Assembly (NCBI GenBank): GCA_965648905.1
Contig: CBFGIT010000015.1
Location: forward strand, 1 to 64,000
Origin: a candidate division WOR-3 bacterium
GTDB lineage: Bacteria; Hydrothermota; Tepidihabitantia; Tepidihabitantales; Tepidihabitantaceae
Length of the DNA stretch: 64,000 nt
Reading direction: 5' to 3'
Part shown: positions 1 through 64,000 of the stretch, piece after piece
How positions within the stretch are numbered: the stretch's first letter is position 1
How the letters are laid out: the number at the start of each line of letters is the position of its first letter
Position numbers and translations under genes: made by a program
The notes under the pieces: model-generated
The model's database searches: none
What the model was told of the DNA's origin: nothing
Seen by the model: only the letters and a program-made list of their open reading frames with translations

Positions 1-677
1 ACGACGTCGCGGCCGGGACCTGGAGCTCAGCGCTCAAAGGCATGCCGACGGTGAACAGCCTGGGCAAGAAGAAGAAGTCGAAAGACGGCGGGTCAGCCGC
101 CTTCTATGCCGGCTACATCTTCGCCTTGAAGGGCGGCAACACGCAGGAGTTCTGGAAGTACGCCATCAACGGCGACTCCTGGACCCAGCTTGAAGACATG
201 CCGCTGGCCGGCCGGTCGGGTAAAAACAAGAAGGTGAAGGGTGGCGGCGACATCACCCGTGCCGCGCTGCCTGCGCCTGGCCTTGCCGTACCGGTGGACC
301 TGCCGGCGATGAAGGGCAACGGCGTGAACGACTTCTACTTCTACAACACCGGTGAAGTCACGACGTTTGCCCTGCCGCGAGCCGAGCAGAAGGGCGTGAT
401 GGCGCTGACCGGCGATGGCCGTCGTGCGTCACTCTCGGTTACGCCCAACCCGCTGGCTGCCGGCTTTGCGACCCTTTCGTACACCCTGAGCCAGCCGAGT
501 GCGGCGGTGGTGCGCGTCTACGATGCGACCGGCCGAGCCGTGCTGGTGCGGGGACTGGCGTTGAGTCGCACGGGCAGTGTCGGGCTTGACCTGCGCACGC
601 TTGCGACCGGTGTGTACCTGGTGAAGCTCACAACCGAGAACACCAGCGTCACGCACAAGCTCGTCATCGAGCGCTAG
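1..677 (+). CDS. C-terminal part of a secreted Kelch-like beta-propeller protein with T9SS-type C-terminal sorting domain (5' end outside window)
   Basis: Has SKDGGS..IFALKGGNTQEFWKY..KKVKGGGD repeats, paralogous to the C-terminus of the 13952-20200 protein. Ends PNP...VYDATGR...GVYLVKL...KLVIER. Confidence 0.8.
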   Translation, partial: DVAAGTWSSALKGMPTVNSLGKKKKSKDGGSAAFYAGYIFALKGGNTQEFWKYAINGDSWTQLEDMPLAGRSGKNKKVKGGGDITRAALPAPGLAVPVDLPAMKGNGVNDFYFYNTGEVTTFALPRAEQKGVMALTGDGRRASLSVTPNPLAAGFATLSYTLSQPSAAVVRVYDATGRAVLVRGLALSRTGSVGLDLRTLATGVYLVKLTTENTSVTHKLVIER

Positions 678-698
678 TCCAGCTCTTGCTAGCTCTCT

Positions 699-720
699 GG
701 GGCGGCCTTCGGGCCGCCCC
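699..720 (+). terminator. GC-rich hairpin, probable terminator
   Basis: GGGGCGGCC-TTCG-GGCCGCCCC: perfect 9-bp stem with UUCG loop, 21 nt after the stop codon. No clear U-tract. Confidence 0.6.
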
Positions 721-901
721 AGTCTGCTTTCGAGCCGGTGCTCAGTCTGTGGTTGACTTCGCATCCGGGCTGGATAGACTGTTTGGGTTCTGCCGGTGTC
801 AGGCAGTGGCCGGCAGATGCCGACAGCGCGAGGATGCAGTCCGTTGCCGAGCGACTGCCGGAGGATGACACCGCCAACCAATATTCCAAGGAGGATATCT
901 G

Positions 902-1534
902 ATGGAGAAGCGCGTTTTCGTCGCACTGCTGGTGCTGGGCGCTGTCGTGGCGTGCGGCCATGCCCAGGTCGTCATCCGCGGCATCCTCGAGGCAGGGCCC
1001 CAGCCGTTTGCTGTCGACTCGGTGATGATTGAGAGCCGGGCCGGCAGAGCGTGGTTTCCGTGTCCGGAATGGGCGGCCGATCCAATGGCCCAGGATACCT
1101 TCGTCTTTCCCGGTGTCCCGGAATGGCCGGAGATGATACAGATTGCGGCGTTTGTTGAGGGGCAGCCGATTCAGCAACCGATTCCTCAGCCGCGTCGCGA
1201 CGAGTGGTACCACTTCGACCCGCCGTTTGAGCTGGTGCGGGTGAAGTTCCAGGAGCTGACCGGCATCGAGGTTCGGACTGAGCGCCGTTCGGTCGGTCTG
1301 CTCTCGGTTCAACCGACCATGGTTCGGCAGTCGGCGTTGATTGCTGCGCGCGGCCCCGGTACGGTCGAGATGTTCGATGCTGCGGGCAACGTCGTACTCA
1401 GCCTGGCCGCACCGTTGGAGATGAGCTGGGACGGCAGCGACCAGTCGGGTCGGCCGCTGGCTGCCGGCATCTATTTCTGCCGCCTGACCAGCAGCACCGG
1501 CAGCACGGTCTGCCGCGTGGTGCTGGCCCGGTAG
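902..1534 (+). CDS. secreted hypothetical protein with FlgD-Ig/T9SS-like C-terminal domain
   Basis: GGAGG RBS, signal peptide, C-terminal WDGSDQSGRPLAAGIYFCRL motif. Confidence 0.8.
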   Translation: MEKRVFVALLVLGAVVACGHAQVVIRGILEAGPQPFAVDSVMIESRAGRAWFPCPEWAADPMAQDTFVFPGVPEWPEMIQIAAFVEGQPIQQPIPQPRRDEWYHFDPPFELVRVKFQELTGIEVRTERRSVGLLSVQPTMVRQSALIAARGPGTVEMFDAAGNVVLSLAAPLEMSWDGSDQSGRPLAAGIYFCRLTSSTGSTVCRVVLAR

Positions 1535-1554
1535 CGTTCGAGCCGATAACCGGT

Positions 1555-1578
1555 CGCGGGGCGCTGTTGCGCCCCGCG
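1555..1578. terminator. hairpin between convergent genes
   Basis: CGCGGGGCGC-TGTT-GCGCCCCGCG, perfect 10-bp stem. Confidence 0.6.
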
Positions 1579-1593
1579 TGCCTTTGAGGCGTG

Positions 1594-1884
1594 CTAGGAG
1601 CCCGAACTCTGCTTCTGTCCGGACTCGGTCTTGACGTAGAGCAACCGCAGTTCGGTCAGCAGGTCGTCGAGCAGGCGAGTCTCTTCCTGGGTGCGGTTGC
1701 CTTCGGTCTTGGTCTTGAGCATGGCCAGCATGTCGATTGTCTGCTGGGCCAGCGGCAGGTTCACCTCGGGCTTTCCTGCGCCGGGCACGACCACGTGACC
1801 AAGATAGGCAAGCGTGGCGGTCGCCATGCTCAGCACCAGACTGCCGAACTGAGTATCGTTTGTCAGCGGTGTTTGTTCATCCAT
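1594..1884 (-). CDS. DUF1844 family protein
   Basis: FGSLVLSMATATLAYLG...NLPLAQQTIDMLAMLKTKTEGN..EE..LLDDLLTELRL pattern. The ATG at 1884 lies just inside the 3' end of alr. Confidence 0.8.
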   Translation of the reverse strand: MDEQTPLTNDTQFGSLVLSMATATLAYLGHVVVPGAGKPEVNLPLAQQTIDMLAMLKTKTEGNRTQEETRLLDDLLTELRLLYVKTESGQKQSSGS

Positions 1885-3049
1885 TGTTGTAGTGGTCGAG
1901 CAGAGTGCGGACTTTGACGACGCCGCCCCCGCGGACATAGACCCGGGGAACGCGCGGGCTGACCCGGCAGATGACTTCGTAGGGGATGGTTTCGGCCCAG
2001 GTCGCAAGTTCGTTGGCGGTAATCGTCGCGCCGTTGTCCGAGCCGAGCAGGGTGACGGTATCGCCGACCGCGGCTTCGGGTACGTCGGTCACGTCGAGCA
2101 TGGTCAGGTCCATGCAGACGTTGCCGATGACCGGCACGCGCCGGCCCCGAACCAGGGCCTGGCCCCGGTGCTTGAGCGAATATGGGTAGCCGTCGCCGTA
2201 GCCCGCGGTAATGACCGCAACCCGTGACAGCCGCCGAGTGAAGTAGCTGCGCTCGTAGGAAATCGAGCGGCCGGCCGGCATCTCGCGCAGGTTGACGATG
2301 CGCGAACGCAGACTCATCACCGGCGTGAGCTGGAGTTTTGAAGTACGATGGCCCGACTGGTAGGAGTCGGGGAGAATGCCATAGACCACGAGGCCGGGAC
2401 GAATCAGGTCGTAGCGCGAGCCGGGCAGGTTCAGGAACCCGGCAGAGTTGGCCGCGTGGCGAAGCAGGCCGGACAGTCCGAGACGGTCGAGTCGCACAAG
2501 CAGTTGCTCGTAGGACTTGAGCTGGTAGCGCGAATAGTCAAGGTCAGAGTCGGCCGCGGGAAAGTGGGTGAACACGCCCTTGACCACGAGGCCGGGCAGG
2601 TCAGACACGAGCCGCACGAAAGAAGCCGCAGTGCGGGCATCGACGCCCGTGCGTCCCATGCCGGTGTCAACCTCAACATGGACGTCGATTGTCAGCGAGC
2701 GCCTGGTTGCCTCAGCCGAGACCAGTTGGGCGAATCCCATTTCGGTGACCGACGGCGTCAGCCCATGCTCGAAAAGTCGAGGTATTTCTTCGTAGGTGAT
2801 GGGGGAGAGGACGATTATCGGGCGAGTGATGCCGCCCAGGCGCAGGGTGATGCCTTCGTCAACGCCGGCGACGCCGAAGAAGTCAACGCGGTCCTGGACT
2901 TCGTCGGCAACCTCGCGCAGACCGTGGCCGTAGGCGTCGGCCTTGATTGCCAGCATGACCCGACAACGGCCGGCTTCGGCCCGCACCTGGTCCAGATTGT
3001 GATTCAGAGCGTCGAGGTTGACCTCGGCCCAGATTCTGCCGTGGTCCAT
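1877..3049 (-). CDS. alr: alanine racemase
   Basis: AEVNLDAL, AIKADAYGHG (PLP lysine), VDTGMGRTG, GYGDGY, GNVCMD, TIPYEV. Confidence 0.97.
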   Translation of the reverse strand: MDHGRIWAEVNLDALNHNLDQVRAEAGRCRVMLAIKADAYGHGLREVADEVQDRVDFFGVAGVDEGITLRLGGITRPIIVLSPITYEEIPRLFEHGLTPSVTEMGFAQLVSAEATRRSLTIDVHVEVDTGMGRTGVDARTAASFVRLVSDLPGLVVKGVFTHFPAADSDLDYSRYQLKSYEQLLVRLDRLGLSGLLRHAANSAGFLNLPGSRYDLIRPGLVVYGILPDSYQSGHRTSKLQLTPVMSLRSRIVNLREMPAGRSISYERSYFTRRLSRVAVITAGYGDGYPYSLKHRGQALVRGRRVPVIGNVCMDLTMLDVTDVPEAAVGDTVTLLGSDNGATITANELATWAETIPYEVICRVSPRVPRVYVRGGGVVKVRTLLDHYNNG

Positions 3050-3059
3050 CAGCGGGGTG

Positions 3060-3088
3060 ATAATAGCCCGGCGGACACGTCTTGTCAA
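3060..3088 (-). promoter_or_regulatory. sigma70-type promoter of alr
   Basis: TTGACA-N17-TATTAT on the minus strand, 10 nt upstream of the ATG. Confidence 0.6.
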
Positions 3089-3141
3089 CGGCCGGAAAAA
3101 CCTTCGGTTTGATTTTCGGCCCGGGGCCGTTAGACTGGAGG

Positions 3142-3483
3142 ATGCTGACAGGACACTACACCGATGTCAAAGAAGAGTTGCCGGCTTCGGCCGACATGCA
3201 GGCCACGGTTCGCTGGCTCATTGCCGGGAAAGACGGTGCAGAGCATTTCGCGATGCGGGTCATCGAAATCAAGCAGCGCGGTGCGACGATTCCGCTCCAC
3301 CAACACGCTTACGAGCACGAGATATTTGTCTTCGACGGCAAAGGAGAGCTGCTCGGCCCGGATGGTTCGCGGCCGCTCGAACCGGGCGATTTCGTCTTTG
3401 TTCGGGCCGACGAGCGGCATGGTTTCACCAACACCGGGGACCAGCCCTTCCGGTTCATCTGTGTGATTCCGATTCAGCAGTGA
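3142..3483 (+). CDS. cupin domain protein
   Basis: PLHQHAYEHEIFVFDGKG...PGDFVFV.ADERHGFTN cupin motifs; GGAGG RBS. Confidence 0.9.
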   Translation: MLTGHYTDVKEELPASADMQATVRWLIAGKDGAEHFAMRVIEIKQRGATIPLHQHAYEHEIFVFDGKGELLGPDGSRPLEPGDFVFVRADERHGFTNTGDQPFRFICVIPIQQ

Positions 3484-3490
3484 AGGTCGG

Positions 3491-4207
3491 TTAGACCCGA
3501 CCGAGAATCCGCTGCAGCCGGAGCCGCAGAACAAGGAAGAACGCGCGCCGGACAATCCGCTTGTTCATCTTCGAAACACCGGCTCGACGTTCGGTAAACA
3601 CAATCGGAATCTCCTTGAGCCGGCCGCCTTTGCGCCAGATGAGGAAGTCAATCTCAATCTGGAACCCGTACCCGTCCTCTTTGAGCATGTTGAGGTCGAG
3701 CTTCCTGAGCATCTCGGCCCGGTATGCTTTGAACCCGGCGGTCAGGTCGCGTACCGGACAGCCGGTCACGCGCCGGGCATAGGCACAGGCAAAGTAGGAA
3801 AGCAGGAGTCGCTTCATCGGCCAGTTGACGATTGAGATGCCGTCTGAGTAGCGCGAGCCGATGACAAGGTCATAGTCGGCAAGCGCGGCAATCATCTCCG
3901 GAATCTTGTCGGGCGGGTGAGAGAAGTCCGAGTCCATCTCAAAGCAGTAGTCATAGCCATGTTCGAGGGTGTAGCGGAACCCGAGCACGTAAGCAGTGCC
4001 GAGGCCGAGCTTGCCCGGGCGGCGGATAAGTCGAATCCGCGGATTCGACTGCGCCATCTTCTCAACCAGGTCGCCGGTGTGGTCCGGCGAGTTGTCGTCA
4101 ACTACGAGCACATCCAGTTCGGGCGACTGCGCCAGTACGACCGGAATTATCCGTTCGATGTTCTCGGCTTCATTGTAGGTCGGCATGATGATGAGTCCGC
4201 GCGGCAC
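3491..4207 (-). CDS. polyprenol monophosphomannose synthase (DPM1-like GT2)
   Basis: IIMPTYNEAENI, VDDNSPD, GKLGLGTAY, MDSDFSH, GYGFQIE, FTERRAGVSKM. GTG start at 4207 chosen from promoter position. Confidence 0.92.
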   Translation of the reverse strand: MPRGLIIMPTYNEAENIERIIPVVLAQSPELDVLVVDDNSPDHTGDLVEKMAQSNPRIRLIRRPGKLGLGTAYVLGFRYTLEHGYDYCFEMDSDFSHPPDKIPEMIAALADYDLVIGSRYSDGISIVNWPMKRLLLSYFACAYARRVTGCPVRDLTAGFKAYRAEMLRKLDLNMLKEDGYGFQIEIDFLIWRKGGRLKEIPIVFTERRAGVSKMNKRIVRRAFFLVLRLRLQRILGRV

Positions 4208-4212
4208 GGCCA

Positions 4213-4241
4213 ATGATAAGGAATCGGCCCGCTGCTGTCAA
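4213..4241 (-). promoter_or_regulatory. sigma70-type promoter of the GT2 gene
   Basis: TTGACA-N17-TATCAT, 5 nt before the GTG. Confidence 0.6.
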
Positions 4242-4250
4242 ACCACGCTC

Positions 4251-4490
4251 TGCTGGGCTTCGGTTTCAGCACTGCCTTGAGTTGTGCTCTGAGCTTCGGC
4301 TTCAGGCTCGGTTTGATGCGCGAACCAAGGCTCGCTCGCCGAGCTGCAACTCTGCCTGGCTGAGCGTGTGCTGGTCAGCGTGGAGACTTGAGTGACCAGC
4401 GCTCCGGGACCTCTCCTGCAGGCGCGAATTGAGACTCAACCGAAAGCTGATCTATCGCCGCATCCGGCGGTTGAGGTGGTAGGGGGAGTG
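4251..4490. repeat. degenerate 12-bp-periodic intergenic array (phased YG)
   Basis: CG/TG at 4261+12n for 14 consecutive units (4261-4417); 18 of 20 units up to 4489. Confidence 0.8.
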
Positions 4491-4600
4491 ACTCCGGGAG
4501 TCGTTCCTGATGCCAAGGTCGAAGTCGGACTCAGAATGCGGGTTCGCAGTCCAAGCCCTTGGATGATAAATACTTAAGCCGAAGACAGCGGTGCGGCGGG

Positions 4601-5800
4601 CTAGTGCCTCAGGACCTGCTCGATGCGCTCAAGCGCCCAGTCGAGCTCGTCTTTGCGAATGACGAGCGGCGGGGCAAGACGGATGATTGTGCCGTGGGTC
4701 TCTTTGGCAAGCACGCCGAGCTGCCCCAGCCTCTCGCAGAACGGCCGGGCTGGGCCGGACTCGGGTTTGAGTTCTACGCCAATCAGCAGGCCTTTGCCGC
4801 GAATCTCGGCGACGTGCTTTGAGTTCATCTTCGTGAGCTGACTCTTGAGGTATTCGCCCATCTCAAGTGCATTCTCGGGCAGCTTCTCTTCAACGATGAC
4901 TTCAACCGCGGCCTTGCCCACAGCGCAGGCCAAGGGGTTGCCGCCAAAGGTCGAACCGTGGTTGCCCGGAACAAAAACGCTCATGATGTCCCTTGATGCC
5001 AGCGCACCCGAGACCGGGAAGCAGCCACCGCCCAGAGCCTTGCCGACGATGAGAACGTCCGGCTTGACGTTCTCGTAGTCGGCGCAGAACAGTCGGCCGG
5101 TGCGGCCGAAGCCGGTCTGGATTTCGTCGAGCATCAGCAGGATACCGCGTTCGCTGCAGACGCGACGTACCGCGGCAAGGTAGCCGGGCCGGGGGACCTT
5201 GATGCCGGCCTCGCCCTGAATCGGCTCAACGAGAAACGCCACGGTGTTGGAGGTGACTGCCTGTTCGAGTGCGGCGACGTCGTCGTAGGGGATCATCTTG
5301 AATCCCGGGCCATAAGGTCCGAACCCGTCCCGGTAAAGTTCCTCGGACGAGAACCCGACAATCGTTGTGGTCCGGCCGTGGAAGTTGCCGTTGCAGACGA
5401 CAATCTCGGCCCGGTCCTGCTCGACCCCTTTGTGTCTGTAGCCCCAGCGCCGGGCCGCCTTGATTGCGGTCTCGACCGCCTCGGCCCCGGTGTTCATGAG
5501 CAGGACCTGCTCTGTGCCGCATACTCTGGTCACGGTTTCGCAGAACGGCCCGAAAGTGTCATGATGGAATGCCCGCGAAGTCAGGCAGAGACGCGCCATC
5601 TGGTCGGTCATGGCCTTGAGCACCTTCGGATGGCGATGCCCCTGGTTCAGGGCCGAGTATGATGATAGCATGTCCATGTACCGGCGGCCCTCGACATCCC
5701 AGACCCAGACCCCTTCGCCCCGGCTGAGGACAATCGGCAGGGGTTCGTAGTTATGGGCGCTGTACTTCCGTGCTTGGTTGATGAAGTCGCTGCTGTTCAA
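4601..5800 (-). CDS. rocD: ornithine--oxo-acid transaminase
   Basis: SAHNYEPLP, YSALNQGHRHP, MNTGAEAVETAIKAARRWGY, EPIQGEAG, DEIQTG, GKALGGG, HGSTFGGNPL; TTG start after AAGGAG. Confidence 0.95.
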   Translation of the reverse strand: MNSSDFINQARKYSAHNYEPLPIVLSRGEGVWVWDVEGRRYMDMLSSYSALNQGHRHPKVLKAMTDQMARLCLTSRAFHHDTFGPFCETVTRVCGTEQVLLMNTGAEAVETAIKAARRWGYRHKGVEQDRAEIVVCNGNFHGRTTTIVGFSSEELYRDGFGPYGPGFKMIPYDDVAALEQAVTSNTVAFLVEPIQGEAGIKVPRPGYLAAVRRVCSERGILLMLDEIQTGFGRTGRLFCADYENVKPDVLIVGKALGGGCFPVSGALASRDIMSVFVPGNHGSTFGGNPLACAVGKAAVEVIVEEKLPENALEMGEYLKSQLTKMNSKHVAEIRGKGLLIGVELKPESGPARPFCERLGQLGVLAKETHGTIIRLAPPLVIRKDELDWALERIEQVLRH

Positions 5801-5882
5801 GGATTCTCCTTTGGTGGTTCGCGGGAGCAGATTCTACCCGTCCGGTCAGGGCAGTCAAACCTGCGCAGCCCGCAACCGTTAC

Positions 5883-7376
5883 TTAGTATTCGGCGTTGTC
5901 GATTTGCGCTTTCTGGAGTGCGCCCGAGTAGTCAACGTAGACCGTCTTCGGCTCGGAGAAGATGTCGTAGGCAGTCCAGCCACCTTCGCGGTGGCCGTTG
6001 CCGGTGTCTTTGACGCCGCCGAAAGGCAGGTGGCACTCGGCGCCGATGGTCGGCGCGTTAACGTAGGTGATGCCGGCCTCAATCAGCTCGATGGCCTTCA
6101 TCGCCAGGTTCACGTTGCGCGTGTATATCGAAGAGGAGAGACCGTAGGGCGTGGAGTTGAGCACCTTGACCGCTTCGTCGAAGTCCCTCACTTTGATGAT
6201 GGAAAGCACCGGCCCGAAAATCTCTTCGCGGGCGATGCGTGAATCCGGGCTGACGTCGCCGAACACGGTCGGCCGGTAGAAGAAGCCTTTGGCGTATCGG
6301 CCTCCCCGGAATGGCTCGCCGCCGCAGAGCAGGCGCGCACCCTCGCGCTTGCCGACCTCGACGTATTCATGCACAGTGCGTCGTTGCGCCTCGGATACGC
6401 AGGGGCCCATTTCGACTTTTTCGTCGAGGCCGTTGCCGACGCGGAGCCGCAGGGTGCGTGCCACGAGCATGTCGGTCAGCTTCTTGTACACGCCCTGCTG
6501 CACGATGAGCCGCGAAGTCGCGGTGCAGCGTTGCCCCGTGGTCCCGAAAGCACCCCAGAGCACGCCTTCGAGCGCGAGGTCGAGGTCGGCGTCATCCAGG
6601 ACAATCTGGGCGTTCTTGCCGCCCAGCTCAAGCGAGCACCGTTTCAGGTTCCTGCCTGTGACTTCGGCGATGCGCCGACCCACTTCAGACGAACCGGTGA
6701 ATGACACGCCGCAGACGTCAGGGTGATTGAGCAGGGCTTCACCCACAGCCGCGCCGGCACCGTAGACAACGTTGACCACGCCGTCAGGCACGCCTGCCTC
6801 AGCAAGCGCGGACACAAACTCATGTACCGAGGCCGGGGTCAGGGTTGCCGGTTTGATGACCGCGGTGTTGCCGCAGACCAGAGCAGGGAAGAGTTTCCAC
6901 GACGGTATCGCCATCGGGAAGTTCCAGGGACAAATCATGCCCCACACGCCCATCGGCTGGCGCGTGACATAGGCCATCTTGTTGGGCAGCTCCGACGGCA
7001 CGACCGTGCCCCACAGCCTTCGACTTTCTCCGGCCGCGTACAGGCCGGTGTCGATTGCTTCCTGCACGTCGCCGCGAGTCTCTTTCAGTACTTTGCCCAT
7101 TTCGCGGGTCATGAGCCGGGCGCAGGCTTCCTTGCGCTTGATGAGAATCTCGGTTGCACGACGCATGATTTCGCCGCGCTGCGGTGCGGGCACAGCCCGC
7201 CATTTCGGGTACGCCCTGCGGGCCGCGGCCACAGCCGCGTCCACGTCCTCGGGACCTGAGGCCGGGAAGATGCCGATAAGGTCGTCGGTGTCGGCCGGGT
7301 TACGGTTCTCATAGGTCTTGCCGGTCGAGGCCGCGACGAACCGGCCTTTGATGAAGTTCTGGTAGACTTTTGCCAA
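5883..7376 (-). CDS. NAD(P)-dependent aldehyde dehydrogenase
   Basis: [16 protein letters not shown], catalytic GQRCTA, EEIFGP, PFGG; TTG start at 7376 after AGGAG. Confidence 0.93.
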
Positions 7377-7490
7377 AATTGTCTCCTGTTCTGGTGCTAA
7401 TCCTATTGGCGATGAGCCGCAGGTCAACCTTGACCGTGGGCCGTTTCGTCTTGACAGAACCGGACGCACGACTAGCATTGGACACAATCA

Positions 7491-9875
7491 ATGATCGATA
7501 CGACCGTAACCGACAACCATCTGACAACGCTCCGTCGACAACTGGCCGCGGCGCGTGACCCGGCTGAGCGTCTGCCGCTGCTGCTCAGGCTCGGCGAGGC
7601 GCTGACGCTCAAGTACCCGGCTGAAGCCGAAGCTCTGCTGGTCGAGGCTTACGAGGCCGCGCTGGTCTGCAACGCTGAGAACGAAATCGGCCGGGCCTGC
7701 TGGTTTCTGTGTGAGTTGAAGCGCGGGGTCGGCGACATCGAGAATGCCCGATATTGGGTCGGACGGCTGGCCGACGTCGCACAGAAAATGAAGAGTGAGT
7801 TCCTGGAAGGGTACCACCACTACGCGCTGGGTGCAACCTGTTGGTCGGCCGGCGACTACGAGACCGCACAACTGAGCTACGAGCGTTGTCTGGAGACCTG
7901 GAAGAAGTGCGGGTATCGACTGGGCGAGATATCGGCCCTCAACGGTCTTGCCACGATTGCCGGTCAGCAGGGACGGCCGGCTGAGCAGCTTGAACTGCTG
8001 CAGGCGTGCGTGCTGATCGCCGAGGAAGTCAATGCCGAGCAGTGGCGACCGTGGCTTGCCTATCTTCTGGCCTGGCCTCTGCTCGAACTCGGTCGCTGGG
8101 AAGAGGCGTTCCAGACATTCTATCGCGCGCTCGCCATGAGCGAGCAGCGCGGCACGACCAGACTGATGAGCGAAGCATTCCTCGGACTTGGAGAGATTTT
8201 TCTGCACCGCAACATGCCGGGTCGGGCCCGGGCCATGTTCCGGCGGGCGATTGAGGCCGGGCAGAAACGCGAGACCTGGCCTGAGATGTACCGCAAAGCG
8301 CTTGTTGAGACTGGTCTCACGTTCCTGGCGCAGGGCAACCTGGCCGCGGCCTGGCAAGTGCTCGAGGAGGCCGAAGCCGCCTGTCGCCGGGTTGGGGTGA
8401 AGACCGAACTCGTCGCGGTACTGACCAGTCAGGCGGAAGTTGCGCTCGGTCGGGGTCTGGTTCGCCGTGCCGTTGAGCTGACACTCGAGGCCGAGACTTT
8501 CGCTCGTGAGGTCGCACTTCCGCTCGACATCGGCGAGGCGCTGCGCGTCAAGGCATTGGTGCTGGCTGCGAGCAATCGGCCGGATGAGGCGATTGCGGCG
8601 TTCGACGAAGCCCTGTCCTGGTTGCGTGATGCTCAAGAGAGCTACCGGCTTGCCCGAGTCGAGTTCGAGTTCGGACGGTTCCTGGCTGCCCGGCACGACG
8701 ATGCCGCTGCAGTTGAACACCTTCAGGCCGCGGTGCGCCTGCTGCGTGGTCTGGTCATGGTCGCAAATGCGGTTGAGAGCATCCGTCTGCTGATGGATAT
8801 TGAGCTTGTTCGCGGCTCGGGTGCGGCTCTTTTCAATGCCGTGTCGTCGCTGTCCACTCTGCGGTTACCGCCCGCTTTGCTGGTCAGCCACGCCTTATCG
8901 TTCATCTGCCGGGCAACCGGAGCCGACGCCGGCACAGTGTGGGCAGGCGAGAGGATAGCAGCGAGGTGGGAACGAGTTGGCCGCAGCACCGGTGCTCCGA
9001 CTCAGACCACGACCTACCCGGTATTCTTCGGCAGCACGCAGACCGGAACGGTCTGTCTTGAGCGCAGCCACCAACATGCTGAGGCTGCCGGCGTTGCGGT
9101 CGCCGGTGTGACCAGCATCATCGCCCTGCCGCTCCATCGACTCGCGACGTCGGCTCCGCCAAAGTCGCCGCATGGACTGCACATGTCCGGCGTTGCCGGC
9201 CCGGCTCCCGCCTATCAGGCACTTCTCGCGGCGGCTGCCCGGTTGGCGCGCACCGACACACCGTTACTGATTACCGGCGAGCGAGCGACTGGTCGGCGGT
9301 TCATCGCACGGGTAGTGCATGACTCGAGTGAACGTGCCGGCCGACCATTCGTTGTGGTCTGCTGCGGTGGCGTGCCTGATGACCTGTTGGCCGATGAGTT
9401 GTTCGGCCACGAGGCCGACCCCGGTGCTGGTATCGACGCCCGACCCGGCCGGCTGTCGAGTGCGGAACGCGGTACACTCGTGTTGTACGAACTGGGTGCG
9501 GGCTCCGGGCTTCGGTCGCGGCTTACTGAAGTTGTGCGGACCGGTGTTCCGGACATAAGGCTCGTTGTGATACCGCAGAACCCGGCCTGTGGCAGCGAAC
9601 TCTCTGACCTTTGTTGCTGGGCCACTCTCGCAGTGCCGTCCCTGCGCGAACGGCGCGAGGATATCCCGGGACTGGCGCAGTACTTCCTTGAAGCAGTGGC
9701 GAACGAGTTCATCCGCAATGTTGCCGGTCTGTCTCCTGATGCGATCGCACGCCTTGAGTCCTACGACTGGCCGGGCAACGTCCGGGAACTTCAACAGGCG
9801 ATTGAGCGGGCGGTGATGTTGGCTGAAGACCGCATCGCCGATGTCGCTCATCTTCCGCCTGAACTCCGCGGCTGA
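7491..9875 (+). CDS. TPR-repeat protein fused to a degenerate sigma-54 interaction (bEBP AAA+) domain
   Basis: About 450 aa of TPR-like helices, then LLITGERATGR, PFVVVCC, ELFGHE, PSLRERREDI, YDWPGNVREL. Upstream TTGACA-N16-TAGCAT. Confidence 0.85.
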   Translation: MIDTTVTDNHLTTLRRQLAAARDPAERLPLLLRLGEALTLKYPAEAEALLVEAYEAALVCNAENEIGRACWFLCELKRGVGDIENARYWVGRLADVAQKMKSEFLEGYHHYALGATCWSAGDYETAQLSYERCLETWKKCGYRLGEISALNGLATIAGQQGRPAEQLELLQACVLIAEEVNAEQWRPWLAYLLAWPLLELGRWEEAFQTFYRALAMSEQRGTTRLMSEAFLGLGEIFLHRNMPGRARAMFRRAIEAGQKRETWPEMYRKALVETGLTFLAQGNLAAAWQVLEEAEAACRRVGVKTELVAVLTSQAEVALGRGLVRRAVELTLEAETFAREVALPLDIGEALRVKALVLAASNRPDEAIAAFDEALSWLRDAQESYRLARVEFEFGRFLAARHDDAAAVEHLQAAVRLLRGLVMVANAVESIRLLMDIELVRGSGAALFNAVSSLSTLRLPPALLVSHALSFICRATGADAGTVWAGERIAARWERVGRSTGAPTQTTTYPVFFGSTQTGTVCLERSHQHAEAAGVAVAGVTSIIALPLHRLATSAPPKSPHGLHMSGVAGPAPAYQALLAAAARLARTDTPLLITGERATGRRFIARVVHDSSERAGRPFVVVCCGGVPDDLLADELFGHEADPGAGIDARPGRLSSAERGTLVLYELGAGSGLRSRLTEVVRTGVPDIRLVVIPQNPACGSELSDLCCWATLAVPSLRERREDIPGLAQYFLEAVANEFIRNVAGLSPDAIARLESYDWPGNVRELQQAIERAVMLAEDRIADVAHLPPELRG

Positions 9876-10050
9876 ACTGCGCTGTCCGGCCTTATGACCT
9901 GAATGAGACTGATCGGTCAGCCGCTATTGCTAGCTGAGCCTGGGCGTGTAGAATTTCTACTGACCACTACGCGGGACAGGGTTCTCCCGAAGTCGGCTGA
10001 GCCCTGTCGCTGAGCGACCCGGTCACTGCGATAGATGAGAGCCTGATAGC

Positions 10051-12294
10051 ATGACGAAAGCCTGCCGGTTTCTGGGTGTTTCCCAGCATCCTGGTTCACA
10101 GCGGAGTCGCAAGGTACGGCGCGCCGGAGGGCCATTTCCGTGCTGCACGTTATGTCTTTGCCCGGGCGAGGCGCTGCTAGCCGGACTTCTGCTGTTTGCG
10201 GCTGCGAGGTGCGGGTATGCTCAACCTGAGCCGTGGGCACACCCAGACGGCACGGTGCACTATTTCCATGCTGTGGCCGTTCCCTGCGGGCTGAATTGGG
10301 CACAGGCGCTGGATTCGGCTCGGGCGCCGGGGGGATATCTTGCGACTCTGACCTCGCAGGACGAGAACGACATGATATTCCGTCTTGTGGACTCGGTGAT
10401 TTTCTGGCGCGAGCGGCCCGAGGAAGGGGTATGGGTCGGTCCATGGCTGGGTGGGCTTCAGCCGGCAGGCTCGCCTGAGCCGGGAGGAAACTGGCTGTGG
10501 ATAACGCGCCAGCATTTCGACTGGACCAACTGGTCGCCCGGTAAACCAGACAATTACGATTCTGACAACCGGCTGGTGCTAGGCGGTCAGGCATTGGGGC
10601 GGTCGGGAACCTGGGATGACCGAAACGGTAACGATTCGAACGTCCCCGGATTCGTGCTGGAGCTCTCGTGTGAGACCACCACTGTCGGGCTCACGCGCTT
10701 CGACAGCAGCGCGACACCGGGCTTTGTTCTCTTTTCTCCGGTAATGTCGTATTATACGTTTCTCGTCGACCGCAAGGGGCGTGCGGCACACCAGTGGGTT
10801 GCCGCGACCCGAGGTGTCGGTGGCTACGAGCTGCTCGACGATGGCACGCTGTTACGCTGCGCATTCGTCTCCAACCCGCTGGACAACTTCGGCGGCCGGG
10901 TAGAGAAGCTCGACTGGGACGGCAGACTGGTCTGGGCTTACGACTACGCTGACAGTCACCATGTTCAGCATCACGATGCCATCGGTCTTCCCAACGGCAA
11001 CGTGTTGCTGCTCGCGCGTGAACTGAAGACACGGAGTGAGGTCGAGGCCGCCGGGCGTGACCCCGAGCGGCTCATCGAGAGCCGACTCCTCCCTGACTAT
11101 CTGGTAGAGGTAGACCCGGCAACCGACAGCATTGTCTGGGAATGGCACGTGTGGGATCATCTGGTTCAGGACTTCGATTCTACCAAGGCCAACTACGGCG
11201 ATGTCGCGGCGCATCCGGAACTGGTTGACGTCAACTACCTCGGGCTTGGCGGGCGGTATGGTATCGCTGATTGGAACCACTCCAACTCACTTGACTACAA
11301 CCCACGACTTGACCAGATTCTTGTCAGCGTCCGCAACTTCAGCGAAGTCTGGGTGATTGACCACAGTACGACGACCGAGCAGGCGCGTGGCCACACTGGC
11401 GGCAGGCTGGGCATGGGTGGTGACATCGTCTACCGCTGGGGCAATCCCCAGGCATACCGGGCCGGGGACAGCGCGAGCCAGGTCCTCTACGGCCAGCACA
11501 ACGCGCGCTGGATTGAGCCCGGGCTGCCCGGTGCCGGTCACATTCTGGTCTTCAACAACGGTTACGGCCGGAGCGGCGAGGAGTACTCGACAGTTGACGA
11601 GTTCATACCTGAATCTGACAGCGCCGGTCGCTACCCTCGTCCGGCACGCGGACAGTCATACGGACCGAGTTCCTGTCACTGGCGCTACGGCGCTACGCCG
11701 GCACGATCGTTCTACTCGCCCTATATCAGCGGCGCGCAGCGCCTGGCCAGTGGTAATACGCTGGTCTGCAACGGGGGAGAGGGCCTTTTCTTCGAGGCGA
11801 CGCCAGATAGTCAGGTCGTCTGGACGTACGTTAACCCTTGGACCGTTGACCGGGCCCGCTACCAGGGGAGCAGAGGCCCAGGCGACGATGTATTCCGGGT
11901 CAGCTTCTATCCGCCCGGGTATTCCGGCTTTGCTGGTCGTGACCTGAAGCCTGGCTATCCCTTGGAGCGTTATCTCACTCCTGCGCTTGCGGGTCTGACC
12001 GACCGTCTGCTTCCCACGAGTGCGGCACACACCCTCAGCGCTGCGCCCAACCCGTTCCGGACCGCGACGAACATCGGCTGCGCATCGAACGGCAGTGGTG
12101 GCATTCGGCTTCAGTTGCTTGACGCTCTCGGTCGGGTGGTGCGTACGCTCAGCTCGCAGAGTTCAGGTTCGGACCGGACGAACGTGTCTTGGGACGGCAC
12201 CGACGACCGCGGGCAACCAGTAGGCTGTGGCGTTTACTACTGCCGGACAGCCGGGCAGTCCGCGACACCACTCGTGCTCGTCAAGCTGGAATGA
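10051..12294 (+). CDS. secreted C-type-lectin-like + aryl-sulfate sulfotransferase (ASST) family protein with FlgD/T9SS CTD (true start may be downstream)
   Basis: GGYLATLTSQDEN..WLGG..WTNWSPGKPDN (CTL); QHHDA, DWNHSNSLDY, YRWGNP, GQHNA, ISGAQRL (ASST); WDGTDDRGQPV. Confidence 0.85.
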   Translation: MTKACRFLGVSQHPGSQRSRKVRRAGGPFPCCTLCLCPGEALLAGLLLFAAARCGYAQPEPWAHPDGTVHYFHAVAVPCGLNWAQALDSARAPGGYLATLTSQDENDMIFRLVDSVIFWRERPEEGVWVGPWLGGLQPAGSPEPGGNWLWITRQHFDWTNWSPGKPDNYDSDNRLVLGGQALGRSGTWDDRNGNDSNVPGFVLELSCETTTVGLTRFDSSATPGFVLFSPVMSYYTFLVDRKGRAAHQWVAATRGVGGYELLDDGTLLRCAFVSNPLDNFGGRVEKLDWDGRLVWAYDYADSHHVQHHDAIGLPNGNVLLLARELKTRSEVEAAGRDPERLIESRLLPDYLVEVDPATDSIVWEWHVWDHLVQDFDSTKANYGDVAAHPELVDVNYLGLGGRYGIADWNHSNSLDYNPRLDQILVSVRNFSEVWVIDHSTTTEQARGHTGGRLGMGGDIVYRWGNPQAYRAGDSASQVLYGQHNARWIEPGLPGAGHILVFNNGYGRSGEEYSTVDEFIPESDSAGRYPRPARGQSYGPSSCHWRYGATPARSFYSPYISGAQRLASGNTLVCNGGEGLFFEATPDSQVVWTYVNPWTVDRARYQGSRGPGDDVFRVSFYPPGYSGFAGRDLKPGYPLERYLTPALAGLTDRLLPTSAAHTLSAAPNPFRTATNIGCASNGSGGIRLQLLDALGRVVRTLSSQSSGSDRTNVSWDGTDDRGQPVGCGVYYCRTAGQSATPLVLVKLE

Positions 12295-13709
12295 CTACTA
12301 CCAGCATGAGGAGCACGGTTAGTTCCTGTCTGGTGGCCGTTCTTTTGCTCGTTGCCGGCGCTGCGGCGCAGCCGTCCTTTGAGAAGCGCTGGCATTGGTC
12401 CTCGGCTGACTTAGGCCGGTCGGTCGCTCAGACGGCGGCCGGAGGGTATCTTGTCAGTGCCGAGACCTGGTCGGCGGTTGACGGGTTTGGGATGCTCGTT
12501 GCCTGTGCCGACTGCCTGGGCGACACTGTCTGGGTTCGACGTGTCAATGGCATGGCGACCGGTTCGGGTTATGCCTGCCTGAGTCAGGGTAACGACGTGG
12601 TGCTTGCCGGCAGGGATTCCTCCAGTCGTGTTGCTGTCTACGCCTTCAACTCATCCGGTGAGTCGGTCTGGTCGTACACCTCGCTCTGGCGGGGACAGGT
12701 ATCTGCGGTTGTGCCAACGGCCGATTCGGGATGCCTGATTGTCGGTCGGATTCCAGATTCGATGTACAGCTTTGGCGCAATCAGGCTCGACGCTCGAGGA
12801 CATGAGCGATGGGCACGTTGTTATCCAGCTTCGGGCACCTATGAGACACGGGCACGGTGCGCGGCCCAGGACCTCGATTCCGGTTTCGTCATCTGCGGCG
12901 ATGGTTACGGCTATGAGTTTTCGTATGCCCGAATCGTCCGCGTTACTGCGGATGGTGAGCTTGTCTGGAGCCGACTGCACCGTGGTCAAACCGGCATCGC
13001 TCTGAATTCGGTCGCGGTTCTTCCGGGGCAAGGATACGTTGCGCTCGGCACGGACCTGGATACGTTGGCACGACAGAGGGCTCTGCTGATCATGAGTCTG
13101 GATACGATGGGTATGGTCGTGGCGGGTCGCCACCTCGTTCCTCAGGCCCCTGACGTTAGCGCGACTGCATTGCGTCGGGTCGGCAACAGCTTCATACTTG
13201 CTGCGGCACTCGATTGGCCCGACTCAGCAAGAACATGGTTGGTCAAGACAGATGCCGCCGGTGATACACTGTGGTGTCGAACCCTCGGCCGGGCGAACCG
13301 GGAGACGCCGTCTGACATGATTCAGAGTGACGATTTCGGCTATGCCGTTGTCGGTTCTTCCGACTCGTTCGGCAGCAGCGTATTTCTATTCAAGACCGAT
13401 TCGCTCGGACGAACGGCGACGGGCATTCCGGTGACGACTCAGCCAGCCCTGAATCGGGTGCGCCTCGTGGTCAGACCTAACCCCGCGGCTGGTCGCGCGT
13501 TCGCTACGTTCAGTCTGCCGGGACAGGGTTCAATTCTCGCGCGGCTCTATGACGTGGCTGGCAAGGCTGTCTGGACCCGGAGCGAGCAGGCAGATGAAGC
13601 TGAACCTGCCTGCCTCGGACTCGACCTTGACGGCCTGGCGGCAGGAACGTATCTGCTTCGTGTTCAGCGCGGTCGGTCTTCGATTTCCGGCCGCTTCGTT
13701 GTTCGGTAA
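12291..13709 (+). CDS. secreted repeat (propeller-like) protein with T9SS-type CTD
   Basis: ATGA overlap with the upstream stop; signal peptide; repeated WLVKTDAAGDTLW / FLFKTDSLG units; PNP..YDVAG..GTYLLRV CTD. Confidence 0.8.
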   Translation: MTTTSMRSTVSSCLVAVLLLVAGAAAQPSFEKRWHWSSADLGRSVAQTAAGGYLVSAETWSAVDGFGMLVACADCLGDTVWVRRVNGMATGSGYACLSQGNDVVLAGRDSSSRVAVYAFNSSGESVWSYTSLWRGQVSAVVPTADSGCLIVGRIPDSMYSFGAIRLDARGHERWARCYPASGTYETRARCAAQDLDSGFVICGDGYGYEFSYARIVRVTADGELVWSRLHRGQTGIALNSVAVLPGQGYVALGTDLDTLARQRALLIMSLDTMGMVVAGRHLVPQAPDVSATALRRVGNSFILAAALDWPDSARTWLVKTDAAGDTLWCRTLGRANRETPSDMIQSDDFGYAVVGSSDSFGSSVFLFKTDSLGRTATGIPVTTQPALNRVRLVVRPNPAAGRAFATFSLPGQGSILARLYDVAGKAVWTRSEQADEAEPACLGLDLDGLAAGTYLLRVQRGRSSISGRFVVR

Positions 13710-13951
13710 GCTGATTCGGTCGTCCGTCGCAGTTGTGCATGTGCCCGTTCTCTGTTAGAATTAGATATCGCGTTCACTGAGAACCGGGTTCTTCTCACCC
13801 CGGCCGTTCTGGCCGCGCTGCCGCTATCAACTGCGCAACAAGCACATCTTCCTGACAGACGTTCACTGGGTTCCGACCGGCTCAGTGGTGTCCGGATTGT
13901 CCGGACGTGCGCGACCGCCATCCCGAGAGCTTCTCCTACGGAGGGCATTCC

Positions 13952-16900
13952 ATGAAGAGCAACTCTCTATTCACCGTCCTATGTGTATCGCTCAGTCTGG
14001 TCGTGAGCACCCAGGCAATGCCGCCGGCACCGGGCGTCGAAATCACCCAGGCCGAACTGGACGAGCGGGTTCGGCTGGGCATCGACGTTGCGCAGCGACC
14101 CGTGCGCAGTGCGGGCACACGAGGCATCGTGAACCGGCCCGGCGATGTGACGCCGCTGGTGGTCGGCACCATACCATTCCCGGTTGTTGCCATCAAGTAC
14201 CCTGACTTCGCCAATACGTACTCGGTGGCCAACTTCCAGAGCATGCTCTTCGGTACGTGGCCTTCGGGCTCGGCCCGAGACTACTATCACGAGGTTTCCT
14301 ATAACCAGTTTCACATGACCGGCACGGTTGTCGGGTGGTACACGGCGGCGAACAACAAAGCGTACTACGGTTACTCCAACGGCTGGACGCGTGCGGCCAT
14401 GCTGGTCAAAGAAGCGGCCGCGGCATCGGACTCGGCCGTAGACTACTCAATCTACGACATCGACGGCGACGGGTACGTCGATGCGTTCACCTGCATCCAC
14501 GCCGGTTATGGTACTGAGGAATCAGGCAGCGGGTCGGACATCTGGTCACACGCGTGGAGTTTTTCCGATGCGGGCATCGGTGTCTATACGACCAACGACC
14601 CGCGGCCAGGCTATCCGGGCCAGTACATCAAGATCGATGACTACACCACTGACCCGGAACGGAGTAACTATTCGAACAACGGGACGATGGTTGGCATCGG
14701 TGTTTACTGCCATGAATGGGGTCATGCGCTCGGCCTGCCTGACCTTTACGATACCGACGGCGGCGGCGAGGGTTTGGGCAACTGGACCCTGATGGCTGGC
14801 GGTTCGTGGGGCGGCAATGGCAGCACGCCCTACTATCCGGTGCATCTTGACCCATGGTGCAAGATGGAGCTCGGATGGCTGTGTCCGACCGCGGCGCGTT
14901 CGCGGAGTCTGTACTCGATTCCCAATATCGAAAACAGCGCCAAGGCGTACTGGCTCATGGCGCGCGAACGGACGTTCAAGGAGTACTTCCTGGTCGAGAA
15001 CCGACGCAAGACCAGGTTCGACACTCTGCTGTATAACTCCGGTTTGCTTGTCTACCACATTGATGACTCGGTGATTGCCCGGCGCCGGGGCAGCAACGCC
15101 GTGAACAACGGCGGTTCGGGCTGGAAGTACGGCGTGGCGCTGGAACAGGCTGACGGTCAGGACCACCTGTTCAACGGCACCAACCGGGGTGATGCCAACG
15201 ACCCGTGGCCGGGCGGGTTGGGCCGGACAACTTTCGACTCAACCTCGACAACGCCCAACTCACGAACCAACTACCCCAGCTCGGCTACGCTTATCACTGG
15301 TTGTCTGGCCAAGAACATCCCAGCTTCGGCACCGACTGTGCAGTGCACGCTCGGCTCCGGTCTTGTCGGTGCGTTCACCGGCGGACCGGACAGTCGTGGC
15401 TACTCGTGGATCGACTCAGACACTACCGGCGGGCCGAACTACAACTGGGTCGATATTACCAGCACCGGCACCCTGCTCGGGAACGGCGACGACGCCCGGT
15501 GGTCCATCTCACTGCCTTACACGTTCCGCTACTACAACGCCAACTATGCGACGGTCTGGGTTTCGACCAACGGCTGGCTTTCCTTTGGCTCTGATCCGGG
15601 AACCAACGCACCGACAAACACCGCGATTCCAGCCTCGGCTGCTCCGAATCGAGCGGTGTACGTCTTCTGGGACGACCTGAATCTGGTGTCGAGTGACTCA
15701 GGGTACGTCTACTACCAGCACGGTGGCACCTCACCTAACTGCTCAACCGTGATCATGTGGAAGAATGCGCGGGTCAAGGGCAGCGTGACCTACAACCAGG
15801 CGACGTTTGCCGCGGTGCTCTATGAAGGCGGGCGGATTGTGCTGCGCTACCGCGACGCGGCGGTGACCGATACCAGCTACACGTGGGGGCGCTCAGCCAC
15901 GGTCGGCATCGAGGACGAGAACGGCACGGTCGGATTGCAGTACATCTACAACGGTACGCCCAAGGGCAACCTGCTGGCCAATGAGCGGGCGGTACAGTTT
16001 GCCCAGTCCGGTGCCACGGTGCGCGACGTGGGCGCAACCACTGTGGTCGCACCGGCAGGAACAATCGACTCGGGTACGACGGTGACCCCGTCCTGCACGG
16101 TCTACAACTACGGTACGACCACCGAGTCCTATAGCGTCCGTTGCCGCGTCGGTTCATTCTACAACCAGACCGCCTCGGTCACGAACCATGCGCCGGGCGT
16201 CAAGCTCTACGTTACCTTCCCGGCCTATTCGACGTGGCCGCGTGGTACGTTCTCAGTGACCTGTTCGACCGAGCTTGGTGCTGACGCCACGCCGAGTAAC
16301 GACAAGGCATCCGGCAGCGTCACGGTGCGGGTGCTTGATGCGCAGGCTCTTGCCATCACCGCGCCGACCGGTACGGTCGATTCCGGCAGTGTGGTCGTAC
16401 CGCAGGCGAGCGTACGCAACAATGGCACTGCTGCGGCGACATTCAATGTCCGGTTCGAAATCCAGGGCGGGTACTCGAACACGCAGACCGTGACGAACCT
16501 CGCCTCCGGCGCCACGACCACGCTTACGTTCGCGAACTGGACCGCGACTCAGCGCGGGTCGCTGGCCACGCGCTGCACAACCATGCTTCCGGGCGACATC
16601 GTGCCAGCCAACAACCTTGTGACCGGCTCGGTCACGGTGCGGGTGCGAGACGTCGGCGCGACGCGGGTCATTGCGCCATCCGGCACCATTGACTCCGGCA
16701 CAGTGGTGACGCCTTCCTGCTCGGTCTACAACTACGGCTCGACCACCGAGTCTTATAACGTGCGGTGCAAGGTCAGCAGTTTCTACAACCAGACTGCCAA
16801 TGTCACCAACCACACATCGGGGACAAGGGTCTATGTAACCTTCCCCAGTTGGACCGCACTCCAACGCGGCACGCACCTGGTCTCTTGCTCGACCGAACTC

Positions 16901-19900
16901 ACCGGCGATGCGGTCCAGGCCAACGACAAGGCCTCGGGTTCGGTCACGGTACGGGTAGCTGATGTCGGTTGCCAAACCCTACTGGCACCGTCCGGTACGG
17001 TCGACTCCGGCTCATCGGTGACGCCGACGTGCACTGTGTACAACTACGGCTCGGCCTCGGCAACTTATACCGTCCGCATGAGAATAGGCACAGGCTACAA
17101 CCAGACCACGACTGTGACCAACCACACAGCCGGGACAGCACAGTATCTGACTTTTCCGGTCTGGTCTGCCAGCCTGTCGCGCGGCAGTTACGCCGTTTCC
17201 TGTTCGACCGAGCTCACCGGCGACATCAACAATGCGAACGACAGACGCACGGGCTCGGTAACCGTCGGTGTGGTTGATGCCGCGTCGGTTGCCCTGCTCG
17301 CGCCCTCCGGCACGGTGGACTCCGGCACGGTCGTGACCCCGGCCTGCACTGTGGCCAACTACGGCACCTCAGCCACCAGCTTCAGCGTGCGGATGAAGGT
17401 CGGCTCGACCTACAACCAGACCGCAGCAGTCACGAACCTTACACCGGGTGCCAAGGCATATGTGACTTTCGCCGGTTGGACCGCGACCATGCGCGGTTCG
17501 AGCGCTGTCACGTGTTCGACCGAGCTGACCGGTGACCTTGTTCAGACCAACAACAAATTGACCGGCTCGGTCACGGTGCGCGTTCGTGATGTCGGCTGCG
17601 CCACGCTGGTCTCGCCCGTGGGTGCGATCGACTCCGGCACGGTCGTTACACCCGCCTGTACGGTCGTAAACCATGGAACCTCGGCCGAGTCCTACACAGT
17701 GCGCATGCGCATCGGTACTGGCTACGACCGAACCGCATCGGTCTCGAGCCACGTACCCGGAGCCAGGGTGTATATTACATTCCCAACCTGGAACGCAGGG
17801 CCACGCGGCTCGATTGCGGTCTCCTGTTCGACCCAGCTTTCCTCGGACATGCAGTCGGCCAATGACCGGCAGACCGGTCAGGTTGATGTGGTGGTGCGTG
17901 ACGTGGCCTGCACGCAACTGCTTGCACCATCCGGCGTGGTTGATTCGGGCATGGTCATCACGCCGGCCTGCACCGTGCGCAATCTCGGCACTGCGTCTGA
18001 ATCCTACACTGTCCGTATGAGAATAGGCGCAGGCTACAACCAGACCGCCACGATTGCGAACCACGTGCCGGGTACAGCACGATACGTGACCTTTCCTGAC
18101 TGGCTCGTTGACCAGCCGCGTGGGATGGTCTTTGTGACCTGCTCGACCGAGCTCACAGGCGACATGCAGCCAGCGAACGACCGCCAGACCGGTCAGGTCG
18201 AGATTCAGGTGCATGACGTGGGCTGCAGAGTCATCGCCGCACCGGTCGGTGCTGTCGGTTTCGACTCGGTCGTGGTGCCTGCCTGTACCGTCCGTAACCA
18301 CGGCTCGCTGAGCGAGACTTATGTCGCCCGCATGCGGATCGGCACTACTTACAGCCAACCGGTGACGGTAACGGGTCACCTGCCCGGAACCGACCGTTAT
18401 GTCACGTTTCCGAGCTGGACCGCGGGGCCGGTCGGCACGGTCGCGGTTGTCTGTTCCACCGAGATGTCCGGCGACATCGGACCTGCGAACGACCGAGCAA
18501 CGGATAGCGTGCGCGTATCGGCCCGCGAAGACGCAGGCGTGGTGCGTATTGACGCGCCCGCTGGCCGACTCGACACCTCAGTCCTGGTCATTCCCTGCGC
18601 CACGGTCAGGAACTACGGCCAGTTGCCGGCGAGCTTCGAGGTCTTTTTCCAGGTCTACTCGGATACGACGGCCATCTACGCCAGCACGCGTCTGATCAGT
18701 ACGCTTGCGCCTGACTCCTCAATCTCGGTCTTGTTTGATACCCTGCCCAAGCCACATCTGCCCGGCAGATACGTCGCCTGCTGCTCGACCGCGCTTGCGG
18801 GTGACATCAACCCGGCCAACGACGTTCGGTCTGATTCATTCGTCTTCTCTGCACCGACGCGCACTCCAGGCTGGTCTGTTCGTGCGCCGGTTCCCGGCTC
18901 GCCCCCTAGCAAGTCGGTCAAGGGTGGAGCCTGGCTGGCATACGACCTTAGCACCGGTCTAGTCTACGCGGCCAAAGGAAACAAGACTGCTGACTTCTAT
19001 GCCTACAACCCGGTGACAGACTCTTGGCGGCAACTGGCGCCGATTCCACCGGGCAGGGAAGGCAAGTTGCCCTACCACGGTGCGACCGGTTGCGCTGACG
19101 GCAACGGTTCCATCTATGCTACAAAGGGCAACAACTCGCTCGGCTTCTATCGCTACGACGCCGCCCGGGACTCATGGTACCAACTTGCCGATGTCCCATC
19201 GGGCCTGTCGGGCAGAAAGGTCAGAGGCGGCACTGATGTTGTGTTCGTCTCCAGCACAACCAACGGGTCTGTCTACCTGCTGAAGGGGGGCAAGAACGAG
19301 TTTTGTCGCTATGACCCAATTATGGACAGTTGGCAGACACTTCCGGTTGCGCCGGCTGAGAAGTGGGGCAAGGGTTCATGGCTTGCTTACGTGCCGGGCA
19401 GAGCGAATCTTAATATCCGGACTCGGGCTGCAGGCGAGGGACTGGACCTCAAGACCCGAATCTGTGAATCAGGAGTTTTCGCTGCTGGTACTATCTATGC
19501 GCACCAGGCAAAGTATCACGGCATGTATCCCTTTGACGTTGAGACCGGCGTATGGGGCAACGACATCGGCGGGATGCCCCTTGTTGGCCGCTCGGGGAAG
19601 TCAAAGGCATCGAAGGATGGCGGTTCAAGCGCAACGCTCGGTTCGGCCATCTACGCATTCAAAGGCGGCAACACTCAGGAGTTCTGGCACTTTCTGGCGC
19701 CAACCGGGCCTTGGACCGAGCTTGAGACCCTGCCGATGACCGCGCCCGGCGGGACCAAGAGAAAGCGGGTCAAAGCCGGGGCTGACCTTGTCGGATACGG
19801 GCCTTGGGACGTCGTTTACGGTCTCAAGGGCAATGCGACCTTCGAGTTCTGGTGCTACACGCCCGGCACTGTCACTGGTTCTCCAGCCGACGCGTCCGTT

Positions 19901-20200
19901 TCTGGCATCACGGTATCCGATCTTCGGAGCCTAACAGGCAGGTTCGTGCACTTTCAACCTAACCCGCTGCGTTCCGGCCTGATGACAGCTAGTCTATCTG
20001 GCTGGACAACTGAGCTTTCTGGTGGCGTGGTTAGTCTGAGCCTTCATGACGCCAGTGGCCGGTTGCTGCGGCACACGATGCTCAGCACCCGGCATCCAGC
20101 CGTCACGCTCGACCTTCGTGGCCTGGGTTCGGGCGTCTACCTGCTTAAGGTCGAGACCGGTGGGATGACCATGACGGAAAAGGTGGTTCTACAGCGCTAG
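13952..20200 (+). CDS. M6 family (immune inhibitor A-like) metalloprotease with CARDB-like Ig repeats, Kelch-like propeller and T9SS CTD
   Basis: GVYCHEWGHALGLPDLYD zinc motif, LMAGGSW, EYFLVENR; nine ~100-aa repeats; KGNKT/KGNNS/KGGNT propeller; GVYLLKV CTD. Confidence 0.92.
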   Translation: MKSNSLFTVLCVSLSLVVSTQAMPPAPGVEITQAELDERVRLGIDVAQRPVRSAGTRGIVNRPGDVTPLVVGTIPFPVVAIKYPDFANTYSVANFQSMLFGTWPSGSARDYYHEVSYNQFHMTGTVVGWYTAANNKAYYGYSNGWTRAAMLVKEAAAASDSAVDYSIYDIDGDGYVDAFTCIHAGYGTEESGSGSDIWSHAWSFSDAGIGVYTTNDPRPGYPGQYIKIDDYTTDPERSNYSNNGTMVGIGVYCHEWGHALGLPDLYDTDGGGEGLGNWTLMAGGSWGGNGSTPYYPVHLDPWCKMELGWLCPTAARSRSLYSIPNIENSAKAYWLMARERTFKEYFLVENRRKTRFDTLLYNSGLLVYHIDDSVIARRRGSNAVNNGGSGWKYGVALEQADGQDHLFNGTNRGDANDPWPGGLGRTTFDSTSTTPNSRTNYPSSATLITGCLAKNIPASAPTVQCTLGSGLVGAFTGGPDSRGYSWIDSDTTGGPNYNWVDITSTGTLLGNGDDARWSISLPYTFRYYNANYATVWVSTNGWLSFGSDPGTNAPTNTAIPASAAPNRAVYVFWDDLNLVSSDSGYVYYQHGGTSPNCSTVIMWKNARVKGSVTYNQATFAAVLYEGGRIVLRYRDAAVTDTSYTWGRSATVGIEDENGTVGLQYIYNGTPKGNLLANERAVQFAQSGATVRDVGATTVVAPAGTIDSGTTVTPSCTVYNYGTTTESYSVRCRVGSFYNQTASVTNHAPGVKLYVTFPAYSTWPRGTFSVTCSTELGADATPSNDKASGSVTVRVLDAQALAITAPTGTVDSGSVVVPQASVRNNGTAAATFNVRFEIQGGYSNTQTVTNLASGATTTLTFANWTATQRGSLATRCTTMLPGDIVPANNLVTGSVTVRVRDVGATRVIAPSGTIDSGTVVTPSCSVYNYGSTTESYNVRCKVSSFYNQTANVTNHTSGTRVYVTFPSWTALQRGTHLVSCSTELTGDAVQANDKASGSVTVRVADVGCQTLLAPSGTVDSGSSVTPTCTVYNYGSASATYTVRMRIGTGYNQTTTVTNHTAGTAQYLTFPVWSASLSRGSYAVSCSTELTGDINNANDRRTGSVTVGVVDAASVALLAPSGTVDSGTVVTPACTVANYGTSATSFSVRMKVGSTYNQTAAVTNLTPGAKAYVTFAGWTATMRGSSAVTCSTELTGDLVQTNNKLTGSVTVRVRDVGCATLVSPVGAIDSGTVVTPACTVVNHGTSAESYTVRMRIGTGYDRTASVSSHVPGARVYITFPTWNAGPRGSIAVSCSTQLSSDMQSANDRQTGQVDVVVRDVACTQLLAPSGVVDSGMVITPACTVRNLGTASESYTVRMRIGAGYNQTATIANHVPGTARYVTFPDWLVDQPRGMVFVTCSTELTGDMQPANDRQTGQVEIQVHDVGCRVIAAPVGAVGFDSVVVPACTVRNHGSLSETYVARMRIGTTYSQPVTVTGHLPGTDRYVTFPSWTAGPVGTVAVVCSTEMSGDIGPANDRATDSVRVSAREDAGVVRIDAPAGRLDTSVLVIPCATVRNYGQLPASFEVFFQVYSDTTAIYASTRLISTLAPDSSISVLFDTLPKPHLPGRYVACCSTALAGDINPANDVRSDSFVFSAPTRTPGWSVRAPVPGSPPSKSVKGGAWLAYDLSTGLVYAAKGNKTADFYAYNPVTDSWRQLAPIPPGREGKLPYHGATGCADGNGSIYATKGNNSLGFYRYDAARDSWYQLADVPSGLSGRKVRGGTDVVFVSSTTNGSVYLLKGGKNEFCRYDPIMDSWQTLPVAPAEKWGKGSWLAYVPGRANLNIRTRAAGEGLDLKTRICESGVFAAGTIYAHQAKYHGMYPFDVETGVWGNDIGGMPLVGRSGKSKASKDGGSSATLGSAIYAFKGGNTQEFWHFLAPTGPWTELETLPMTAPGGTKRKRVKAGADLVGYGPWDVVYGLKGNATFEFWCYTPGTVTGSPADASVSGITVSDLRSLTGRFVHFQPNPLRSGLMTASLSGWTTELSGGVVSLSLHDASGRLLRHTMLSTRHPAVTLDLRGLGSGVYLLKVETGGMTMTEKVVLQR
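16020..18850 (+). repeat. nine intragenic ~300-bp repeats encoding CARDB/Ig-like domains
   Basis: Repeated DVG..APSGTVDSG..VTP.CTV.NYG..Y.VRMRIG..YNQT..YVTFP.W..CSTELTGD..ND units; boundaries approximate. Confidence 0.85.
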
Positions 20201-20307
20201 ACTCAGGGCGTTATCCAACACACGCCGCACTTGACCGCGGCCTGAATGTGATACACTATATGAATGAGTGACCGTTGGCATCGCACATAAACGGCAGGAG
20301 GCATCAG

Positions 20308-20760
20308 ATGCTCAAAGAGTTCCGTGAGTTCATCATGCGCGGCAATGTCGTCGACATGGCGGTCGGCATCATTGTCGGCGCAGCGTTCGGAGCAATCGTC
20401 CGCTCGTTTGTCGACGATATCATCATGCCGCCGATCGGGCTTGCGCTCGGCCGGGTGGACTTCAGCAACATGTTCATCGTGCTAAAGGAAGGAGCCAAGG
20501 AAGCAGGGCCGTACGCCAGCTTGGCTGCAGCCAAGGCTGCCGGAGCAACGACGCTCAACTACGGCGCATTCATCAATCTCGTCATCAACTTCCTGATCGT
20601 TTCGCTCGCGGTCTTTCTGATGGTTCGGGGTGTAAACCGACTCCGCCGTCCCCAGCCGGCACCGGCCGCAGTGCCGACGACCAAGGAATGCCCGCGCTGC
20701 TTCACGACGATCCCGATCAAGGCGGTGCGCTGCCCGAACTGCACGTCGGACCTTTCTTAG
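20308..20760 (+). CDS. mscL: large-conductance mechanosensitive channel with C-terminal zinc ribbon
   Basis: [28 protein letters not shown]-terminal CPRC..CPNC. Confidence 0.96.
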
Positions 20761-20875
20761 TTCAAGACAGGACCGGTTCTCAAGCGTTGGTGCGTCCGCA
20801 GTCATTATTGGCCGTGCTTGACCTATCAGCGGCACAGGTCTAGTATCAGCCACCGTGAAATCCAAAGGAGCTTCC

Positions 20876-23800
20876 ATGAGACAGTTCGTCCTGCTGGTGA
20901 TTGCCTGTGTGGTGCCGACCCTGGCCGGCACAGTGACAAGGTCAGTGGCTTTCAGTGCTTCTGACCTGACCCTGTCCCGCGCTGGCGAGTATGACGTTGT
21001 TGACCTTAAGGGCTTTCCGGCCCTGATTGAGCCGGGTGCGCCGCGCGTGCCGCGTGTGGTCGAGCTGGTCTCGATTCCAGCCGGAGCCGAGCCGACCGGA
21101 GTCGAACTGGTGACCGCAGAATGGCAGACCGTTGGCCAATACCGGCTTGCACCGGCCCAGCCGGACCAGCCTCTGCCCATGCCCGGCCGCGTTTTCGAGC
21201 CTCGGCTGTTCCCGCCTGATCCGAGTATCTACTCGTCGGCCGAGACGTACCCGAAAGAGCCGGTCCGGCAGCTTGAGTTTGGGACCCTTGGTGGGTATCG
21301 CATCGCCTTTGTCGAACTGCGACCGGTGCGCTGGGTGCCAGCCACAGGCGAACTACAGCTAGCGGCAAGACTCGTCTACCGTCTGAAGTACGAGCAGCAG
21401 GGCCGGGACAACCTGGTGCCGAGCGTGCGGCAGAAGGCGTTGTACGGCAAGCTGGTGCGCGAGATGGTGGTCAATCCGCGTGACGTGGCAGCAAACGCGC
21501 CGGCAGTAGGACGAACCGTCGTGACAATGCTGCCGCCGGGTGAGTATGACTACGTTGTCATCAGCGAGCCACCGCTCGACACGGTGTTTGCACGTCTGGC
21601 CGCATGGAAGACGCTCAAAGGTGTGCCCGCGACCGTCGTGACGAGGTCGTGGATTAGCGCAAACTATTCAGGCTATGACCTGCCGGACAAGTTCCGGAAC
21701 TTCATTATTGACGCGTATCAGACCTGGGGTACGCAGTACGTGCTCCTGGGCGGTGCGGCAGACCACAAGACCACAGGTCAGAACATCCTCCCGGGCCGGG
21801 ACGCCTGGTACATAACTCAGGGCGTGGGCTACTATCCGGACGAGGATACGATACCGTGCGACCTCTACTTCGGCGGCCTGGATGGAACCTGGGACTACAA
21901 CAACAATCATGTCTATGGCGAACGGGCGGACCGGGCCGACATGTTGAGCGAGGTATTTGTCGGTCGGGCATCGGTGAATAACGTGGCCCAGGCCCAGAAC
22001 TTCGTGGCCAAGACCCTGAGCTATGAGCAGAACCCACCGGCCGGATATCTCTGTAAGATGCTGCTGCCGACCGCAATTCTCTGGTCAAGCTACAACGAAC
22101 GGCCGATGCAGGAGTCGATTGCCCGAATGACCCCGACCAACTGGCAGGACTCGCGTCTCTACGAGCGCACCAGTACCCTGTCACGTCAGGCAATGCGGGA
22201 CTCGATGAACTCAGGATTTGGTCTGGGCCACTGGGTCGGACACGGTGACGAGAACGGCATCTACATGGGTTCTTCGCCCTACCTCAATTCCTCGGATGCC
22301 GATGCGCTGACCAACGGCGCGAAGCAGGGTATTCATGCCTCGATCGCCTGTTTCACCGGCGCGTGGGACGAAGTGCCGGGCGGGGACTGCTTTGCCGAGC
22401 ACCTGATGAACCGCGCCGGCGGTGGCTCGGTCGGCATGGCGATGAACTCGCGCTACGGCTACGGTGCGTACGTCAGCGGCTATGTGCCCGGGCCGTCGGA
22501 ACGGCTCGACACGGTCTTCTTTGCCCGAATCCTCGACCACGACGAGTATCATGCCGGTCAGGCGCTGGCATTCTCGCGCGGATTCTGGTCGCCTTATGCC
22601 GACTCGGGCGGCCGCTACGACATGCAGCGGTTCTGCATCTACGAGTTGAATCTCTTCGGCGACCCGGAGCTCTCAGTCTGGACCCGGGAACCGGTTGCCT
22701 TGAGTGCGACCCATGCGGGCGTGATTGCCCTGGGCAACAACGTGCCCTATCAGGTGACGGTCACCGACCCGAGTACCGCACCGGTTGAGTCGGCTCTGGT
22801 TCTGCTCTGGAAAGGAAACGAAGTCTATACCCGGGCACGCACCAACTCCTCAGGCCAGGTGACACTGCTGGTTTCGACCCAGACCCCGGGCCCGATGCTT
22901 CTTTCGGTCAGTGCCCGGAACCACTCTGTCCTTGTGGACACGGTGCGGGTCATTGCTTCGCAGCGCTATGTCACTTACCTCAAGTCCTGGGTCTATGACC
23001 CGGGCCCGGGTGGAAACAACGACTCGATTCTGAACCCGGGTGAGAGCGTCCGGCTGCCGACCTGGGTCAAGAACTGGGGGCAGCAGGCCGCCAACTCGGT
23101 CCAGGCCGTGCTGCGGACACACGACCCGCACGCCCGCATCACCGACTCGGCAAAGACGTTCGGCAATATCCCGGCCGGCGACTCGGCATACACCGGAACA
23201 AACGGGTTTGGGCTGGAGGTTGACTCAGGACTTGCGAACGGCTGTTCAGTCGCCTGCTCACTTGTCTGCCAGGACGCTCTTGACTCAATCTGGGTCTCGA
23301 CTGTCGTCTACAAGGTCGGTACGCCAGTCTTGAGCAATGGGCCGGTGACATTCCGCGACTCGGCACGGGGCAACGGCAACGGCCGGCTCGACCCGGACGA
23401 GGCTTCAGACCTGGTGATTGAAATCCGAAACCTGGGCCTTGGCCACGCGACCAACTGCCGGGGCTGGCTCAGCTCCGGCGACACACTGCTCTGGGTAATC
23501 GACCCGGACGCCAGCTTCGGCACAATCCGGGCCGGAGATACGGTCACCAACATGAACGACATGTTTGCGGTTCGGGCCGCGGCCGGGGTTCCGCTTGAGA
23601 CCCGGGTAAGCTGCACCCTGCGTCTGGTTGCAGACGGCGGCTATTCGGTCACCCTGCCTTTTACCATCCTTGTGGGTGAAATCCGTCAGCCTGACCCGAT
23701 TCCTGACGGGCCAAGACTGCCGGCCCGCTACTACGCCTACGACGACATTGACCAGGCCTACCCGCATCGTCCTGACTATAACTGGTTTGAAATCAAGACC

Positions 23801-24679
23801 TTGGGTACGCAACTGACATACCCTCACAACGACGATGTCCTGGTGCTGTCTCTCCCGACTGAGTTCGGGCCGCTTCGGTTCTATGGCTCGCGCCATACTC
23901 AGATGTCGGTGAGTGCGGACGGCTGGCTGTGTCCGGGCTCTTACACGACGCGGCACTATGCCAACACCGGCCTGCCCGATGCATCGACCCCGCCGGGAAT
24001 GGTCTGCATGAACTGGGATGACCTGTATCCGGGATATGGCAGCCAGGGCTTTGTCTACTACTACCACGACGCAGTCAATCATCGGCTGGTGATTGAGTAT
24101 GACAGCGTTGCCTACTACAACCCGAACAACGTGCGCGACAAGTTCCAGGTGTTCATCTACGACACGACCGTGGCAACCTACACCGGTGACAACCTGATTG
24201 TCGTGCAGTACAAGACCGCGAACCGCTACTCAAGCTCGACCGTCGGACTTGAAGACCCGACCCGCACAATCGGCATTCAGGCCCTCTACGACCTAGACTA
24301 TCACCGTGGCTGTGCTCCGATTGCTCCGGGCCGGGCAATTGCCTATCGGACCGACCCGCCGACGAGCGTTGGCGCAAGCGAGCCGACCCAGGAGATGAAC
24401 CTGGCCGGACGGCTGCTGAGCGTGGCTCCAAACCCGGTCCGCGGCCGCGCTCTTGTGGCCTGGCAACTCATCCGACCGGGCCGGGCGAGTGTCGCAGTCT
24501 TTGACGCGGCCGGCCGGCTCGTGCGCGAACTGGCCAACGATGCGATGGAGCCGGGCCGGTATCAGGCAGATTGGGACGGTAGAACCGAGTCAGGCCGGAA
24601 TGTGGCTCGCGGCATCTACTTTGTCCGGCTAACGACCGAATCGGGCAATGCTCAGCAGAAGGTGGTCATAGCGCGCTAG
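20876..24679 (+). CDS. C25 family (gingipain-like) cysteine peptidase with propeptide and FlgD/T9SS CTD
   Basis: AWKTLKG, YVLLGG, CDLYF, VFVGRA, GHG (catalytic His), SIAC (catalytic Cys), LNLFGDP; WDGRTESG..GIYFVRL. Confidence 0.92.
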   Translation: MRQFVLLVIACVVPTLAGTVTRSVAFSASDLTLSRAGEYDVVDLKGFPALIEPGAPRVPRVVELVSIPAGAEPTGVELVTAEWQTVGQYRLAPAQPDQPLPMPGRVFEPRLFPPDPSIYSSAETYPKEPVRQLEFGTLGGYRIAFVELRPVRWVPATGELQLAARLVYRLKYEQQGRDNLVPSVRQKALYGKLVREMVVNPRDVAANAPAVGRTVVTMLPPGEYDYVVISEPPLDTVFARLAAWKTLKGVPATVVTRSWISANYSGYDLPDKFRNFIIDAYQTWGTQYVLLGGAADHKTTGQNILPGRDAWYITQGVGYYPDEDTIPCDLYFGGLDGTWDYNNNHVYGERADRADMLSEVFVGRASVNNVAQAQNFVAKTLSYEQNPPAGYLCKMLLPTAILWSSYNERPMQESIARMTPTNWQDSRLYERTSTLSRQAMRDSMNSGFGLGHWVGHGDENGIYMGSSPYLNSSDADALTNGAKQGIHASIACFTGAWDEVPGGDCFAEHLMNRAGGGSVGMAMNSRYGYGAYVSGYVPGPSERLDTVFFARILDHDEYHAGQALAFSRGFWSPYADSGGRYDMQRFCIYELNLFGDPELSVWTREPVALSATHAGVIALGNNVPYQVTVTDPSTAPVESALVLLWKGNEVYTRARTNSSGQVTLLVSTQTPGPMLLSVSARNHSVLVDTVRVIASQRYVTYLKSWVYDPGPGGNNDSILNPGESVRLPTWVKNWGQQAANSVQAVLRTHDPHARITDSAKTFGNIPAGDSAYTGTNGFGLEVDSGLANGCSVACSLVCQDALDSIWVSTVVYKVGTPVLSNGPVTFRDSARGNGNGRLDPDEASDLVIEIRNLGLGHATNCRGWLSSGDTLLWVIDPDASFGTIRAGDTVTNMNDMFAVRAAAGVPLETRVSCTLRLVADGGYSVTLPFTILVGEIRQPDPIPDGPRLPARYYAYDDIDQAYPHRPDYNWFEIKTLGTQLTYPHNDDVLVLSLPTEFGPLRFYGSRHTQMSVSADGWLCPGSYTTRHYANTGLPDASTPPGMVCMNWDDLYPGYGSQGFVYYYHDAVNHRLVIEYDSVAYYNPNNVRDKFQVFIYDTTVATYTGDNLIVVQYKTANRYSSSTVGLEDPTRTIGIQALYDLDYHRGCAPIAPGRAIAYRTDPPTSVGASEPTQEMNLAGRLLSVAPNPVRGRALVAWQLIRPGRASVAVFDAAGRLVRELANDAMEPGRYQADWDGRTESGRNVARGIYFVRLTTESGNAQQKVVIAR

Positions 24680-24882
24680 TTGGTACGTCGGCTGACCTGC
24701 GCGGTCTTTGCGACGAGTTCAGCAGCAGACCGTTCTTCGGCTCATCACAGGTATTAGAGCAGCCAGCCGGCTGAATCTAACGCCGACGCAGTGTCCAACA
24801 TCAGGATGGTCTGCGTGCAGGCGCGTAACTGCCCGTCACTGAGCGAGTTGCACTCCGAGTCCAGTCCTGACAACCGCTGTCC

Positions 24883-25164
24883 GGTGGGCGGTTCCCCAGA
24901 GCATTCCTCATGGCATTTCGGGCCTGAATGTCAGTGTCATCGGTCTATTCCATGCGCTCGGCCTTGGACGTGTGACTCTCGTCAGGAATGCCGCGGGAAA
25001 CCCAAGCTGAGACCTGCCCGACACTGCAGTCGGCATGAGTCGATTGGTGATAGCCAACATGACCAACATCACTCTACGCAGCACTCCAGCCATGACGACG
25101 ACCGGCACTGAAACAGGCACGACCAGAAGCATTTCGCAATGTACGGCCAGCGGCAATGCCATCA
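24883..25164. repeat. degenerate 12-bp-periodic intergenic array (phased CA)
   Basis: CA at 24902+12n in 12 of 22 units; 9 CA plus 1 TA in the 12 units from 25022 to 25154. Confidence 0.65.
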
Positions 25165-25216
25165 GTCACACCATCCTTGACTTGCTTTTGCGACGGCTAG
25201 TTATACCGCGTATGTC

Positions 25217-25344
25217 AAGGGGAATTCCGGTGACACAGTATGCGATTCCTTTAGCTGGACGTGGCCGAGGATGAGAGCTGTAAGGGGGAATTCCGGTGAC
25301 ACAGTACGCGATTCCTTTCGCCGGACGTGGCGGATGAGACCTGT
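25217..25344. repeat. tandem ~65-bp REP-like palindromic repeat (2 copies)
   Basis: AAGGGG(G)AATTCCGGTGACACAGTAYGCGATTCCTTT..GGACGTGGC..GATGAGA.CTGT at 25217-25281 and 25282-25344; internal GGAAT/ATTCC stem. Confidence 0.85.
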
Positions 25345-25360
25345 GAGGGAGCGGGCGAGG

Positions 25361-25423
25361 GCAGAAGGCAGAAATCAGAATGCAGAGTGCAGAATGGCGG
25401 AAGGCGGACGGCGAGAGGCGGGG
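25361..25423. repeat. heptanucleotide tandem repeats
   Basis: GCAGAAG GCAGAAA TCAGAAT GCAGAGT GCAGAAT GGCGGAA GGCGGAC GGCGAGA. Confidence 0.7.
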
Positions 25424-25600
25424 GAGAACGCGAAGGCAGAGCCTGGAAGCTAGAGTGCAGAGTGGCGGGGGTAAGTCAAAGGTCAAAGGGCAAAATCGCG
25501 GACGGCGGATGGCGGGAAGCGGCAGGTGGGCCGCTTGCGTGATGATTCCGAAAGGGCGAATCCGGCTATCCTCATATAATGTCTAAAGTTATGTACCAGA

Positions 25601-26152
25601 ATGACAGACGAAGTGAAAGGCCCGGTCACCGAGCTTCAGGAGTCGTTCCAGAAGCTGGAGCTTGACTGTAAGAAGTTGCAGGAGGATTACTTACGAGCGC
25701 TGGCCGACTTCGATAACTACCGACGGCGCACCGAGCGGGACCTGGAAGTGAGTCAGCGGCTGGCGCTTGAGCGGCTGGTCATGGACCTGCTGCCGGTGCT
25801 GGATAACTTTGACCGGGCTGTGTCCTCGGTAAGAAGCGACATGCCGATTGAGAGCGTTCACAAGGGCATGGAGCTGATTCATCGCCAGTTGCGTGAGGCA
25901 ATTTGCAAGCATGGCGTTGAGGAGTACTCTTGCGTCGGACAGGAGTTTGACCCGAGAAAGGCCGAGGCGATTGGCTACGTGGAGTCGGGTGAGCACCCGC
26001 CGAACGTGGTCGTCACTGAAGCATGCAAGGGCTATCTGTGCAGCGGCAAAGTCATGCGGCCGGCGCGGGTGATTGTTGCCAGGCCTAAGTCGGTCCCGGA
26101 CGCGGCAGTTGTGGTCGGTGAGCAGGAGTCTGAGCCTGCGCCGGATGCGTGA
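25601..26152 (+). CDS. grpE: nucleotide exchange factor GrpE
   Basis: LRALADFDNYRRR, LLPVLDNFDRA, FDP..EA, KGY..KVMRPARV. Confidence 0.95.
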   Translation: MTDEVKGPVTELQESFQKLELDCKKLQEDYLRALADFDNYRRRTERDLEVSQRLALERLVMDLLPVLDNFDRAVSSVRSDMPIESVHKGMELIHRQLREAICKHGVEEYSCVGQEFDPRKAEAIGYVESGEHPPNVVVTEACKGYLCSGKVMRPARVIVARPKSVPDAAVVVGEQESEPAPDA

Positions 26153-26233
26153 GTCGGTAGTCAGGATACGAAGGCCGGGCGTAAATACATGGCGTGAGGC
26201 CGATGTTGAGATTCATCAAGCAGGAGGATTGTG

Positions 26234-28135
26234 ATGGCGAAAGTTATCGGCATTGATTTGGGTACGACCTATTCTTGCGTTGCCGTGATGGAGCGCGGTC
26301 AGCCGGTCGTGATTCCGAACCCGGAAGGGGGCAGAATCACGCCGTCGGTCGTCGCGCTGGGCAAGGAGCGACTGGTTGGAACTCTGGCCAAGCGGCAGGC
26401 GGTAATCAACCCGGAGTCGACCGTCTACTCCATCAAGCGGTTCATGGGGCGCCGGTACTCGGAGGCACTGGATGATGTCAAGCGCGTGCCGTTCCGCGTG
26501 ATTGAGAACGCGAACGGCGATGCCTGGGTTGAGGTTGATGGCAAACGGATGTCGCCGCCCGAGGTTTCGGCGATGGTCCTGCAGTACCTGAAGAAGGCAG
26601 CCGAGGCATATCTCGGCGAGGCAGTGACCAAGGCGGTGATTACCGTGCCGGCGTACTTCAATGACTCACAGCGTCAGGCAACCAAGGACGCAGGCAAGAT
26701 TGCCGGTCTGGATGTGCTGCGCATCATCAACGAGCCGACCGCGGCTTCGCTGGCCTATGGTCTGGACAAGAAGAAGGCGGAGCGGATTGCCATCTATGAC
26801 CTGGGCGGCGGCACGTTCGACATTTCGATTCTCGAAATCGGCGAGGGCGTGTTCGAGGTCAGGTCGACCAATGGCGATACGCACCTGGGCGGTGACGACT
26901 TTGACCAGCGGATAATGGACTGGGTGCTGGAGGAGTTCAAGCGCGAGAACGGCATCGACCTGTCGCGCGATAAGACCGCACTGCAGCGAGTGAAGGAAGC
27001 CGCGGAGAAAGCCAAGTGCGAGCTCTCGACCTCGATGGAGACATCAATCAACCTGCCGTTCATCACCGCGGACGAGAAGCGCGGGCCGCTGCACATCGAC
27101 CTGCGTCTGACCCGCTCCAAGCTCGAATCACTGGTCGAGGACCTGGTTCAGCGGTCACTTGGGCCGGTCAAGCAGGCGCTGACCGATGCCAAGGTGACAC
27201 CGCGTGAAATCGACGAGGTTATTCTGGTCGGCGGTCAGACACGGATGCCCCGGGTCCAGCAGTTGGTCCGTGAGTTCTTCGGCAAGGAGCCGCACAAGGG
27301 TATCAACCCGGATGAGGTCGTGGCGATCGGCGCGGCGATTCAGGGCGCGGTCCTGGCCGGCGAAGTCAAGGACGTGGTTCTCCTCGACGTCACCCCGCTT
27401 TCGCTGGGCATCGAAACCCTGGGCGGTGTGATGACGAAGATTATCGACCGCAACACTACCATCCCCACACGCAAGAGTCAGGTATTCACTACTGCTGAGG
27501 ACGGTCAGCCCGCGGTAACCGTGCACGTGCTCCAGGGTGAGCGCGAGATGGCGGGCGACAATCGGACCCTGGGTCGGTTTGAGCTGACCGGGATCCCGCC
27601 TGCGCCGCGCGGCACGCCTCAGATTGAGGTGACTTTCGACATCGATGCCGACGGCATTCTCCACGTGACGGCCAAGGACAAGGCCACGGGTAAGGAGCAA
27701 AGCATCAGAATCACGGCGTCGTCCGGCCTGTCCAAGGATGAGGTTGACCGGATGGTCGGTGAGGCTTCGGCCCATGCGGCTGAGGACCGTCGTCGGCGCG
27801 AGCTTGTTGACAGCCGCAACAAGGCCGATACGCTTATCTATCAAACCGAGCGCACCCTCAAGGACTTCGGCGATAAGGTCCCGGCCGCTGACAAGAAGCA
27901 GATTGATGACGCGATTGGCAACCTGCGTCAGGCCGTGAAGGGTGACGACAAGGCGGCGATTGACTCGGCAATTGAGCAGTTGCAGAAGGTAAGCTACAAG
28001 CTGGCCGAGGAGATGTACCGCCAGAAAGAGGCCGGCGCTCAGCCCGGGCCGGAGCCAGGTGCCGGCAAGGAAGAGCCGCAGGCAGGAAAGAAGGTCGACG
28101 CAGACTATACGGTTATCGACGAGGAGAAAAGGTAG
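26234..28135 (+). CDS. dnaK: molecular chaperone DnaK
   Basis: [44 protein letters not shown]. Confidence 0.99.
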
Positions 28136-28234
28136 TATTCTGCGTGCGGTGACGCACGCGCCGGGCCGGACGCTTCAGGAAGAATCTCCTGGGCGTACGG
28201 CTGTCGGCGCTCAAGATGACATCGAGCTGGCTGG

Positions 28235-29377
28235 ATGATGGCGGCAACCAAGCGGGATTACTATGAGGTACTCGGTGTACCGCGCACCGCGAGTGCCGCG
28301 GACGTGAAAGCCGCATACCGGCGCCTCGCCAAGGAGCACCACCCAGACCGCAATCCGGACAACCGGGCCGAGGCCGAGGAGAAGTTCAAGGAACTCTCTG
28401 AAGCCTACGAAGTACTGGCCGACGAGAGTAAACGGCGTCTCTACGATGCGTACGGACACGAAGGGGTCTCGCGCCAGTTCGGGCCGGGCGGGTTTGACTT
28501 TCGCCGTGACTTCACTCATGCCGATGACCTTTCGGACATCTTCGGCGACCTGTTGCGCGGCTTTGGTGAAGGCCTGGGTGGCGGCAGTCTGTTCGATGTT
28601 GTTTTCGGCGGGCGCGCAGCGCACGACCGGCGGGCAGCACGGGGCGGCGACATCAGGATAAGGATGCCGCTGACCTTGGAGGAAATTGCCGGTTCGGTGA
28701 CCAAGGAAGTGAGCTTCACGCGATTCGAGATGTGTGCTGACTGCCGGGGCGAAGGCGGCACCGGCAAGGAAACCTGCATTACCTGCCACGGACAGGGTCA
28801 GATTCGGCAGCGCTCAAGCTCGGTCTTTGGCCAGTTTGTGCATGTAAGCGTCTGCCCGACCTGTGACGGTGCCGGATATCGGGTGAAGCAGCAGTGCGGG
28901 AGCTGCGCTGGTGAGGGCCGGGTGCGCAAACAGCGGACACTGAAAGTGAGAATCCCGGCCGGGGTGTCTTCGGGCAACTATCTGCCGCTGCACAACGAGG
29001 GACACTACGGCCCGGGCGGAACCGGTGACGTGCTGGTCGAGATACTGGAAAAGGAGCACCCTCTGTTCCTGCGTCAGGGTGACGATGTGGCGGTAGAAGT
29101 ACCCGTGTCAGTTTCTCTGGCTGCTCTGGGCGGCAAGGTCAAGGTTCCAACACTCTCGGGCGAAAGAGAGATTGAAGTGCCGGCCGGGACCCAGTCCGGT
29201 TCGATTGTCCGGCTGCGCGGGGCAGGGGTCAAGCACCTGGACGGCGGTACCGGCGACGAGCTGATTAGGATTGTCGTGCACGTTCCCAGGCGACTCTCAC
29301 GCGAGGAGAAGAACCTGCTCAGGAAGTTGGCCGAGCAGGCTGCCGAGCCGGTGCCGGCACCAAGAAAGCCGGTCTAG
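28235..29377 (+). CDS. dnaJ: molecular chaperone DnaJ
   Basis: J domain with HPD, G/F-rich region, four CxxCxGxG repeats. Confidence 0.98.
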
Positions 29378-30117
29378 TGGAGCTGTACTACAGCCCGACT
29401 CTGTTCGACGAAAAGCGGGTCAGACTCACCGGACCTGAGGCCAGGCACATCAGCCGCGTGCTTAGACACCGGGCCGGGGACGTAATCTGGGTGACTGACG
29501 GCCGGGGCCGGGAATGTGAGGTTCTGCTTGATTCGATTGGCCGGGACCTGGTGACCGGAAACGTACAGAAGACTCGGGTGCGGCCGCGCGAGCCGGTGCA
29601 TCGCATCGGTCTGGCCCAGGCCGTGCTCAAGGGTGACAAGCTGTCTCAGGTCTGCGAGGCTGCGACCGAACTCGGCATTACCGAGTTTATCCCGGTGCGA
29701 ACCGCGCGCACAGTCAGTCGCCTGAGCGGGCCGCGACTCCAGCGCCTGCGCCAGGTGGCCCTGGCGGCGATGAAATCGAGCACCGGCACGGTTCTGCCGG
29801 AGATCGGACCCGGGGTTGACTTAGAAGGTCTGCTGCAGGCTGCCGGCAGGTATGACCAGACCCTGGTTGCCTACGAGGAAGAACGGTGCAGCGAGCTTGC
29901 TTCCGTACTCAAGCCTGATGCCGGTTCGCTGCTGATTGTTATCGGCCCGGAAGGCGGGTTCGAGCCCGATGAGGTCGCCCGGCTGAAACAAGTCGGGGCA
30001 GGGAGTTTCACTCTGGGCCCGAGAAGGCTGCGGGCTGAGACCGCGGGCGTGGTTGCCGTGGCCGCGGTCCTGCAGTTGTTGGGTGAGATGTGCAGGAAAG
30101 AAGAAACGACCAGTTGA
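29377..30117 (+). CDS. rsmE: 16S rRNA m3U1498 methyltransferase
   Basis: HISRVLR, ATELGI, IGPEGGF, LGPRRLRAETA. Confidence 0.95.
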   Translation: MELYYSPTLFDEKRVRLTGPEARHISRVLRHRAGDVIWVTDGRGRECEVLLDSIGRDLVTGNVQKTRVRPREPVHRIGLAQAVLKGDKLSQVCEAATELGITEFIPVRTARTVSRLSGPRLQRLRQVALAAMKSSTGTVLPEIGPGVDLEGLLQAAGRYDQTLVAYEEERCSELASVLKPDAGSLLIVIGPEGGFEPDEVARLKQVGAGSFTLGPRRLRAETAGVVAVAAVLQLLGEMCRKEETTS

Positions 30118-30136
30118 AAGGAGGTGTTATCGGGTC

Positions 30137-30334
30137 ATGGTAGGTATTACTGTCAAAGACGGCGAGTCCTACGAGAGTTTCATCCGGCGGTTCCGCCGGG
30201 CGTGTGAGAACGCCGGGATTCTGCGCGAGGTGAAACGTCGTGAGTTCTACGAGAAGCCGAGCGAGAAACGCAAGCGCCGGCAGGCCGAGGCAAGACGCCG
30301 GGCCTTCCGCCGCCGCCAGCAGGACAGCATGTAA
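30137..30334 (+). CDS. rpsU: 30S ribosomal protein S21
   Basis: GESYESFIRRFRR..GILREVKRREFYEKPSEKRKR; GGAGGTG RBS. Confidence 0.95.
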   Translation: MVGITVKDGESYESFIRRFRRACENAGILREVKRREFYEKPSEKRKRRQAEARRRAFRRRQQDSM

Positions 30335-30360
30335 CAGACTGGCAGAATACGGAGCAGCAG

Positions 30361-32694
30361 TTGGACAAGCACAGCCTGGAAGTGCTCGACTTTCCGCGCA
30401 TCCGAGAGATGCTCGCGGATATGTGTTCGACGCCGCTGGGCCGGGAACGGGCCCTGACGCTTGAACCCGGCCTGGCCGAGTCGCGCGTGGTCGAGGAACT
30501 GGACCGAGTCGAGGCGCTGCTTGCCCTGGCCGACGAGCCGCCGCTGTTTGAAGTCAGAGACCTGCGGCCATTGCTGGTCCACCTGCGGGCTCAGGGCACA
30601 CTGAGCGGGCCGGAATTGCTTCAGGTGCGGCAGGCCTGCACCGGCATCAGACACTGCCGCGACTTCTTCCTTCGGCGTCAGGAGCAGGTGGCCCGCGTGA
30701 CACCGATCATCGCCGACCTCGTGGCCCTGCCGGAAGTCGAGCGTGAGGTCGAACGCGCGATTGACGAAGCTGGCGGCGTCAAGGACTCGGCGACGCCTGA
30801 GCTGGAGACGATCCGAACTCGACTCCGTCTGCTGCGCAATCGATTGGTCGAGAGACTCGAGCGGCTGGCCGCAGAGCAGGCCGACTGGTTTGGCGGCGGG
30901 GTCACGGTGCGTGGCGACCGCTTCGTGCTGCCGCTCCTGCTCGAACACCGCGGGGACGTGCCCGGTGTGGTGCACGGCAGCTCTGGGTCAGGACAGACTC
31001 TGTTCGTTGAGCCGCTTGAGACCGTGGCTGACGGCAATGAACTGGCTGAGCTGCGTGATGCCGAGACCGAGGAGGTCGGGCGGATTCTGCGCCGTCTCTC
31101 ACTGCTTGTTGCCGAGCACGAGCCGAAGCTGACCCGGGCCATGACTGCAGTCGCGGAGATGGACTCGCTTGTCGCCCGCTGCCGGTTCGCGCGGCGCTAT
31201 GAATGCACGCGCCCCACGGTCAGCGATGACGGCAGAGTCGAGTTGTTCCGCGCCCGGCACCCGCTCCTGCTCAGGCGCAAGACCGCGGTCGTACCGCTGA
31301 CGTTCATCTTTCCTGAGGGCGACTCGGTCGTCCTCATCTCCGGGCCGAACGCCGGCGGCAAGACGGTTGTTCTCAAGACGGTCGGATTACTGAGTTTGAT
31401 GCTCTCCAGCGGTATGTATCTGCCGGCCGATGCCGGCACGCGTCTGCCGGTGTTCGCCAAGGTCTTTGCCGACATCGGTGATGAGCAGTCGCTCGACTCA
31501 GACCTGTCTTCGTTCACCGCTCACCTAGGCCGGCTGACCGAGATACTGAGTCGTGCGGATCGGACGAGTCTCGTGCTCGTTGATGAAATCGGCGCTTCCA
31601 CCGCGCCGGAAGAGGGCGCGGCACTGGCCGTCGCGGTACTCGAAGAGCTGCGCGACCGGGGCGTCAAAGCCCTGGTGACGACTCATTTCGGCACGCTGAA
31701 GATGTTTGCCCGTGATGAGCCGGGCATGGCCAACGCAGCAATGGAATGGGGTACGATACCGGGTCAGAGCCGTCGCGGGCCCACGTTTCGGCTGGTCGTG
31801 GGTCTACCCGGCGAGTCGAGTGCGTTTGAGATTGCCGAGGAGGCCGGACTGCCGCCGACAGTAGTCAACCGCGCCCGGCAGCGGATGGGGCGGGAATGGC
31901 TGGACTGGAATGCCAGGCTTCGCGCCCTTGACGAGGAACTGGAGCAGGCCCGCGGGCTCCGGCAGGAGGCCGAGCGGATGCGAAATCAGGCCGAGGTTGC
32001 CCGGCAGGAACACGAACGCGCCCTTGAGGAACTGCGCCGGCACCAGGTTAACGAGTTGGAGAAACTCCGCCGGGAACGGGAGCGATTCCTGCTGGACAAG
32101 CGCCGTGAAATCGAGAACCTCGTAAGGCAAATCAAGGAAAGAAAGGCCGACCATGAAAGCGTGGTTCAGGCCAAGAGCGTGGTCGAGCATGAGCTTGCCT
32201 GCCTGCCGGCCGAGCCGGTCGTTGAGACCGTTCCGACACCGAACCTGAGTGAGTTCAGGGCGGGCGACATTGTTGAATCCCGCACGTTCCGCCGGCAAGG
32301 CAGTGTGGTTGAAGTGACCGGTTCGAGCGTCACGGTCGCCTTTGGCCAGATTAAGATGACGCTCGACGCACGTGACCTAAGGCTGGTGCCGACGGCAGGG
32401 GCAGTGCCGACGCCCGAGGCGGTCATCTGCGAGCCTTACCGTTTTGATCCGAATCTGAATGTGCGGGGCATGACGACCGATGAAGCAGAACAGGCGTTGA
32501 GCAGATTCCTTGATGAGGCAGCAGCCAGCGGCGCCAGCGAGCTTTGTGTGCTGCATGGCAAGGGAACCGGGGCCCTGCGTCGCTCTCTGTGGGCAAGGCT
32601 TCGGCACGACCCGCGTGTCGCCGGGATGAAGCTGGCAGAAGCGGCCCAGGGGGGCAGCGGCGTGACCCTCGTGACCCTGAAAGCGGAAAGATGA
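30361..32694 (+). CDS. mutS2: endonuclease MutS2
   Basis: ISGPNAGGKT, DIGDEQS, LSSFTAH, LVDEIG, TTH; C-terminal Smr domain LHGKGTGAL. Confidence 0.95.
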   Translation: MDKHSLEVLDFPRIREMLADMCSTPLGRERALTLEPGLAESRVVEELDRVEALLALADEPPLFEVRDLRPLLVHLRAQGTLSGPELLQVRQACTGIRHCRDFFLRRQEQVARVTPIIADLVALPEVEREVERAIDEAGGVKDSATPELETIRTRLRLLRNRLVERLERLAAEQADWFGGGVTVRGDRFVLPLLLEHRGDVPGVVHGSSGSGQTLFVEPLETVADGNELAELRDAETEEVGRILRRLSLLVAEHEPKLTRAMTAVAEMDSLVARCRFARRYECTRPTVSDDGRVELFRARHPLLLRRKTAVVPLTFIFPEGDSVVLISGPNAGGKTVVLKTVGLLSLMLSSGMYLPADAGTRLPVFAKVFADIGDEQSLDSDLSSFTAHLGRLTEILSRADRTSLVLVDEIGASTAPEEGAALAVAVLEELRDRGVKALVTTHFGTLKMFARDEPGMANAAMEWGTIPGQSRRGPTFRLVVGLPGESSAFEIAEEAGLPPTVVNRARQRMGREWLDWNARLRALDEELEQARGLRQEAERMRNQAEVARQEHERALEELRRHQVNELEKLRRERERFLLDKRREIENLVRQIKERKADHESVVQAKSVVEHELACLPAEPVVETVPTPNLSEFRAGDIVESRTFRRQGSVVEVTGSSVTVAFGQIKMTLDARDLRLVPTAGAVPTPEAVICEPYRFDPNLNVRGMTTDEAEQALSRFLDEAAASGASELCVLHGKGTGALRRSLWARLRHDPRVAGMKLAEAAQGGSGVTLVTLKAER

Positions 32695-34364
32695 TAAGAC
32701 CCGAGACAGTTGAGCAGGTGCGCGTTTCGACCGACATCGTCGAACTGGTCGGCGGGTATCTGCCGCTGAAACGGGTCGGTCGCAACTACCGCGGACTGTG
32801 TCCATTTCATTCTGAGCGCTCACCGTCGTTCTACGTCAATCCGGAGCGGCAGACCTATCATTGCTTTGGGTGCGGTGTTGGCGGCGGTTCCATCAACTTC
32901 GTAATGGCCATGGAAAAACTGGAGTTCCCGGAAGCGGTCCGGTTCCTTGCCGGGCGTCTGGGTATCAAGGTCGAAGAGGACCGGACACCGGGTCGCAATC
33001 AGGCGCTCTACGATGCCTGCGAACAGGCCACGGCCTTCTTCGAACAGCAGCTTGTTCGATCCTCCGTGGCGCAGTCATATCTTGAGCTTCGGGGCCTCGG
33101 TCGGGAGACTGTGCGTCGCTTTCGGCTGGGTTATGCGCCGCCCGGCAATGTGCTGCGGGGCCAAGCGAGGAAACGCGGACTGGCTGAAGATACGCTGGTT
33201 TCGGCCGGCCTGCTGGTGAGGCGTGACAACGGTCTGACCGACTATTTCTATGACCGGGTGGTCTTCCCGGTATTCTCGCTCTCGGGCAAGGTCATCGGGT
33301 TCGGAGCCAGGGTGATGGGTGATTCCGAGCCGAAGTACCTGAACTCGCCGGACACGGCCATCTTCCAGAAGGGCAGCATCCTCTACGGTGCGTTCCAGAC
33401 CAAGGCGTATCTGAGGGAGTCGACGCCGATTCTGGTTGAGGGCAACTTCGACCTTCTGTCGCTTGTGAACGCCGGGGTCAACCATGTCGTCGCTGGGCTC
33501 GGGACTGCCCTCACTCCGACTCAAGCGCAGCTATTGCGAAGATACAACGGCCGGGTTATCATTTGCTATGATGGCGACAGAGCTGGTCGACAAGCCAGTC
33601 GACGGGCAATCGAGGTTCTGCTCGCGGCCGGAGTGGACCCGCAGATTGCGCTGCTGCCGGTCGACACAGACCCTGATGACTATGTCCGGAAGCATGGTCG
33701 AGACGAGTTGCTCGCCCTGCTGGGACACGCCCCTGACTTCGTTGATTTCGTGCTTGGGGACCACCGACTCGATTCGGTTGCTGACCAGCGTGCCGCGGTG
33801 GCCGAGCTTGCCGGTATACTCAGGCTTGTTGGTGACAACGTGACTTATGAACTCTATGCCAATCGGATTGCGGACCGGTTTCGCCTCGACCGGCGCAGCC
33901 TGCTCCAAGGTGGCGGCAAAGCGTCATCCTACCCGCCAGTCCGGCCGGTCCAGAGTGAGGAACGCCTGGTGGCGATGGTCATACAGCATCGTGAGCTGGC
34001 CCGTCTGGCGCGAGACATGAGTCTGTCTGAAGCATTGGACGACCCGATTCTGCAATCGGTGTGCCGGCTGGCTGAGGAGCACGTCGATGACGCCGGATAT
34101 GGCCCGGGAATGTTGATCGACCTGATTGAGGAAGAGGCAACGCGCCGTCGAGTCGCAAGCTGGACGTTCCTGGAGGATGGACAGCCGAAGGAAGGCGACC
34201 TCCGTCAGGTTTCTGCAAGAATGAGAACCGTGAAGGCTGGATGGCTGCGTCGGCTCGCAGACGCGGCCTACGAAAAAGGTGATACCGATCGAGCTGACAT
34301 GCTGAATGCAGAGCGCAGTCATCTGCTGGGTTCTGCGGCGGCCGAAAGGAACATTCGCTCATGA
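32691..34364 (+). CDS. dnaG: DNA primase
   Basis: [16 protein letters not shown] zinc domain, [21 protein letters not shown]. Confidence 0.97.
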
Positions 34365-36109
34365 AAGAAGCCAAGCAGCGGTCCGGGACATCGAAGAGGC
34401 AGAAAGCACCTGTTCCGGTCCAGCCCGTGACCCCGTCCGTCGATAAGGAGGAACTGGACGAACTGGCGGAAACGCTTGTCAAGCCGGTGCGCCGCGGCCG
34501 CGGCCGGCCGCGGAAGACCGAGCGTGCCCCGTGGCTGGCAACGGTCTACCGCCGGGCGTCGCCGGACAAGACCATTACTTATGATGAACTGGAGGACCTG
34601 GTCCCAGACGACATCCTGATGTCGACCGAACGGCTGGACGAGGTTATCTCCGGACTGGCCCGCAGTGGCATTAGAATGACCGAAGTGCGGGAGGAAGAGG
34701 TCGAGAGCGCGGTCATGCGCAAGGGACCGAAACCGGTCGTCCAGCGTACCGAAGACCCGACCAAGTCGTACTTCCGCGAGTTGTCGAAGCTCCCGCTCCT
34801 GACCCGCGAGGAAGAAGTCCACTATTCCAAGGAGATGGAGGAGGGGTATCGGAGTATCATCAAGTACCTGTTTGACCCGGTGCCGATGATGCGTCGGCTG
34901 GTCGAGGAGTGCATGGCGATCGAGGAAGGTACGAAGTCGCTCGACCAGATTGCGCGTGTCGAGTTTGAGTGCCTGTTCGACAAGAAGGCGCTCTGGCGCG
35001 ACCGGCAGAAGTTCGTGCGGTCGCTGCGTGAAATCCGACGCGAGGCAGACCGGATCGAGCTGCTCAAGCAGCGCAAGAGCAGTGCGTCGGTTCAACGGCG
35101 GATTGACGAAGCCAAGCAGCGGGTGTTCAGTCGGATTCAGTCGCTTTCGCTCCAGCATCATCTGATCAACAACCTCATCTCTGAGTTCAAGGAGAAGGGA
35201 ACTGAAGCGGTGCGGCTGTCCGAGCAACTGGCGGAGGTCAAGCTTGAGGGACGGGACGATACTGAAGAGGCGACCGAACAGCGTCGTCGGCTGCGTGAGT
35301 GCCACCAGTTCCTCGGCCGCAATACCGCCGACATCAAGAAGGTACTGTTCGAGATGGCCCGCTGTGAGAACCGGATTATTGCTGCCCGGGACAAGATGAT
35401 TGAGGGCAACGTGCGGCTCGTCATCTCAATTGCCAAGCGCTACGCGAACCGGGGCCTGGACTTCGCCGACCTATTGGAGGAGGGCAACGTCGGGCTGATC
35501 AAGGCCGTGGAGAAGTTCAACTACCGTAAGGGATTCAAGTTCTCGACCTACGCGACCTGGTGGATAAAGCAGGCAATAACCCGGGCGATCGCCGACCAGT
35601 CGCGGACTGTCCGCGTGCCGGCACACATCATTGATGCGATCAATCGTGTGGCCAAGCTGCAACGTAAGTTCATGCAGCAGTACGGTCGGGAAGCAACGAT
35701 TGCCGAGCTCGCACAGCGACTTTCGACGCCCAAGGAGAAGATCGAGGCGTTGACGAGGATATCGCAGTTCGGGGTATCACTCGACAAGCCAGTGGATGAT
35801 GACGAGACGAGTTTCATCGGCGATTTCATCTACGACGAGAAGACCGCGTCGCCTTCTCATGCGGCTGGAGTATCGCTGCTGGCGGAGAAACTCGAAGAAG
35901 CGCTTTCCGTGTTGACCAAACGTGAGGAGAAGGTCCTGCGGCTGCGCTTCGGGCTCGGCGACGGCTGCCCCCGGACACTGGAGGAGGTCGGTCAGATATT
36001 CAATATCACGCGCGAACGTGTTCGTCAGATTGAGGCCAAGGCGCTGAAGAAACTGCGTCATCCGGTGCGGCTGCGCCGGTTCGAGCCGCTGCGCGACCTG
36101 TTGCAGTGA
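34361..36109 (+). CDS. rpoD: RNA polymerase primary sigma factor
   Basis: [58 protein letters not shown]. Confidence 0.96.
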
Positions 36110-36579
36110 GTCGGGTAGGAATCATCGCGGATACGCACGATAACCTCGCGAAGGTACGGAGGGCGGTCGAGTGTCTGAACCGGCATAGAGTCGAGCAAGT
36201 CGTTCACTGCGGTGACGTTGTGGCTCAGTTCGTACTGGTTGAGCTTGGCCGACTGCAGGCACCCTTGCTGGGCGTTTTCGGAAACTGCGACGGCGACCGA
36301 AGCGCGTTGCTCGCGCGGGCGCGCCAGTTCAACTTCCGATGGAGTGACGGCCCCTGCTTCTTTTCGGTCGGGGACCGGCGACTGGCGGTGACGCACCAGC
36401 CGGTCACGCCCCCTCAGGACTGCGACTTCTACCTGCACGGTCACACCCATCAGAAGCTGCACCAGCCGGGTCGGCCTACGATCGTCAATCCGGGCGAAGC
36501 ATGCGGCTGGCTGACCGGCCGCGCGACCATGGCCATCCTCGATACTGAGACCGGCTCAGTGGACTTCGTTGACCTTTAG
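36106..36579 (+). CDS. YfcE-like metallophosphoesterase
   Basis: ADTHDN, HCGD, GNCD, HGHTH, NPGE. Confidence 0.9.
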
Positions 36580-36588
36580 GATGTATCT

Positions 36589-37311
36589 GTGACCCAAGTC
36601 CGGCAGTCAGCGACCCAGCCGGTCGGGCCTGGCCTCTATGTCGTATCAACTCCAATCGGCAATCTCGGTGACATGACTCAACGGGCAATCTCCACCCTCG
36701 CAGGCGTCGATGTCGTTGCCTGTGAGGACACACGCCGTACCGGTCTCCTGCTCAGTCACCACGGAGTGAGTAATCGGCTCCTCTCGTACCATGAGTACAA
36801 CAAGCTACGCCGGACTCCCGAATTGCTCGAGTTTCTGAGACAGGGAAAGAGCGTCGCCCTGGTCAGTGACGCCGGTACGCCCGGTATCTCTGACCCGGGG
36901 TTTCATCTCATTCGGGCCGCGGCTGATGCTGGTTACCGGGTAATCCCGGTTCCCGGTGCATCGGCCCTGCTTGCGGCTTTGGTCGTATCCGGCCTCCCGT
37001 CGGACCGGTTCGTATTTGAGGGATTCCTGCCAAAGCGCGACGGCCGGCGGCGGCGGCGCATCGCGGCGCTCGCCCACGAGTCCCGGACGATGGTCTTCTG
37101 CGAGGCTGCTCGCCGGGTAGGATACGTATTAGCTGAGATGCTGGAGATGTGGGGCGACCGCCGAGCCGTGCTCTGCCGGGAATTGACCAAGAAGTTCGAG
37201 GAAATACTCCGCGGCAGGCTCAGCGAAATCATCGAGGCGGTTAGAGACCGCAGCCTCAAAGGCGAGACTGTGTTGGTTGTTGCCGGTCATGGGCGAGACG
37301 CTGAAGACTAG
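36589..37311 (+). CDS. rsmI: 16S rRNA Cm1402 2'-O-methyltransferase
   Basis: LYVVSTPIGNLGD, ACEDTR, SDAGTPGISDPG, RELTKKFEE. Confidence 0.96.
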   Translation: MTQVRQSATQPVGPGLYVVSTPIGNLGDMTQRAISTLAGVDVVACEDTRRTGLLLSHHGVSNRLLSYHEYNKLRRTPELLEFLRQGKSVALVSDAGTPGISDPGFHLIRAAADAGYRVIPVPGASALLAALVVSGLPSDRFVFEGFLPKRDGRRRRRIAALAHESRTMVFCEAARRVGYVLAEMLEMWGDRRAVLCRELTKKFEEILRGRLSEIIEAVRDRSLKGETVLVVAGHGRDAED

Positions 37312-37876
37312 GGGCAGACAGCTACTGCGGCCGGTCGTCCGGCTTCTGATCCGGACGCGGATTCCGCCTGCGGTCGTGACCGTGGCGGCTCTGCCCTTGA
37401 GCGCTGTTGCCGCGTGGTTGTTTGCCGTTGGAAGGTTTCGTGCGGCTGGTCTGTTCCTGATTCTGGTCGGGCTGTGTGATTCGCTGGACGGCGAAGTCTC
37501 ACGGCAGTCGGGCCAGGCCAGCAGCAACGGAGCCTTCCTTGATTCCACTGTAGACCGCCTCAGCGAGGCATTTGTCCTTGTTGGTCTCTACTGGTACTAT
37601 CAGTTCTGGAACCCCTGGCACGCTTTGCTCGCAGTGCTGGCCCTTGTTTTCTCTTTGCTTGTTTCGTACGTGCGGGCAAGAGCCGAGGGGCTGGCAAGAG
37701 AATGCAAGGTCGGCGTGTTCGAACGGCCGGTGCGCGTGGTTATCCTGATCGTCGGCGCAATCCTGCTGGGCCGTACGTACATGCCGGTGGCGACCGGACT
37801 TGTGGCCCTCGGCAGTCTGGTTACGGTGATTCATCGATTCGTCCATGTTCTGCAGCAGAAGGAGCCGGACGGCTGA
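37289..37876 (+). CDS. CDP-alcohol phosphatidyltransferase family protein
   Basis: DSLDGEVSR..GAFLDSTVDR signature, SYVRARAE. Confidence 0.9.
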   Translation: MGETLKTRGRQLLRPVVRLLIRTRIPPAVVTVAALPLSAVAAWLFAVGRFRAAGLFLILVGLCDSLDGEVSRQSGQASSNGAFLDSTVDRLSEAFVLVGLYWYYQFWNPWHALLAVLALVFSLLVSYVRARAEGLARECKVGVFERPVRVVILIVGAILLGRTYMPVATGLVALGSLVTVIHRFVHVLQQKEPDG

Positions 37877-39144
37877 GCGGGCGCATTCTGCTTGTCGGGG
37901 TTGCCCGATCGGGACAGTCACGCTGGGCCAGAGCCGACGCGCTGCAGGAACTGGCCGAACTGACCAAGACCGCGGGCGGCGAGGTGGTCGAACGCCTGAT
38001 ACAGGTGCGTCCTAGTCCTGACCCGGCAACGTTTGTCGGCCGAGGAATGGTCGAGCGTCTGACGCATCTCTGCCGCCAACACCGCGTCGACCTGCTGATA
38101 TTCGATGATGAACTGAGTCCGACCCAGCAACGCAATCTCGAACAGGCGCTGCGCGTCCGCGTGATTGACCGCGCCGCACTGATTCTCGACATATTCGCCC
38201 TTCACGCACGCACCGCTGAAGCCAAGATACAGGTTGAGCTCGCACAACTTGAGTATCGTCGTCCCAGGCTTGGAGGGCTGGGTATTGAGATGTCGCGGCT
38301 TGGCGGTGGCATCGGCACGCGCGGACCAGGGGAAACCCAGCTCGAAGTTGACCGGCGTCGAATCGACCAGCGAATCGGAATACTGCGCCGAGCCCTGGCG
38401 CGTATTGAACGAGAACGCATCACGCAGCGCGGCCGTCGTGCGGGTGTGTTCGGAGTTGCTCTGACCGGTTACACCAACGCCGGCAAGTCCACACTGCTTA
38501 ACCGCCTGGCCGGTGCGAGCGTCAGGGTATCGGACCAGATGTTCGCCACGCTTGATGCCAACACCAAAGCGGTTCAACTTGCGCGCAACGTGGAGGTCCT
38601 GGTCACGGACACGGTCGGGTTCATCCGAGACCTGCCGCCCCAGTTAGTGGCCAGCTTTCGTTCGACGCTGTCCGGCATCCGGGAGGCCGACCTCGTGCTT
38701 CATGTTGTTGATGCTGGCGACGAGCAGGTTGACCGCAGAGTGGATGTGGTCAACGATACGCTTGCCGAGGTGGGTGCTCAGGACAAAGCGGTCATGATGG
38801 TATTCTCCAAAGTCGACCGGGTCTGCGACCACACGGTACTCAGGCGTCTACGGCGTGACTTCGCTGGCGCGCTGTTTGTCTCAGGCCTGACCGGTTTCGG
38901 GATTGACCGGCTGAAAGCAGCCCTGCTGCGTCAAGTCGAGCAGGGGATGGTAACACGCGTTTTCACAATCCCCAATGCTTGCCCTAGGCTGCTGAGTCTT
39001 GTTCGGGACGCGGGCCGCGTCTTGAGTGAACAGCAGCTCGTCGGTCGAACGCGCTTGCGTGTGATCGGTTCGATACCGGCCCTCGCTCGTGTGCGTAAGG
39101 CGCTGGATTCGGTCACGCGTGAGCGAGTACCGACTGAGCGCTGA
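37873..39144 (+). CDS. hflX: GTPase HflX (probable CTG start)
   Basis: ELAELTKTAG, GGGIGTRGPGETQLE, GYTNAGKST, FATLD, DTVGFI. Confidence 0.95.
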   Translation: MSGRILLVGVARSGQSRWARADALQELAELTKTAGGEVVERLIQVRPSPDPATFVGRGMVERLTHLCRQHRVDLLIFDDELSPTQQRNLEQALRVRVIDRAALILDIFALHARTAEAKIQVELAQLEYRRPRLGGLGIEMSRLGGGIGTRGPGETQLEVDRRRIDQRIGILRRALARIERERITQRGRRAGVFGVALTGYTNAGKSTLLNRLAGASVRVSDQMFATLDANTKAVQLARNVEVLVTDTVGFIRDLPPQLVASFRSTLSGIREADLVLHVVDAGDEQVDRRVDVVNDTLAEVGAQDKAVMMVFSKVDRVCDHTVLRRLRRDFAGALFVSGLTGFGIDRLKAALLRQVEQGMVTRVFTIPNACPRLLSLVRDAGRVLSEQQLVGRTRLRVIGSIPALARVRKALDSVTRERVPTER

Positions 39145-39170
39145 GCCCCGCCGCGTTGCGGCGGGGCTCA
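39142..39170. terminator. hairpin between convergent hflX and tRNA
   Basis: TGAGCCCCGCCGC-GTT-GCGGCGGGGCTCA, 13-bp perfect stem. Confidence 0.7.
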
Positions 39171-39174
39171 AGAG

Positions 39175-39248
39175 TCGGGGCGACCCGATTTGAACGGGCG
39201 ACCCCCAGCACCCCAAGCTGGTGCGCTAGCCAACTGCGCCACGCCCCG
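39175..39248 (-). tRNA. tRNA-Pro(GGG)
   Basis: CGGGGCG acceptor stem, TGGCGCAGTTGG D-arm, CCAGC-TTGGGGT-GCTGG anticodon arm, GTTCAAATC T-loop; CCA not encoded. Confidence 0.97.
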
Positions 39249-39457
39249 AACAGAGAGAACCGAATCGGCAAAGACCGCCAGTTAGCCTCCTCACAGATGG
39301 TAGCCGAACCAGAACAGCGAGTCAAGCTGCCCGTGGCCGCGCCAGCACCGGATCGAGTTCAGGAACGGAGTCGGGCGCGGCCGAGCAGGCCGAGCCCCTG
39401 AGCGATTTCGGCCGAGACTGCTTTGATCGGTTGGGTAAGTTAGTGGCTGGCAATGAT

Positions 39458-42106
39458 TCAGCGGCCTATGACGGTAATCGTGCCATCGCCCGCATTGGCA
39501 ACGTAGACCCGATTGGCAAACGGGTTGTAGCAGACCGCGTGTGGTGTGCGACCGGTCGGCAGGGTCTTGATTACCGAGTTCGAGGCGCAGTTGACGATGC
39601 TGACCGTGGCACTACCGGAGTTGGCAACGTAGAGACGGCTGGGGGTTGCCATCCAGGCCAGACCACGCGGCTGACTACCGACGAAGAAGGTCTCAACCTG
39701 TCTGGTGACCGCATGGATCGCACCGACCTGGTTACCGTTAGTGCAGGCAACATAGACCTTCTCTTGCTGTGGGTTCCAGACGGCGTGACTTGGGCCGAGG
39801 GGCACGAACTCATCGGGGAAGGCGACGTTGGCAGCCGAAATGACAGTCACCGAGCTCGAGCCGCGGTTGATGACGAAGACCTGGTTGTAGACGTCATCGG
39901 GGATGACCGCAACCGGCTCGGTCCCGACCGCTATGGTCGCGAGGACGCCATTCGTCAAGCCGTCAATGACTGTGACCGTGTTGGCCGCAGAGTTGGCCAC
40001 GTAGACGCGGTTCAGGGTCGGGTGCCAGCAGGCCGCGCTGGGACCGGCCCCAACCCGTCGGTGAACTAGCACGCTATCACTGGTGCCATCGATTATCGTC
40101 AGGGTGCTGTCTTGACGGTTGGCGCAATACACCTTGTTGTTGGTCGCGTTCCAACACAGGGCCGCAGGACTCTGCCCCGTGGCAACTTCCTTGATAACAG
40201 AGTTAGCGGCACAGTTGATGACCGTCACACCACCCAGCGAGCAGGCAGCGTAGAGTCGGTTACGCTGCGCGGCCCAGGTCAGAGCGACCGGAAAGCGGCC
40301 GGTTCTAATACTCGCCCTGATTGAGTTGGATGGGTCGATGGCAACCACGCTTGAGTCGTTGTAGTTGGCGACGTAGATCGTATTGTCAATCGAGTCCCAG
40401 ACCATGGCACGGGGCGAAACCAGTGAGTCCTGGGCAATCGTCGCGACAACCGAGTCCGGATACGTTGCCTCGGTCACGGTGAATCTAAAGCTCGTTGCCG
40501 AATCTCGCCGGGACAGGCAGTAGAGGTAGATGCGGATGTAGGCCTGGCCCGACGCTGGCCCGGAAACGCGCCAGAGATAGGACCCAGGTGTGGTCGATCG
40601 ACCCTGCCGGAGCCAGGTAGCGCGGTTGTCGGGTGAGAAGAATACGACCACAGAGTCGAGCCCGTCGGTGCCGCCAGTCCACGTGATGCGGCGCAGCCCG
40701 GCTTCAGGCCAGACCGTGTCGAGCGCCGGCGCAGTTACTGTCGCGCGGGTTGGAGGAAGAGTGTCGTAGACCGTGAAGCGGCTGCTGACGCCAACATAGG
40801 TGTCCTGTGCGAACCACTCGGTGACTCGTATTCTGCCGTTGCTGGTCGGCAAGTAAGGCACAACCCAGTCGTAGCCTCCAGTCTGGAGTGCCCGGCCCTG
40901 CCTGAGCCAGCTCGCGCCATTGTCGGTCGAATATGAGACGATGGCAGAGTCCGGAGACTGGCTCTCCGACTGACGTACAGCCCGCGTTCCGACAAGTGAG
41001 CGCTGGATGCTTCTGGTCAGTTCGGGTCTTCGGTCCTGTCGTGGGCCAGGTCGGAAAGGTCCGCCGTTCCAAGTCACGGCCTGAGTTGCCAGGGCACGAA
41101 TCCTGGCCAGCGACTCAGGTGCACTTATCGACAGGGGAGAAGCGGTTCGGAATCGCCATGTCGGCCCTTGGGCCTGGGCCTGATGGTTGTCGCGGGCCAC
41201 TACCCGCCAGAGGTAGACGGAATCGTACTTGAGCCTATGGGGCACGACGATCGAATCTGCCAGCCGACCGCTATCAATCCTGCTCAGCGGTTCGGCCACG
41301 CCGAGATAGACATCGTAACGAACTTCGTCGATTGAATCCGGGTCGCCGCCAGTCCAGCCCAGCACCGGCCTGAGCAGTTGACCAGATGCGCCTGAGTCGG
41401 GCCGTGGACTTCTGGGGCGGTTGGGTGCTTGATTGGCTCTTGTTGTGAAGAACCAGACCGGGCCTTCAGTGATCGCACCGTGGTTGTCTCGGGCCACGAT
41501 GCGCCAGTAATAGGTCGTTTGATACGCCAGCAGGCTGGGCGAGTAAGAGGTGTCGACGATTCGCTCGGCCTTAAGGGGTGGAGGAGAAGAGGTGCCGAAG
41601 TACACGTCATAGGTTACGGTATCGGTGGTGTCGGCATCTCCGCCGCTCCAGTAAAGACTCGCGTAGACCGGCACTGCACCTGCACTGCTATCTGGTACCG
41701 GACGATGGGGAGTCGTGGGTGGGTTGTTGAACCTTACAGTCCGGAAGTACCAGAGAGGGCCGACCGTCTCGTAGCCATGGCGGTCCCGGGCCAGGACGCG
41801 CCAGAAGTAGGCGGTCGCGAACTTAAGTCGAGTCGGCCGATATCGAGGAACACGCAAGCCGGTGTCCGCCCGGGCCGGGGTAGCCGTTGTGCCGATGAAC
41901 AGGTCGAAAGTCAGCTCGTCGTCCTTGTCAGGGTCAGAGCAGGTCCATGACAGAGTGACGCCGGTATCGCGGTCGACAGCACCGGAGTCAGGGCGCGGTT
42001 CCGAAGGAGCGGCGGGCGGCCGGTTCCAGCGACGGCACGCCGAGTTCGGAACCAGCCAAAGCAAAACGGTCACCAGAGCCAGAGCCGGCCGCAGCTTTGT
42101 CACCAC
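39458..42106 (-). CDS. secreted/lipoprotein with three FN3-like repeats and a C-terminal YVTN-type beta-propeller
   Basis: Signal peptide with SAC; three NxPP..D.D..YDVY.G..YYWR.VARD..GP.W.F units; YVAN repeats. Confidence 0.8.
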   Translation of the reverse strand: MVTKLRPALALVTVLLWLVPNSACRRWNRPPAAPSEPRPDSGAVDRDTGVTLSWTCSDPDKDDELTFDLFIGTTATPARADTGLRVPRYRPTRLKFATAYFWRVLARDRHGYETVGPLWYFRTVRFNNPPTTPHRPVPDSSAGAVPVYASLYWSGGDADTTDTVTYDVYFGTSSPPPLKAERIVDTSYSPSLLAYQTTYYWRIVARDNHGAITEGPVWFFTTRANQAPNRPRSPRPDSGASGQLLRPVLGWTGGDPDSIDEVRYDVYLGVAEPLSRIDSGRLADSIVVPHRLKYDSVYLWRVVARDNHQAQAQGPTWRFRTASPLSISAPESLARIRALATQAVTWNGGPFRPGPRQDRRPELTRSIQRSLVGTRAVRQSESQSPDSAIVSYSTDNGASWLRQGRALQTGGYDWVVPYLPTSNGRIRVTEWFAQDTYVGVSSRFTVYDTLPPTRATVTAPALDTVWPEAGLRRITWTGGTDGLDSVVVFFSPDNRATWLRQGRSTTPGSYLWRVSGPASGQAYIRIYLYCLSRRDSATSFRFTVTEATYPDSVVATIAQDSLVSPRAMVWDSIDNTIYVANYNDSSVVAIDPSNSIRASIRTGRFPVALTWAAQRNRLYAACSLGGVTVINCAANSVIKEVATGQSPAALCWNATNNKVYCANRQDSTLTIIDGTSDSVLVHRRVGAGPSAACWHPTLNRVYVANSAANTVTVIDGLTNGVLATIAVGTEPVAVIPDDVYNQVFVINRGSSSVTVISAANVAFPDEFVPLGPSHAVWNPQQEKVYVACTNGNQVGAIHAVTRQVETFFVGSQPRGLAWMATPSRLYVANSGSATVSIVNCASNSVIKTLPTGRTPHAVCYNPFANRVYVANAGDGTITVIGR

Positions 42107-43152
42107 TTAAGTGTCCAGTAGAACCCGACGCTCAGCACGGCGAGGCCGGCGCCGACATTCCTCAACATGTCCCAACCCTGAACCAGACCCCTCAGCCGTT
42201 CAGATTCGTCGCGGCTCGTTGCTGACTGGTAGTTCCGGTACTCGGTTTCGCCGCGGTATGCCGCGTACCCGGCCCCGGCCGCGGCGACGACGCCGACCAG
42301 CAATATCGGCAGCTTACGGGTTCGGATACGCTCAAGGTAGGCGATGACGGTTGACGTCTCGGCGTACTGAATCTGGGCGTAGCCGACCCACTCGTGGAAC
42401 CCGCGTCGGTTCAAAGTAAGGGCGTAGCGCCGAGGCTCGAGTGAGATAACTAGCGGGGTCTGACCCAGGTACTGCTCGTCGGTCCTGATGCTCGCCCCGT
42501 CCGGTCTGGACTCGACCCTGAGCAACCCCTTGCCCCAACCTAGCTTGAAGTTGACGGCGACCGGACCGGGCGACTTCAGGTCGATTTCCTTGTCTACGTC
42601 GCGATAACCTTCGAGTCGGGCCGAGAGTGAGTGACGACCATAGGGCACACGCGGCAGAGTCAACCCGCCTTCGACAGCTCTGCCTTGTGCAACGCCGTCA
42701 ATCAAAATCTCCGCTCCGACCGGGTCAGATGTCACTACGAACGAACCGTACTGACCGGTAATGGTAAAGGTCGTCTGGAAGTCCCTGTACCCGCTCTTGG
42801 TGAGCGTAAGCTGATGACGTCCCGGTTTGATGTCGTCGAGTTCCAGCGGTGTTTTGCCTACCAGCCGTCCATCGATGGTTACATTCGCGTCGGTTGGGTC
42901 CGAGGTAATCGTCGTCAATCCTTCGTCTGCTGTTACCATGCCGGTCAATCTGGGTTGCACAGGCCGAGCCGGGGCTTCGTTCAGCTTGGCACCGCACTTC
43001 TTGCAGAACCGGGCGTTGTCCGGATTCTGAGTGCCGCAGCTCGGACACGCCTTCTCAGCTAGAACCTGTGCAAAACACAGAAGAAGCAGAAACAGCACTG
43101 ATGTCGCGGCGCTGATGGCTCTTCGATTGGACCTGGTCTTGGAGATAGTCAT
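42100..43152 (-). CDS. PEGA domain protein with N-terminal zinc ribbon
   Basis: CPSC..FCKKCG; three ITSDP.GA...DG...G.TP PEGA repeats; C-terminal TM helices. Confidence 0.85.
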   Translation of the reverse strand: MTISKTRSNRRAISAATSVLFLLLLCFAQVLAEKACPSCGTQNPDNARFCKKCGAKLNEAPARPVQPRLTGMVTADEGLTTITSDPTDANVTIDGRLVGKTPLELDDIKPGRHQLTLTKSGYRDFQTTFTITGQYGSFVVTSDPVGAEILIDGVAQGRAVEGGLTLPRVPYGRHSLSARLEGYRDVDKEIDLKSPGPVAVNFKLGWGKGLLRVESRPDGASIRTDEQYLGQTPLVISLEPRRYALTLNRRGFHEWVGYAQIQYAETSTVIAYLERIRTRKLPILLVGVVAAAGAGYAAYRGETEYRNYQSATSRDESERLRGLVQGWDMLRNVGAGLAVLSVGFYWTLKW

Positions 43153-44328
43153 CTAGAACCTGTGGCCGCAGCGGATGCAGAACTGGGCTTTGGGCTCTCG
43201 TCTTGCTCCACACTCAGGACACGTTGCGCGGCCGGCAGCAACTGTGAGTCTGATTGACGCTCCAGATGCGACCTTTGAACCTGATTTCGGTCCGACCGCC
43301 ATCACTTCACCAGCCGGATAGACGTCGCTGTATTGCGAGTCCACTTGGGCAACATCGAGTCCGACCGAGCGTAGCCGTTCAGTGGCTTCCTCAGGCGTAT
43401 AGCCGGCCAAGACCGGGACCGTTGCAAACCCGGAGCTTACCTTGAGTCTGACTTTGTCAGCGGTTCTAACGCCGGCCGGGGGAGACTGACTGATGACCGT
43501 GCCTTGAGTTCGAGCATCGTCTACCTCCTCTAACACGATCTGGACATGTCGTGCGTCAGCCAGTATCCGAGCTTCTTCACGGCTTAGGCCGGCAAACGCC
43601 GGCACTGCCGAAGTTGACTTGAATAACCCCATCTTCGCGGCGCCCAATAGAGCGGCAACAACAACCACAACTGCGCTGACCGCGGCGACGGATCCGAACT
43701 TCCCCCGATGTCTGGGCCGTTGCGTGGACCGGAGAGTGGGTCGGCTGCTGACAGCAGACCGTTGGCCCGGTACGGGGCGGATGGCCTCAATCGCTTGGCG
43801 AAACTCAGCTGCATTCTGAAACCTGCCGGATGGGTTCTTTGCCAAGGCACGCAGTATTACCCGTTCCAGTTCGGCCGATACCTCGGGTCTAACCGAGCGA
43901 GGTGGCGACGGAGGCTTGTTTATCTGGGCATCCATGATCTGATAGTTCAGTCCCTCAGAAAAAGGCAACCGGCCGGTAGTCGCTTCGTAGAGTACGATGC
44001 CCAGTGAGTAGATGTCGGAACGCGCATCGAGTGGCCGGCCCTGGCAGCGTTCTGGCGACATGTAACGGACCGTGCCGACACGGGCGAGACCGTATTCGGC
44101 CAGCTTCCAACTGGTCCCGGAACGCACGACCCGGCCCGTCGTTATGTCCTTGTGCAACATTGCCTGGCCGTGCGCGAACTCAAGGTCCTTCAGCACGCTT
44201 GAGAATATGCTAACGATTTCCGATTCGGAGAGCGGACCCTGCTGTTGGATGAACTCGGCCAGGTTCGTCGCCGGCCGTGCCGGCGCGGATTCAGACGAAG
44301 GCAGGACCGCCGCGCTCGATTCAGGCAC
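43153..44328 (-). CDS. truncated Ser/Thr kinase-like domain + TM + two PASTA domains + zinc ribbon
   Basis: GTVRYMSPE, RSDIYSLGIVLYE, RALAKNPSGRF; VPAFAG/VPVLAG PASTA repeats; CPEC..FCIRC. GTG start inferred from TTGAAG-N17-TACAAT promoter. Confidence 0.8.
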   Translation of the reverse strand: MPESSAAVLPSSESAPARPATNLAEFIQQQGPLSESEIVSIFSSVLKDLEFAHGQAMLHKDITTGRVVRSGTSWKLAEYGLARVGTVRYMSPERCQGRPLDARSDIYSLGIVLYEATTGRLPFSEGLNYQIMDAQINKPPSPPRSVRPEVSAELERVILRALAKNPSGRFQNAAEFRQAIEAIRPVPGQRSAVSSRPTLRSTQRPRHRGKFGSVAAVSAVVVVVAALLGAAKMGLFKSTSAVPAFAGLSREEARILADARHVQIVLEEVDDARTQGTVISQSPPAGVRTADKVRLKVSSGFATVPVLAGYTPEEATERLRSVGLDVAQVDSQYSDVYPAGEVMAVGPKSGSKVASGASIRLTVAAGRATCPECGARREPKAQFCIRCGHRF

Positions 44329-44593
44329 GGCAGCCTCGATTCTCTCCCGCGCCTGGTTGACCCGGGACGAATGGCTGGGAACGGGCTGTGGATGTCTCCG
44401 GCATAAGGCCAGCAACATTGTAGCCCACCGGAGACATGACTTCAAGGTGTTGACAAATTACAACCTGGAACCCGGCGGAGGTTGGCGGACTCGGCGCAGG
44501 CGGTGTCTGGTCAGCGGCCACGGTGAACCGGCCGGCCATCGTTTCGGTGTCTGGCCCAGGCGATTCGGACTTCGAATGGGTTCCGTCATTGTT

Positions 44594-44622
44594 TTGACCT
44601 GTCGCCCCAGCTCGGGTAGAAT
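44594..44622 (+). promoter_or_regulatory. sigma70-type promoter
   Basis: TTGACC-N17-TAGAAT. Confidence 0.6.
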
Positions 44623-44646
44623 ATTGAGCTAATGGAAGGGAAGAAA

Positions 44647-44868
44647 ATGCCTAATCGGCACAAACCGCTGACTGCCCGCATCAAGGCCGGTGTTGGAGTC
44701 ACGCCCGACATCGTCATTTCCATCGTCACTCCGCAGGGTGTCCTCCGCATCACGCCCCAAGTCGAACATGCTGTAAATGGGTTGATTGCTCGTCTCGAGG
44801 CTCAGGTCAAGCCGGGCGAGAAAGAACCGGTGGTCGCGGTCCGCGGCATCTCGGTCGAGCCCGCCTAG
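44647..44868 (+). CDS. small hypothetical protein
   Basis: ORF directly behind a promoter, purine-rich RBS, GC3-biased codons; alternative start at 44632. Confidence 0.6.
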   Translation: MPNRHKPLTARIKAGVGVTPDIVISIVTPQGVLRITPQVEHAVNGLIARLEAQVKPGEKEPVVAVRGISVEPA

Positions 44869-44871
44869 CAC

Positions 44872-45288
44872 CTATTCGAGCGGAACCTGCTCGACGTAGG
44901 CCCTAACAAGCCGCAGTGGTGGCAGCGCGTAGACCAGTTGCACCTGCCAGCCGGCATAGACGACCGGGTCCGGGTTCCGGGCAAAGTAGCGCAGGATAAC
45001 GTTCGAGTTGAGTGAGTCGTAGCCGACATACATGAACACAAACTCAAGCGGTGGACGGATGTCAAACCGGCCACGGGCCAGTTGGCGGACAAGATACTCG
45101 TGACTCTCGACGTCGCGACGCAGACGCTCGGTCCGGTGCACGAGAGGATGGTCCCCAGAGAGCATCACCAGGTAATCCGGATAGTGGCCCTCGAATACCG
45201 GCGGGCCGTCAGACCGGGTTAACATCAGTACCTGCGATCGGGGCGCGCAGGCCATCAGCAACAGGCAGCCGAGTACGACCGGACGCAT
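44872..45288 (-). CDS. hypothetical lipoprotein
   Basis: Lipobox LLMAC; own TTGACA-N16-TACACT promoter at 45294-45321. Confidence 0.75.
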   Translation of the reverse strand: MRPVVLGCLLLMACAPRSQVLMLTRSDGPPVFEGHYPDYLVMLSGDHPLVHRTERLRRDVESHEYLVRQLARGRFDIRPPLEFVFMYVGYDSLNSNVILRYFARNPDPVVYAGWQVQLVYALPPLRLVRAYVEQVPLE

Positions 45289-45348
45289 GAGTCAGTGTAA
45301 GCAGCACGCTAACCATGTCAAGCCAGACAAGGTTCTGCTCCCAGGTGT

Positions 45349-45376
45349 TTGACAGCTCGCTTGGGGCTTCTATAAT
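45349..45376 (+). promoter_or_regulatory. consensus sigma70 promoter of HDAC/polysaccharide operon
   Basis: TTGACA-N16-TATAAT. Confidence 0.7.
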
Positions 45377-45438
45377 CGTAAACCGGTCTGTCTCCGGACC
45401 GTTCCGGTCAGGAGTCGGGCTGAATCGAAAGGAAGCAC

Positions 45439-46434
45439 ATGAGATTCGTCTACTCGGACCGCTACCGAATCAACATCGGCGCGCACGTCTTCCCGACCGA
45501 GAAGTACTCGATGGTCAGGGAACGATTGCTGGCCGACGGTCAGGCAGCACCCGAGGACTTCATCGAACCACCCGAGCCGAACATCGACGACATCCGGCTC
45601 GTTCACACGCGCGAATACGTCGATGACATGCTGAATTTGCGCTGGTCACAGCGAACGGTTCGGTCTGAGCTGCCGCTTACCTGGGAGATCGTCCAGGGTT
45701 TCTTCCTGTTCGGAGCCGGGACGATCGTTACCTGCCGCATCGCGCTCGAAGACCGGGTCTGTATGCACATCGGCGGCGGCTTCCATCACGCCTTCGCCGA
45801 CCATGGCGAGGGGTTCTGCTACGTCAACGACATCGCAGTCGGTGTCCGCAAGATGCAGCAGGAGAAGCGGATCGAGCGGGCCGCGGTCATCGACTGCGAC
45901 CTCCACCAGGGCAACGGCACGGCGCGGATATTCCAGGACGATGAGAGCGTTTTCACCTTCTCGATTCACCAGGAGCACCTCTATCCCATCAAGGAGCAGT
46001 CGAACCTTGACATCGGGCTTGACGATGAAACCAGCGACGGCGAATACCTGCGTCGACTCGGGGAGGCGGTGCCCGCAATCCTCGACGGGCACAGACCTGA
46101 CCTTGTCGTCTACGTGGCCGGGGCCGACCCCTATCGCTACGACCAGCTCGGCACGCTCCGACTGACGAAACGCGGGCTGGCAATGCGTGACCGGCTGGTC
46201 ATTGAGGGCTGTCACCGGCGAGGAATCCCGCTGGCGGTCGTGACCGCAGGTGGCTATGCGCTCGACACCAAGGACACGGGAGAGATTCACTACAATACCG
46301 CCCGCGAGTGTCTGCGCGTGCTCGGCCAACTCAAACCGCGGCCGGGTGTCGAGCAACCCGGCGAGGCCGACGCTTCGTCGAGTCCGCCTCCAGCCAAGAG
46401 CCAGCCGCCTGCTCCCGAGACCGGGCAATCTTGA
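45439..46434 (+). CDS. histone deacetylase family protein
   Basis: HVFPTEKY, GGGFHHA, GFCYVND, DCDLHQGNG, AGAD, AGGY. Confidence 0.93.
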   Translation: MRFVYSDRYRINIGAHVFPTEKYSMVRERLLADGQAAPEDFIEPPEPNIDDIRLVHTREYVDDMLNLRWSQRTVRSELPLTWEIVQGFFLFGAGTIVTCRIALEDRVCMHIGGGFHHAFADHGEGFCYVNDIAVGVRKMQQEKRIERAAVIDCDLHQGNGTARIFQDDESVFTFSIHQEHLYPIKEQSNLDIGLDDETSDGEYLRRLGEAVPAILDGHRPDLVVYVAGADPYRYDQLGTLRLTKRGLAMRDRLVIEGCHRRGIPLAVVTAGGYALDTKDTGEIHYNTARECLRVLGQLKPRPGVEQPGEADASSSPPPAKSQPPAPETGQS

Positions 46435-47576
46435 CCAAGGTCGGTCGGTCGCGGGTCTGTCTGGCAACAACATCACACCCGGTCAGCTACAGCCGGTTCT
46501 ATGACCGCGAGGCACAGTCTCTTGCCCGGGCTGGGTACAAGGTAACAGTGATCGGGACTGGCGAGCCAACGTCTGCTTTCAAGGACAGTGCGGTTATGAC
46601 CATCTGCGCGCGGAACGCGACCGGGCTGGCCAAGCTCGGCCTGCTGTGGCAGACACATCGTCACTTGGCTCGGGCAAACTGCGACGTGATCCAGTGCCTT
46701 GACCCCTGGACCCTAGCGGTGGGACTTGCGCACAGGCACGTCAGTCCCAGACTGCGCCTTGTCTACGAATCGAGCGAGTGGTTCCCCCAGATGTTTCTTG
46801 ACCGTCAGGACCTGCCGGTTCCTGTCCGGCGCCTGCTTTGGCTGCTGGTCACCGGACTGGAGCGCGCTGCCTGCCGACTGGCCGACGCGATAGTCGAGAC
46901 CAACGACACCAGAGCGCAAAGGTTCCGAAGGCAGGGGAGACGTCCGGTTCTGGTTCCGAACTACCCACCGGCTGAACTGCTGCCTGAGTCCGGAACCGAG
47001 CGTCGGCCGTGGATAGCCTATACCGGGCTGGTCAGTCCGCACCGGGGATTCAACGTGCTGGTGCGTGCCCTGCGACTCGTGGTCGAGAAGCACCCGGACG
47101 CGCGCCTGCAGGTAATGGGCCGATTCGAGCCGCGCAGGGGAGAGGAACGACAGGTGCGTCAGTTGATTGCCGACTGCCGGCTGGACCAACACATCGACTT
47201 CCTCGGTTCCATGCCCTACGCGGAGATGTTCAGCAGCATTGGCTCCTGTCTTGCTGGCGTTATTCTGCTTCAACCCGAACGCGGTAACGACTATACTGGA
47301 CTACCCAACAAGCTCTTCGAGTTCATGGGCGCTGGCCTGGGAATCGTGGCCAGCGACTTCCCTGAACTGGGTCGAGTAGTTCGAGAAACCGGGTGCGGCT
47401 GGCTGGTTGACCCGACCCGACCCGAAGCGGTCGCCCAGATTCTGGACGATGCCCTCGGCAACCCGGAAGAGACAATGCGGCGGGGGAGACTGGGCCGGGA
47501 TGCGGTGCGGGAAAGGTACAACTGGCAGGTAGCTGAAGCGGCGCTGCTTCGGACCTACAAGGAGATTTCCTCTTGA
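46431..47576 (+). CDS. GT4 family glycosyltransferase
   Basis: YTGLV..RG, PNKLFEFMGAG..VASD; TTG start overlaps the HDAC stop. Confidence 0.88.
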   Translation: MTKVGRSRVCLATTSHPVSYSRFYDREAQSLARAGYKVTVIGTGEPTSAFKDSAVMTICARNATGLAKLGLLWQTHRHLARANCDVIQCLDPWTLAVGLAHRHVSPRLRLVYESSEWFPQMFLDRQDLPVPVRRLLWLLVTGLERAACRLADAIVETNDTRAQRFRRQGRRPVLVPNYPPAELLPESGTERRPWIAYTGLVSPHRGFNVLVRALRLVVEKHPDARLQVMGRFEPRRGEERQVRQLIADCRLDQHIDFLGSMPYAEMFSSIGSCLAGVILLQPERGNDYTGLPNKLFEFMGAGLGIVASDFPELGRVVRETGCGWLVDPTRPEAVAQILDDALGNPEETMRRGRLGRDAVRERYNWQVAEAALLRTYKEISS

Positions 47577-48970
47577 ACCGTCCGACGCGCAATGCGCTCC
47601 TGCTTTTCTCAGGCGAGGCGGTATCGCGGCTCTTCGGCTTCCTGTCCGCCACGATTCTGGCGCGCCGGCTCGGCGTGGACGGATTCGGCCAAGTTGGCTT
47701 CGCATCAGCGGTCTTCATGTACGGGGTCATCCTCACCGACTTCGGACTGCTGACCGTAGGCACGAGGTCCGTGGCCAGCAACCCTGAGACTGCTTCTGAG
47801 CTCGTCGGCCGGCTTGTGCCGCTCCGGCTGGTTCTGGGACTTGCGGCTGCTGCGTTCATCGCTGTCTTGGCCATCGTTCTGCCCCGGCCGGTCGAGGTGC
47901 GGCTGCTGCTTGTGGTCTACGCGTCGGGCACGGCCGTACAGGCATTGCTGCTGGAGTGGTTTTTCTTCGGAGTCGAGCAGATGGGTGCGGTCTCGTCGGC
48001 ACGCATTCTCACGCATCTGTCGTATTACGGCCTGGTCCTGTTGCTCGTGCGCGGCCCACAGGGCATTCTGATGGTACCGCTTGCCTTCATCGGTAGCACG
48101 CTGCTCGCGGTGCTGCTGCTGCTTGCGCTGTACCGCCGACGGTTCGGCGACATTCAACTGCGGCTCGCCCTCGGAGGATGGGGGGGACTGGTTCGGCAGG
48201 CGTGGCCGGTCGGTGCCGCGGGTGTCTTCACTCAGTTGCACGTGAACTTCGGACTGGTCGGGCTTGGGCTCTTTCGCACCGACGCGGAAACCGGCCTCTA
48301 CTCATCGGCGTACCGGCTCGTTTTCTTTCTGCTTGCTCTTGACAGAGTCTTCTATACGGTCTTCTTTCCAGTGGCTAGTCGCATCCAAGCCAGCCGCCCG
48401 GAACGGCTTCCTGAACTGACCGGAACGGTACTGAGACTGATACTGGTTGTTTCGCTGCCCTTGGGCACCGGGCTTGTCGTGCTTGCCCGGCCGATTCTCG
48501 CCGCGGTCTTCGGTCCGGACTACATCGAAGCAGCGCCGGCTCTTCAGACCATGGCCGTGTTTCTGCCCGTCAGCATGCTCAGCAGCATGACCGGCCACAC
48601 GCTCATTGCTGCAGGCAGGGAGAGACGGTTCCTGCGTAATGTGCTGTTCGGCACGCTTGTCTCGATTGCCGCCGGCCTCGTTGGCATTGCCCTGCTGGGC
48701 GTGCGCGGCGCAGCAATGGCGGTAGTCGCCGGAGAGACAGCGATTCTTGTCCCAATGTTTGTGGATTTCCTGCGCCTCGTGCATCCACGCATGGACCGGC
48801 GTCTTGCCGCGGCGCCGGTCGCATCCGCCGCGCTGGTCCCGGTCTGTCTGCTGCTGGGTCGGTTTGGGCTCGCGGTTCCGATACTGGTCGGCGCCGGGGT
48901 CTACGCTGTTCTGCTCTTTGCGCTCGGTGGGGTCACGTTGAGAGAACTGGGTATGGTGCGGGCCGGATGA
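47573..48970 (+). CDS. polysaccharide flippase (Wzx/PST family)
   Basis: About 12-14 TM helices, LARRLGVDGFG, TDFGL, GLYSSAYR. Confidence 0.88.
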   Translation: MNRPTRNALLLFSGEAVSRLFGFLSATILARRLGVDGFGQVGFASAVFMYGVILTDFGLLTVGTRSVASNPETASELVGRLVPLRLVLGLAAAAFIAVLAIVLPRPVEVRLLLVVYASGTAVQALLLEWFFFGVEQMGAVSSARILTHLSYYGLVLLLVRGPQGILMVPLAFIGSTLLAVLLLLALYRRRFGDIQLRLALGGWGGLVRQAWPVGAAGVFTQLHVNFGLVGLGLFRTDAETGLYSSAYRLVFFLLALDRVFYTVFFPVASRIQASRPERLPELTGTVLRLILVVSLPLGTGLVVLARPILAAVFGPDYIEAAPALQTMAVFLPVSMLSSMTGHTLIAAGRERRFLRNVLFGTLVSIAAGLVGIALLGVRGAAMAVVAGETAILVPMFVDFLRLVHPRMDRRLAAAPVASAALVPVCLLLGRFGLAVPILVGAGVYAVLLFALGGVTLRELGMVRAG

Positions 48971-50529
48971 TTGGTTTGCTCGGGTCTGACCGCCACTGGC
49001 ACGGCATTCTGCATCAGGAAGGAGCTTGCTCAGTCGCGGATAGCCTGGGCCAGCTTGCCGGACTGGCCGTGCTTGCGCTTGACCGCGTGCCTTCCGATGA
49101 AGAAGCCCGGGTCATTGCGGAGTATGTCCGTTGCGGAGGCGCGGTGTTAAGCGGCGCTCGGGCCGCGGGCCGGGTGTGGCCCGAGCTCAAGCCCTCTCGT
49201 CGACGCATCAAGTATCTTGTTGCCGACGACTCGGCCTTCTTTCGTAACGTCGGGCTGGTCGACCTGGAGACCGACGGGTGGCAACTGCCGGACGCACGTT
49301 ACGGTCAGACCGATTCAGGACGGCCGGCGATCGTCGCCGGTCAGATTGCCCGCGGCTGGTTGGTGGTCTTGCCGTTCGAACCCGCTTCAGTCCTCGCCGA
49401 TGCCGCCTCGTGCCCACGTCGTTTCCTCTCCGACGCACCCCGGTTCCCGAGCGAAACGGTTTCCCGAGTCAGCCGGGGCGAGGTACGTCGGCTTCTGGCC
49501 AACTGCCTCAGATGGCTAATCAATCAACGAGGCCTTCCCTACGTGCATCTGGCATACGTGCCGTTCGGTCGCGACAGCGCAGTCGGGTTTCGCGTGGACA
49601 CCGACTTCGGCACGCACGCTGAGCTTGAAGCGACGACCGAACTTGCCCGGGCGGCCGGAATGAAGTTCAGTTGGTACGTGAACGTCGAGCATCACCGTGA
49701 GGAACTCGACTTCTTCCGCGACTTGGAGCAGAGCGGTCATGACGTCGGGGTGCACTGCCTGAGACATACGGTCCGCCACGACTATCAGCACAATCGCACC
49801 GAGTTCGGTCAGGCCCGGCAGAGGTTGCTGGATGCAGGACTTAACCCGGTTGGAGTGGCTGCTCCTTACGGCGAGTGGAGCCTCTCGCTCGATCGGGCCT
49901 ACAGTGAACTCGGTTTCGTCTATTCGTCGGAGTTCTCTTACGCTTACGACGACTTGCCGTCAAGGCCGGTTGTCGGTGACCATGTGAGCCAGGTTCTGCA
50001 GGTTCCGGTACACCCGATTTGCACTGGACGTCTGCTGGCCGCCCGCGCGGTCAGGTCTGAGGTTGTCCGGTACTTCCTGCGCTGCGTGGAGCGACAGGTC
50101 GCCCGACAGGAGCCGTGTCTGCTTTATGACCATCCGACTCATGTTGCCGGCGAGTTCGAGGTCTGGCGCGAGGTGCTGGATCACGGACGCCAGCGTTGCG
50201 GTATGTGGACGACTCTGGCCGAGCTTGCTCGATTCTGGCAGCGCCGCGAGCAGGTCAGACTGGGTGTCGAAGTGACCAGAGACAGGGTCAGCATCGACAT
50301 GGCCGTGCCGGCAGAGGACTGCCCGGTGGTCGTTGAGTTTGCCGGCCAGTATTCCATCCTGCCGCCAACAGCAGGCGAGTACGCGCTCAGCGGCTTGGCG
50401 TGGCTCCAGTTTCCCGAGCCGTGCCGGTTCGACCCTGTTCTGGCCCGGATACGGCAGCCGAGCGCCGCCTTCAAATTGAAGGAATTACATCGTCATCTGT
50501 TGAAGCACTTGCAGAGCAGGCGTGCGTAG
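48967..50529 (+). CDS. polysaccharide deacetylase-like protein
   Basis: FRVDTD, GHDVGVHCLRH, APYG, YSSEF, YDHP (CE4-like); operon context. Confidence 0.7.
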   Translation: MIGLLGSDRHWHGILHQEGACSVADSLGQLAGLAVLALDRVPSDEEARVIAEYVRCGGAVLSGARAAGRVWPELKPSRRRIKYLVADDSAFFRNVGLVDLETDGWQLPDARYGQTDSGRPAIVAGQIARGWLVVLPFEPASVLADAASCPRRFLSDAPRFPSETVSRVSRGEVRRLLANCLRWLINQRGLPYVHLAYVPFGRDSAVGFRVDTDFGTHAELEATTELARAAGMKFSWYVNVEHHREELDFFRDLEQSGHDVGVHCLRHTVRHDYQHNRTEFGQARQRLLDAGLNPVGVAAPYGEWSLSLDRAYSELGFVYSSEFSYAYDDLPSRPVVGDHVSQVLQVPVHPICTGRLLAARAVRSEVVRYFLRCVERQVARQEPCLLYDHPTHVAGEFEVWREVLDHGRQRCGMWTTLAELARFWQRREQVRLGVEVTRDRVSIDMAVPAEDCPVVVEFAGQYSILPPTAGEYALSGLAWLQFPEPCRFDPVLARIRQPSAAFKLKELHRHLLKHLQSRRA

Positions 50530-50545
50530 GCTATAGTCGGATGCT

Positions 50546-51580
50546 ATGAAAGTGCTCTTTGGGACCTATGCAGCTTCGAGCATACTGGGCGGCGGCGTTG
50601 ACGTGCAGGTTCGGGCGCTGGCCCGTGAGGCCGCTGCCCACGGCGTAGAGGTTGAGCTCTTCGACCCCTGGGGCAAGTACCGGCTTGAGGACTATGACCT
50701 GTTTCACCTTTTTGCGTCACACGTTGGTACCTACCATCTCGGCCGGGCATTGCACGGTTTGGGAATGCGGCTCCTGCTTACTCCGGTCTTCTACAGCCGC
50801 CACTCGCCCGCGAGGGTTGCGGCCCTGCTCAGCGTCGCCCGAAGACTCAGGAGCAGGGGTGGCTTCTGGACCGAGCACATGTTCTGCAAGGAGCTGTGCG
50901 ACATGGCCGAGTTGCTGTTGCCCAATACCCGAGAGGAGATGGAGATGATGGCGAGGGCATTCGGTGTTCCGGCTGCCCGAATGGTCGAATTGCCCAATGG
51001 CGTGGAGGAGAGGTTCCTCGATTCCAAGCCCGATGTCTTCGTCCGGGAATACGGCCTGAGGGACTTCATCCTCTACGTCGGACACATCGGTTGGGGTCGG
51101 AAGAACGTTCTTCCGCTGCTCAACGTACTGAAACGTATGGGGCACCCGTCCGTGCTTATCGGGCCTGTGATCCAGAACGACTACGCTCGTCGCTGCCGCG
51201 AAGTAATTGAATCCAGCCCCAACATCAGGTTGATTCCCGGGCTGCCCTCGGATTCACCGCTGCTCGAGTCAGCCTACGCGGCCTGCGATACGATGGTGCT
51301 GCCGTCGTACTACGAAACACCGGGTCTGGCAGCACTCGAGGCCGGACTTGCCGGCGCCAAGGTATGCATCACCAGGTACGGCGGCACAACCGAGTACTTC
51401 GGTGAGCACGCGCTCTATCTGGAACCGCACTCCGAGGAGTCACTCGAAAGTGCGCTGCGAGCTTCACTGGCCCGCAGCCGGGACTCCTCGTTGCGCGAAA
51501 GGATTGCGGCCAACTACCTCTGGCGGCATGCGGGGAAGAGGCTCGTCGAGGTCTACTCCGCGCTCCCTAGTCCTGAATGA
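50546..51580 (+). CDS. GT4 family glycosyltransferase
   Basis: PNGV, YVG..RKN, LPSYYETPGLAALEA. Confidence 0.9.
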   Translation: MKVLFGTYAASSILGGGVDVQVRALAREAAAHGVEVELFDPWGKYRLEDYDLFHLFASHVGTYHLGRALHGLGMRLLLTPVFYSRHSPARVAALLSVARRLRSRGGFWTEHMFCKELCDMAELLLPNTREEMEMMARAFGVPAARMVELPNGVEERFLDSKPDVFVREYGLRDFILYVGHIGWGRKNVLPLLNVLKRMGHPSVLIGPVIQNDYARRCREVIESSPNIRLIPGLPSDSPLLESAYAACDTMVLPSYYETPGLAALEAGLAGAKVCITRYGGTTEYFGEHALYLEPHSEESLESALRASLARSRDSSLRERIAANYLWRHAGKRLVEVYSALPSPE

Positions 51581-51661
51581 CTGGGGCCGCCCCACAACAA
51601 TCCAGACGGATGGGACTCTTGGCGCGTGTAGTTTACATAATGGGAGTTATCGGAACCAGGC

Positions 51662-52030
51662 CTAGAACCTGAACCAACTCTCAGCCAGCCCGCCCAGCAA
51701 AGGCATCTTCCAGTACTTGCCGCTGGCCGACTGTATGATGCCGATTATCGCCATCACAAACGCGAACAGCCATCCCACCGGCCAGATGACGAACCAGCCG
51801 ATGAACGGAATCGCGCCGACGATACTCACCGCGAACCAGAAGATCGTCAGGACAATGCCCTGCTTGACGTGGAACTTGCAGAACGCGTTCTCCTTGTTGG
51901 CGAGCATTGGCACAAGCCAGAGAATACCTAGATACGAGAGCCAAGCCATTGACTTGCCCTTCTCGACATCCTCGGAGCCTCTCTCAGGCGGTGCAGCGGT
52001 CTCGACTATCTTCTTCTCTTCATCAGCCAT
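51662..52030 (-). CDS. DUF4870-like membrane protein
   Basis: AWLSYLGILWLVP..FCKFHVKQG..GKYWKMPLLG. Confidence 0.85.
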   Translation of the reverse strand: MADEEKKIVETAAPPERGSEDVEKGKSMAWLSYLGILWLVPMLANKENAFCKFHVKQGIVLTIFWFAVSIVGAIPFIGWFVIWPVGWLFAFVMAIIGIIQSASGKYWKMPLLGGLAESWFRF

Positions 52031-52062
52031 TTATGACTCCTTTCGGGCAGTTGTTTCATAGA

Positions 52063-52479
52063 CTAGACCATCAGACGTTCTGTGTAGGCGCTCACGACCG
52101 GAATCCTCCAGCGCTGTCCTGACAGACAGTGGGCGATTCCTATTACCGCAATGACGATATAGGCGCCCGTGACCACAAGGCCGAGCGGGTAGTGTATCAT
52201 CCAAGCTACAGCACGGAAGACAAAGCCCAAGATGAGCATGTTACCAAGCACCTTGCCGAGCAGGAAGTCCGAAATCCAGACTCCCAACCAGAACACAAAA
52301 AGAGCGAGCTGCACGACCATGCTCTGCCGGCCGTGGAAGCGTGCGAACTCATCAGTCCGGGCAAAGAAGACCGGTACGAAGAAGAGCACCGGCAGATAGC
52401 CGACCGCAGCTATGACTGTACTCTCGTGCGAGGGCTTCTCTGCGCTGGTGAGCGTCGGGCCATCTTCGTTGCTCAACAA
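52063..52479 (-). CDS. DUF4870-like membrane protein (paralog)
   Basis: AAVGYLPVLFFVP..FARFHGRQS..GQRWRIPVV. Confidence 0.8.
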   Translation of the reverse strand: MLSNEDGPTLTSAEKPSHESTVIAAVGYLPVLFFVPVFFARTDEFARFHGRQSMVVQLALFVFWLGVWISDFLLGKVLGNMLILGFVFRAVAWMIHYPLGLVVTGAYIVIAVIGIAHCLSGQRWRIPVVSAYTERLMV

Positions 52480-52579
52480 GTGAGACTATAGCTTCGAGAT
52501 GGATGATGTCAAGCAGGTTGAGCAGAAGGGCCAACAGCCCGTTACCAGGGTGGCAGGGGTTCGGGTCGTCGGCGGCGTC

Positions 52580-52745
52580 GTGGGGGCACAAGGAGCAGGC
52601 CGGGGCTGGTCGGCACGTGCGCGGCAGCGCCGTACAAGTTGGAATGCGGTCCGCAAGAAGGTGCGGCGGTATGCGGCTGAAGGACCGGCCGGACTGCTTG
52701 ACCGGTCGCGGCGTCCACACCACAGCCCGCGCCGCACGCCGGACA
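52580..52745 (+). pseudogene. IS481-like transposase N-terminal HTH remnant
   Basis: AVRKKVRRYAAEGPAGLLDRSRRPHHSPRRTP motif; no downstream DDE domain. Confidence 0.65.
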
Positions 52746-52880
52746 TTGACAGGACAACAGGGCCGGACCGCAGCAAGACCGTGTACCTGTTCAAGCACGC
52801 TGCGGCCGGCGAGCAATCGACTCTTGAACCCTCGACTTCACGATCTCAGCCTTGAACCTGCGCGTCCGCGGCGCGCGGCG

Positions 52881-53246
52881 CTACTTCACGTTTATCAGCC
52901 CGAAGCGCAGGAACTTCATCACGTCCTCGTCGAGGCCGCGCACCTTCCACTTGGCGATGAGCGCATCGGTCTCGTTCTTCAACACCTTGCCGGTGTAGAT
53001 GTTGGACTTCTTCCACAACTCGCGGCAGTAGTTCAGGTAGCTGACATACAGGGCCGAGGGGATACCTGAGTTGTCGATTGCCTCCTTGGCCTGTAGTTCA
53101 AAGTTCGCCAGCTCGGTCTGACGCGCCTGATGCCGGGCCAGAGCATACTCGCGCACGTCATCGCTGGTCTGCTTTGTCCGCTCCGGCTTGGTCTTGGTTG
53201 CGTACTTGAACTGCCGGTCGATGTTGTCTCTGATTCTTCCGGGCAT
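52881..53246 (-). CDS. 121-aa basic alpha-helical protein, candidate SIRV2-fold (Adnaviria) major-capsid-protein homolog
   Basis: GAAAGGA RBS, own promoter, GC3-rich codons; R-x4-R-x2-K-Y-x2-K, GI-x7-Y-x2-Y and TG-x2-L-x-N-x4-L motifs. The CDS is well supported; the fold assignment is inference. Confidence 0.7.
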   Translation of the reverse strand: MPGRIRDNIDRQFKYATKTKPERTKQTSDDVREYALARHQARQTELANFELQAKEAIDNSGIPSALYVSYLNYCRELWKKSNIYTGKVLKNETDALIAKWKVRGLDEDVMKFLRFGLINVK

Positions 53247-53362
53247 TGTTCTGTCCTTTCTGCTGCCTCTGCGGCCTGGCGGCTGCAGGTCCGGCTGAAC
53301 GCGGACACGCCCGACGTTCGCAGCGCGCGAGCCACGCACGCACAGCCGAAGCAGCCACGAAG

Positions 53363-53391
53363 AGTATAGCTGCGCAAGTCGCCCGGCGCAA
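53363..53391 (-). promoter_or_regulatory. sigma70-type promoter of the capsid-fold gene
   Basis: TTGCGC-N17-TATACT on the minus strand. Confidence 0.6.
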
Positions 53392-53444
53392 GACCAAGCG
53401 TCCCCCTAAGCCACTAATCCTGGACGCGCGGCGCAACTCCTGCG

Positions 53445-53696
53445 GCTTAGCGCTGATATACCACGCGGGCATACGCAGAGTAAACGGGTACTATCACCAG
53501 CGGGGCGTACCAGACATAGACCGATAGGGTATTGCCACGGTAGTAGCCAGGGGGCTAGCCCCGGGCCACGGGGAGGTATACCCCAGGGTATGCCCTGTCG
53601 GCTTACCGGGATTAGAACCTGCAATAAGACCGGCGGTAGACCTCGAGGTAGCATGACCGATAATAGCCGTCCGTCTAATGGTACTAACCTCTCCAG
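53445..53696. repeat. 12-bp-periodic array of about 21 units (TAnTA / TAnRC / GYnTA)
   Basis: 20 of 27 TA dinucleotides fall in two phases 3 bp apart (53457+12n: 12 sites; 53448+12n: 8 sites). Confidence 0.85.
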
Positions 53697-53940
53697 AGGG
53701 CGAACGAACGGGCGGCCGCTGCGCCGAGCAAAGCTGCAACAGCAAGCCGGCCAAGAGGTTAGCCTCATCGGCCCCCGCTTCGGCTGCCTGTCCGGACGGC
53801 GAGTTCCGCGCGGCCTTCAGAGGTGTGACGAATGAGTCAGCCTCTTGCCGGTTTGGGCGCGCGACTGGCTGTTGGCGCACCGGCAGACCCGGCGCGCACT
53901 ACGCGGTGTGCAAACCTGAGCAGCCGGACGACGAAAGGCA

Positions 53941-54129
53941 GTACCCTTGGAGCTCTTGGTGAGCTTGGTGGTTCAATCTCGGACTCGGGGTTGTGCCTGA
54001 GCCCTGGTTCCGACACTGGAGCAACCGCAGAGGCCAACTGTCGAAGTTCGAAGGTCGAAGCTCGAAGTTCGAACGTACCCTTGGAGCTCTTGGTGAACTT
54101 GGTGGTTCAATTTCGGATTCGGAGCTGTG
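53941..54129. repeat. two 55-bp direct repeats with an intervening heptamer run
   Basis: GTACCCTTGGAGCTCTTGGTGARCTTGGTGGTTCAATYTCGGAYTCGG at 53941-53995 and 54075-54129 (5 mismatches); five TCGAA-core heptamers at 54041-54075. Confidence 0.85.
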
Positions 54130-54539
54130 GGCTTGACTGGGCGCAGAGCCGAACTAGACTTGTTCGTCCTCAAAGACCAGGCAAGCCGAAGTGCCCGGCA
54201 AGGAGAAAGCGGCTGACCATGTCCTGCCCGCTGTTTGTCTCTAAGCTCAGCAGGGCGCTCAAGAGAGCCCTGCCATCTGAGCCTGTAACTTCCCGCTCCA
54301 GCCGGGGTCGGGGCGGGCGTACCTCGGCCTTGACCGTTGCACCAGTCTCCGCCGCACAAGCGGTGAGATTCAGGGAGGTGCTGATATGAACACAGCAGGC
54401 CCAACCTTCGCCAATCTCCAACCTCGTCCTTCTGGGTGAGGTGCCAATAATCATGTGCAATGTCCCTGGAACCGCAGAACCGAACCGCGGATTCCTGCCC
54501 GGAGTGCGGCCAGTGCCTCATGTCCGCGGCCGAGCCGCC

Positions 54540-56549
54540 CTATGGACGCCGGACGTTGCCGCTGTCGTTACTCGCGAACGTGTTTGCGGCCTCGAGTGTG
54601 TCCGGGTCTGGATACTCGGTCCCGTCGAGGTATATGCCCCATGCTCTGCTGTCGGAGATGTAGGAGCCGGAAATGTCAGGAACGGCATCGGTAATGACGA
54701 CATTACCCTTGTCGTCACCTCCCCCGTAGGAGATTCGGCAGTTCCTGATTCGGCAAATGGTATCAATCGCCTGCCTCCAGAACGACAGCCCGCGCCAGTC
54801 GCCAGGCTGCGGGTTCTCGGCTGCTGAGGTGAACTCTATCTGCCCGGCCGTGCCGTCCGCAATCAATCCGCCGCTGGCGACTGTGTCGCCGATGATGATG
54901 CCTGTCCCGGACTGGAACTGCAGGGTCGCACCAGGTTCGATCGCGACCACCGGTCCGCTGTCTCCCGAGACCTGCACACTCGCTCGGAAGACATAGGGAA
55001 CCCCAGGGCTGCGCCAGTTGCCGGAGGTCACGACTCTGCCGCCGTCAACCAGCACGATGTCTCCACCCGGGCCGTTGCCGGTCAGATTGTTGCCGGGTCC
55101 GATCCGACTGATACCCTCGGCCGGCAGACGCAACGCCGGGCCGACGCACGTGGTGACGATGTTGTTGCTGAAGTCGTTGAGGTAGCCGCCCACACACACG
55201 ACTCCAGCACCGCCGCTCTGCCGTATCACGCAATTGCTCAGACTCAACCCGATGCTGGCGCTCTCCCGCACCGCAGCGGCGTTACCCGCTCCGGCAAACT
55301 CCACGATGCAGTGGCTTAGCCGAGACCCGGCCAAGGTCCGGCCAAGGAATGCCAACCCTCGCCAGTCGCCGCGCGCCGGGGTCTCGGCATCAGACGTGAA
55401 GGTCACATTCGAATTGGCAGTGCCGACGGCAACGACGCCGCCCGGACCTGCCCGTCCGCATTCAATACCGGCACCGGTTCGAAACCTGATGGTCACGCCC
55501 GGCTCGATGGTCAGCATCGGCACAGCCGAGCCGCCGACCTGGATTGTGGCATCCTCTTCGACGACATAAGGCATGCCAAGGTTGAACCACATGCCGCTGC
55601 CCGCGAGCGCACCGGCGCCGACGAGGATGTAGTCACGGCCATTACCGGCCAAGCGATTTCCGGGCCTGAGAAACCGAACTCCCTCGGGCGGCACTCTGAC
55701 CGGATAGGAGGCGCAGCCGGTCACTGTGTTGGAGTCGAAGTCAACGCAGTGCCCCTGAAACGTGTTGTCAATGCCGGCACCGGCACTTCCCACGATGGTC
55801 GTGTGGTCCATCCTGACAATCGCGCCCATGAACAGGAAGAACGCTGCCCCGCCTGCATCACCGGCGTGCTCTATCCGGCAGTAGCTGAGCACCGAGCTTC
55901 GTCGTGTGCCTTCGTAACAGCGCACGCCATACCAGGACCCGGGACCAGGAGTAGATGAGTTCGACCGAAACAGGATGAGCGAATCAGGCTTCCCGACCGC
56001 GGACAGCTCACCGGCCGAACCCCAGCCGACCGTGAGGCCGGCACCGTCGTCGAACCGGACATCGCAACCGGGCAGGATGGTCAGCTTTGCACCATGGCAG
56101 ACGCTGACGCTGGTCGTAACCACGTGCGGGTTGCCCGAGGGCCACCAGACTTCGTTTGCGGTGATGTCTGTGCCGTGCGTTGTCGGCCCTGAGCCTCCGG
56201 CAATGCTGACAACGCACGTATCCTCGGCCGTATTGCCCCAGCGGTCTTGAACCCGGGCAACGATACGGTGGGTGCTTCCTGGCCTCTCCCCTGTCGCATC
56301 CCAGGTGCAGCGAAACGTATCAGAAGCACTACTCCCGGTGCTGTCGAGCAGCAGCGTATCAGCATAGACCGCGACCCAGCTCAGGTGCTTGTCGTCAGTT
56401 GCGACCACGGTCACTTGTGTTTCGGCAGCGGCGATCACTGCGTTCCGGGCCGGTTCTGTCACTTCCACCAACGGGGCGGTCTTGTCCTTGAAGGCGCAGC
56501 CGATGGTGATCGCCAGCCCGGCCGCAAACAGCATGAAACGTCCTGACAT
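54540..56549 (-). CDS. lipoprotein with Ig-like domain and repeated parallel beta-helix modules
   Basis: Lipobox TIGC; three TI.PG..F..G..G.L.A.G..FTS..P..G.W.G repeats; AGGAGG RBS. Confidence 0.8.
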   Translation of the reverse strand: MSGRFMLFAAGLAITIGCAFKDKTAPLVEVTEPARNAVIAAAETQVTVVATDDKHLSWVAVYADTLLLDSTGSSASDTFRCTWDATGERPGSTHRIVARVQDRWGNTAEDTCVVSIAGGSGPTTHGTDITANEVWWPSGNPHVVTTSVSVCHGAKLTILPGCDVRFDDGAGLTVGWGSAGELSAVGKPDSLILFRSNSSTPGPGSWYGVRCYEGTRRSSVLSYCRIEHAGDAGGAAFFLFMGAIVRMDHTTIVGSAGAGIDNTFQGHCVDFDSNTVTGCASYPVRVPPEGVRFLRPGNRLAGNGRDYILVGAGALAGSGMWFNLGMPYVVEEDATIQVGGSAVPMLTIEPGVTIRFRTGAGIECGRAGPGGVVAVGTANSNVTFTSDAETPARGDWRGLAFLGRTLAGSRLSHCIVEFAGAGNAAAVRESASIGLSLSNCVIRQSGGAGVVCVGGYLNDFSNNIVTTCVGPALRLPAEGISRIGPGNNLTGNGPGGDIVLVDGGRVVTSGNWRSPGVPYVFRASVQVSGDSGPVVAIEPGATLQFQSGTGIIIGDTVASGGLIADGTAGQIEFTSAAENPQPGDWRGLSFWRQAIDTICRIRNCRISYGGGDDKGNVVITDAVPDISGSYISDSRAWGIYLDGTEYPDPDTLEAANTFASNDSGNVRRP

Positions 56550-56579
56550 ATGACCTCCTGCAGCGCAGCTCATCATGAC

Positions 56580-57617
56580 CTAGAGCTCAACGGCCAGCGA
56601 AAGGCGATGGGACATGCCCAGCCGGCCAAGGTTGCGGTAGTTGTAGTCCAGACCCAGACCGATCGCGTCTGCCGGACGCACCCGCAGGCCGAGCCCGGCA
56701 GACAAACCCGTGCTCAGTCCCGCCTCGCGCGCGTATTCGGCATCGGCGTTGACGACGTACCCGACTCTGAGCCAGATCGGCTTGAGGCAATACTCCAGCC
56801 CGATGTTGACCTTTTCATTGACGTCGTTGAAGTGGTTGAGGTCGAGGGCTGCGGTCAGGTACGACGCGTCGCGCCGCAGAAGGTCGTAGGCCAGGCCGAA
56901 CCGGAACGTAACCGGGAGCGGAAATGTCTCGGTGAGATACGAGCCGGGCAGCTTCTCTCTTGTCCACGGCCATTCGTACCCCGGGTCGTGCGTGAAATTG
57001 AGAAGGCCGCCGCTGAACTTGAGGTCCGGGCCGAAGTTGGCAATCGCCATCCCCAACCTCAGGTTCTGCCAGCCGGTATTGTAGTGCACGCCGAAGTCAA
57101 AGGCGAGCCCCGATGCCGCGACGTTCCAGACCTGCTCGGAAACCGCCTTTGCTGAGAGACCGAATGCGAGCTTGTCGGTGAACATCCGGGCGTAACTCAC
57201 GCCCAGAGCAAGGTCTCGGGCCGAGAACGTGTTGCCCGTCCCCTGAGGTTCGTCAATCGTTGTCTCTTCAAAGGTACCATGGTTCAGGGCGGTAACCGCC
57301 AGACCGATGCTTCCCGCGTTGGTTGGCAGCACACCAGCAACGTACTCATGGCTGACATCGTCAATCCAGTCAGTGTGATTGAAGATCGCCTGGCGCTTTC
57401 CCACCAGGGCCAGACCGGCCGGGTTCCAGTATGCCGCGCTGGCGTCATCGGCGACTGCGACAAACGCTTCGCCCATGCCGGTGCACCGGCCCACGCCGAT
57501 TTTCAGAAACGGCATGCCGGCCATGCCGACCTTGGTGAAGACGGCCTGTGTCGAGCCGACCAGCAGAAAGACGACCGAGACGATGGCGACCGTGCACTTG
57601 CTCGCTTTGGCTATCAT
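56580..57617 (-). CDS. PorV/PorQ family outer-membrane protein
   Basis: FLKIGVG..GMGEAFVAVADDASAAYWNPAGL; C-terminal LG.SHRLSL. Confidence 0.88.
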   Translation of the reverse strand: MIAKASKCTVAIVSVVFLLVGSTQAVFTKVGMAGMPFLKIGVGRCTGMGEAFVAVADDASAAYWNPAGLALVGKRQAIFNHTDWIDDVSHEYVAGVLPTNAGSIGLAVTALNHGTFEETTIDEPQGTGNTFSARDLALGVSYARMFTDKLAFGLSAKAVSEQVWNVAASGLAFDFGVHYNTGWQNLRLGMAIANFGPDLKFSGGLLNFTHDPGYEWPWTREKLPGSYLTETFPLPVTFRFGLAYDLLRRDASYLTAALDLNHFNDVNEKVNIGLEYCLKPIWLRVGYVVNADAEYAREAGLSTGLSAGLGLRVRPADAIGLGLDYNYRNLGRLGMSHRLSLAVEL

Positions 57618-57634
57618 GCGCTCTTCCTTTCCGC

Positions 57635-60600
57635 TCAAAATATGAGAACGAACTTGCCGACCTGATCGCCCGCCTCCGACTCAACATGGAAGAAGTAGGT
57701 GCCGGGTGCGGGTTTCTGCCGGCTTTCGTTCAACAGGTCCCAGTCCTCATCGCCGCCGTACTGGCCGGGAGAGCCACCGACATCAGGCCTGGTCTGGTGG
57801 TGCAACAGAGTCCGCACCAAGTCGCCGGCCATGTTGTAGATGCGGATTTTGCAGTCGCCGGGCAGGTTTATGAACTTGAGTTTTCGGAAGTCACGGTGTC
57901 GTTCCCATTCGTTGGTGACGACGTAGGGGTTAGGCACGACCTTGACCCTTCGGTCCAAAGTATCATTCACCTCGGACGGGCTGAAATCAACCTCGAAAGC
58001 GGCGAAGTACGGCGCTGGCGACAGGACTTTGCTGTAGAGCACCCAGGTGTCGCCATCGCCCGGCACGGCTGATTCCGTTAGGGAAAACCGGAAGAGGCTA
58101 CCGCAGACATACATCGTTGGGGTGCGGTTGACAACAAAGGAGTCCATCGCCGAGCTTGGCTGAACCCCGCGGAAGCACCAACCGTTGGCTGAGTCGGCGG
58201 TCGTCGCGTTTGAGGGATAGAAACGGTAGGGCACAGCAACGTCATTATCCAGGTCGTAGACCGTAGCGGTGACAGCGCTGCCTCGGCGACCCCAGACGAT
58301 GCGGTAGTCTGAGCCCCGGTATGCCCAGAGTGCCTTGTTCTCGGTCAGGTCAGCGACCGTCAGCGTTGACTCAGGATAGCTGCCGCTGATGATGCGCACA
58401 CGTTCGTAGAACTGCTTGGGAATCGCGTCCATCTTCAGCTTCATGGCGATCTGCAGTACCGGCAACCAGGTACGGGTGGTATCGATGACCGTATCTCCGG
58501 TCCCGGTGACGCGGTTGCGGATGTCGGTGATGACCGAGTCGAAGATCGCCGGCACCATGGAGACGGTGTCGGTTGCGGCATCAATCGCCAGACTGAAGCT
58601 CGTCGGACGAACCAGGGTCTCCCCTGCCTGATTGGTAACAGCATACGAGTACACTGGACGGGACGTGGCGCGGTCAAAGGCAGGCTCGCCAAATGAGACC
58701 CGGTATGTCTCCCGGCGCACAGCATAGGGCACAAGCGGGGACGGCTCAATAGTCATACGCAGGGCGACGTTCCCGGATACCTGTCGTGCCGTGCCGGAGG
58801 CCGGCACGTATCCGGCGGCGTGGGTTCTGGGCACAACTCGCAGCGAGATGATCCCAGATTCAAGCGAAAGGGTATCAGGCGGCACCGAATCGCTGCCGCC
58901 GGTGTAGTTGATGTCAAACGCAGTCACCGCATAGTAGTAGGGAAAACCAAGCCTCAGGCGGCTCGAGTCGACGAAGCTGTAGGATAGCCCAGCATCGACC
59001 GCTTTGGTCCGAAGCGATTCGACCACGGTCGTATCTTCATATCTGATGCCGTCGTTGCGGTCGAACTGCGCCAGGAGCGACCACGTATTGGGCTGACCAG
59101 TGCGGCTACGGTAGACCTTGTAGCCTTGGAAATCCTGTTCTTTATAGAACGGACTGGCGAGGGCCCGGGACAGAGGGTAAAAACGGTCCCTAGCATGCTC
59201 GGGGTAATCGTCCCATACTAGGGTCACGCGCCCGTCACCCGGGACAGCAGTCAGGTTCGGACTCGGCGGCGGTTCCGGCGCAATCCAGTTGTTGTCGTAG
59301 GCCTGCTGAGCCGCCTGAGAAGCAAGTGCTAGATAGTAGGACATCGTTGTGTCCGAACCCGGAGCCCGGTCGGCGGCGATGACCGCAATCGTCACGGTCG
59401 CGATCTCGTTGGGCGCGAGGTCGAACGGGCCGGTCGCCTGCAAGAACCGCTTGTCGGCTGGCGCCTGGTCGGTCGAATCGAACGGGTTATAGGGATGCTG
59501 GGGATTGGCGTAGTCATAGCCGGCGAGTGCCAGATACTGCTCAAAGTCGTCTTTCGGGTCGGCATCAGTAAGGGTGAATATCTTGAACGACGTCATGCCG
59601 AGCTGCCGACCCTCCGCCGGCTCGTCAATTAACCCATTCCCGTTGTTGTCCAGACCGTCGAACCCGTCAATCGTGCCGTCTGGATTCCTGACGTAAGGGC
59701 TCTGCAGGAAATCGAAACCGACCATCCCACTCGGAACGGCATCATTGCTCCAGACATAGCCCATGTTATCGACGAAGACGGAATCGGTGTGGGAGTTGTT
59801 GTAGACGTACTTGTGCAGGGCAAGACCGCACCAGTCGTCAGCAGCGTTGCCGACGTCGGCATCACAGACCATCCCGATGCGCATCTCGCGGATCATGGCC
59901 GTGTCCCGGTTGCGTACGTCAAGCTTGAAGAATACGATGTCGCGATTCCAGGGCAGAGTCCATGAGTAGGTCGTCTGATAGACCTCGATGTTCTGCGGGC
60001 GTGGAGTTGGGCTCAGGCTGGCAACATGTTGAGCCGGGTCTCGGTCATTAAACACCGTCCAAGCGTCACCAGTCGAGACCGCGCTGCGCGGAATGTAATA
60101 GAAATAGCCGGGAATCGTCTCGTTGCCGGACGGGATTCTGAGCGGCGTCTTCACTGAGTCGCTCAATCCGGGCGGGAAGTCGTCGAGGTTGGGCGGCCAG
60201 TCCTCGGGGTACACGTAGACGCGTTCGAATTCGCGGCTACCATAGCCGCCCAACGGGCTGTCAAAGCATCCCGGCGTCATCTCCGACTTGCCCGAGTTCG
60301 GGTTGTATCCATTTGAGACCAGGGTGTCCTTGTTAGGTCGCAGGCCCTTCTTGATTGACCCGATCCAGATGCCAGCACCATAGATGTACATGTCGCCCGA
60401 GCCGGCCGGCCACTCGCCACCGCCGGAACGCGTTTCGGAGTAACCGAATGTGCCGTAGTTCGATATGTTGATCCGCCACTGGTTCTTGAGATACTGCCGG
60501 TTTTCGAACTTACGCGAACCTGGTCGCCATGGTTTGCTGGCTGTCTTGGCCCACACCGGAGTAACCAGGACGACCAGAGCCAGCAGTCCGAGCACACCAA

Positions 60601-60640
60601 ACCCTGCGGACAGACTCCTGAATGCCGATTTCGCCTTCAC
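57635..60640 (-). CDS. large secreted protein of the TonB/PorV cluster with CTD-like C-terminus
   Basis: Signal peptide, GGEWPAGSG, PGDGRVTLVWD..FQGYKVYRS..YYYAVTAFD, VKVVPNPY..FINLP..IRIYNMAGDLV..WDL. Confidence 0.8.
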   Translation of the reverse strand: MKAKSAFRSLSAGFGVLGLLALVVLVTPVWAKTASKPWRPGSRKFENRQYLKNQWRINISNYGTFGYSETRSGGGEWPAGSGDMYIYGAGIWIGSIKKGLRPNKDTLVSNGYNPNSGKSEMTPGCFDSPLGGYGSREFERVYVYPEDWPPNLDDFPPGLSDSVKTPLRIPSGNETIPGYFYYIPRSAVSTGDAWTVFNDRDPAQHVASLSPTPRPQNIEVYQTTYSWTLPWNRDIVFFKLDVRNRDTAMIREMRIGMVCDADVGNAADDWCGLALHKYVYNNSHTDSVFVDNMGYVWSNDAVPSGMVGFDFLQSPYVRNPDGTIDGFDGLDNNGNGLIDEPAEGRQLGMTSFKIFTLTDADPKDDFEQYLALAGYDYANPQHPYNPFDSTDQAPADKRFLQATGPFDLAPNEIATVTIAVIAADRAPGSDTTMSYYLALASQAAQQAYDNNWIAPEPPPSPNLTAVPGDGRVTLVWDDYPEHARDRFYPLSRALASPFYKEQDFQGYKVYRSRTGQPNTWSLLAQFDRNDGIRYEDTTVVESLRTKAVDAGLSYSFVDSSRLRLGFPYYYAVTAFDINYTGGSDSVPPDTLSLESGIISLRVVPRTHAAGYVPASGTARQVSGNVALRMTIEPSPLVPYAVRRETYRVSFGEPAFDRATSRPVYSYAVTNQAGETLVRPTSFSLAIDAATDTVSMVPAIFDSVITDIRNRVTGTGDTVIDTTRTWLPVLQIAMKLKMDAIPKQFYERVRIISGSYPESTLTVADLTENKALWAYRGSDYRIVWGRRGSAVTATVYDLDNDVAVPYRFYPSNATTADSANGWCFRGVQPSSAMDSFVVNRTPTMYVCGSLFRFSLTESAVPGDGDTWVLYSKVLSPAPYFAAFEVDFSPSEVNDTLDRRVKVVPNPYVVTNEWERHRDFRKLKFINLPGDCKIRIYNMAGDLVRTLLHHQTRPDVGGSPGQYGGDEDWDLLNESRQKPAPGTYFFHVESEAGDQVGKFVLIF

Positions 60641-60649
60641 GCTTCCTCC

Positions 60650-63478
60650 TCAGAACTCGAGACTGACGCCGACCCGAATCTGACGTGGCGCCCCATAGTT
60701 TATCGGATTGTCGACGAAGTCAAGATATCCGACCTTGTATGCCGAGTATTCCTCCTCGTCGGTGATGTAGCCGTCGTGATTGCGGTCGCGCACCGGGTTG
60801 TAGAGACTGGGGTTCAGGAGTGTCACGTCCGACGTCACCCCCCAGTTGGCAGGCGAGAGCGTGGCGGCGTAGCCATCGTCGTTAGGCAGACCGGTCGCAC
60901 CGTAGACCCAGTGCACGGTTTGGTTGTTGAGCAGGTTCGTGACGACCGCGGTGAGCCCGAGCTTGAGTGCGCCCACCCGGAAGAACTTGGCTGCGTTCAG
61001 ATCAGCGGAGAAGCGTGGCGGCATCCGGGCTGAGTTGCGCTCCGCGGTCTGGCGGCCAGCATTCAGCCCGCGGGCTCCTACCTCACGGGGCGTGTACGGC
61101 AGGCCGGAACCGTAAGACACTAGCACGGTGCCGGACAGATCACGCAGCGGGACAAACCGGATGTCGCCCGGAAGGTCAACGCCGAGGCTGAGTTTGGCAT
61201 TGTGGCGCTCGTCGAACTCGAGCGCGTAGTCCCGCCGGGGCGGCTCCATCTGCAGGCCGGTCACCGGGTCGGTGCCATAGCGATATCGTTCGTAGTACCA
61301 CTCGTAGGTATAGGAGGCCGTGCCCCGCGCCAGCGACAGTCCATAGGAGACGCGGGCGTTCCAGTAATCGGCCAGCGTCTTCTGGACGCCGATTTCAAAG
61401 CCACGCACGCTGCCGTACTCCTCGTTAACCAAGGGAAAGTAGCCGAGCGGAATCGCAGGCTGAAACCGCGTGCCCATCAGGTCGAAGATGTCCTTGTAGT
61501 AGGCGGTCAGGTCAGCGACGACATGGCGGGAGACTTCCTGTTCGAGTCCGAGCTCGTAGGCAATCGTCTGCTGAGCAAGCAGGTCCGGATTGCCGATGAT
61601 CATGTTGCCGCGCGAATAGGCAGCACTGCCGATGTTGTCGAATAGATAACGGTAGGCCGGGGTCTGAAAGAAGTGACCGTAGGAGAACCGGAATTTGGTC
61701 TTGTTTGTGATAGGGAAGGAAACGCCGAGTCGGGGTGACAGCTTGAACTTGGTCTTCGCCGCCACGGTCGAAGTGTCCTCGATGACGTCAGGCCGGAGCC
61801 GCTTGCGGGTCATCGGATCAAGATAGTCAAGCCGCAATCCGGCCCGGACGACAAGGTCCTCAAAGTCCATCCGGTCCTGAACAAAGGCCGCAGCGTTGAC
61901 CGGCTCAACGTCATAGGAATCGACAAACGGGTTCGGGTCCCAAGGAAGTGAATTGTAACGCCGATGCAGATAGTTCTTGCGTAGTTCCAGACCGGTCTTC
62001 AGCTCGTGTACCTTGCCAACGTTGTGGGTGATGTCGCCCTTGAAGGTCAGGACGTCAGACCAATGCATCTGAAAGAGCCGGTAATCACCCGTGCCGTAAT
62101 ACAAGTTGTAGATACCCCAAGGGTTATTCGTGTTCACTTGAGACTGCTGCTCGTAGCCTGGCATCGGGTGAAACAACACCGAGTCGTTCTTTTTGACCGT
62201 ATCCTCAGCCTTGAAAATGTAGTCTTCCCAGAACCGCTTGGCGAAGTTGCGCTCCTCGGCCTCGCGTTCGAGGTCTCGCACTGCGGTCGTCCGTTCATCC
62301 CCAAAGTAGTTGAACCGCAGGGTATAGAAGGTCTCCTTGGTCAGCATGTGGTTCATGGACACATCGGCCTTCTTCGCTCGGTCGCGTCGTGACAGGAAAT
62401 GGTCGAGATTGTACTTGAACCCAAGGTGGTTCTCGTTCTCCCGGTCCCATGGGTATAGCTCAATCTGCTCGCGCGCCGCGAAGCCATCCGCGGTCAGCCG
62501 CATTCCTTCGTTGACCGGCAGGGAGTAAGTCAGCTTCATTGTCCCCTTGTAGTCCTGCCGCTGCTGATGGCGCAGCTTGTACTTCAGAGGGCTGTAGTCA
62601 TCGGTGAAGTACAGCTCACCGGAGAAGAAGTAGCGGAGTCGCGTCTGACCCGGCACCGGGCCACCCAGCGATGCCTCGTACCGGTTGTCGCCGAAGTTCA
62701 GCCCGCCCGGAAACAACTCATCGGTCGTATACTTGAGCCGTCCCTTGAGCTGACCTTTGCCTTCCTTGGTGATGACTTGGATGATGCCCGACATCGCCTC
62801 GCCGTACTCAGCGTCAAAGCCGCCGGAGATGATGACGACTTCCGCCGTTGCCTCGGGGTTGACGCGGGCGGCCTGATATCCGAACAACGGGTCCGAAGTC
62901 GCCACGCCGTCAACGTAGTACGCAACTTCGTCCGGTCTGCCGCCGCGGAGGTGCTGACCGTAAACTGGACTGGTCACAACGCCGGTCTGGAGCCGGACGA
63001 TGTCAGCCAAAGTCGCGACCGGCAGTTTGGCAATCTCCTCGTCGGTCATCGGTCGGCTCGTGCTCGCAACGGTCCGAACAATTGCGTCCCGGGTTCCGGC
63101 AACGACGACCTCGCCGACCTGAATCCGCTCGCCGCTTCCCAGGGCGAAATCCTCGGTTACAGTCTGGTCCGGGATTACTACGACTCCGGTCTTTCGCTGC
63201 GTCTCATAACCGATATATGAACAAACTAGGTCGTGCCGACCAGCCGGTACGTTGGCCACAAGATACTCGCCAGTCGCATCACTTGCCGCGCCGAGTTCGG
63301 TTCCTTCAACAACGACGTTGGCGCCAATCAGCGGCTCACGAGTCTTCGCGTCAAGCACACGACCCCGAAGTCGGCCGGTCGCTGCAGCATGAGCCGCGCC
63401 CACAAGCACCAGCAGGAACATGACCGCGCTCTGGACGACAGTCCGGCACTTCCTGGATTTCTGTCTCCTGCTTGTCAT
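60650..63478 (-). CDS. TonB-dependent receptor
   Basis: Carboxypeptidase-reg-like N-domain, plug HLRGGR..YYVDG..GGFDAEYG, SPRLG, GNPDL, terminal Phe. Confidence 0.93.
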   Translation of the reverse strand: MTSRRQKSRKCRTVVQSAVMFLLVLVGAAHAAATGRLRGRVLDAKTREPLIGANVVVEGTELGAASDATGEYLVANVPAGRHDLVCSYIGYETQRKTGVVVIPDQTVTEDFALGSGERIQVGEVVVAGTRDAIVRTVASTSRPMTDEEIAKLPVATLADIVRLQTGVVTSPVYGQHLRGGRPDEVAYYVDGVATSDPLFGYQAARVNPEATAEVVIISGGFDAEYGEAMSGIIQVITKEGKGQLKGRLKYTTDELFPGGLNFGDNRYEASLGGPVPGQTRLRYFFSGELYFTDDYSPLKYKLRHQQRQDYKGTMKLTYSLPVNEGMRLTADGFAAREQIELYPWDRENENHLGFKYNLDHFLSRRDRAKKADVSMNHMLTKETFYTLRFNYFGDERTTAVRDLEREAEERNFAKRFWEDYIFKAEDTVKKNDSVLFHPMPGYEQQSQVNTNNPWGIYNLYYGTGDYRLFQMHWSDVLTFKGDITHNVGKVHELKTGLELRKNYLHRRYNSLPWDPNPFVDSYDVEPVNAAAFVQDRMDFEDLVVRAGLRLDYLDPMTRKRLRPDVIEDTSTVAAKTKFKLSPRLGVSFPITNKTKFRFSYGHFFQTPAYRYLFDNIGSAAYSRGNMIIGNPDLLAQQTIAYELGLEQEVSRHVVADLTAYYKDIFDLMGTRFQPAIPLGYFPLVNEEYGSVRGFEIGVQKTLADYWNARVSYGLSLARGTASYTYEWYYERYRYGTDPVTGLQMEPPRRDYALEFDERHNAKLSLGVDLPGDIRFVPLRDLSGTVLVSYGSGLPYTPREVGARGLNAGRQTAERNSARMPPRFSADLNAAKFFRVGALKLGLTAVVTNLLNNQTVHWVYGATGLPNDDGYAATLSPANWGVTSDVTLLNPSLYNPVRDRNHDGYITDEEEYSAYKVGYLDFVDNPINYGAPRQIRVGVSLEF

Positions 63479-63487
63479 CTTCGCCTC

Positions 63488-64000
63488 CTATGGTCTCGGT
63501 AGCACCCGGATTGGTAGCGCCCAGGTTGCGCTCGTGAAAGGGGCATCGCGGTACAGAACGTTTGACATGGGAAGCACCTGGACGTAGACGTGCTGACAGC
63601 CGGTGCTAGAGAATCTGAATGTCGCCGCGCCCCTTCTGGCTCCAGCCGTGATGTCGGTTTTCCTGCCCTCGATGCCGAGGAAGAATCGGTTCCGGTCCAC
63701 GTTGGTGTCTGACGGCGTGCTTGTCGTGACGACCAAGTCGACCTGCTCGTCTTGATGAATGGTATACAGCGTATCGATCGACCGTAGGTTGTACAGACCG
63801 CGTCCGTCGCGCCGAGGGGAATAGAAAAAGGTATCCGACTGGCCGGGACGATTGAGCACGACCCGACTGATGCTCGGAGCGTCCTGCGCCGCGGGCACGA
63901 ATACGCCGAAACCGGTCATCTTCTCGACCCGATAAGGCCCGGCCGAGTCCTTAGGCAGGAATACCTCCCGTCGCGCAGCCCAGTCGTGGGTCTTGGCTGT
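63488..64000 (-). CDS. hypothetical protein, C-terminal part (start outside window)
   Basis: Frame is open to the window edge; its stop abuts the GGAGG RBS of the TonB receptor gene. Confidence 0.7.
   Translation of the reverse strand, partial: TAKTHDWAARREVFLPKDSAGPYRVEKMTGFGVFVPAAQDAPSISRVVLNRPGQSDTFFYSPRRDGRGLYNLRSIDTLYTIHQDEQVDLVVTTSTPSDTNVDRNRFFLGIEGRKTDITAGARRGAATFRFSSTGCQHVYVQVLPMSNVLYRDAPFTSATWALPIRVLPRP

Follow-up and report, generated by a model that had tools for sequence, protein, structure and literature searches.

Several families of short bacterial DNA elements resemble parts of the sequence analysed here. The BOX elements of pneumococci are modular interspersed repeats with the layout boxA-(boxB)n-boxC, and MITEs are a likewise comparable class. 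REP/BIME elements are mobilised by RAYT (Y1) transposases. Bacterial interspersed repeats are normally spotted by sequence similarity; in the family described below similarity is near background, and what is kept is a 12-nt register (in 42 of 45 copies, over ~200 nt).

Two further systems rely on regularly spaced sites. The centromere-like tubC/TubR iteron array extends over a few hundred bp of short regular sites that are bound cooperatively by many copies of one protein, and it can overlap a promoter (PMC6009700). According to Nadiras et al. 2018, Rho sites are characterised by (YC)N9-13 repeats and C>G bubbles, with adjacent subunit clefts spanned by 12-13 nt; in the same paper, G-rich motifs are negative descriptors (PMC6144790).

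The phased tract and its surroundings

The locus lies in a 64-kb window, meaning the whole stretch of 64,000 nucleotides analysed. A 387-bp spacer separates two minus-strand genes, one for a glycosyltransferase (GT2) and one for an aminotransferase (rocD). Written in rows of 12 from position 4261, the spacer has CG or TG at the head of 14 consecutive rows (4261-4417). The rows that follow begin with TT (4429), CG (4441), TA (4453), CG (4465), TG (4477) and TG (4489), for a total of 18 of 20 units headed by CG or TG between 4261 and 4489. Phased TCA/TGA is visible as well, at 4266, 4278, 4290, 4302 and 4314. An initial annotation, made from the letters alone, had listed the 14-unit phase, the later units with the TA at 4453 and the phased TCA/TGA, and the rows bear out each of these.

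The periodicity is far beyond chance. The probability of CG or TG is 0.174 in the window, and no period from 3 to 40 has a longer run than the 14 units at period 12, the other periods reaching 5-11. In 300 simulated first-order Markov sequences of 64 kb each, the longest period-12 run had a mean of 6.05 and a maximum of 9. The window holds no other period-12 CG/TG run of at least 8 units, and the next best period-12 stretches, at 48432 and 54527, both overlap long ORFs. Tandem Repeats Finder reports no repeat for the tract because its 12-nt units are unlike one another. Runs at other periods are also present: 11 in-phase CG/TG units at period 15 begin at 9275, within a TPR / sigma-54-activator ORF (7491-9875), and 10 at period 11 begin at 37997.

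The tract is confirmed as real and is the 5' arm of a ~340-bp intergenic repeat occupying window positions 4255-4590. That this segment is a copy of a constrained, dispersed, non-coding repeat family is highly probable. The features of the locus are as follows.

4255..4590, plus strand (the YG strand): whole copy of the repeat element; nhmmer match to positions 8-342 of the family HMM (E=1e-70), aligning with 16 other copies
4261..4476, plus strand: phased array, 18 modules long at 12 nt each, with CG or TG at the head of 16, as seen in rows of 12; the family module profile is Y(0.94) G(0.84) S H N N C N N R M C (765 units)
4477..4512, plus strand: conserved imperfect palindrome module (GGGGGAGTGACTCC GGG AGTCGTTCC) in the register of the array, its first two rows headed by TG; found in all 45 copies, with a hairpin fold in the window copy
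4513..4590, plus strand: 3' tail with ..CGAAG.CGGACTC.GAATGCG.. and a second short inverted repeat (CTAAG...CTTAG in most copies), from the 16-copy alignment; HMM columns 265-340
4213..4241, minus strand: sigma-70-like GT2 promoter (TTGACA, 17 nt, TATCAT), outside the element and 14 bp from its 5' edge; conserved in the congener
3491..4213, minus strand: neighbouring family-2 glycosyltransferase gene (Pfam PF00535, E=5.7e-33)
4601..5800, minus strand: neighbouring class-III aminotransferase gene, rocD-like, its stop codon 11 bp from the 3' edge of the element (Pfam PF00202, E=1.5e-128)

The tract had been described as abutting the -35 box of the GT2 promoter, a description that holds with a gap of 14 bp. 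This minus-strand promoter consists of TTGACA (4241-4236), a 17-nt spacer and TATCAT (4218-4213), and agrees with the consensus at 11 of 12 positions. TTGAC is invariant in nine of nine aligned upstream regions of GT2 relatives, and the sequence upstream of TTGAC differs throughout. The window copy fills the space from the rocD stop to this conserved promoter, and its palindrome probably doubles as the rocD terminator. The rocD-GT2 spacer can be annotated as an inserted repeat plus a conserved promoter, with no hidden gene. As a separate observation on the GT2 gene (4186-4241), the conserved -10 box TATCAT ends 5 nt ahead of a GTG, and three relatives have CTT, TTC or TTG in place of the ATG at 4188; the gene is probably leaderless.

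Copies, anatomy and constraint

When the spacer is compared by BLAST with its own 3.0-Mb genome, only the GC-rich palindrome at 4477-4515 recurs elsewhere. A genome-wide search for phase on either strand gives a different picture: period 12 stands out, with 12 places carrying in-phase YG runs of 12-21 units. Eight of the 12 end in the same palindrome in the same register and align with one another, and an HMM built from these eight places detects, with nhmmer, 17 copies of ~340 bp in the source genome. Its one congeneric genome, a fragmented assembly, was searched with a sequence-only covariance model of the 3' module alone, not of the array, after which flanks were fetched; 28 copies were kept. 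The tract had initially been taken as a site particular to the GT2-rocD spacer; it is instead one of 17 dispersed copies in its genome, with 28 in the congener. The 45 copies come from the only two genomes that carry the family, and related copies among them are not fully independent. Subfamilies at 72-89% identity exist. Several copies in the congener lie within a few hundred bases of contig ends (C42:331, C31:338, C55:1, C19:32555, C167:4150), which suggests that the repeats break this assembly.

Among the genomes searched, the repeat family was found only in this genus. By the 3'-module model the element is multi-copy in two of 41 related genomes; six of the 39 others give weak single matches, which are palindrome-only where examined. 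At two loci in one genome (G019), YG starts 2 of the 24 rows before the palindrome. An exact pattern for the palindrome variant finds 20 stretches among one genome per species, 19 of them in the assembly of the congener. The remaining match belongs to an unrelated MAG, where a plain hairpin follows a gene and no array accompanies it. Searches of open-access text on 12-nt or 12-bp periodicity revealed no description of such elements.

Other repeats were seen in the source genome and in a related one. A second dispersed mini-repeat occupies at least 11 loci of the source genome (e.g. C3:53410, C5:57908, C18:1466, C29:7332) and has the palindrome GGGAACCGTTCCCC with conserved flanks. Two paralogous arrays, C12:19351-19640 and C10:533-830, have a 24-nt period (TGGTSSCAGGAY TGTTRCGNRGAC) with 16 in-phase YG units and are not members of the 12-nt family. 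A Shine-Dalgarno-like AGGAGG and an ATG follow ~90 nt after the end of each; with three frames open, the arrays may encode a proline-rich repeat protein on the other strand. In G019, contigs C44 and C43 carry paralogous genes for Kelch-like secreted proteins (L039 and L043) at 79% identity over 1.4 kb. Some 350 nt of 3' non-coding DNA fall within this similarity and stop exactly at the palindrome motif of the 12-nt family (TGGCAGGGGGAGTGACTCCCCCAC); no 12-nt array is present.

Each copy of the 12-nt family has the same layout: ~18-21 YG-headed modules of 12 nt, then the imperfect palindrome in register, then a tail of ~90 nt. Arrays have a median of 18 in-phase rows and a maximum of 23, and YG heads 586 of 668 rows. 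The consensus of the palindrome module is TGGCAGGGGGAG CGACTCCC..AG TCGCTCCC, and the tail then carries the second short inverted repeat. Over 765 units, the module has C (0.48) or T (0.46) at position 1, G (0.84) at position 2, C or G at position 3, rarely G at position 4, C (0.53) at position 7, A or G (0.79) at position 10 and C (0.65) at position 12.

What the copies share is phase. With rows anchored on the palindrome, in-phase YG has a frequency of 0.69-0.93 in rows -16 to +1, against 0.06-0.15 at the other phases. At least 11 of 16 in-phase positions are YG in 42 of 45 copies (17 of 17 in the source genome and 25 of 28 in the congener), for which the chance per copy is 8e-6. Array identity between copies has a median of only 0.38 over 990 pairs. 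Identity among the units of one copy (0.33) hardly differs from that of random units (0.326), and the array is therefore not a recent tandem duplication. Differences in length are mostly of whole modules (+24 in four copies and +36 in two, with +51 and -2 as exceptions), and the register is kept across ~200 nt in nearly all copies.

Comparison of 11 independent related pairs identifies the constrained positions. Position 2 changes least, at 18 of 176 sites against 32-59 elsewhere, and position 1 changes between C and T in 31 of 32 cases. Both members retain YG in 146 rows, and one member has lost it in 19. Purifying selection acts on the dinucleotide YG and on the 12-nt spacing. Within the array, selection maintains a pyrimidine followed by G at the head of every module, less strict preferences at the positions next to them and the 12-nt period, and the rest drifts.

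A period of 12 equals four codons, and a missed or decayed protein-coding repeat with a four-residue period would be one source of such a pattern; a compositional accident would be another. Single copies do have open frames, including one through the whole C25 copy, and two frames contain fewer stops than shuffles (72 against 112 and 62 against 102). However, the stop-free copies in the six frames number 7, 20, 8, 13, 12 and 16 of 45, leaving no frame stop-free in more than 20 copies, and CGA and TGA alternate at a YG position inside the most conserved module. The limit to C or T at position 1, beside an invariant G, is unexplained by any wobble position, and a decaying pseudogene would not retain YG in 146 of 165 rows. 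Pfam gives no match for the four ORFs over the window tract. A conserved translated ORF had been named at the outset as the finding that would explain the tract away; six-frame reading, stop counts and Pfam reveal none. Chance is excluded both by the simulated runs and by the probability per copy. Either source, coding or compositional, is very improbable.

Gene context and turnover

The 17 copies in the source genome all lie between genes, as defined by retained ORFs; under cruder heuristic gene calls, 10 of the 45 copies are overlapped for >90 nt by a gene-like ORF. The orientation of neighbours likewise comes from heuristic calls that use ORF length and GC3 only. On this basis the upstream neighbour is co-oriented with 23 copies and divergent from 19, and the downstream neighbour is co-oriented with 22 and convergent with 17. 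All four arrangements of neighbours occur, and nine of the 37 copies with two called neighbours are between divergent genes. In the source genome, eight copies begin within ~60 nt of the stop codon of a co-oriented gene. The neighbouring genes are mutually unrelated; from translations read by eye, we take them to include genes for secreted proteins and an outer-membrane receptor, carB, a leuC-like gene and gcvT.

The positions of copies are not conserved. No copy lies beside the congener's orthologues of rocD, gcvT, ksgA or leuC; for pccB the flank extends over 154 nt only. In the congener rocD sits elsewhere, with no adjoining copy, and the contig bearing GT2 ends 55 nt beyond the promoter, those 55 nt being without similarity. 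The orthologous spacer had been put forward as the place to ask whether phase is conserved as sequence diverges; no copy occurs in the 80 metagenome loci fetched with GT2 relatives (43-89% identity), and rocD does not adjoin GT2 in any of the 16 closest metagenome loci examined. One pair of copies, C7:107958 in the source genome and C11:23436 in the congener, are candidate positional orthologues, and some copies may be old and fixed rather than mobile.

Turnover between the congeners, the subfamilies at 72-89% identity and the differing copy numbers (17 and 28) suggest mobility, and the element would behave like a non-autonomous mobile element. Against this reading, most copies are far more diverged than typical MITE copies, and no terminal inverted repeats, target-site duplications or autonomous partner are evident in the alignments inspected. 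Those alignments covered a young subfamily with its flanks and eight copies; no filled site could be paired in alignment with an empty one. The nhmmer matches include no longer element with the same ends, the neighbours being housekeeping or secreted genes, and the analysis found no candidate reader protein or transposase partner. Both genomes that carry the element have a single-copy gene for a RAYT-type transposase (C3:109583-109918 in the source genome). A link to it was rejected: the nearest palindrome motif on the RAYT contig is at 53410, and no similar inverted repeat surrounds the gene.

A different use of dispersed copies would be as host chromosome-organising sites, at which a nucleoid, segregation or translocase protein loads or nucleates, much as at centromere-like iteron arrays, rather than as selfish cis-sites. 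Phase is retained even in the most diverged copies, which requires every locus to be under selection and is more readily explained if the host benefits. The absence of orientation bias to genes agrees with such a role, and arrays of short direct repeats coated by a small protein into filaments or rings have a precedent in tubC/TubR (PMC6009700). A host system should nonetheless have a longer history and a wider distribution. The element is multi-copy in only two of 41 related genomes, and the exact-pattern scan of species representatives places 19 of its 20 stretches in a single other assembly; moreover, the gene flanks of the copies differ in the congener and the copy number differs, 17 against 28. 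On this evidence the host-site explanation is unlikely.

Distribution also bears on the protein first proposed as the partner of the array. In the initial annotation the array would be a trans-acting site for a small protein, thought capsid-like, encoded at 52881-53246. The only point in its favour is the phased, non-coding nature of the tract. The ORF there (52881-53339, minus strand, 152 residues) has no Pfam match; its family has several members in every one of the 41 related genomes (eight matches in its own genome), whereas the element is multi-copy in two of 41. No copy of the element lies nearby, the sole nhmmer match on the contig being 4255-4590. The proposed binding link finds no support in these distributions and is hardly credible. 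Several relatives of this ORF contain an in-frame TGA. The broader idea of a trans-acting site fares better: the tract is still best regarded as a non-coding site that is read in trans, although it is not specific to the GT2-rocD locus.

Readings of the array and relation to known systems

Folding offers little sign of a structured RNA. The window copy has folding z-scores of -1.58 and -1.50 on the two strands, no better than shuffles, and the arrays of the 45 copies have mean z-scores of -0.21 and -0.36 on the two strands under column shuffles that keep the composition of each phase. RNAalifold predicts only four pairs in the 3' module, with no covariation term, and the strand on which mismatches in the palindrome would be G-U pairs varies from copy to copy. 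Rfam 15 has no match to the window copy at E up to 10 or to 16 other copies at E up to 1. A structured RNA gene was rejected on the strength of these folding and Rfam results. The copies show no orientation bias and neither a conserved promoter nor a conserved fold, which speaks for a DNA-level element and against an RNA gene. A reading of the CG/TG equivalence through 5-methyl-C was also considered and fails because neither carrier genome has a cytosine-5 methylase gene (PF00145 in 0 of 2, against 9 of 14 control genomes).

The main rival acts through RNA without requiring a fold. The element might be a portable Rho-type terminator, in which the transcript of the YG strand provides a loading site for the Rho hexamer, followed by a hairpin for pausing or termination. 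The RNA would be C-rich, G-poor and unstructured over ~220 nt, with a pyrimidine-C dimer recurring at 12-nt intervals. C makes up 0.371 and G 0.282 of the array's YG strand, and positions 11-12 and 1 are C-rich, so that YC dimers recur at 12 nt. The array has no fold beyond shuffles, and the eight copies that begin shortly after a co-oriented stop codon also count in its favour. On the other hand, conservation is strongest at a G, a base dispensable in Rho sites, and a hexamer needs six sites rather than 18-21. Nor is there an orientation bias (23 copies co-oriented and 19 divergent upstream), nine of 37 copies lie between divergent genes, and the genes next to the window copy would transcribe the other strand. 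A Rho-type terminator is an improbable account of the family.

The preferred explanation is a mobile non-coding repeat whose array serves as a phase-coded platform for an oligomeric protein and is read on DNA; as a whole, it falls only a little short of an even chance. The strict register implies a reader with a 12-nt step. Such a protein would nucleate on the palindrome and make contact with one YG in every 12 nt of double- or single-stranded DNA, helping the element to propagate or maintain itself. The strands are asymmetric (YG, and never YA or CA on that strand), which counts against duplex DNA as the substrate and fits single-stranded RNA or ssDNA more naturally. We infer a DNA-level oligomer mechanism for the array tentatively. 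A more specific version is rather doubtful: the information would lie in the register and not in the sequence, as ~20 YG steps set 12 nt apart, anchored on the palindrome and read by a filament- or ring-forming protein that steps 12 nt. A hexameric motor or loader moving along one strand, with 2 nt per subunit, would exemplify such a reader.

Survival of the register is direct evidence of selection on spacing, and points to an as yet unnamed reader that advances by 12 nt. If the proposal is true, a register-read repeat would be a previously undescribed kind of bacterial interspersed repeat, with a new mechanism of mobilisation or chromosome loading; finding the reader would define a new route by which short DNA elements are mobilised or, alternatively, a new type of loading site on the chromosome. 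Elements that keep only phase escape tandem-repeat finders, BLAST and Rfam, and similar families may be common and unseen.

Comparison with described systems places the element near several of them. It matches no Rfam 15 structured RNA; it lacks the frame open across copies of a gene for a four-residue repeat protein, and the shared unit and adjacent binder gene of an iteron. Like Rho utilisation sites (PMC6144790), the YG strand has C over G, is C-rich, G-poor and unstructured, and has pyrimidine-C dimers spaced ~12 nt apart. Unlike them, it has an invariant G, three times the units of a hexamer and no orientation bias to transcription, and it is not consistently the transcribed strand downstream of a gene.

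The likeness to tubC/TubR is a few-hundred-bp array of short, regularly spaced sites, for which cooperative reading is here proposed. Arrays of the tubC/TubR type lie beside their own partition genes, have recognisable repeats and are single loci (PMC6009700); the present family, in contrast, comprises 17-28 dispersed arrays per genome with no partner gene beside them, and its units resemble one another only as much as random units do.

As in REP/BIME elements, a GC-rich imperfect palindrome is dispersed in intergenic DNA, and a RAYT-like gene is present in both carrier genomes. The element is, however, ten times longer than a REP, its palindrome is not beside the RAYT gene, and GTAG precedes the palindrome core in only two of the 17 copies in the source genome. 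RAYT genes also occur in seven other related genomes in which the element was not found multi-copy.

The description of a MITE fits in being under 600 bp (~340 bp), non-coding and dispersed (17 + 28 copies), and departs from it in the related autonomous transposase element, which is absent from the nhmmer matches. With BOX elements and MITEs the family shares that it is short, non-coding, intergenic, multi-copy, found in either orientation and lineage-restricted, and that its internal module number varies, with length differences of whole modules. It differs from both in what its modules have in common, which is only YG and a weak profile: arrays are 38% alike, and the register is kept over ~200 nt.

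Follow-up and report, generated by a model that had tools for sequence, protein, structure and literature searches.

An Adnaviria capsid protein homologue and an upstream 12-bp phased DNA array in a bacterial order of candidate division WOR-3

What is a relative of archaeal virus coat proteins doing in a bacterial chromosome, and what is the role of the DNA with an exact 12-bp rhythm that lies upstream of its gene? These questions are raised by a stretch of 64,000 nucleotides from a candidate division WOR-3 bacterium (hereafter the window), for which a reading made from the sequence only had proposed that such a gene is coupled to such an array. Coat proteins of the SIRV2 fold define a whole virus realm, and a paper of July 2026 describes them as exclusive to that archaea-specific realm (PMC13700489). 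In a literature search that had subscription journals mostly outside its range, neither such arrays nor homologues of the coat protein from bacteria or other cells turned up.

A coat protein homologue among bacterial genes

The gene is located at 52881..53246 on the minus strand and encodes a basic helical protein of 121 aa. The open reading frame is nested in a longer GTG frame that reaches 53339, and the length of 121 aa is counted from the ATG, at whose methionine all the aligned orthologues begin (22/22). An RBS-like AAAGGA was read from the sequence 8 to 13 nt before this ATG (53254..53259, minus strand), and orthologues carry GAAAGGAG at the position of this putative site. The protein has a pI of 9.57, close to the median of the coat-like family (9.5), and a net charge of +7, with a net +4 over its first 45 residues. 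The AlphaFold2 model shows five helices (mean pLDDT of 82.2), including those at residues 8-19 and 28-60, and the predicted structure contains the C-terminal helical bundle of the SIRV2 fold. The open reading frame, the pI, the charge, and the five-helix model agree with the stand-alone basic helical gene described earlier.

The protein is a true homologue of the major capsid proteins (MCPs) of Adnaviria (PF12193 Sulf_coat_C and PF25647 SFV1_VP4). Single-sequence searches gave Pfam matches below threshold (SFV1_VP4, E = 0.12; matched by 5 of the 22 orthologues) and no Pfam match to RHH or wHTH domains. Searches with seven members in PHROGs, NCBIfam, and PADLOC returned no family at meaningful E values, and the ESM Atlas gave no usable match. 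The relationship emerged with a family profile, comprising 89 of 149 representative clusters (E ≤ 0.001, exhaustive search), which was run against all PDB sequences. It matched over nearly its full length SSRV1 (6wq0; E = 2.2e−9) and SIRV2 (3j9x; E = 2.4e−8), followed by SFV1 (6d5f; E = 1.8e−5), AFV1 ORF132 (5w7g; E = 2.5e−4), AFV1 ORF140 (E = 3e−3), and the C terminus of a SIRV coat protein (E = 4.6e−3); the best 8 of the 15 rows listed were all adnaviral. The profile alignment also placed the R-x-x-K-[YW] motif of the family against the N terminus of SIRV2 and SSRV1. In the viral MCPs a basic N-terminal arm turns into a helix that wraps DNA, and the N-terminal part of the 121-aa protein is a candidate for such an arm. 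Foldseek with the predicted model gave no match at E ≤ 0.001; its five best PDB rows were AFV1 ORF140, SIRV2, and SSRV1, at E values of 0.1 to 1.3 that are weak when taken alone, and a search of a library of viral structures returned the same families (AFV1, SIRV2, and SSRV1).

The search of the viral contigs of IMG/VR gave a further line of evidence. The alignment of the orthologues (A1) found no relatives in this database. With a family alignment (A4), tblastn identified two adnavirus contigs with a gene of 122 aa that is 26% identical over residues 3-119 (E = 2e−11 within candidates). This gene matches the Pfam family Sulf_coat_C and is followed by a group-1 glycosyltransferase, with an archaeal Hjc resolvase nearby; PMC13700489 describes this layout for rudivirus-like viruses. 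The sequence-only reading had named a structure unrelated to the SIRV2 fold as an outcome that would speak against it, and the profile, Foldseek, and tblastn matches are to Adnaviria capsid proteins.

The known MCPs, from Rudiviridae (SIRV2 and SSRV1) and Lipothrixviridae (AFV1, SIFV, and SFV1), are encoded in linear viral genomes, whereas the genes described here lie in bacterial chromosomes among housekeeping genes. They lack the glycosyltransferase, Hjc, or other viral partners seen in the two IMG/VR contigs. The gene in the window has as neighbors polysaccharide-synthesis genes, DUF4870 membrane proteins, a beta-helix secreted protein, and PorV, and the family as a whole is also found next to TsaE, thiolase, RuvX/YceG, GrpE, restriction-modification genes, and ECF sigma factors. 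The absence of adjacent viral, packaging, or integrase genes noted earlier extends to about 6 kb around the gene, where the genes are ordinary chromosomal ones. Neither the 63 neighboring open reading frames of the home genome nor the 86 in 29 related loci included an integrase, a terminase, a virion gene, or a viral hallmark. With ordinary bacterial neighbors and no viral hallmark, the gene is homologous to the coat family, but where it now lies it is no virion gene. The neighbors differ among seven orthologue loci.

Close homologues are named "candidate division WOR-3 bacterium" in NCBI, and the family was restricted to one WOR-3 order among the genomes searched. It was present in 58 of 61 related genomes, with 1 to 25 matches each; the three genomes without it were one of the same order, which is 68% complete, and two from other orders, so that the count within the order is 58/59. 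Sampling 201 genomes evenly across the phylum gave the same picture: 35 carried the family, namely the home genome plus each of the 34 others that belong to the five families of its order, against 0 of the 166 genomes from other orders. A scan of genome contigs retrieved one orthologue and a weak match in a Porcipelethomonas genome (33% over residues 18-80). Many copies sit at contig ends, and the paralogues, only about 30% identical, are mosaic, with common 3' ends. Some long members have a C-terminal extension (P0054); the extension was not found in the 61 related genomes, and P0054 had no match in IMG/VR. Another candidate member (P0034; 544 aa, nine stretches) was discarded as a translated satellite repeat.

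The array and the putative promoter

The array is a non-coding tract at 53439..53690 (252 bp), in which 21 units of exactly 12 bp follow one another without loss of register and with two-fold symmetry. Its unit approximates GGTAnTACC plus a 3-bp spacer (profile G-G-[T/G]-[A/T]-n-T-A-C-C and three poorly defined bases), and the end of the array nearer the gene lies 193 bp before the ATG. Period 12 reached a power of 13.5 in the tract, versus at most 3.7 for the others among the 16 periods tested. The A/T-indicator power of 12.7 was the highest of the 149,859 windows of 240 bp in the home genome (3.01 Mb; 99.99th percentile of 9.7), as was the four-base Fourier statistic (S12) of 9.94 among 124,887 such windows (99.9th percentile of 3.75). 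The exact phasing reported from the sequence is thus the strongest 12-bp periodicity of the genome. The unit profile correlated with its own reverse complement at one shift (r = 0.77) and at most at 0.44 at the other shifts, and the earlier claim of two-fold symmetry in this tract of about 250 bp therefore holds. A second claim, that similar phased tracts occur elsewhere in the window and hint at genome-wide action, did not survive: the next best segment, at 23029 (S12 of 4.52), was ordinary-looking and without the motif, and such tracts were not found within the window.

The array is a phased degenerate motif and not a recent tandem duplication. The units differ too much for Tandem Repeats Finder, which reported nothing within 53439-53690. 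Head-to-tail copies with a likeness of about 70% or more, as in a minisatellite, were not seen, and only the phase and the degenerate motif are kept. A perfect 12-bp palindrome, GGGGCTAGCCCC, at the array center (53551..53562) is the best conserved block among orthologues in an alignment of five loci, and its CTAGCCCC..GGGG motif recurs at 12 bp in distant paralogue loci (L015, L040, and L008). The array also includes verbatim the octamer GGTATACC (53575..53582), and PMC1950552 describes d(GGTATACC) as an A-DNA crystal. A GG..CC unit with central TA is of the kind that crystallizes as A-DNA, which we regard only as a lead. The region has two other features: a gene-free stretch of 1.3 kb upstream and a 7-bp tandem repeat 350 bp from the array.

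Between the array and the gene lies a putative promoter on the minus strand. The putative −10 hexamer, TATACT (53363..53368), is TATACT, TATAAT, or TATTAT in five aligned orthologue loci, and the putative −35 hexamer, TTGCGC (53386..53391), is 17 nt from it and includes a CTTGC that is invariant in these loci; the combination of CTTGC and TATA.T was scored as kept in 5/5. The −35 hexamer is separated from the end of the array by 47 bp, the array being upstream. A simple consensus scan did not call TTGCGC-N17-TATACT, because TTGCGC fits TTGACA at only 3/6 positions. The earlier statement that the gene has its own promoter is hence backed by conservation in the five orthologue loci and not by the consensus scan; from this conservation, TTGCGC-N17-TATACT is probably the promoter of the 121-aa gene.

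The array was also considered as a coding sequence or as an RNA. A repeat-peptide gene was rejected, since stops occur in all six frames across the array in 10 of 12 family loci. In addition, the differences between the array in the window (contig C15) and its copy on contig C11 fell 24, 19, and 20 times on the three codon positions, with no bias (5, 2, and 9 in the gene taken as a control). Some GC-rich paralogue arrays keep several reading frames open, and there a coding role is conceivable: those of loci L032 and L089 may encode tetrapeptide repeats. The idea of a known or structured RNA found no support, as Rfam had no match in the array and its folding energy did not differ from that of shuffled sequence (z of −0.11 and −1.26).

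Association of arrays with the family

The five strongest non-CRISPR 12-bp arrays of the home genome are the one in the window (C15, 53439-53690) and those on contigs C11, C21, C10, and C12. Three of the five are directly upstream of family open reading frames, of which this genome of 3.0 Mb has 13 (broad profile, E < 0.001), and the scan of the whole home genome revealed no such arrays outside family genes and orphan copies. The C11 array belongs to a duplication of gene, promoter, and array: the unit of 813 bp at 52873..53685 has a copy at C11 22609-23354, with blastn identities of 81% over 661 bp and 93% over 85 bp, a 67-bp deletion in the gene of the C11 copy, and different flanks in the two copies. 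Gene, promoter, and array are thus inherited and duplicated as one unit. The C21 array (28523-28810) is of a different type and directly precedes a divergent family member (C21:28896-29237; profile E = 2e−10). The C10 and C12 arrays are orphan copies of the C21 array and promoter region (87 to 90% identical), without an adjoining family gene; one orphan copy is directly after a fragment of an IS256-like transposase.

The comparison of the C15 and C11 arrays suggests which positions matter. Substitution frequencies were 0.35 to 0.55 in the spacer (phases 9-11), 0.33 at the central n, and 0.14 to 0.20 in the half-sites. The two copies visibly differ much more in the distal half of the array than in the gene-proximal part, and the register is still kept. 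This pattern indicates that selection acts on the half-sites, with a test of differences across phases that reached only P = 0.035 (χ2 test).

To extend the analysis to other genomes, we scored S12 at many periods in the 700 bp upstream of family genes, in two sets of loci. The first set took the best match of each genome, given 400 bp or more of upstream DNA (27 loci), and the second set comprised further matches in list order (58 loci), where only plus-strand matches too near the contig start were skipped. At period 12, S12 was at least 3.75 in 10 loci and at least 5 in 7 loci of the first set, whereas 15 other periods gave 0 to 4 and 0 loci, respectively. In the second set, period 12 gave 17 loci at 3.75 or more and 14 at 5 or more, versus 0 to 3 and 0 to 1 for other periods; the neighboring period of 12.5 reached these values in 10 and 7 loci, which we take for leakage from period 12. 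When the upstream stretch was lengthened to 800 bp, S12 was at least 3.75 in 29 of 85 loci and at least 5 in 22 of 85, counts that overstate independence because related genomes are kin. These counts include the locus of the window (L007) and the possible coding arrays of L032 and L089, and five more loci had too little upstream DNA. About one-third of the family members examined (29/85 at S12 ≥ 3.75) thus have a detectable array. Family members are associated with 12-bp arrays, in other genomes as well, and no other period is enriched; this is the co-occurrence that the sequence-only reading had called for.

The arrays vary in sequence more than in layout. In the first set, all those with S12 of at least 5 were upstream of the gene. 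Across the family, arrays span about 20 to 28 units, the lower bound being set by the 240-bp window used for scoring, and their median distance to the gene is about 230 bp. The unit varies by paralogue group; for instance, it is A/T-rich in low-GC genera, and elsewhere it is of the CTAGCCCC..GGGG types or of the GCAAATCGCC type. In most arrays the A/T fraction ranges by phase from 0-0.1 up to 0.8-0.95, and no single class among W/S, R/Y, and K/M periodicities explains all of them. Units close to GCAAATCGCC, found in a large paralogue group, are not two-fold symmetric (r of 0.35 to 0.48), and the simple picture of a symmetric homodimer therefore cannot hold for all members. Arrays were found in 4 of 8 protein clusters (50% identity, single linkage). 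Two clusters had none (0/7 and 0/4 members), the latter cluster being embedded in ECF-sigma operons. No array was detected upstream of the coat gene in the two IMG/VR viral contigs (S12 ≤ 1.8), whereas the bacterial family is multi-copy and has phased arrays upstream.

Possible roles of the array

The best explanation at hand, which we hold to be somewhat probable, is a cooperative phased assembly of the coat-like protein on the array, with autoregulation as its first effect. The gene would be a domesticated or ancestral cellular relative of the Adnaviria coat protein, expanded into a multi-copy family in one WOR-3 order among the genomes searched. PMC5517147 reports 12 bp per coat-protein dimer in both SIRV2 and AFV1, with A-form DNA at 11.2 (SIRV2) and 10.8 (AFV1) bp per turn; a full turn of the helix takes 14.7 or 9.3 dimers, respectively. 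The viral background invoked earlier (12 bp per dimer and A-form DNA) is in agreement with that source. The further claim that the array period equals the footprint of the predicted fold stands for SIRV2 and AFV1 and is backed by the fold homology; for the 121-aa protein itself, such a footprint is what its viral relatives lead one to expect. We infer from these relatives and from the position of the array that the protein may dimerize, cover 12 bp, bind the array, regulate its own gene, and bring DNA into the A-form.

The protein would bind double-stranded DNA as a symmetric dimer covering 12 bp, as its viral relatives do, and dimers would assemble side by side along the 21 phased units. The 12-bp rhythm of GG(T/G)(A/T) and TACC half-sites would align all dimers in one register along a single face of the DNA. 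Since every 12-bp segment is symmetry-equivalent in the SIRV2 and AFV1 helices, a 12-bp rhythm would be expected of DNA tuned to such a helix. This would give a short, virus-like solenoid of protein and about 250 bp of DNA, corresponding to about 1.4 turns in the SIRV2 geometry and 2.3 in that of AFV1, which would probably be enough for contacts between turns and would fit a nucleation site. As the array lies 47 bp from the −35 hexamer of the protein's own putative promoter, the protein would in the first place control its own synthesis by feedback, and the same complex could nucleate spreading onto neighboring DNA. We found nothing pointing to the GTA-like packaging that had also been suggested.

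Other explanations account for part of the data. The gene and array could form a selfish or mobile cassette, where the array is a site of recombination, replication, or packaging and the protein serves the spread or maintenance of the element. The number of copies (up to 25 matches per genome, many at contig ends), the duplication of the unit with different flanks, the orphan arrays and the transposase fragment before one of them, the mosaic paralogues with common 3' ends, and the differing neighbors of the seven orthologue loci would all suit such an element. However, no transposase, integrase, replication, or packaging gene is conserved beside the copies, and no terminal inverted repeats or target duplications were noticed, without a systematic search for them. 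The presence of the family in 58/59 genomes of the order, with paralogues about 30% identical, favors long vertical retention. We consider a mobile cassette unlikely, and it partly overlaps with the assembly model, since the protein could still bind the array. It is rather improbable that the array is instead the cis-regulatory region of another factor, e.g., a regulator of the palindrome GGGGCTAGCCCC, with a 12-bp period independent of the fold encoded next door. Such a factor would explain why conservation among orthologues is far higher in the central palindrome than in the units on either side and why the array lies just upstream of the putative promoter. Yet period 12 alone stands out upstream of paralogues with unrelated array sequences, which a single unrelated factor cannot explain; the arrays follow the gene in duplication, and the home genome has none beyond family genes and orphan copies.

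Two further readings concern the tract itself. The array might be transcribed and work at the RNA level, in a leader or in a non-coding RNA of its own that repeats protein-binding motifs every 12 nt. Palindromic units able to form many small hairpins and the 1.3-kb gene-free stretch would suit this role, but the conserved putative promoter is downstream of the array, the Rfam and folding results (z of −0.11 and −1.26) give no signal, and the symmetric conservation of both half-sites fits duplex recognition; we judge this role very improbable. We give as little credence to a decaying, functionless 12-bp minisatellite in a lineage prone to short tandem repeats, for which the 7-bp tandem 350 bp away would speak. 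The units are too divergent for Tandem Repeats Finder and yet in exact register throughout the 252 bp, the C15 and C11 copies retain the phase despite their much less alike distal halves, substitutions avoid the half-sites, and the enrichment is specific to period 12 and to the coat-like family.

Among known systems, the assembly model most resembles plasmid partition complexes. According to PMC5016525, ParR/parC (type II), TubR/tubC (type III), and omega/parS of pSM19035 (type Ib) have tandem iterons near the promoter of the binding protein, with one dimer per iteron and a helical DNA-wrapping complex that represses this promoter. The likeness, a tandem repeat array upstream of the gene and promoter of a small protein, is found here and also in paralogues; since the array adjoins the protein's own putative promoter, these systems are the nearest known way of working. 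They differ in fold (ribbon-helix-helix or winged helix rather than the SIRV2 coat fold), in having a motor NTPase (ParM, TubZ, or ParA), none of which is among the neighbors here, and in having 4 to 10 well-conserved iterons on plasmids, in contrast with the 20 to 28 degenerate units of the arrays. In tobacco mosaic virus, helical assembly is nucleated at an origin whose sequence period of 3 nt matches what one coat subunit covers. This origin is a single RNA hairpin in a virus, and the coat protein that recognizes it is unrelated to the coat-like family. Nucleosome-positioning DNA has a degenerate alternation of A/T-rich and G/C-rich segments every ~10 bp, the helical repeat of B-DNA on histones, which sets the rotational position of the wrapped DNA. 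The arrays resemble it in a periodic A/T versus G/C content, with a period of 12 bp here and histones that are unrelated; the 12-bp rhythm would be the counterpart of the ~10-bp one.

A bolder reading, possible but doubtful at present, is that the paralogues are addressable DNA-coating devices, each building a short virus-like rod, perhaps with A-form DNA, on its own chromosomal assembly origin. If true, no cell, and no bacterium, would have been seen to use the Adnaviria capsid fold before, and the SIRV2 fold would gain its first sequence-specified assembly origin. The family would then represent either a cellular relative, long sought, of a capsid protein believed to be virus-only or a cross-domain domestication from archaeal viruses. 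A large and vertically kept bacterial chromosomal family of true homologues alters the picture of a protein limited to archaeal viruses and bears on the origin of viral capsid proteins. The arrays offer what work on the viruses has not, natural DNA seemingly tuned to the geometry of a protein-DNA helix, and one small protein with 250 bp of DNA makes nucleation, positioning, and the possible driving of the A-form directly testable. If these modules coat or mark chromosomal DNA, they would represent a new kind of bacterial chromatin or regulatory device.

Array copies and mosaic paralogues in the home genome

The divergent family member at C21:28896-29237 in the home genome (G000) has its own type of array upstream. 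Two orphan copies of this array and its promoter region, 87-90% identical to those on C21, were found outside the window, at C10:509-947 and C12:19338-19793, and no family gene lies behind either of them. On C10, the orphan copy comes after an IS256-like transposase ORF, of which the 3' end lies at the start of the contig. The genes themselves also share segments: four paralogues of the home genome that differ elsewhere are 88-90% identical over their last 124 bp (C21:29115-29238, C10:73280-73403, C52:2713-2836, and C1:182462-182586). Judged from these sequences, the shared 3' ends suggest gene conversion or mosaic paralogues.

Other repeats and contig ends

The 1.3-kb stretch between the window array and the next gene is devoid of genes and contains further repeats. 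These are two 55-bp direct repeats, 91% identical (window positions 53941-53995 and 54075-54129), and between them a 7-bp tandem repeat (TCGAAGT, 4.7 copies; 54041-54073). A partial copy is present in the home genome at C9:72185-72219.

Many family genes are located at most a few hundred bases from a contig end, on the side where an array would be expected (e.g., G033:C716:56-421, G042:C86:55-399, G014:C5:110-451, and G025:C210:312-674 in related genomes), and repeated arrays may have broken the assemblies at these places. The 12-bp periodicity scan of the home genome also scored a CRISPR array (C40:13441-14080): its 36-bp repeat and 36-bp spacers result in a period of 72, i.e., 6 x 12. It is unrelated to the arrays of the coat-like family.

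Variants of the family and its viral relatives

One subgroup of loci (L021, L028, and L030) showed a conserved cluster composed of an ECF sigma factor, a protein of ~270 aa of no known kind, and the coat-like gene, the latter followed downstream by Peptidase_M15_3 in L021 and L028. The 12-bp array is absent from this subgroup. Some family members, P0054 among them, are longer (250-350 aa) and carry an additional C-terminal extension of ~130 aa that looks beta-rich; this extension was not found among 61 WOR-3 relatives.

Among the viral proteins found, the closest relative of the bacterial family is the coat protein of two adnavirus-like IMG/VR contigs of moderate GC content (~52%), L098 (32.7 kb) and L099 (23.9 kb). 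They encode a Sulf_coat_C coat gene with a GT1 glycosyltransferase downstream, a Hjc resolvase, an FkbM methyltransferase, and a NikA-like RHH protein.

Family genes also occur as tandem pairs, one gene immediately next to the other, both in related genomes (G045:C100:5756/6145, G039:C24:2472/2868, G015:C5:25458/25802, and G013:C10:9958/10381) and in the home genome (C1:191956/192363). Such pairs are reminiscent of the coat of lipothrixviruses, which is made of two proteins (heterodimeric).

Follow-up and report, generated by a model that had tools for sequence, protein, structure and literature searches.

Why does the chromosome of a bacterium encode a small protein that resembles the coat protein of an archaeal filamentous virus? 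The window, that is, the whole 64,000-nucleotide stretch of DNA analysed here, belongs to the genome of a candidate division WOR-3 bacterium (G000; 99.6% complete, 1% contamination), and a preliminary description of it singled out one small gene, whose product we call P0001, as an intact bacterial relative of the rudivirus coat protein. The SIRV2-type capsid protein is the defining protein of an entire realm of viruses, Adnaviria. Capsid proteins of the SIRV2 family are described as exclusive to archaeal filamentous viruses (accessible part of PMC9246712), and the accessible part of the ICTV profile (PMC12282232) describes the fold as unseen in other known viruses and the hosts as archaeal only.

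The gene is a complete 121-codon open reading frame (ORF) on the minus strand whose boundaries coincide exactly with positions 52881–53246; its parts, in window coordinates, are as follows.

52881..53246, minus strand: coding sequence of P0001, 121 amino acids plus stop (ATG at 53246, stop codon at 52883–52881)
53247..53262, minus strand: putative ribosome-binding region AAAGGA, approximately 9–14 nucleotides 5' of the P0001 ATG, as read from the sequence
53112..53246, minus strand: predicted basic N-terminal helical arm, codons 1–45, which aligns to SIRV2 residues 7–50
52884..53111, minus strand: predicted C-terminal four-helix bundle, codons 46–121, the core of the SIRV2 fold

A mechanical ORF list contains a longer version of the gene that begins with a GTG at 53339; 20 of 22 aligned relatives start at the position of the P0001 ATG. 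The encoded protein is basic (pI 9.6), and its AlphaFold2 model is all-helical, with five helices (residues 8–19, 28–60, 64–83, 86–102, and 107–118) and a mean pLDDT of 82; over the first 30 residues the pLDDT is weaker (55–76). Pairwise comparisons among eight sequences of the P0001 subfamily give a dN/dS of 0.07–0.43 in 28 of 28 pairs, that is, the subfamily is under purifying selection. The codons, called host-like in the preliminary description, indeed do not look foreign, although the GC3 is on the high side (0.84 vs 0.75 ± 0.05 for 982 long ORFs of the genome). These properties show that P0001 is the product of a real gene and is a small, basic, all-helical protein; the gene is intact, as had been claimed.

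Relatives of P0001 are readily found: a word-indexed search identifies 22 with 60–92% identity, and the three that carry names are all labeled ‘candidate division WOR-3 bacterium’; a cluster look-up and a further search of this kind yield no other taxonomic names. We used two profiles, A1, a narrow subfamily profile of 22 sequences (P0001 and 21 relatives), and A2, a diverse alignment of 104 family members with P0001 as its first row. Searched against 1.84 billion cluster representatives, A1 identifies 347 proteins at E ≤ 1e-3, most of which are 120–125 residues long. When A2 is searched against all PDB sequences (hmmsearch), each of the top eight matches is a capsid protein from an archaeal filamentous virus (Adnaviria), namely those of SSRV1 (E 1.3e-8), SIRV2 (4e-7), and SFV1 (2.5e-5), AFV1 ORF140 (two entries, 0.003), AFV1 ORF132 (0.0055) and its crystal fragment (0.034), and the C-terminus of the SIRV coat protein (0.027). 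Alignment of A2 with SIRV2 ORF134 (sequence from genome record AJ344259) by hhalign gives a probability of 94.6% and an E-value of 7.3e-8 over 113 columns (P0001 residues 5–117, capsid residues 7–125). This alignment is collinear and full-length, and it bears out the similarity in motif order and overall length (121 vs 134 residues) that had been noticed; the four motif pairs of the preliminary description (RDNIDRQFKYATK/RSYSQRYAKWQAK, GIPSALYVSYLNY/GITGPNRAIYQGF, TGKVLKNETDAL/SGPALVNMINGL, and GLDEDVM/NANPQVL; P0001 first, SIRV2 second) fall into it column for column. The identity between P0001 and the rudivirus capsid protein is approximately 15%. When the six-frame translation of the SIRV2 genome is searched with the A2 HMM, ORF134 is the sole match (33.3 bits).

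The same relationship appears in Pfam. At E ≤ 1, 50 of the 104 A2 members match Sulf_coat_C (best E 4.6e-12), nine match MCP_C, and seven match SFV1_VP4; at E ≤ 1e-4, the only families are Sulf_coat_C (nine members) and MCP_C (one member), and no unrelated Pfam family reaches this threshold in any of the 104. The metagenomic member P0141, a tandem fusion of two capsid-like domains, passes the Pfam cut-offs for Sulf_coat_C (PF12193; 39.7 vs 25.2 bits) and SFV1_VP4 (29.4 vs 27 bits).

It is the diversity of the family that carries the homology signal, because the narrow A1 profile is too shallow and fails against SIRV2 (hhalign probability 0.2; in the PDB, 6d5f at E 0.16 ranks behind designed repeat proteins). 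P0001 taken alone remains below threshold: SFV1_VP4 is a full-length Pfam match with an E-value of 0.12, the second of two weak rows, and 6d5f (the SFV1 virion chain) is the sole match among PDB sequences, at E 0.84. The Sulf_coat_C model applied to the G000 genome does not match P0001, and the best paralog scores 24.0 bits (cut-off 25.2). Single-sequence scans with P0001 give no match in NCBIfam or PADLOC and only a weak unrelated match in PHROGs (E 0.25); a search of the ESM Atlas gives no usable match. At the level of the family, the sequence statistics confirm that the resemblance to the rudivirus coat exceeds chance, and on the same comparisons we regard the P0001 family as almost certainly homologous to the Adnaviria major capsid proteins.

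The predicted structure leads to the same proteins. We take the Adnaviria capsid superfamily as the SIRV2 fold (Pfam PF12193, PF21660, and PF25647), and the P0001 model has the corresponding architecture, a four-helix C-terminal bundle that follows an extended helical N-terminal arm. Foldseek ranks AFV1 ORF140, SIRV2, and SSRV1 first among PDB entries, with probabilities of 0.84–1.00 and weak E-values (0.1–1.3). In the BFVD, all named matches with probabilities ≥0.9 are from archaeal filamentous viruses (the top row, with a probability of 1.00, is unnamed); a lipothrixviral structural protein of SIFV2 has a probability of 0.69, and the best bacteriophage row has 0.57. The preliminary description had made its reading depend on a significant profile or structural match to Adnaviria capsid proteins and on no better match to an unrelated family; a significant profile match and a structural match are present, and no better one was found. 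Convergence, in which a generic helical bundle would have arisen without common ancestry, is scarcely credible: independent sequence-only statistics reach E 1e-8 (HMMER) and 7e-8 (hhalign), the alignments run collinearly over the full length, N-terminal arm included, and Adnaviria alone occupy the top ranks in three structure searches with two models. These results show that P0001 shares both ancestry and fold with the Adnaviria major capsid proteins, and they support the interpretation of P0001 as an intact bacterial relative of the rudivirus coat protein.

P0001 is like the capsid proteins of the Rudiviridae (SIRV2 ORF134, 3j9x; SSRV1, 6wq0; SIRV coat C-terminus, 3f2e) in its basic arm and four-helix bundle, in its length and end-to-end collinearity, in the R-x2-K-aromatic-x2-K motif of the arm, and in being encoded by a single gene, which implies a homodimer. 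It is unlike them in its bacterial host, its chromosomal location without viral neighbors, its approximately 13 paralogs, and its low identity. The openly accessible literature that we searched contains no description that we could find of bacterial homologs of the SIRV2-type capsid protein. As far as its accessible text goes, a preprint from 2026 that deals with filamentous dsDNA elements in Dehalococcoides uses Adnaviria for comparison only and reports no such capsid protein. The P0001 family is a new bacterial, non-virion branch of a family regarded as confined to archaeal viruses; its function we infer.

In which direction did the gene move? Cellular homologs of double jelly-roll proteins (accessible part of PMC8812541) likewise place a supposedly virus-only capsid fold in cellular genomes; that case differs in that the fold is another one and in that transfer from virus to cell is more likely here. 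We surveyed 272 genomes of the phylum, that is, G000, 65 others of its order, and 206 from other families. Of the 65 other genomes in the order, 64 contain the P0001 family (the one without it measures 0.6 Mb and is 68% complete), and none of the 206 genomes from the rest of the phylum does. This narrow distribution, one WOR-3 order within the phylum, suggests that the family originated by capture from a virus and expanded afterwards; the confinement to one order, together with the fact that all three named relatives are WOR-3 bacteria, favors a single late acquisition. The same two observations count against the reverse, that is, that a bacterial (or wider cellular) family is the ancestor of the Adnaviria capsid protein. 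That direction would suit members that are cellular, chromosomal, diverse (the 347 representatives), and under selection; it would also suit a literature in which no cellular homolog is described and in which the capsid tree of a 2025 preprint (10.1101/2025.08.23.671958, accessible part) is rooted with DUF732, an unrelated three-helix domain, with no closer relative. We consider it very unlikely.

Per genome of the order, the scored matches number between 2 and at least 16, and first-look candidates reach 111. The preliminary description had proposed counting the paralogs in this genome; P0001 is one of about 13 in G000 (13 ORFs at E ≤ 0.01 with the A2 HMM). Twenty of the 150 family matches listed begin ≤600 bases from a contig start, which we attribute to near-identical repeats that break assemblies. 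The P0001 subfamily itself has a patchy distribution: 8 of 66 genomes contain close orthologs (E ≤ 1e-60), several of which are near contig ends, and G182, a genome of the same genus, contains none. At seven other loci with P0001 orthologs the DNA similarity ends at the gene borders, and the bacterial neighbors differ from locus to locus (a sigma-54 activator, rubrerythrin, GrpE, secreted FlgD_ig proteins, a cation-efflux pump). An IS-like element with terminal repeats was considered and rejected, as the DNA similarity among paralogs and orthologs is confined to the coding region, except in the duplicate described below.

P0001 lies on a 74.8-kb contig with bacterial genes on both sides, so the description of a bacterial chromosomal copy holds. 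One flank contains genes for glycosyltransferases, a polysaccharide flippase, and a deacetylase (EPS) and, beyond them, genes for two small membrane proteins, of which one is DUF4870; the opposite flank contains genes for a beta-helix protein, a PorV-like protein, and a TonB-dependent receptor. The genome encodes the bacterial markers HU, SecA, and Mfd, and the flanks of P0001 in the window contain no sigma gene. The gene is not surrounded by a virus genome and its host is bacterial; P0001 is not part of a provirus. A segment that includes the gene and approximately 440 nucleotides upstream has a second copy on another contig of G000 (C11).

52873..53685, strand not assigned: duplicated segment, P0001 gene plus approximately 440 nucleotides upstream
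Contig C11 of G000, 22609–23354 (locus L012, approximately 9600–10350): second copy of P0001, 81–93% identical

The identity is 81% over window positions 53025–53685 and 93% over 52873–52957; 67 nucleotides (window 52958–53024) are missing from the C11 copy, which is therefore frameshifted and matches P0001 residues 1–76 and 94–121 in two frames. This copy is a recent duplicate that is turning into a pseudogene. With its patchy occurrence and recent frameshifted duplicate, the P0001 subfamily is mobile-like, and this is compatible with a selfish or viral origin and also with a role for the host.

Homology to G182 stops at window position 52483 and resumes at 55798; both ends are G182 contig ends, so no insertion border is definable around P0001. 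The G182 assembly (contigs C131 and C50) breaks on both sides of window 52484–55797 (3.3 kb around P0001), and this suggests that the segment is repeated or variable. The approximately 1.2 kb upstream of P0001 (window 53340–54540) contains no convincing ORF and no Rfam match; two ORFs of 185 and 182 residues in it have no Pfam match, and a 55-nucleotide direct repeat (53941–53995 and 54075–54129, 91% identical) occurs with a smaller 15-nucleotide pair (54041 and 54062). Farther along, approximately 110 nucleotides in the gene for the PorV-like protein (approximately 57405–57515) match at least five other G182 contigs with 72–81% identity, a stretch at 56791–56906 matches contig C2 of G000, and a sub-threshold Rfam match to CRISPR-DR20 (E 0.17) is located at 56848–56883.

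At three loci in G000 (contigs C10, C52, and C1), one or two divergent B-type paralogs of P0001, an ECF-like sigma-70 gene, and an A-type paralog occur together; on C10 and C52 an HPr-like gene is located between the sigma gene and the A-type copy.

Locus L010, 9278–11959: recurrent B-type / sigma / A-type module
Locus L011, 13–2838: recurrent B-type / sigma / A-type module
Locus L009, 6460–16935: recurrent B-type / sigma / A-type module

The C10 module adjoins genes for a DrmD-like SNF2 protein (E 2e-218) and for GajA (2e-180) and GajB (5e-140) of Gabija; the C1 module adjoins genes for a Mokosh-like helicase (3e-49), PDC-S11 (3.5e-71), and a PsyrA-like protein; and the C52 module adjoins a gene for a type IIG restriction-modification enzyme. 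The C1 island (approximately 10.5 kb) has two B-type copies at one edge, then cargo, then the sigma and A-type genes at the other edge, and the whole unit is found again in G182 with other genes at its flanks. Adjacent divergent paralogs are found in G000, G187, and G193; G187 carries the sigma module, and in G193 two or three paralogs follow one another in tandem. Most of the family copies in four small, well-assembled genomes are solitary. At some sites a copy is present in both of two congeneric species, that is, after tig-clpP-clpX, beside clpB, or divergent from groES-groEL; the copies at groES-groEL have AIPR, AbiJ, or STAND genes on their other side. As a separate observation, the HPr-like gene on C52 is fused to a domain that matches the defense candidate PDC-M19A (E 4e-14).

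Do these genes belong to a virus? The family could consist of capsid genes of unrecognized bacterial Adnaviria-like viruses, satellites, or decaying remnants, with P0001 as a stray or relic copy; the A/B pairs would then be heterodimeric capsomers of an element with its own sigma factor and defense cargo. This explanation draws on the homology, which is to virion proteins only, on the paired divergent paralogs that mirror the two-capsid-protein arrangement of lipothrixviruses, on the recurrence of the C1 island as a unit beside different flanks, on the patchy P0001 subfamily with its recent duplicate/pseudogene, and on the frequent location of family copies near contig ends. The paired capsid proteins of the Lipothrixviridae and of other, related enveloped filamentous viruses (AFV1 ORF132/ORF140, 5w7g, 3fbz, and 3fbl; SFV1 VP4/VP5, 6d5f; SIFV, 6wq2) differ from the bacterial pairs, which flank a sigma factor and an HPr-like gene rather than virion genes, and from P0001, which is solitary. 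No integrase, terminase-like, replication, or other virion genes are found in any context examined. Two pattern scans of IMG/VR (with A1 and A4) give 56 and 67 pattern matches, none of which is a relative, and tblastn searches of isolate phages (two queries) and plasmids (one query) give no match. The presence of the family in nearly every genome of the order, the location of some copies at positions shared by species of a genus (with clpX, clpB, and groES as neighbors), and the purifying selection on solitary copies also argue against a viral explanation, for the stray copy and for the capsomer pairs together; we judge it unlikely. The family is probably chromosomal and non-virion. A scan of genome contigs gives two loci, one of which is an ortholog. 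The Porcipelethomonas locus L016 was rejected as a family member; it is not one by the A2 HMM.

Alternatively, the fold may have been re-used as a protein-binding regulator that has lost DNA binding, either as the partner or antagonist of an ECF-type sigma factor or as a defense-signaling adaptor. A-type paralogs are located directly downstream of sigma-70 genes in G000 (C10, C52, and C1), G182, and G187, and the position directly downstream of a sigma gene is the usual place of an anti-sigma gene; the modules also adjoin the defense genes listed above (DrmD-like, Gabija, Mokosh-like, PDC-S11, PsyrA-like, and type IIG). The many paralogs beside defense systems and ECF-type sigma factors could have a regulatory or sensing role instead. 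The adjacency seen for the A-type paralogs on C10, C52, C1, and in G187 is not seen for P0001, however; P0001 and most solitary copies have no nearby sigma factor, and the basic arm and the residues that align with DNA-contacting positions are conserved across the family. No anti-sigma structures occur among the 50 fold matches listed for either model, which does not speak against such a fold. A regulator without DNA binding is an improbable account of the family, about on a par with the viral one.

Hints of DNA binding are the basic pI and the features of the arm. By alignment, codons 1–45 of P0001 are the counterpart of the arm with which the viral capsid proteins wrap DNA. This arm is net positive in 94 of the 104 family members, and its conserved basic positions are R11, K14, K18, and K/R32; R11 is arginine in 100 and K18 is lysine in 92 of the 104 members, and both are located in the motif that aligns with the SIRV2 arm (hhalign). 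In the 6d5f alignment (E 0.84), K18 aligns with Lys20 of SFV1 VP4, a residue that adjoins the DNA phosphates (PMC6105669, accessible part). The Adnaviria capsid proteins are homo- or heterodimers that wrap A-form DNA (PMC6105669 and the ICTV profile PMC12282232, accessible parts of both). In the basic arm the bacterial proteins retain what such wrapping would require.

Our preferred reading, which we hold as somewhat better than even, is that P0001 is a capsid-derived, dimeric DNA-coating protein that was domesticated by bacteria; the dimerization, the DNA binding, and the cellular role are those that the viral relatives and the genome context would predict. Two subunits would pair via the C-terminal four-helix bundle. 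Solitary genes such as that for P0001 would produce homodimers, as in rudiviruses, and adjacent divergent paralogs would produce A/B heterodimers, as in lipothrixviruses; the natural fusion P0141 would likewise be heterodimeric. Hints of dimerization are these adjacent paralogs and the tandem fusion. The basic N-terminal arms would lie along the phosphate backbone of dsDNA, and many dimers would coat and stiffen the DNA. The cellular role would be to coat, silence, or protect particular DNA, not to build virions. The family is often located at the edge of acquired and defense regions, and this suggests silencing or shielding, with horizontally acquired or defense-island DNA as the target. For the narrower proposal that DNA coating is the activity of the family our confidence is a little short of even.

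Bacteria have small basic proteins that coat DNA, including silencers of the H-NS/Lsr2/MvaT/Rok type and the alpha/beta-type SASPs of spores, which hold DNA in the A-form; SASPs and the SIRV2 capsid protein both bind A-form DNA. These proteins are like the P0001 family in their similar size, basic character, multiple paralogs, and the location of some copies in or next to acquired islands, a likeness in possible working and not in descent. We found no relationship to them in sequence or fold. No Pfam match to HU/IHF, H-NS, Lsr2, MvaT, or Rok is found at E ≤ 1e-4 in the 104 members; one family member has a weak match to WH_Rok (E 0.021). Replacement of HU by the family was considered and rejected, as PF00216 is present in 60 of the 65 genomes of the order and 265 of the 272 of the phylum.

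A bolder version, which we think rather unlikely, is a capsid-derived, chromatin-like system in which P0001 homodimers and A/B heterodimers would polymerize on DNA as virus-like filaments, maybe with the DNA in the A-form, and would silence or shield islands and defense loci under the control of dedicated sigma factors; or the same genes would build the filamentous particles of an undiscovered bacterial branch of Adnaviria. If either were true, a fold regarded as archaea-only would be at work in bacteria, and ideas on how the realm originated could be tested. The bacterial family provides an outgroup or sister group for the realm Adnaviria and raises the question of whether a capsid protein was domesticated or bacterial adnaviruses exist. 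At 121 residues, P0001 is easily expressed and would allow a test of A-form DNA wrapping outside viruses and spores.

Some additional features of the family were seen along the way. Copies near heat-shock genes (clpB, tig-clpP-clpX, groES-groEL, and grpE) occur at four to five independent sites among approximately 20 examined (L071/L075, L072/L076, L073/L077/L080, and L051); this is a post hoc impression of a frequency above what we expected. In P0047, P0115, P0121, P0126, P0138, P0140, and P0150 (228–488 residues) the domain is N-terminal, and the extensions after it match nothing in Pfam. The tail of P0161 resembles a coiled coil and weakly matches N-terminal models of phage scaffold and tape-measure proteins (E 5e-5 and 1e-4, both below the Pfam cut-offs). 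On contig C5 of G187 (L083, 6105–8663), four family members (251, 93, 137, and 128 residues) are encoded in a row on one strand, and a sigma-70 region-2 protein is encoded between the third and the fourth.

Follow-up and report, generated by a model that had tools for sequence, protein, structure and literature searches.

We identify, in a candidate division WOR-3 bacterium, a 12-bp-periodic DNA array encoded beside a gene whose 121-aa product is a bacterial homologue of the SIRV2-fold major capsid proteins (MCPs) of Adnaviria, and we consider it probable that the array is a sequence-encoded docking track on which about 21 dimers of this adjacent capsid-like protein would be seated. The array lies in what we call the window, the whole 64,000-nt stretch of contig CBFGIT010000015.1 that was analysed. 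A preliminary description, made from the letters of this DNA, had read the array as a site for a polymerising dimer, and our analysis supports that reading with evidence that is strong but circumstantial, a candidate dimer protein being encoded next door. The features of the locus, in window coordinates, are as follows.

52881..53246, minus strand: open reading frame, stop codon included, of the gene for a 121-aa all-helical protein (MPGRIRDN...LINVK)
53363..53391, minus strand: promoter-like site of the 121-aa gene, with a -35-like TTGCGC (53391-53386), a 17-nt spacer and a -10-like TATACT (53368-53363)
53445-53696: 12-bp-periodic array, 252 nt or 21 twelve-mers
53445..53540: left arm of the lattice, 8 units of 12 bp (units -9 to -2)
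53541..53576: conserved GC-rich centre, units -1, 0 and +1 (TAGTAGCCAGGG GGCTAGCCCCGG GCCACGGGGAGG), which shares the 12-bp register
53577..53696: right arm of the lattice, 10 units of 12 bp (units +2 to +11)

The array occupies part of a 1.3-kb gap, bounded on one side by the small minus-strand gene and on the other by the 3' end of a gene for a 678-aa beta-helix protein. It starts about 200 nt upstream of the 121-aa gene, just upstream of the promoter-like site, and these three elements (gene, promoter-like region, array) belong to a single module. In 14 of 18 orthologous loci a match to TTGnnn-N16-18-TAnAnT stands at a conserved spacing from the start codon, 89 nt in most loci and 113-116 nt in loci of the window type, and we predict that the site at 53363..53391 acts as a promoter. 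A consensus promoter scan of the window did not call this minus-strand site, since its -35 agrees at 3 of 6 positions. Apart from the small gene itself, none of the ORFs flanking the 18 loci is conserved, and the neighbours at other loci are chromosomal genes (DnaK/GrpE, GreA, Sua5 and cargo of type IX secretion, T9SS). A provirus or mobile element was ruled out, as no viral, integrase, replication or mobility genes were seen in the locus neighbourhoods surveyed. A replication origin was likewise set aside, since the contexts in which the module recurs are unrelated. At 51662-52479 of the window, downstream of the 121-aa gene, lie the genes of two adjacent small DUF4870 membrane proteins, which have no evident link to the module. 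The long intergenic region that holds the array also holds two 55-nt direct repeats (53941-53995 and 54075-54129; 91% identical and 134 nt apart) that flank a short TCGAAGT tandem run (54041-54076). This part has short matches on other contigs as well as in related genomes and is probably a small dispersed repeat.

The periodicity of the array is confirmed. When the tract is cut into twelve-mers from 53445, the 21 units of the preliminary description are reproduced, and its coordinates and counts proved exact. The same is true of its count of 20 of the 27 TA steps in two phases: phase 0 takes 12 and phase 3 takes 8, which leaves 7 elsewhere, and TA density reaches 107 per kb in the array versus 22.7 per kb in the window. 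Against dinucleotide-preserving shuffles the proposed period-12 peak stands out, with a TA-indicator power of 0.954 that none of 2000 shuffles reaches (null mean 0.081, sd 0.079, maximum 0.508). Just 4 of the 2000 match this power at any period from 2 to 30, and none places 20 or more TA steps in two phases. TA power at periods 3 and 4 is strong as well (1.33 and 0.77), which a two-phase 12-bp pattern should produce as harmonics. Tandem Repeats Finder calls no repeat inside the array, which bears out the earlier statement that this is not an ordinary tandem duplication. A genome-wide scan, a type of check that the preliminary description had proposed, covers 249,736 windows of 240 nt in the 3.01-Mb assembly. 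In period-12 TA power the array ranks first with 0.94 and its paralogous copy at G000:C11:22609 second with 0.85; the third-best value is 0.33. The periodicity extends to other dinucleotides, and the window locus ranks first in the genome for period-12 GG (1.39) and AC (0.62) and second for CC (1.18).

Similar lattices accompany the orthologues of the gene. Ortholog-level matches, defined as 60% identity or more, are listed in 8 of the 66 genomes of the order, and a metagenome scan added 21 loci. A DNA search of 41 related genomes returned only the paralogue in the same genome and a 43-nt match to the centre in one other genome (G010); the lattice is too diverged to be found in this way, so we used protein-anchored loci instead. 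Lattices were counted at 19 distinct orthologous loci (58-79% protein identity, at least 250 nt of upstream sequence), and the best period-12 TA power is 0.46-1.60 in 16 of them. One of the three loci that have no strong TA signal has its array cut by a contig end (0.32), and the upstream regions of the other two (0.22 and 0.10) are strongly 12-periodic with other motifs. At the loci of distant paralogues (n=21), period-12 TA power is at most 0.26. Across the orthologous loci both arms keep one register around the centre, where conservation is highest. The unit of the other genus is TACTAY plus six variable bases. The GC-rich centre reads …TAGCCCCGG GGCTAsCCCCGG GCCAC…. Among 23 loci, the centre motif GG[GC]CTA[GCT]CC stands 230 nt from the start codon in 14, one unit less (218 nt) in one, 305 nt in both copies of this genome and 134-157 nt in one more, and the strict pattern is unmatched in the remaining five.

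The units are also dyad-symmetric, in agreement with the repeated symmetric site that had been proposed from the window alone. Position matrices were built from 154 units of the other genus and 36 units of the window's genus, and each correlates with its own reverse complement (r = 0.76 and 0.72, respectively), best at one shift only. The dyad axis is position 2, the middle base of TAnTA, and the extended consensus of a unit is G-n-TA-n-TA-n-C with about three free bases.

The copy on contig C11, the sole other one in the genome, duplicates exactly the gene, the promoter-like region and the array, and similarity between the two copies ends at the right edge of the array (53696). The two copies have an identity of 0.93 over the gene, about 0.80 over the leader and 0.70 over the array, which drops to 0.40 directly to the right of the array. 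The two arrays align over 324 columns with no indel. Taken by phase of the twelve-mer, their identity is 0.86, 0.90, 0.62, 0.86, 0.81, 0.76, 0.67, 0.52, 0.43, 0.48, 0.76 and 0.76, which amounts to 0.76-0.90 at the GG.TA.ACC positions versus 0.43-0.52 in the spacer. The C11 gene (G000:C11:23045-23343) has a 67-bp internal deletion that shifts the frame, and its truncated 86-aa product is on record as P0013. The C11 array keeps its lattice despite the frame-shifted gene, which fits binding in trans and fits equally well a lattice that does not need the gene. As a separate matter, the spacers of the window array and of C11:22609-23044 are only 43-52% identical, while of 98 third codon positions in the neighbouring genes just 12 differ. 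This excess divergence of the spacers might mean either that the genes have been homogenised by gene conversion or that the spacers are unusually fast-evolving.

The 121-aa protein has no family at threshold in Pfam, NCBIfam or PHROGs (the protein was searched as 52884-53249, with one extra residue, T, ahead of the Met), and its kinship emerges from structure and from profiles. An AF2 model built on a 13-sequence alignment has a pLDDT of 82 and is all-helical, with a basic N-terminus of low confidence and helices at residues 9-19, 29-61, 65-84, 87-103 and 108-119. This model has the layout of the SIRV2 fold, in which a C-terminal four-helix bundle follows a long N-terminal helical arm. The top six Foldseek matches in the PDB are all Adnaviria MCPs (AFV1 ORF140, SSRV1, SIRV2 and SFV1; E 0.07-0.45, TM about 0.6). 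In VIA-align, an independent comparison with 48,161 PDB chains, the top six are again all Adnaviria MCPs, at Z 12.9-8.6 versus 7.9 for the best unrelated chain, although for helical bundles such as this one structural scores of a middling kind can come by chance. The C-terminus of the SIRV coat protein comes first (Z 12.9, rmsd 1.4 over 76 residues), followed by AFV1 ORF140 (12.2), SSRV1 (12.1), AFV1 ORF132 (11.1), AFV1 (9.8) and SFV1 (8.6). A profile of 24 family members, searched against 177,635 PDB sequences, finds AFV1 ORF140 at E 2.5e-4 and SFV1 VP4 at E 5.6e-4, and more weakly SIRV2 (E 0.34) and SSRV1 (E 0.77). The orthologue-only profile reaches SFV1 VP4 at E 0.062, and the Pfam family SFV1_VP4 stays under its cut-off, with a best E of 0.035 and matches in 5 of 13 members. 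Given that the fold match is joined by profile matches, we treat the 121-aa protein as a true homologue of the Adnaviria capsid proteins. A two-copy complex prediction for it (alignment A2) scored under the mark, and we draw no conclusion from it.

In the structural accounts of the virions, the asymmetric unit of AFV1 and SIRV2 is one capsid-protein dimer with 12 bp of A-form DNA (PMC5517147), and SFV1 likewise has 12 bp of A-form DNA per capsid-protein dimer (PMC6105669). The number of dimers per turn differs (14.7 in SIRV2, 9.3 in AFV1 and 17.1 in SFV1) and 12 bp per dimer is constant (PMC5517147, PMC6105669). The period of our array is thus the length of DNA that these accounts assign to each dimer in three solved virions. 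Besides the fold and the detectable profile similarity to SIRV2, SSRV1, AFV1 ORF140/ORF132 and SFV1 VP4/VP5, the protein shares with the viral MCPs a length of about 120-140 aa and a basic N-terminal part of low model confidence.

There are also clear differences. In the cited parts of the ICTV profile, the hosts reported for Adnaviria are archaea only and the capsid fold is described as unique to archaeal filamentous viruses (PMC12282232), whereas the host here is a bacterium. The gene, unlike that of a virus-encoded, virion-building protein, sits among chromosomal genes without viral neighbours and belongs to a multi-copy cellular family, which is present in 65 of the 66 genomes of the order with 1-34 matches each. 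From this chromosomal setting and this distribution, we regard the protein as a capsid-protein homologue and not as a capsid protein. The DNA partner would differ too, being a short, sequence-defined lattice by a promoter-like site rather than a whole genome coated regardless of sequence. Among the systems that we compared, the array and its protein would work most like an Adnaviria capsid-DNA filament, yet one that is not a capsid.

The wider family suggests that the association of protein and period is not peculiar to one locus. A search of 1.84 billion cluster representatives, with E up to 1e-3, places 1,346 clusters at 50% identity in the capsid-like family. We compared lag-12 autocorrelation with that at lags divisible by 3 but not by 12, and took the 95% level of a genome null as the threshold. 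By this measure the region upstream of the gene exceeds the null at 13 of 20 distant-paralogue loci and the downstream region at none of the 20, which leaves 7 loci that have no lattice above the null. The motifs differ between paralogues (CnCnnGGGTCGT in 28 units, CCAnTCnGnnnG in 16, and others), and the 28-unit CnCnnGGGTCGT array has stops in all six frames and diverges block-wise between two genomes. That motifs vary while the 12-bp period stays suggests that the protein family dictates the period and each paralogue its own motif. Another member encoded in the window's own genome (C21:28878-29237, HMM E 3e-7) abuts a 12-bp array of its own, 'GGAyTGGTnnnn', which is present in three copies that are 87-90% identical over about 430 nt (G000:C10:541-830, C21:28537-28870 and C12:19357-19650). 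The C21 copy directly precedes this divergent family gene, and the C10 and C12 copies retain just its first 18-25 codons. In addition, a cassette of a capsid-like paralogue, an ECF sigma factor, an HPr-domain protein and a second capsid-like paralogue occurs twice in this genome.

G000:C10:73281-76064 (L060): ECF-sigma/HPr cassette
C52:1-2835 (L061): ECF-sigma/HPr cassette

The cassette adjoins defence-type genes (an SNF2 helicase, an OLD-family ATPase and an Eco57I-type methylase), and a GC-rich 12-periodic stretch lies upstream of its first gene, at C10:76030-76270.

The pairing of gene and lattice could be read differently. Another DNA-binding protein, either nucleoid-associated or a transcription factor, might bind the lattice, with the capsid-like gene merely its regulated target. 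The array does lie upstream of a promoter-like site, a position used by activators and repressors, and the C11 array is conserved next to a broken gene. There is moreover a third kind of 12-bp-periodic array in this genome (…AGCG… / …CGGCTC…), at G000:C18:1177-1460 and C23:20245-20530, one upstream of ptsH-ptsI and one with a ZnuA-like gene on one side and a T9SS cargo gene on the other; we detected no capsid-like gene near either, so 12-bp periodicity is not exclusive to the family. We nonetheless judge this explanation unlikely, as the period equals a 12-bp footprint that, in the structural accounts available to us, is known only for the SIRV2-like capsid fold, as different motifs accompany different paralogues of one family, which points to cognate pairs, and as no other conserved gene travels with the module.

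A second alternative, to which we give a little less credence, is that the array acts as RNA, either as a transcribed repeat with UAnUA every 12 nt for a multimeric RNA-binding protein or as a structured ncRNA. It would account for a TTGAC box inside the array that is conserved in most orthologues, and for a weak plus-strand promoter-like site that the promoter scan places at 53637-53664. The centre could also form a short GC hairpin, but RNAalifold on 13 loci gives this hairpin 7 pairs with 0 compensatory changes and finds no conserved fold. Rfam, searched over 52000-55500 with E up to 1, has no family match in the array and a lone chance snoRNA-like match outside it. These results speak against a structured ncRNA and leave an unstructured protein-binding RNA as the form that the idea could still take. 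Against either form, a dyad-symmetric motif that occurs in both orientations fits duplex DNA better than a single strand, and no conserved gene or terminator follows the array.

Arrays of short, regular sites bound by cooperative dimers are the hallmark of centromere and operator systems such as ParR/parC, TubR/tubC and the heptads of the omega protein, and TubR/tubC uses 12-bp repeats. Our array shares with them its many short sites, their partial freedom of orientation and the adjoining gene of the presumed binder. By analogy with these systems, autoregulation would be a likely by-product of an array that lies beside the gene of its binder. If the array served a mobile or replicating element as a centromere-like site or as iterons (ParR/parC, TubR/tubC or Rep-iteron type), this would also suit a module that is patchy, with ortholog-level matches in few genomes of the order, that occurs in varied contexts and that is duplicated in this genome. 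However, Pfam scans of the neighbours at the window locus and at three other loci found no ParA, ParM, TubZ, Rep, integrase or transposase, so that the partner NTPase of such systems is absent at all four. The neighbours are housekeeping and secreted-protein genes, and the fold of the protein is neither ribbon-helix-helix (RHH) nor winged helix-turn-helix, which together make this explanation very unlikely. The array differs from iterons in that about 8-9 of the 12 bp in a unit are constrained, a pattern that looks like DNA-shape positioning (TA steps flanked by G/C) and not like a full base-specific iteron.

It is scarcely credible, finally, that the tract encodes a tetrapeptide-repeat protein, an outcome that the preliminary description had named beforehand as counting against its reading, or that it is a functionless minisatellite. 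Frames +1 and -0 are open across the tract in the window, which is a by-product of the TA steps all sharing one phase modulo 3. A conserved open frame was sought in 13 related arrays, and the six frames are free of stops at 0, 2, 2, 4, 0 and 1 loci, so no frame is open in more than 4 of the 13. The minus frame that is open in the window is interrupted by stops in the C11 copy, and substitutions between the two copies fall in blocks of the twelve-mer and not at every third base. Coding is thereby excluded. A neutral minisatellite would not keep register and motif across genera while its spacers are nearly randomised, nor does Tandem Repeats Finder report a repeat, and both forms of this explanation are already largely refuted.

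We therefore return to the docking track as the preferred reading and consider how it might work. The lattice would consist of about 21 pseudo-palindromic 12-bp sites, each with its dyad on the central base, and would position a filament of homodimers of the adjacent 121-aa protein. As their viral relatives do, these dimers would polymerise along double-stranded DNA, each taking up 12 bp and holding it as A-form DNA. All dimers of a helical filament like this would meet identical DNA geometry, so that features easing the deformation should recur at the repeat of the protein (12 bp) and not at the twist of the DNA (10.5 bp). Deformable TA steps with flanking G/C, which recur every 12 bp in the array, would be features of this kind, and TA and GG/CC steps may favour the A-form. 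Nucleosome-positioning sequences, such as those of the Widom 601 type, offer a parallel: they carry periodic flexible TA steps at the helical repeat of about 10 bp. Both cases have such steps in GC-rich DNA, and in both the steps would phase a protein-DNA wrap, rotationally or translationally, with no base-specific operator. They differ in that our array has the 12-bp period of a protein repeat, comes from a bacterium and is paired with a protein unrelated to histones.

The position of the lattice, which starts just upstream of the gene's own promoter-like site, suggests the simplest roles that the filament might have: a nucleation or feedback site that senses and limits how much of the protein there is, or a fixed landmark on the chromosome. 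To our knowledge, viral capsid proteins of the SIRV2 fold do not read sequence, and a sequence-specific lattice thus exceeds what the fold is known for.

It is possible, though on balance we doubt it, that the system at this locus is one instance of something broader. WOR-3 bacteria may carry a whole family of cellular relatives of the Adnaviria capsid proteins, each paralogue paired with its own 12-bp-phased lattice. The resulting sequence-addressed A-form DNA filaments would be a previously unknown bacterial chromatin switch, and some of them may control the ECF-sigma/HPr cassettes. The same family could be the cellular stock from which the capsid of archaeal filamentous viruses arose, or could reflect capture in the reverse direction. 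At the level of abstracts, the literature yielded no published account of bacterial homologues of Adnaviria capsid proteins or of 12-bp lattices.

If the docking-track reading is true, a bacterial chromosomal family with the Adnaviria fold would provide a concrete handle on the origin of that fold, and the period of its DNA partner, 12 bp, would equal the length of DNA that the viral dimer covers in solved structures. The array would then be the first example from nature of a sequence that positions a filament of protein and A-form DNA. One 121-aa protein and one 252-bp DNA would make a compact system in which to study a protein-driven B-to-A transition in cells, and the differing motifs of the paralogues' arrays suggest that its specificity may be programmable.
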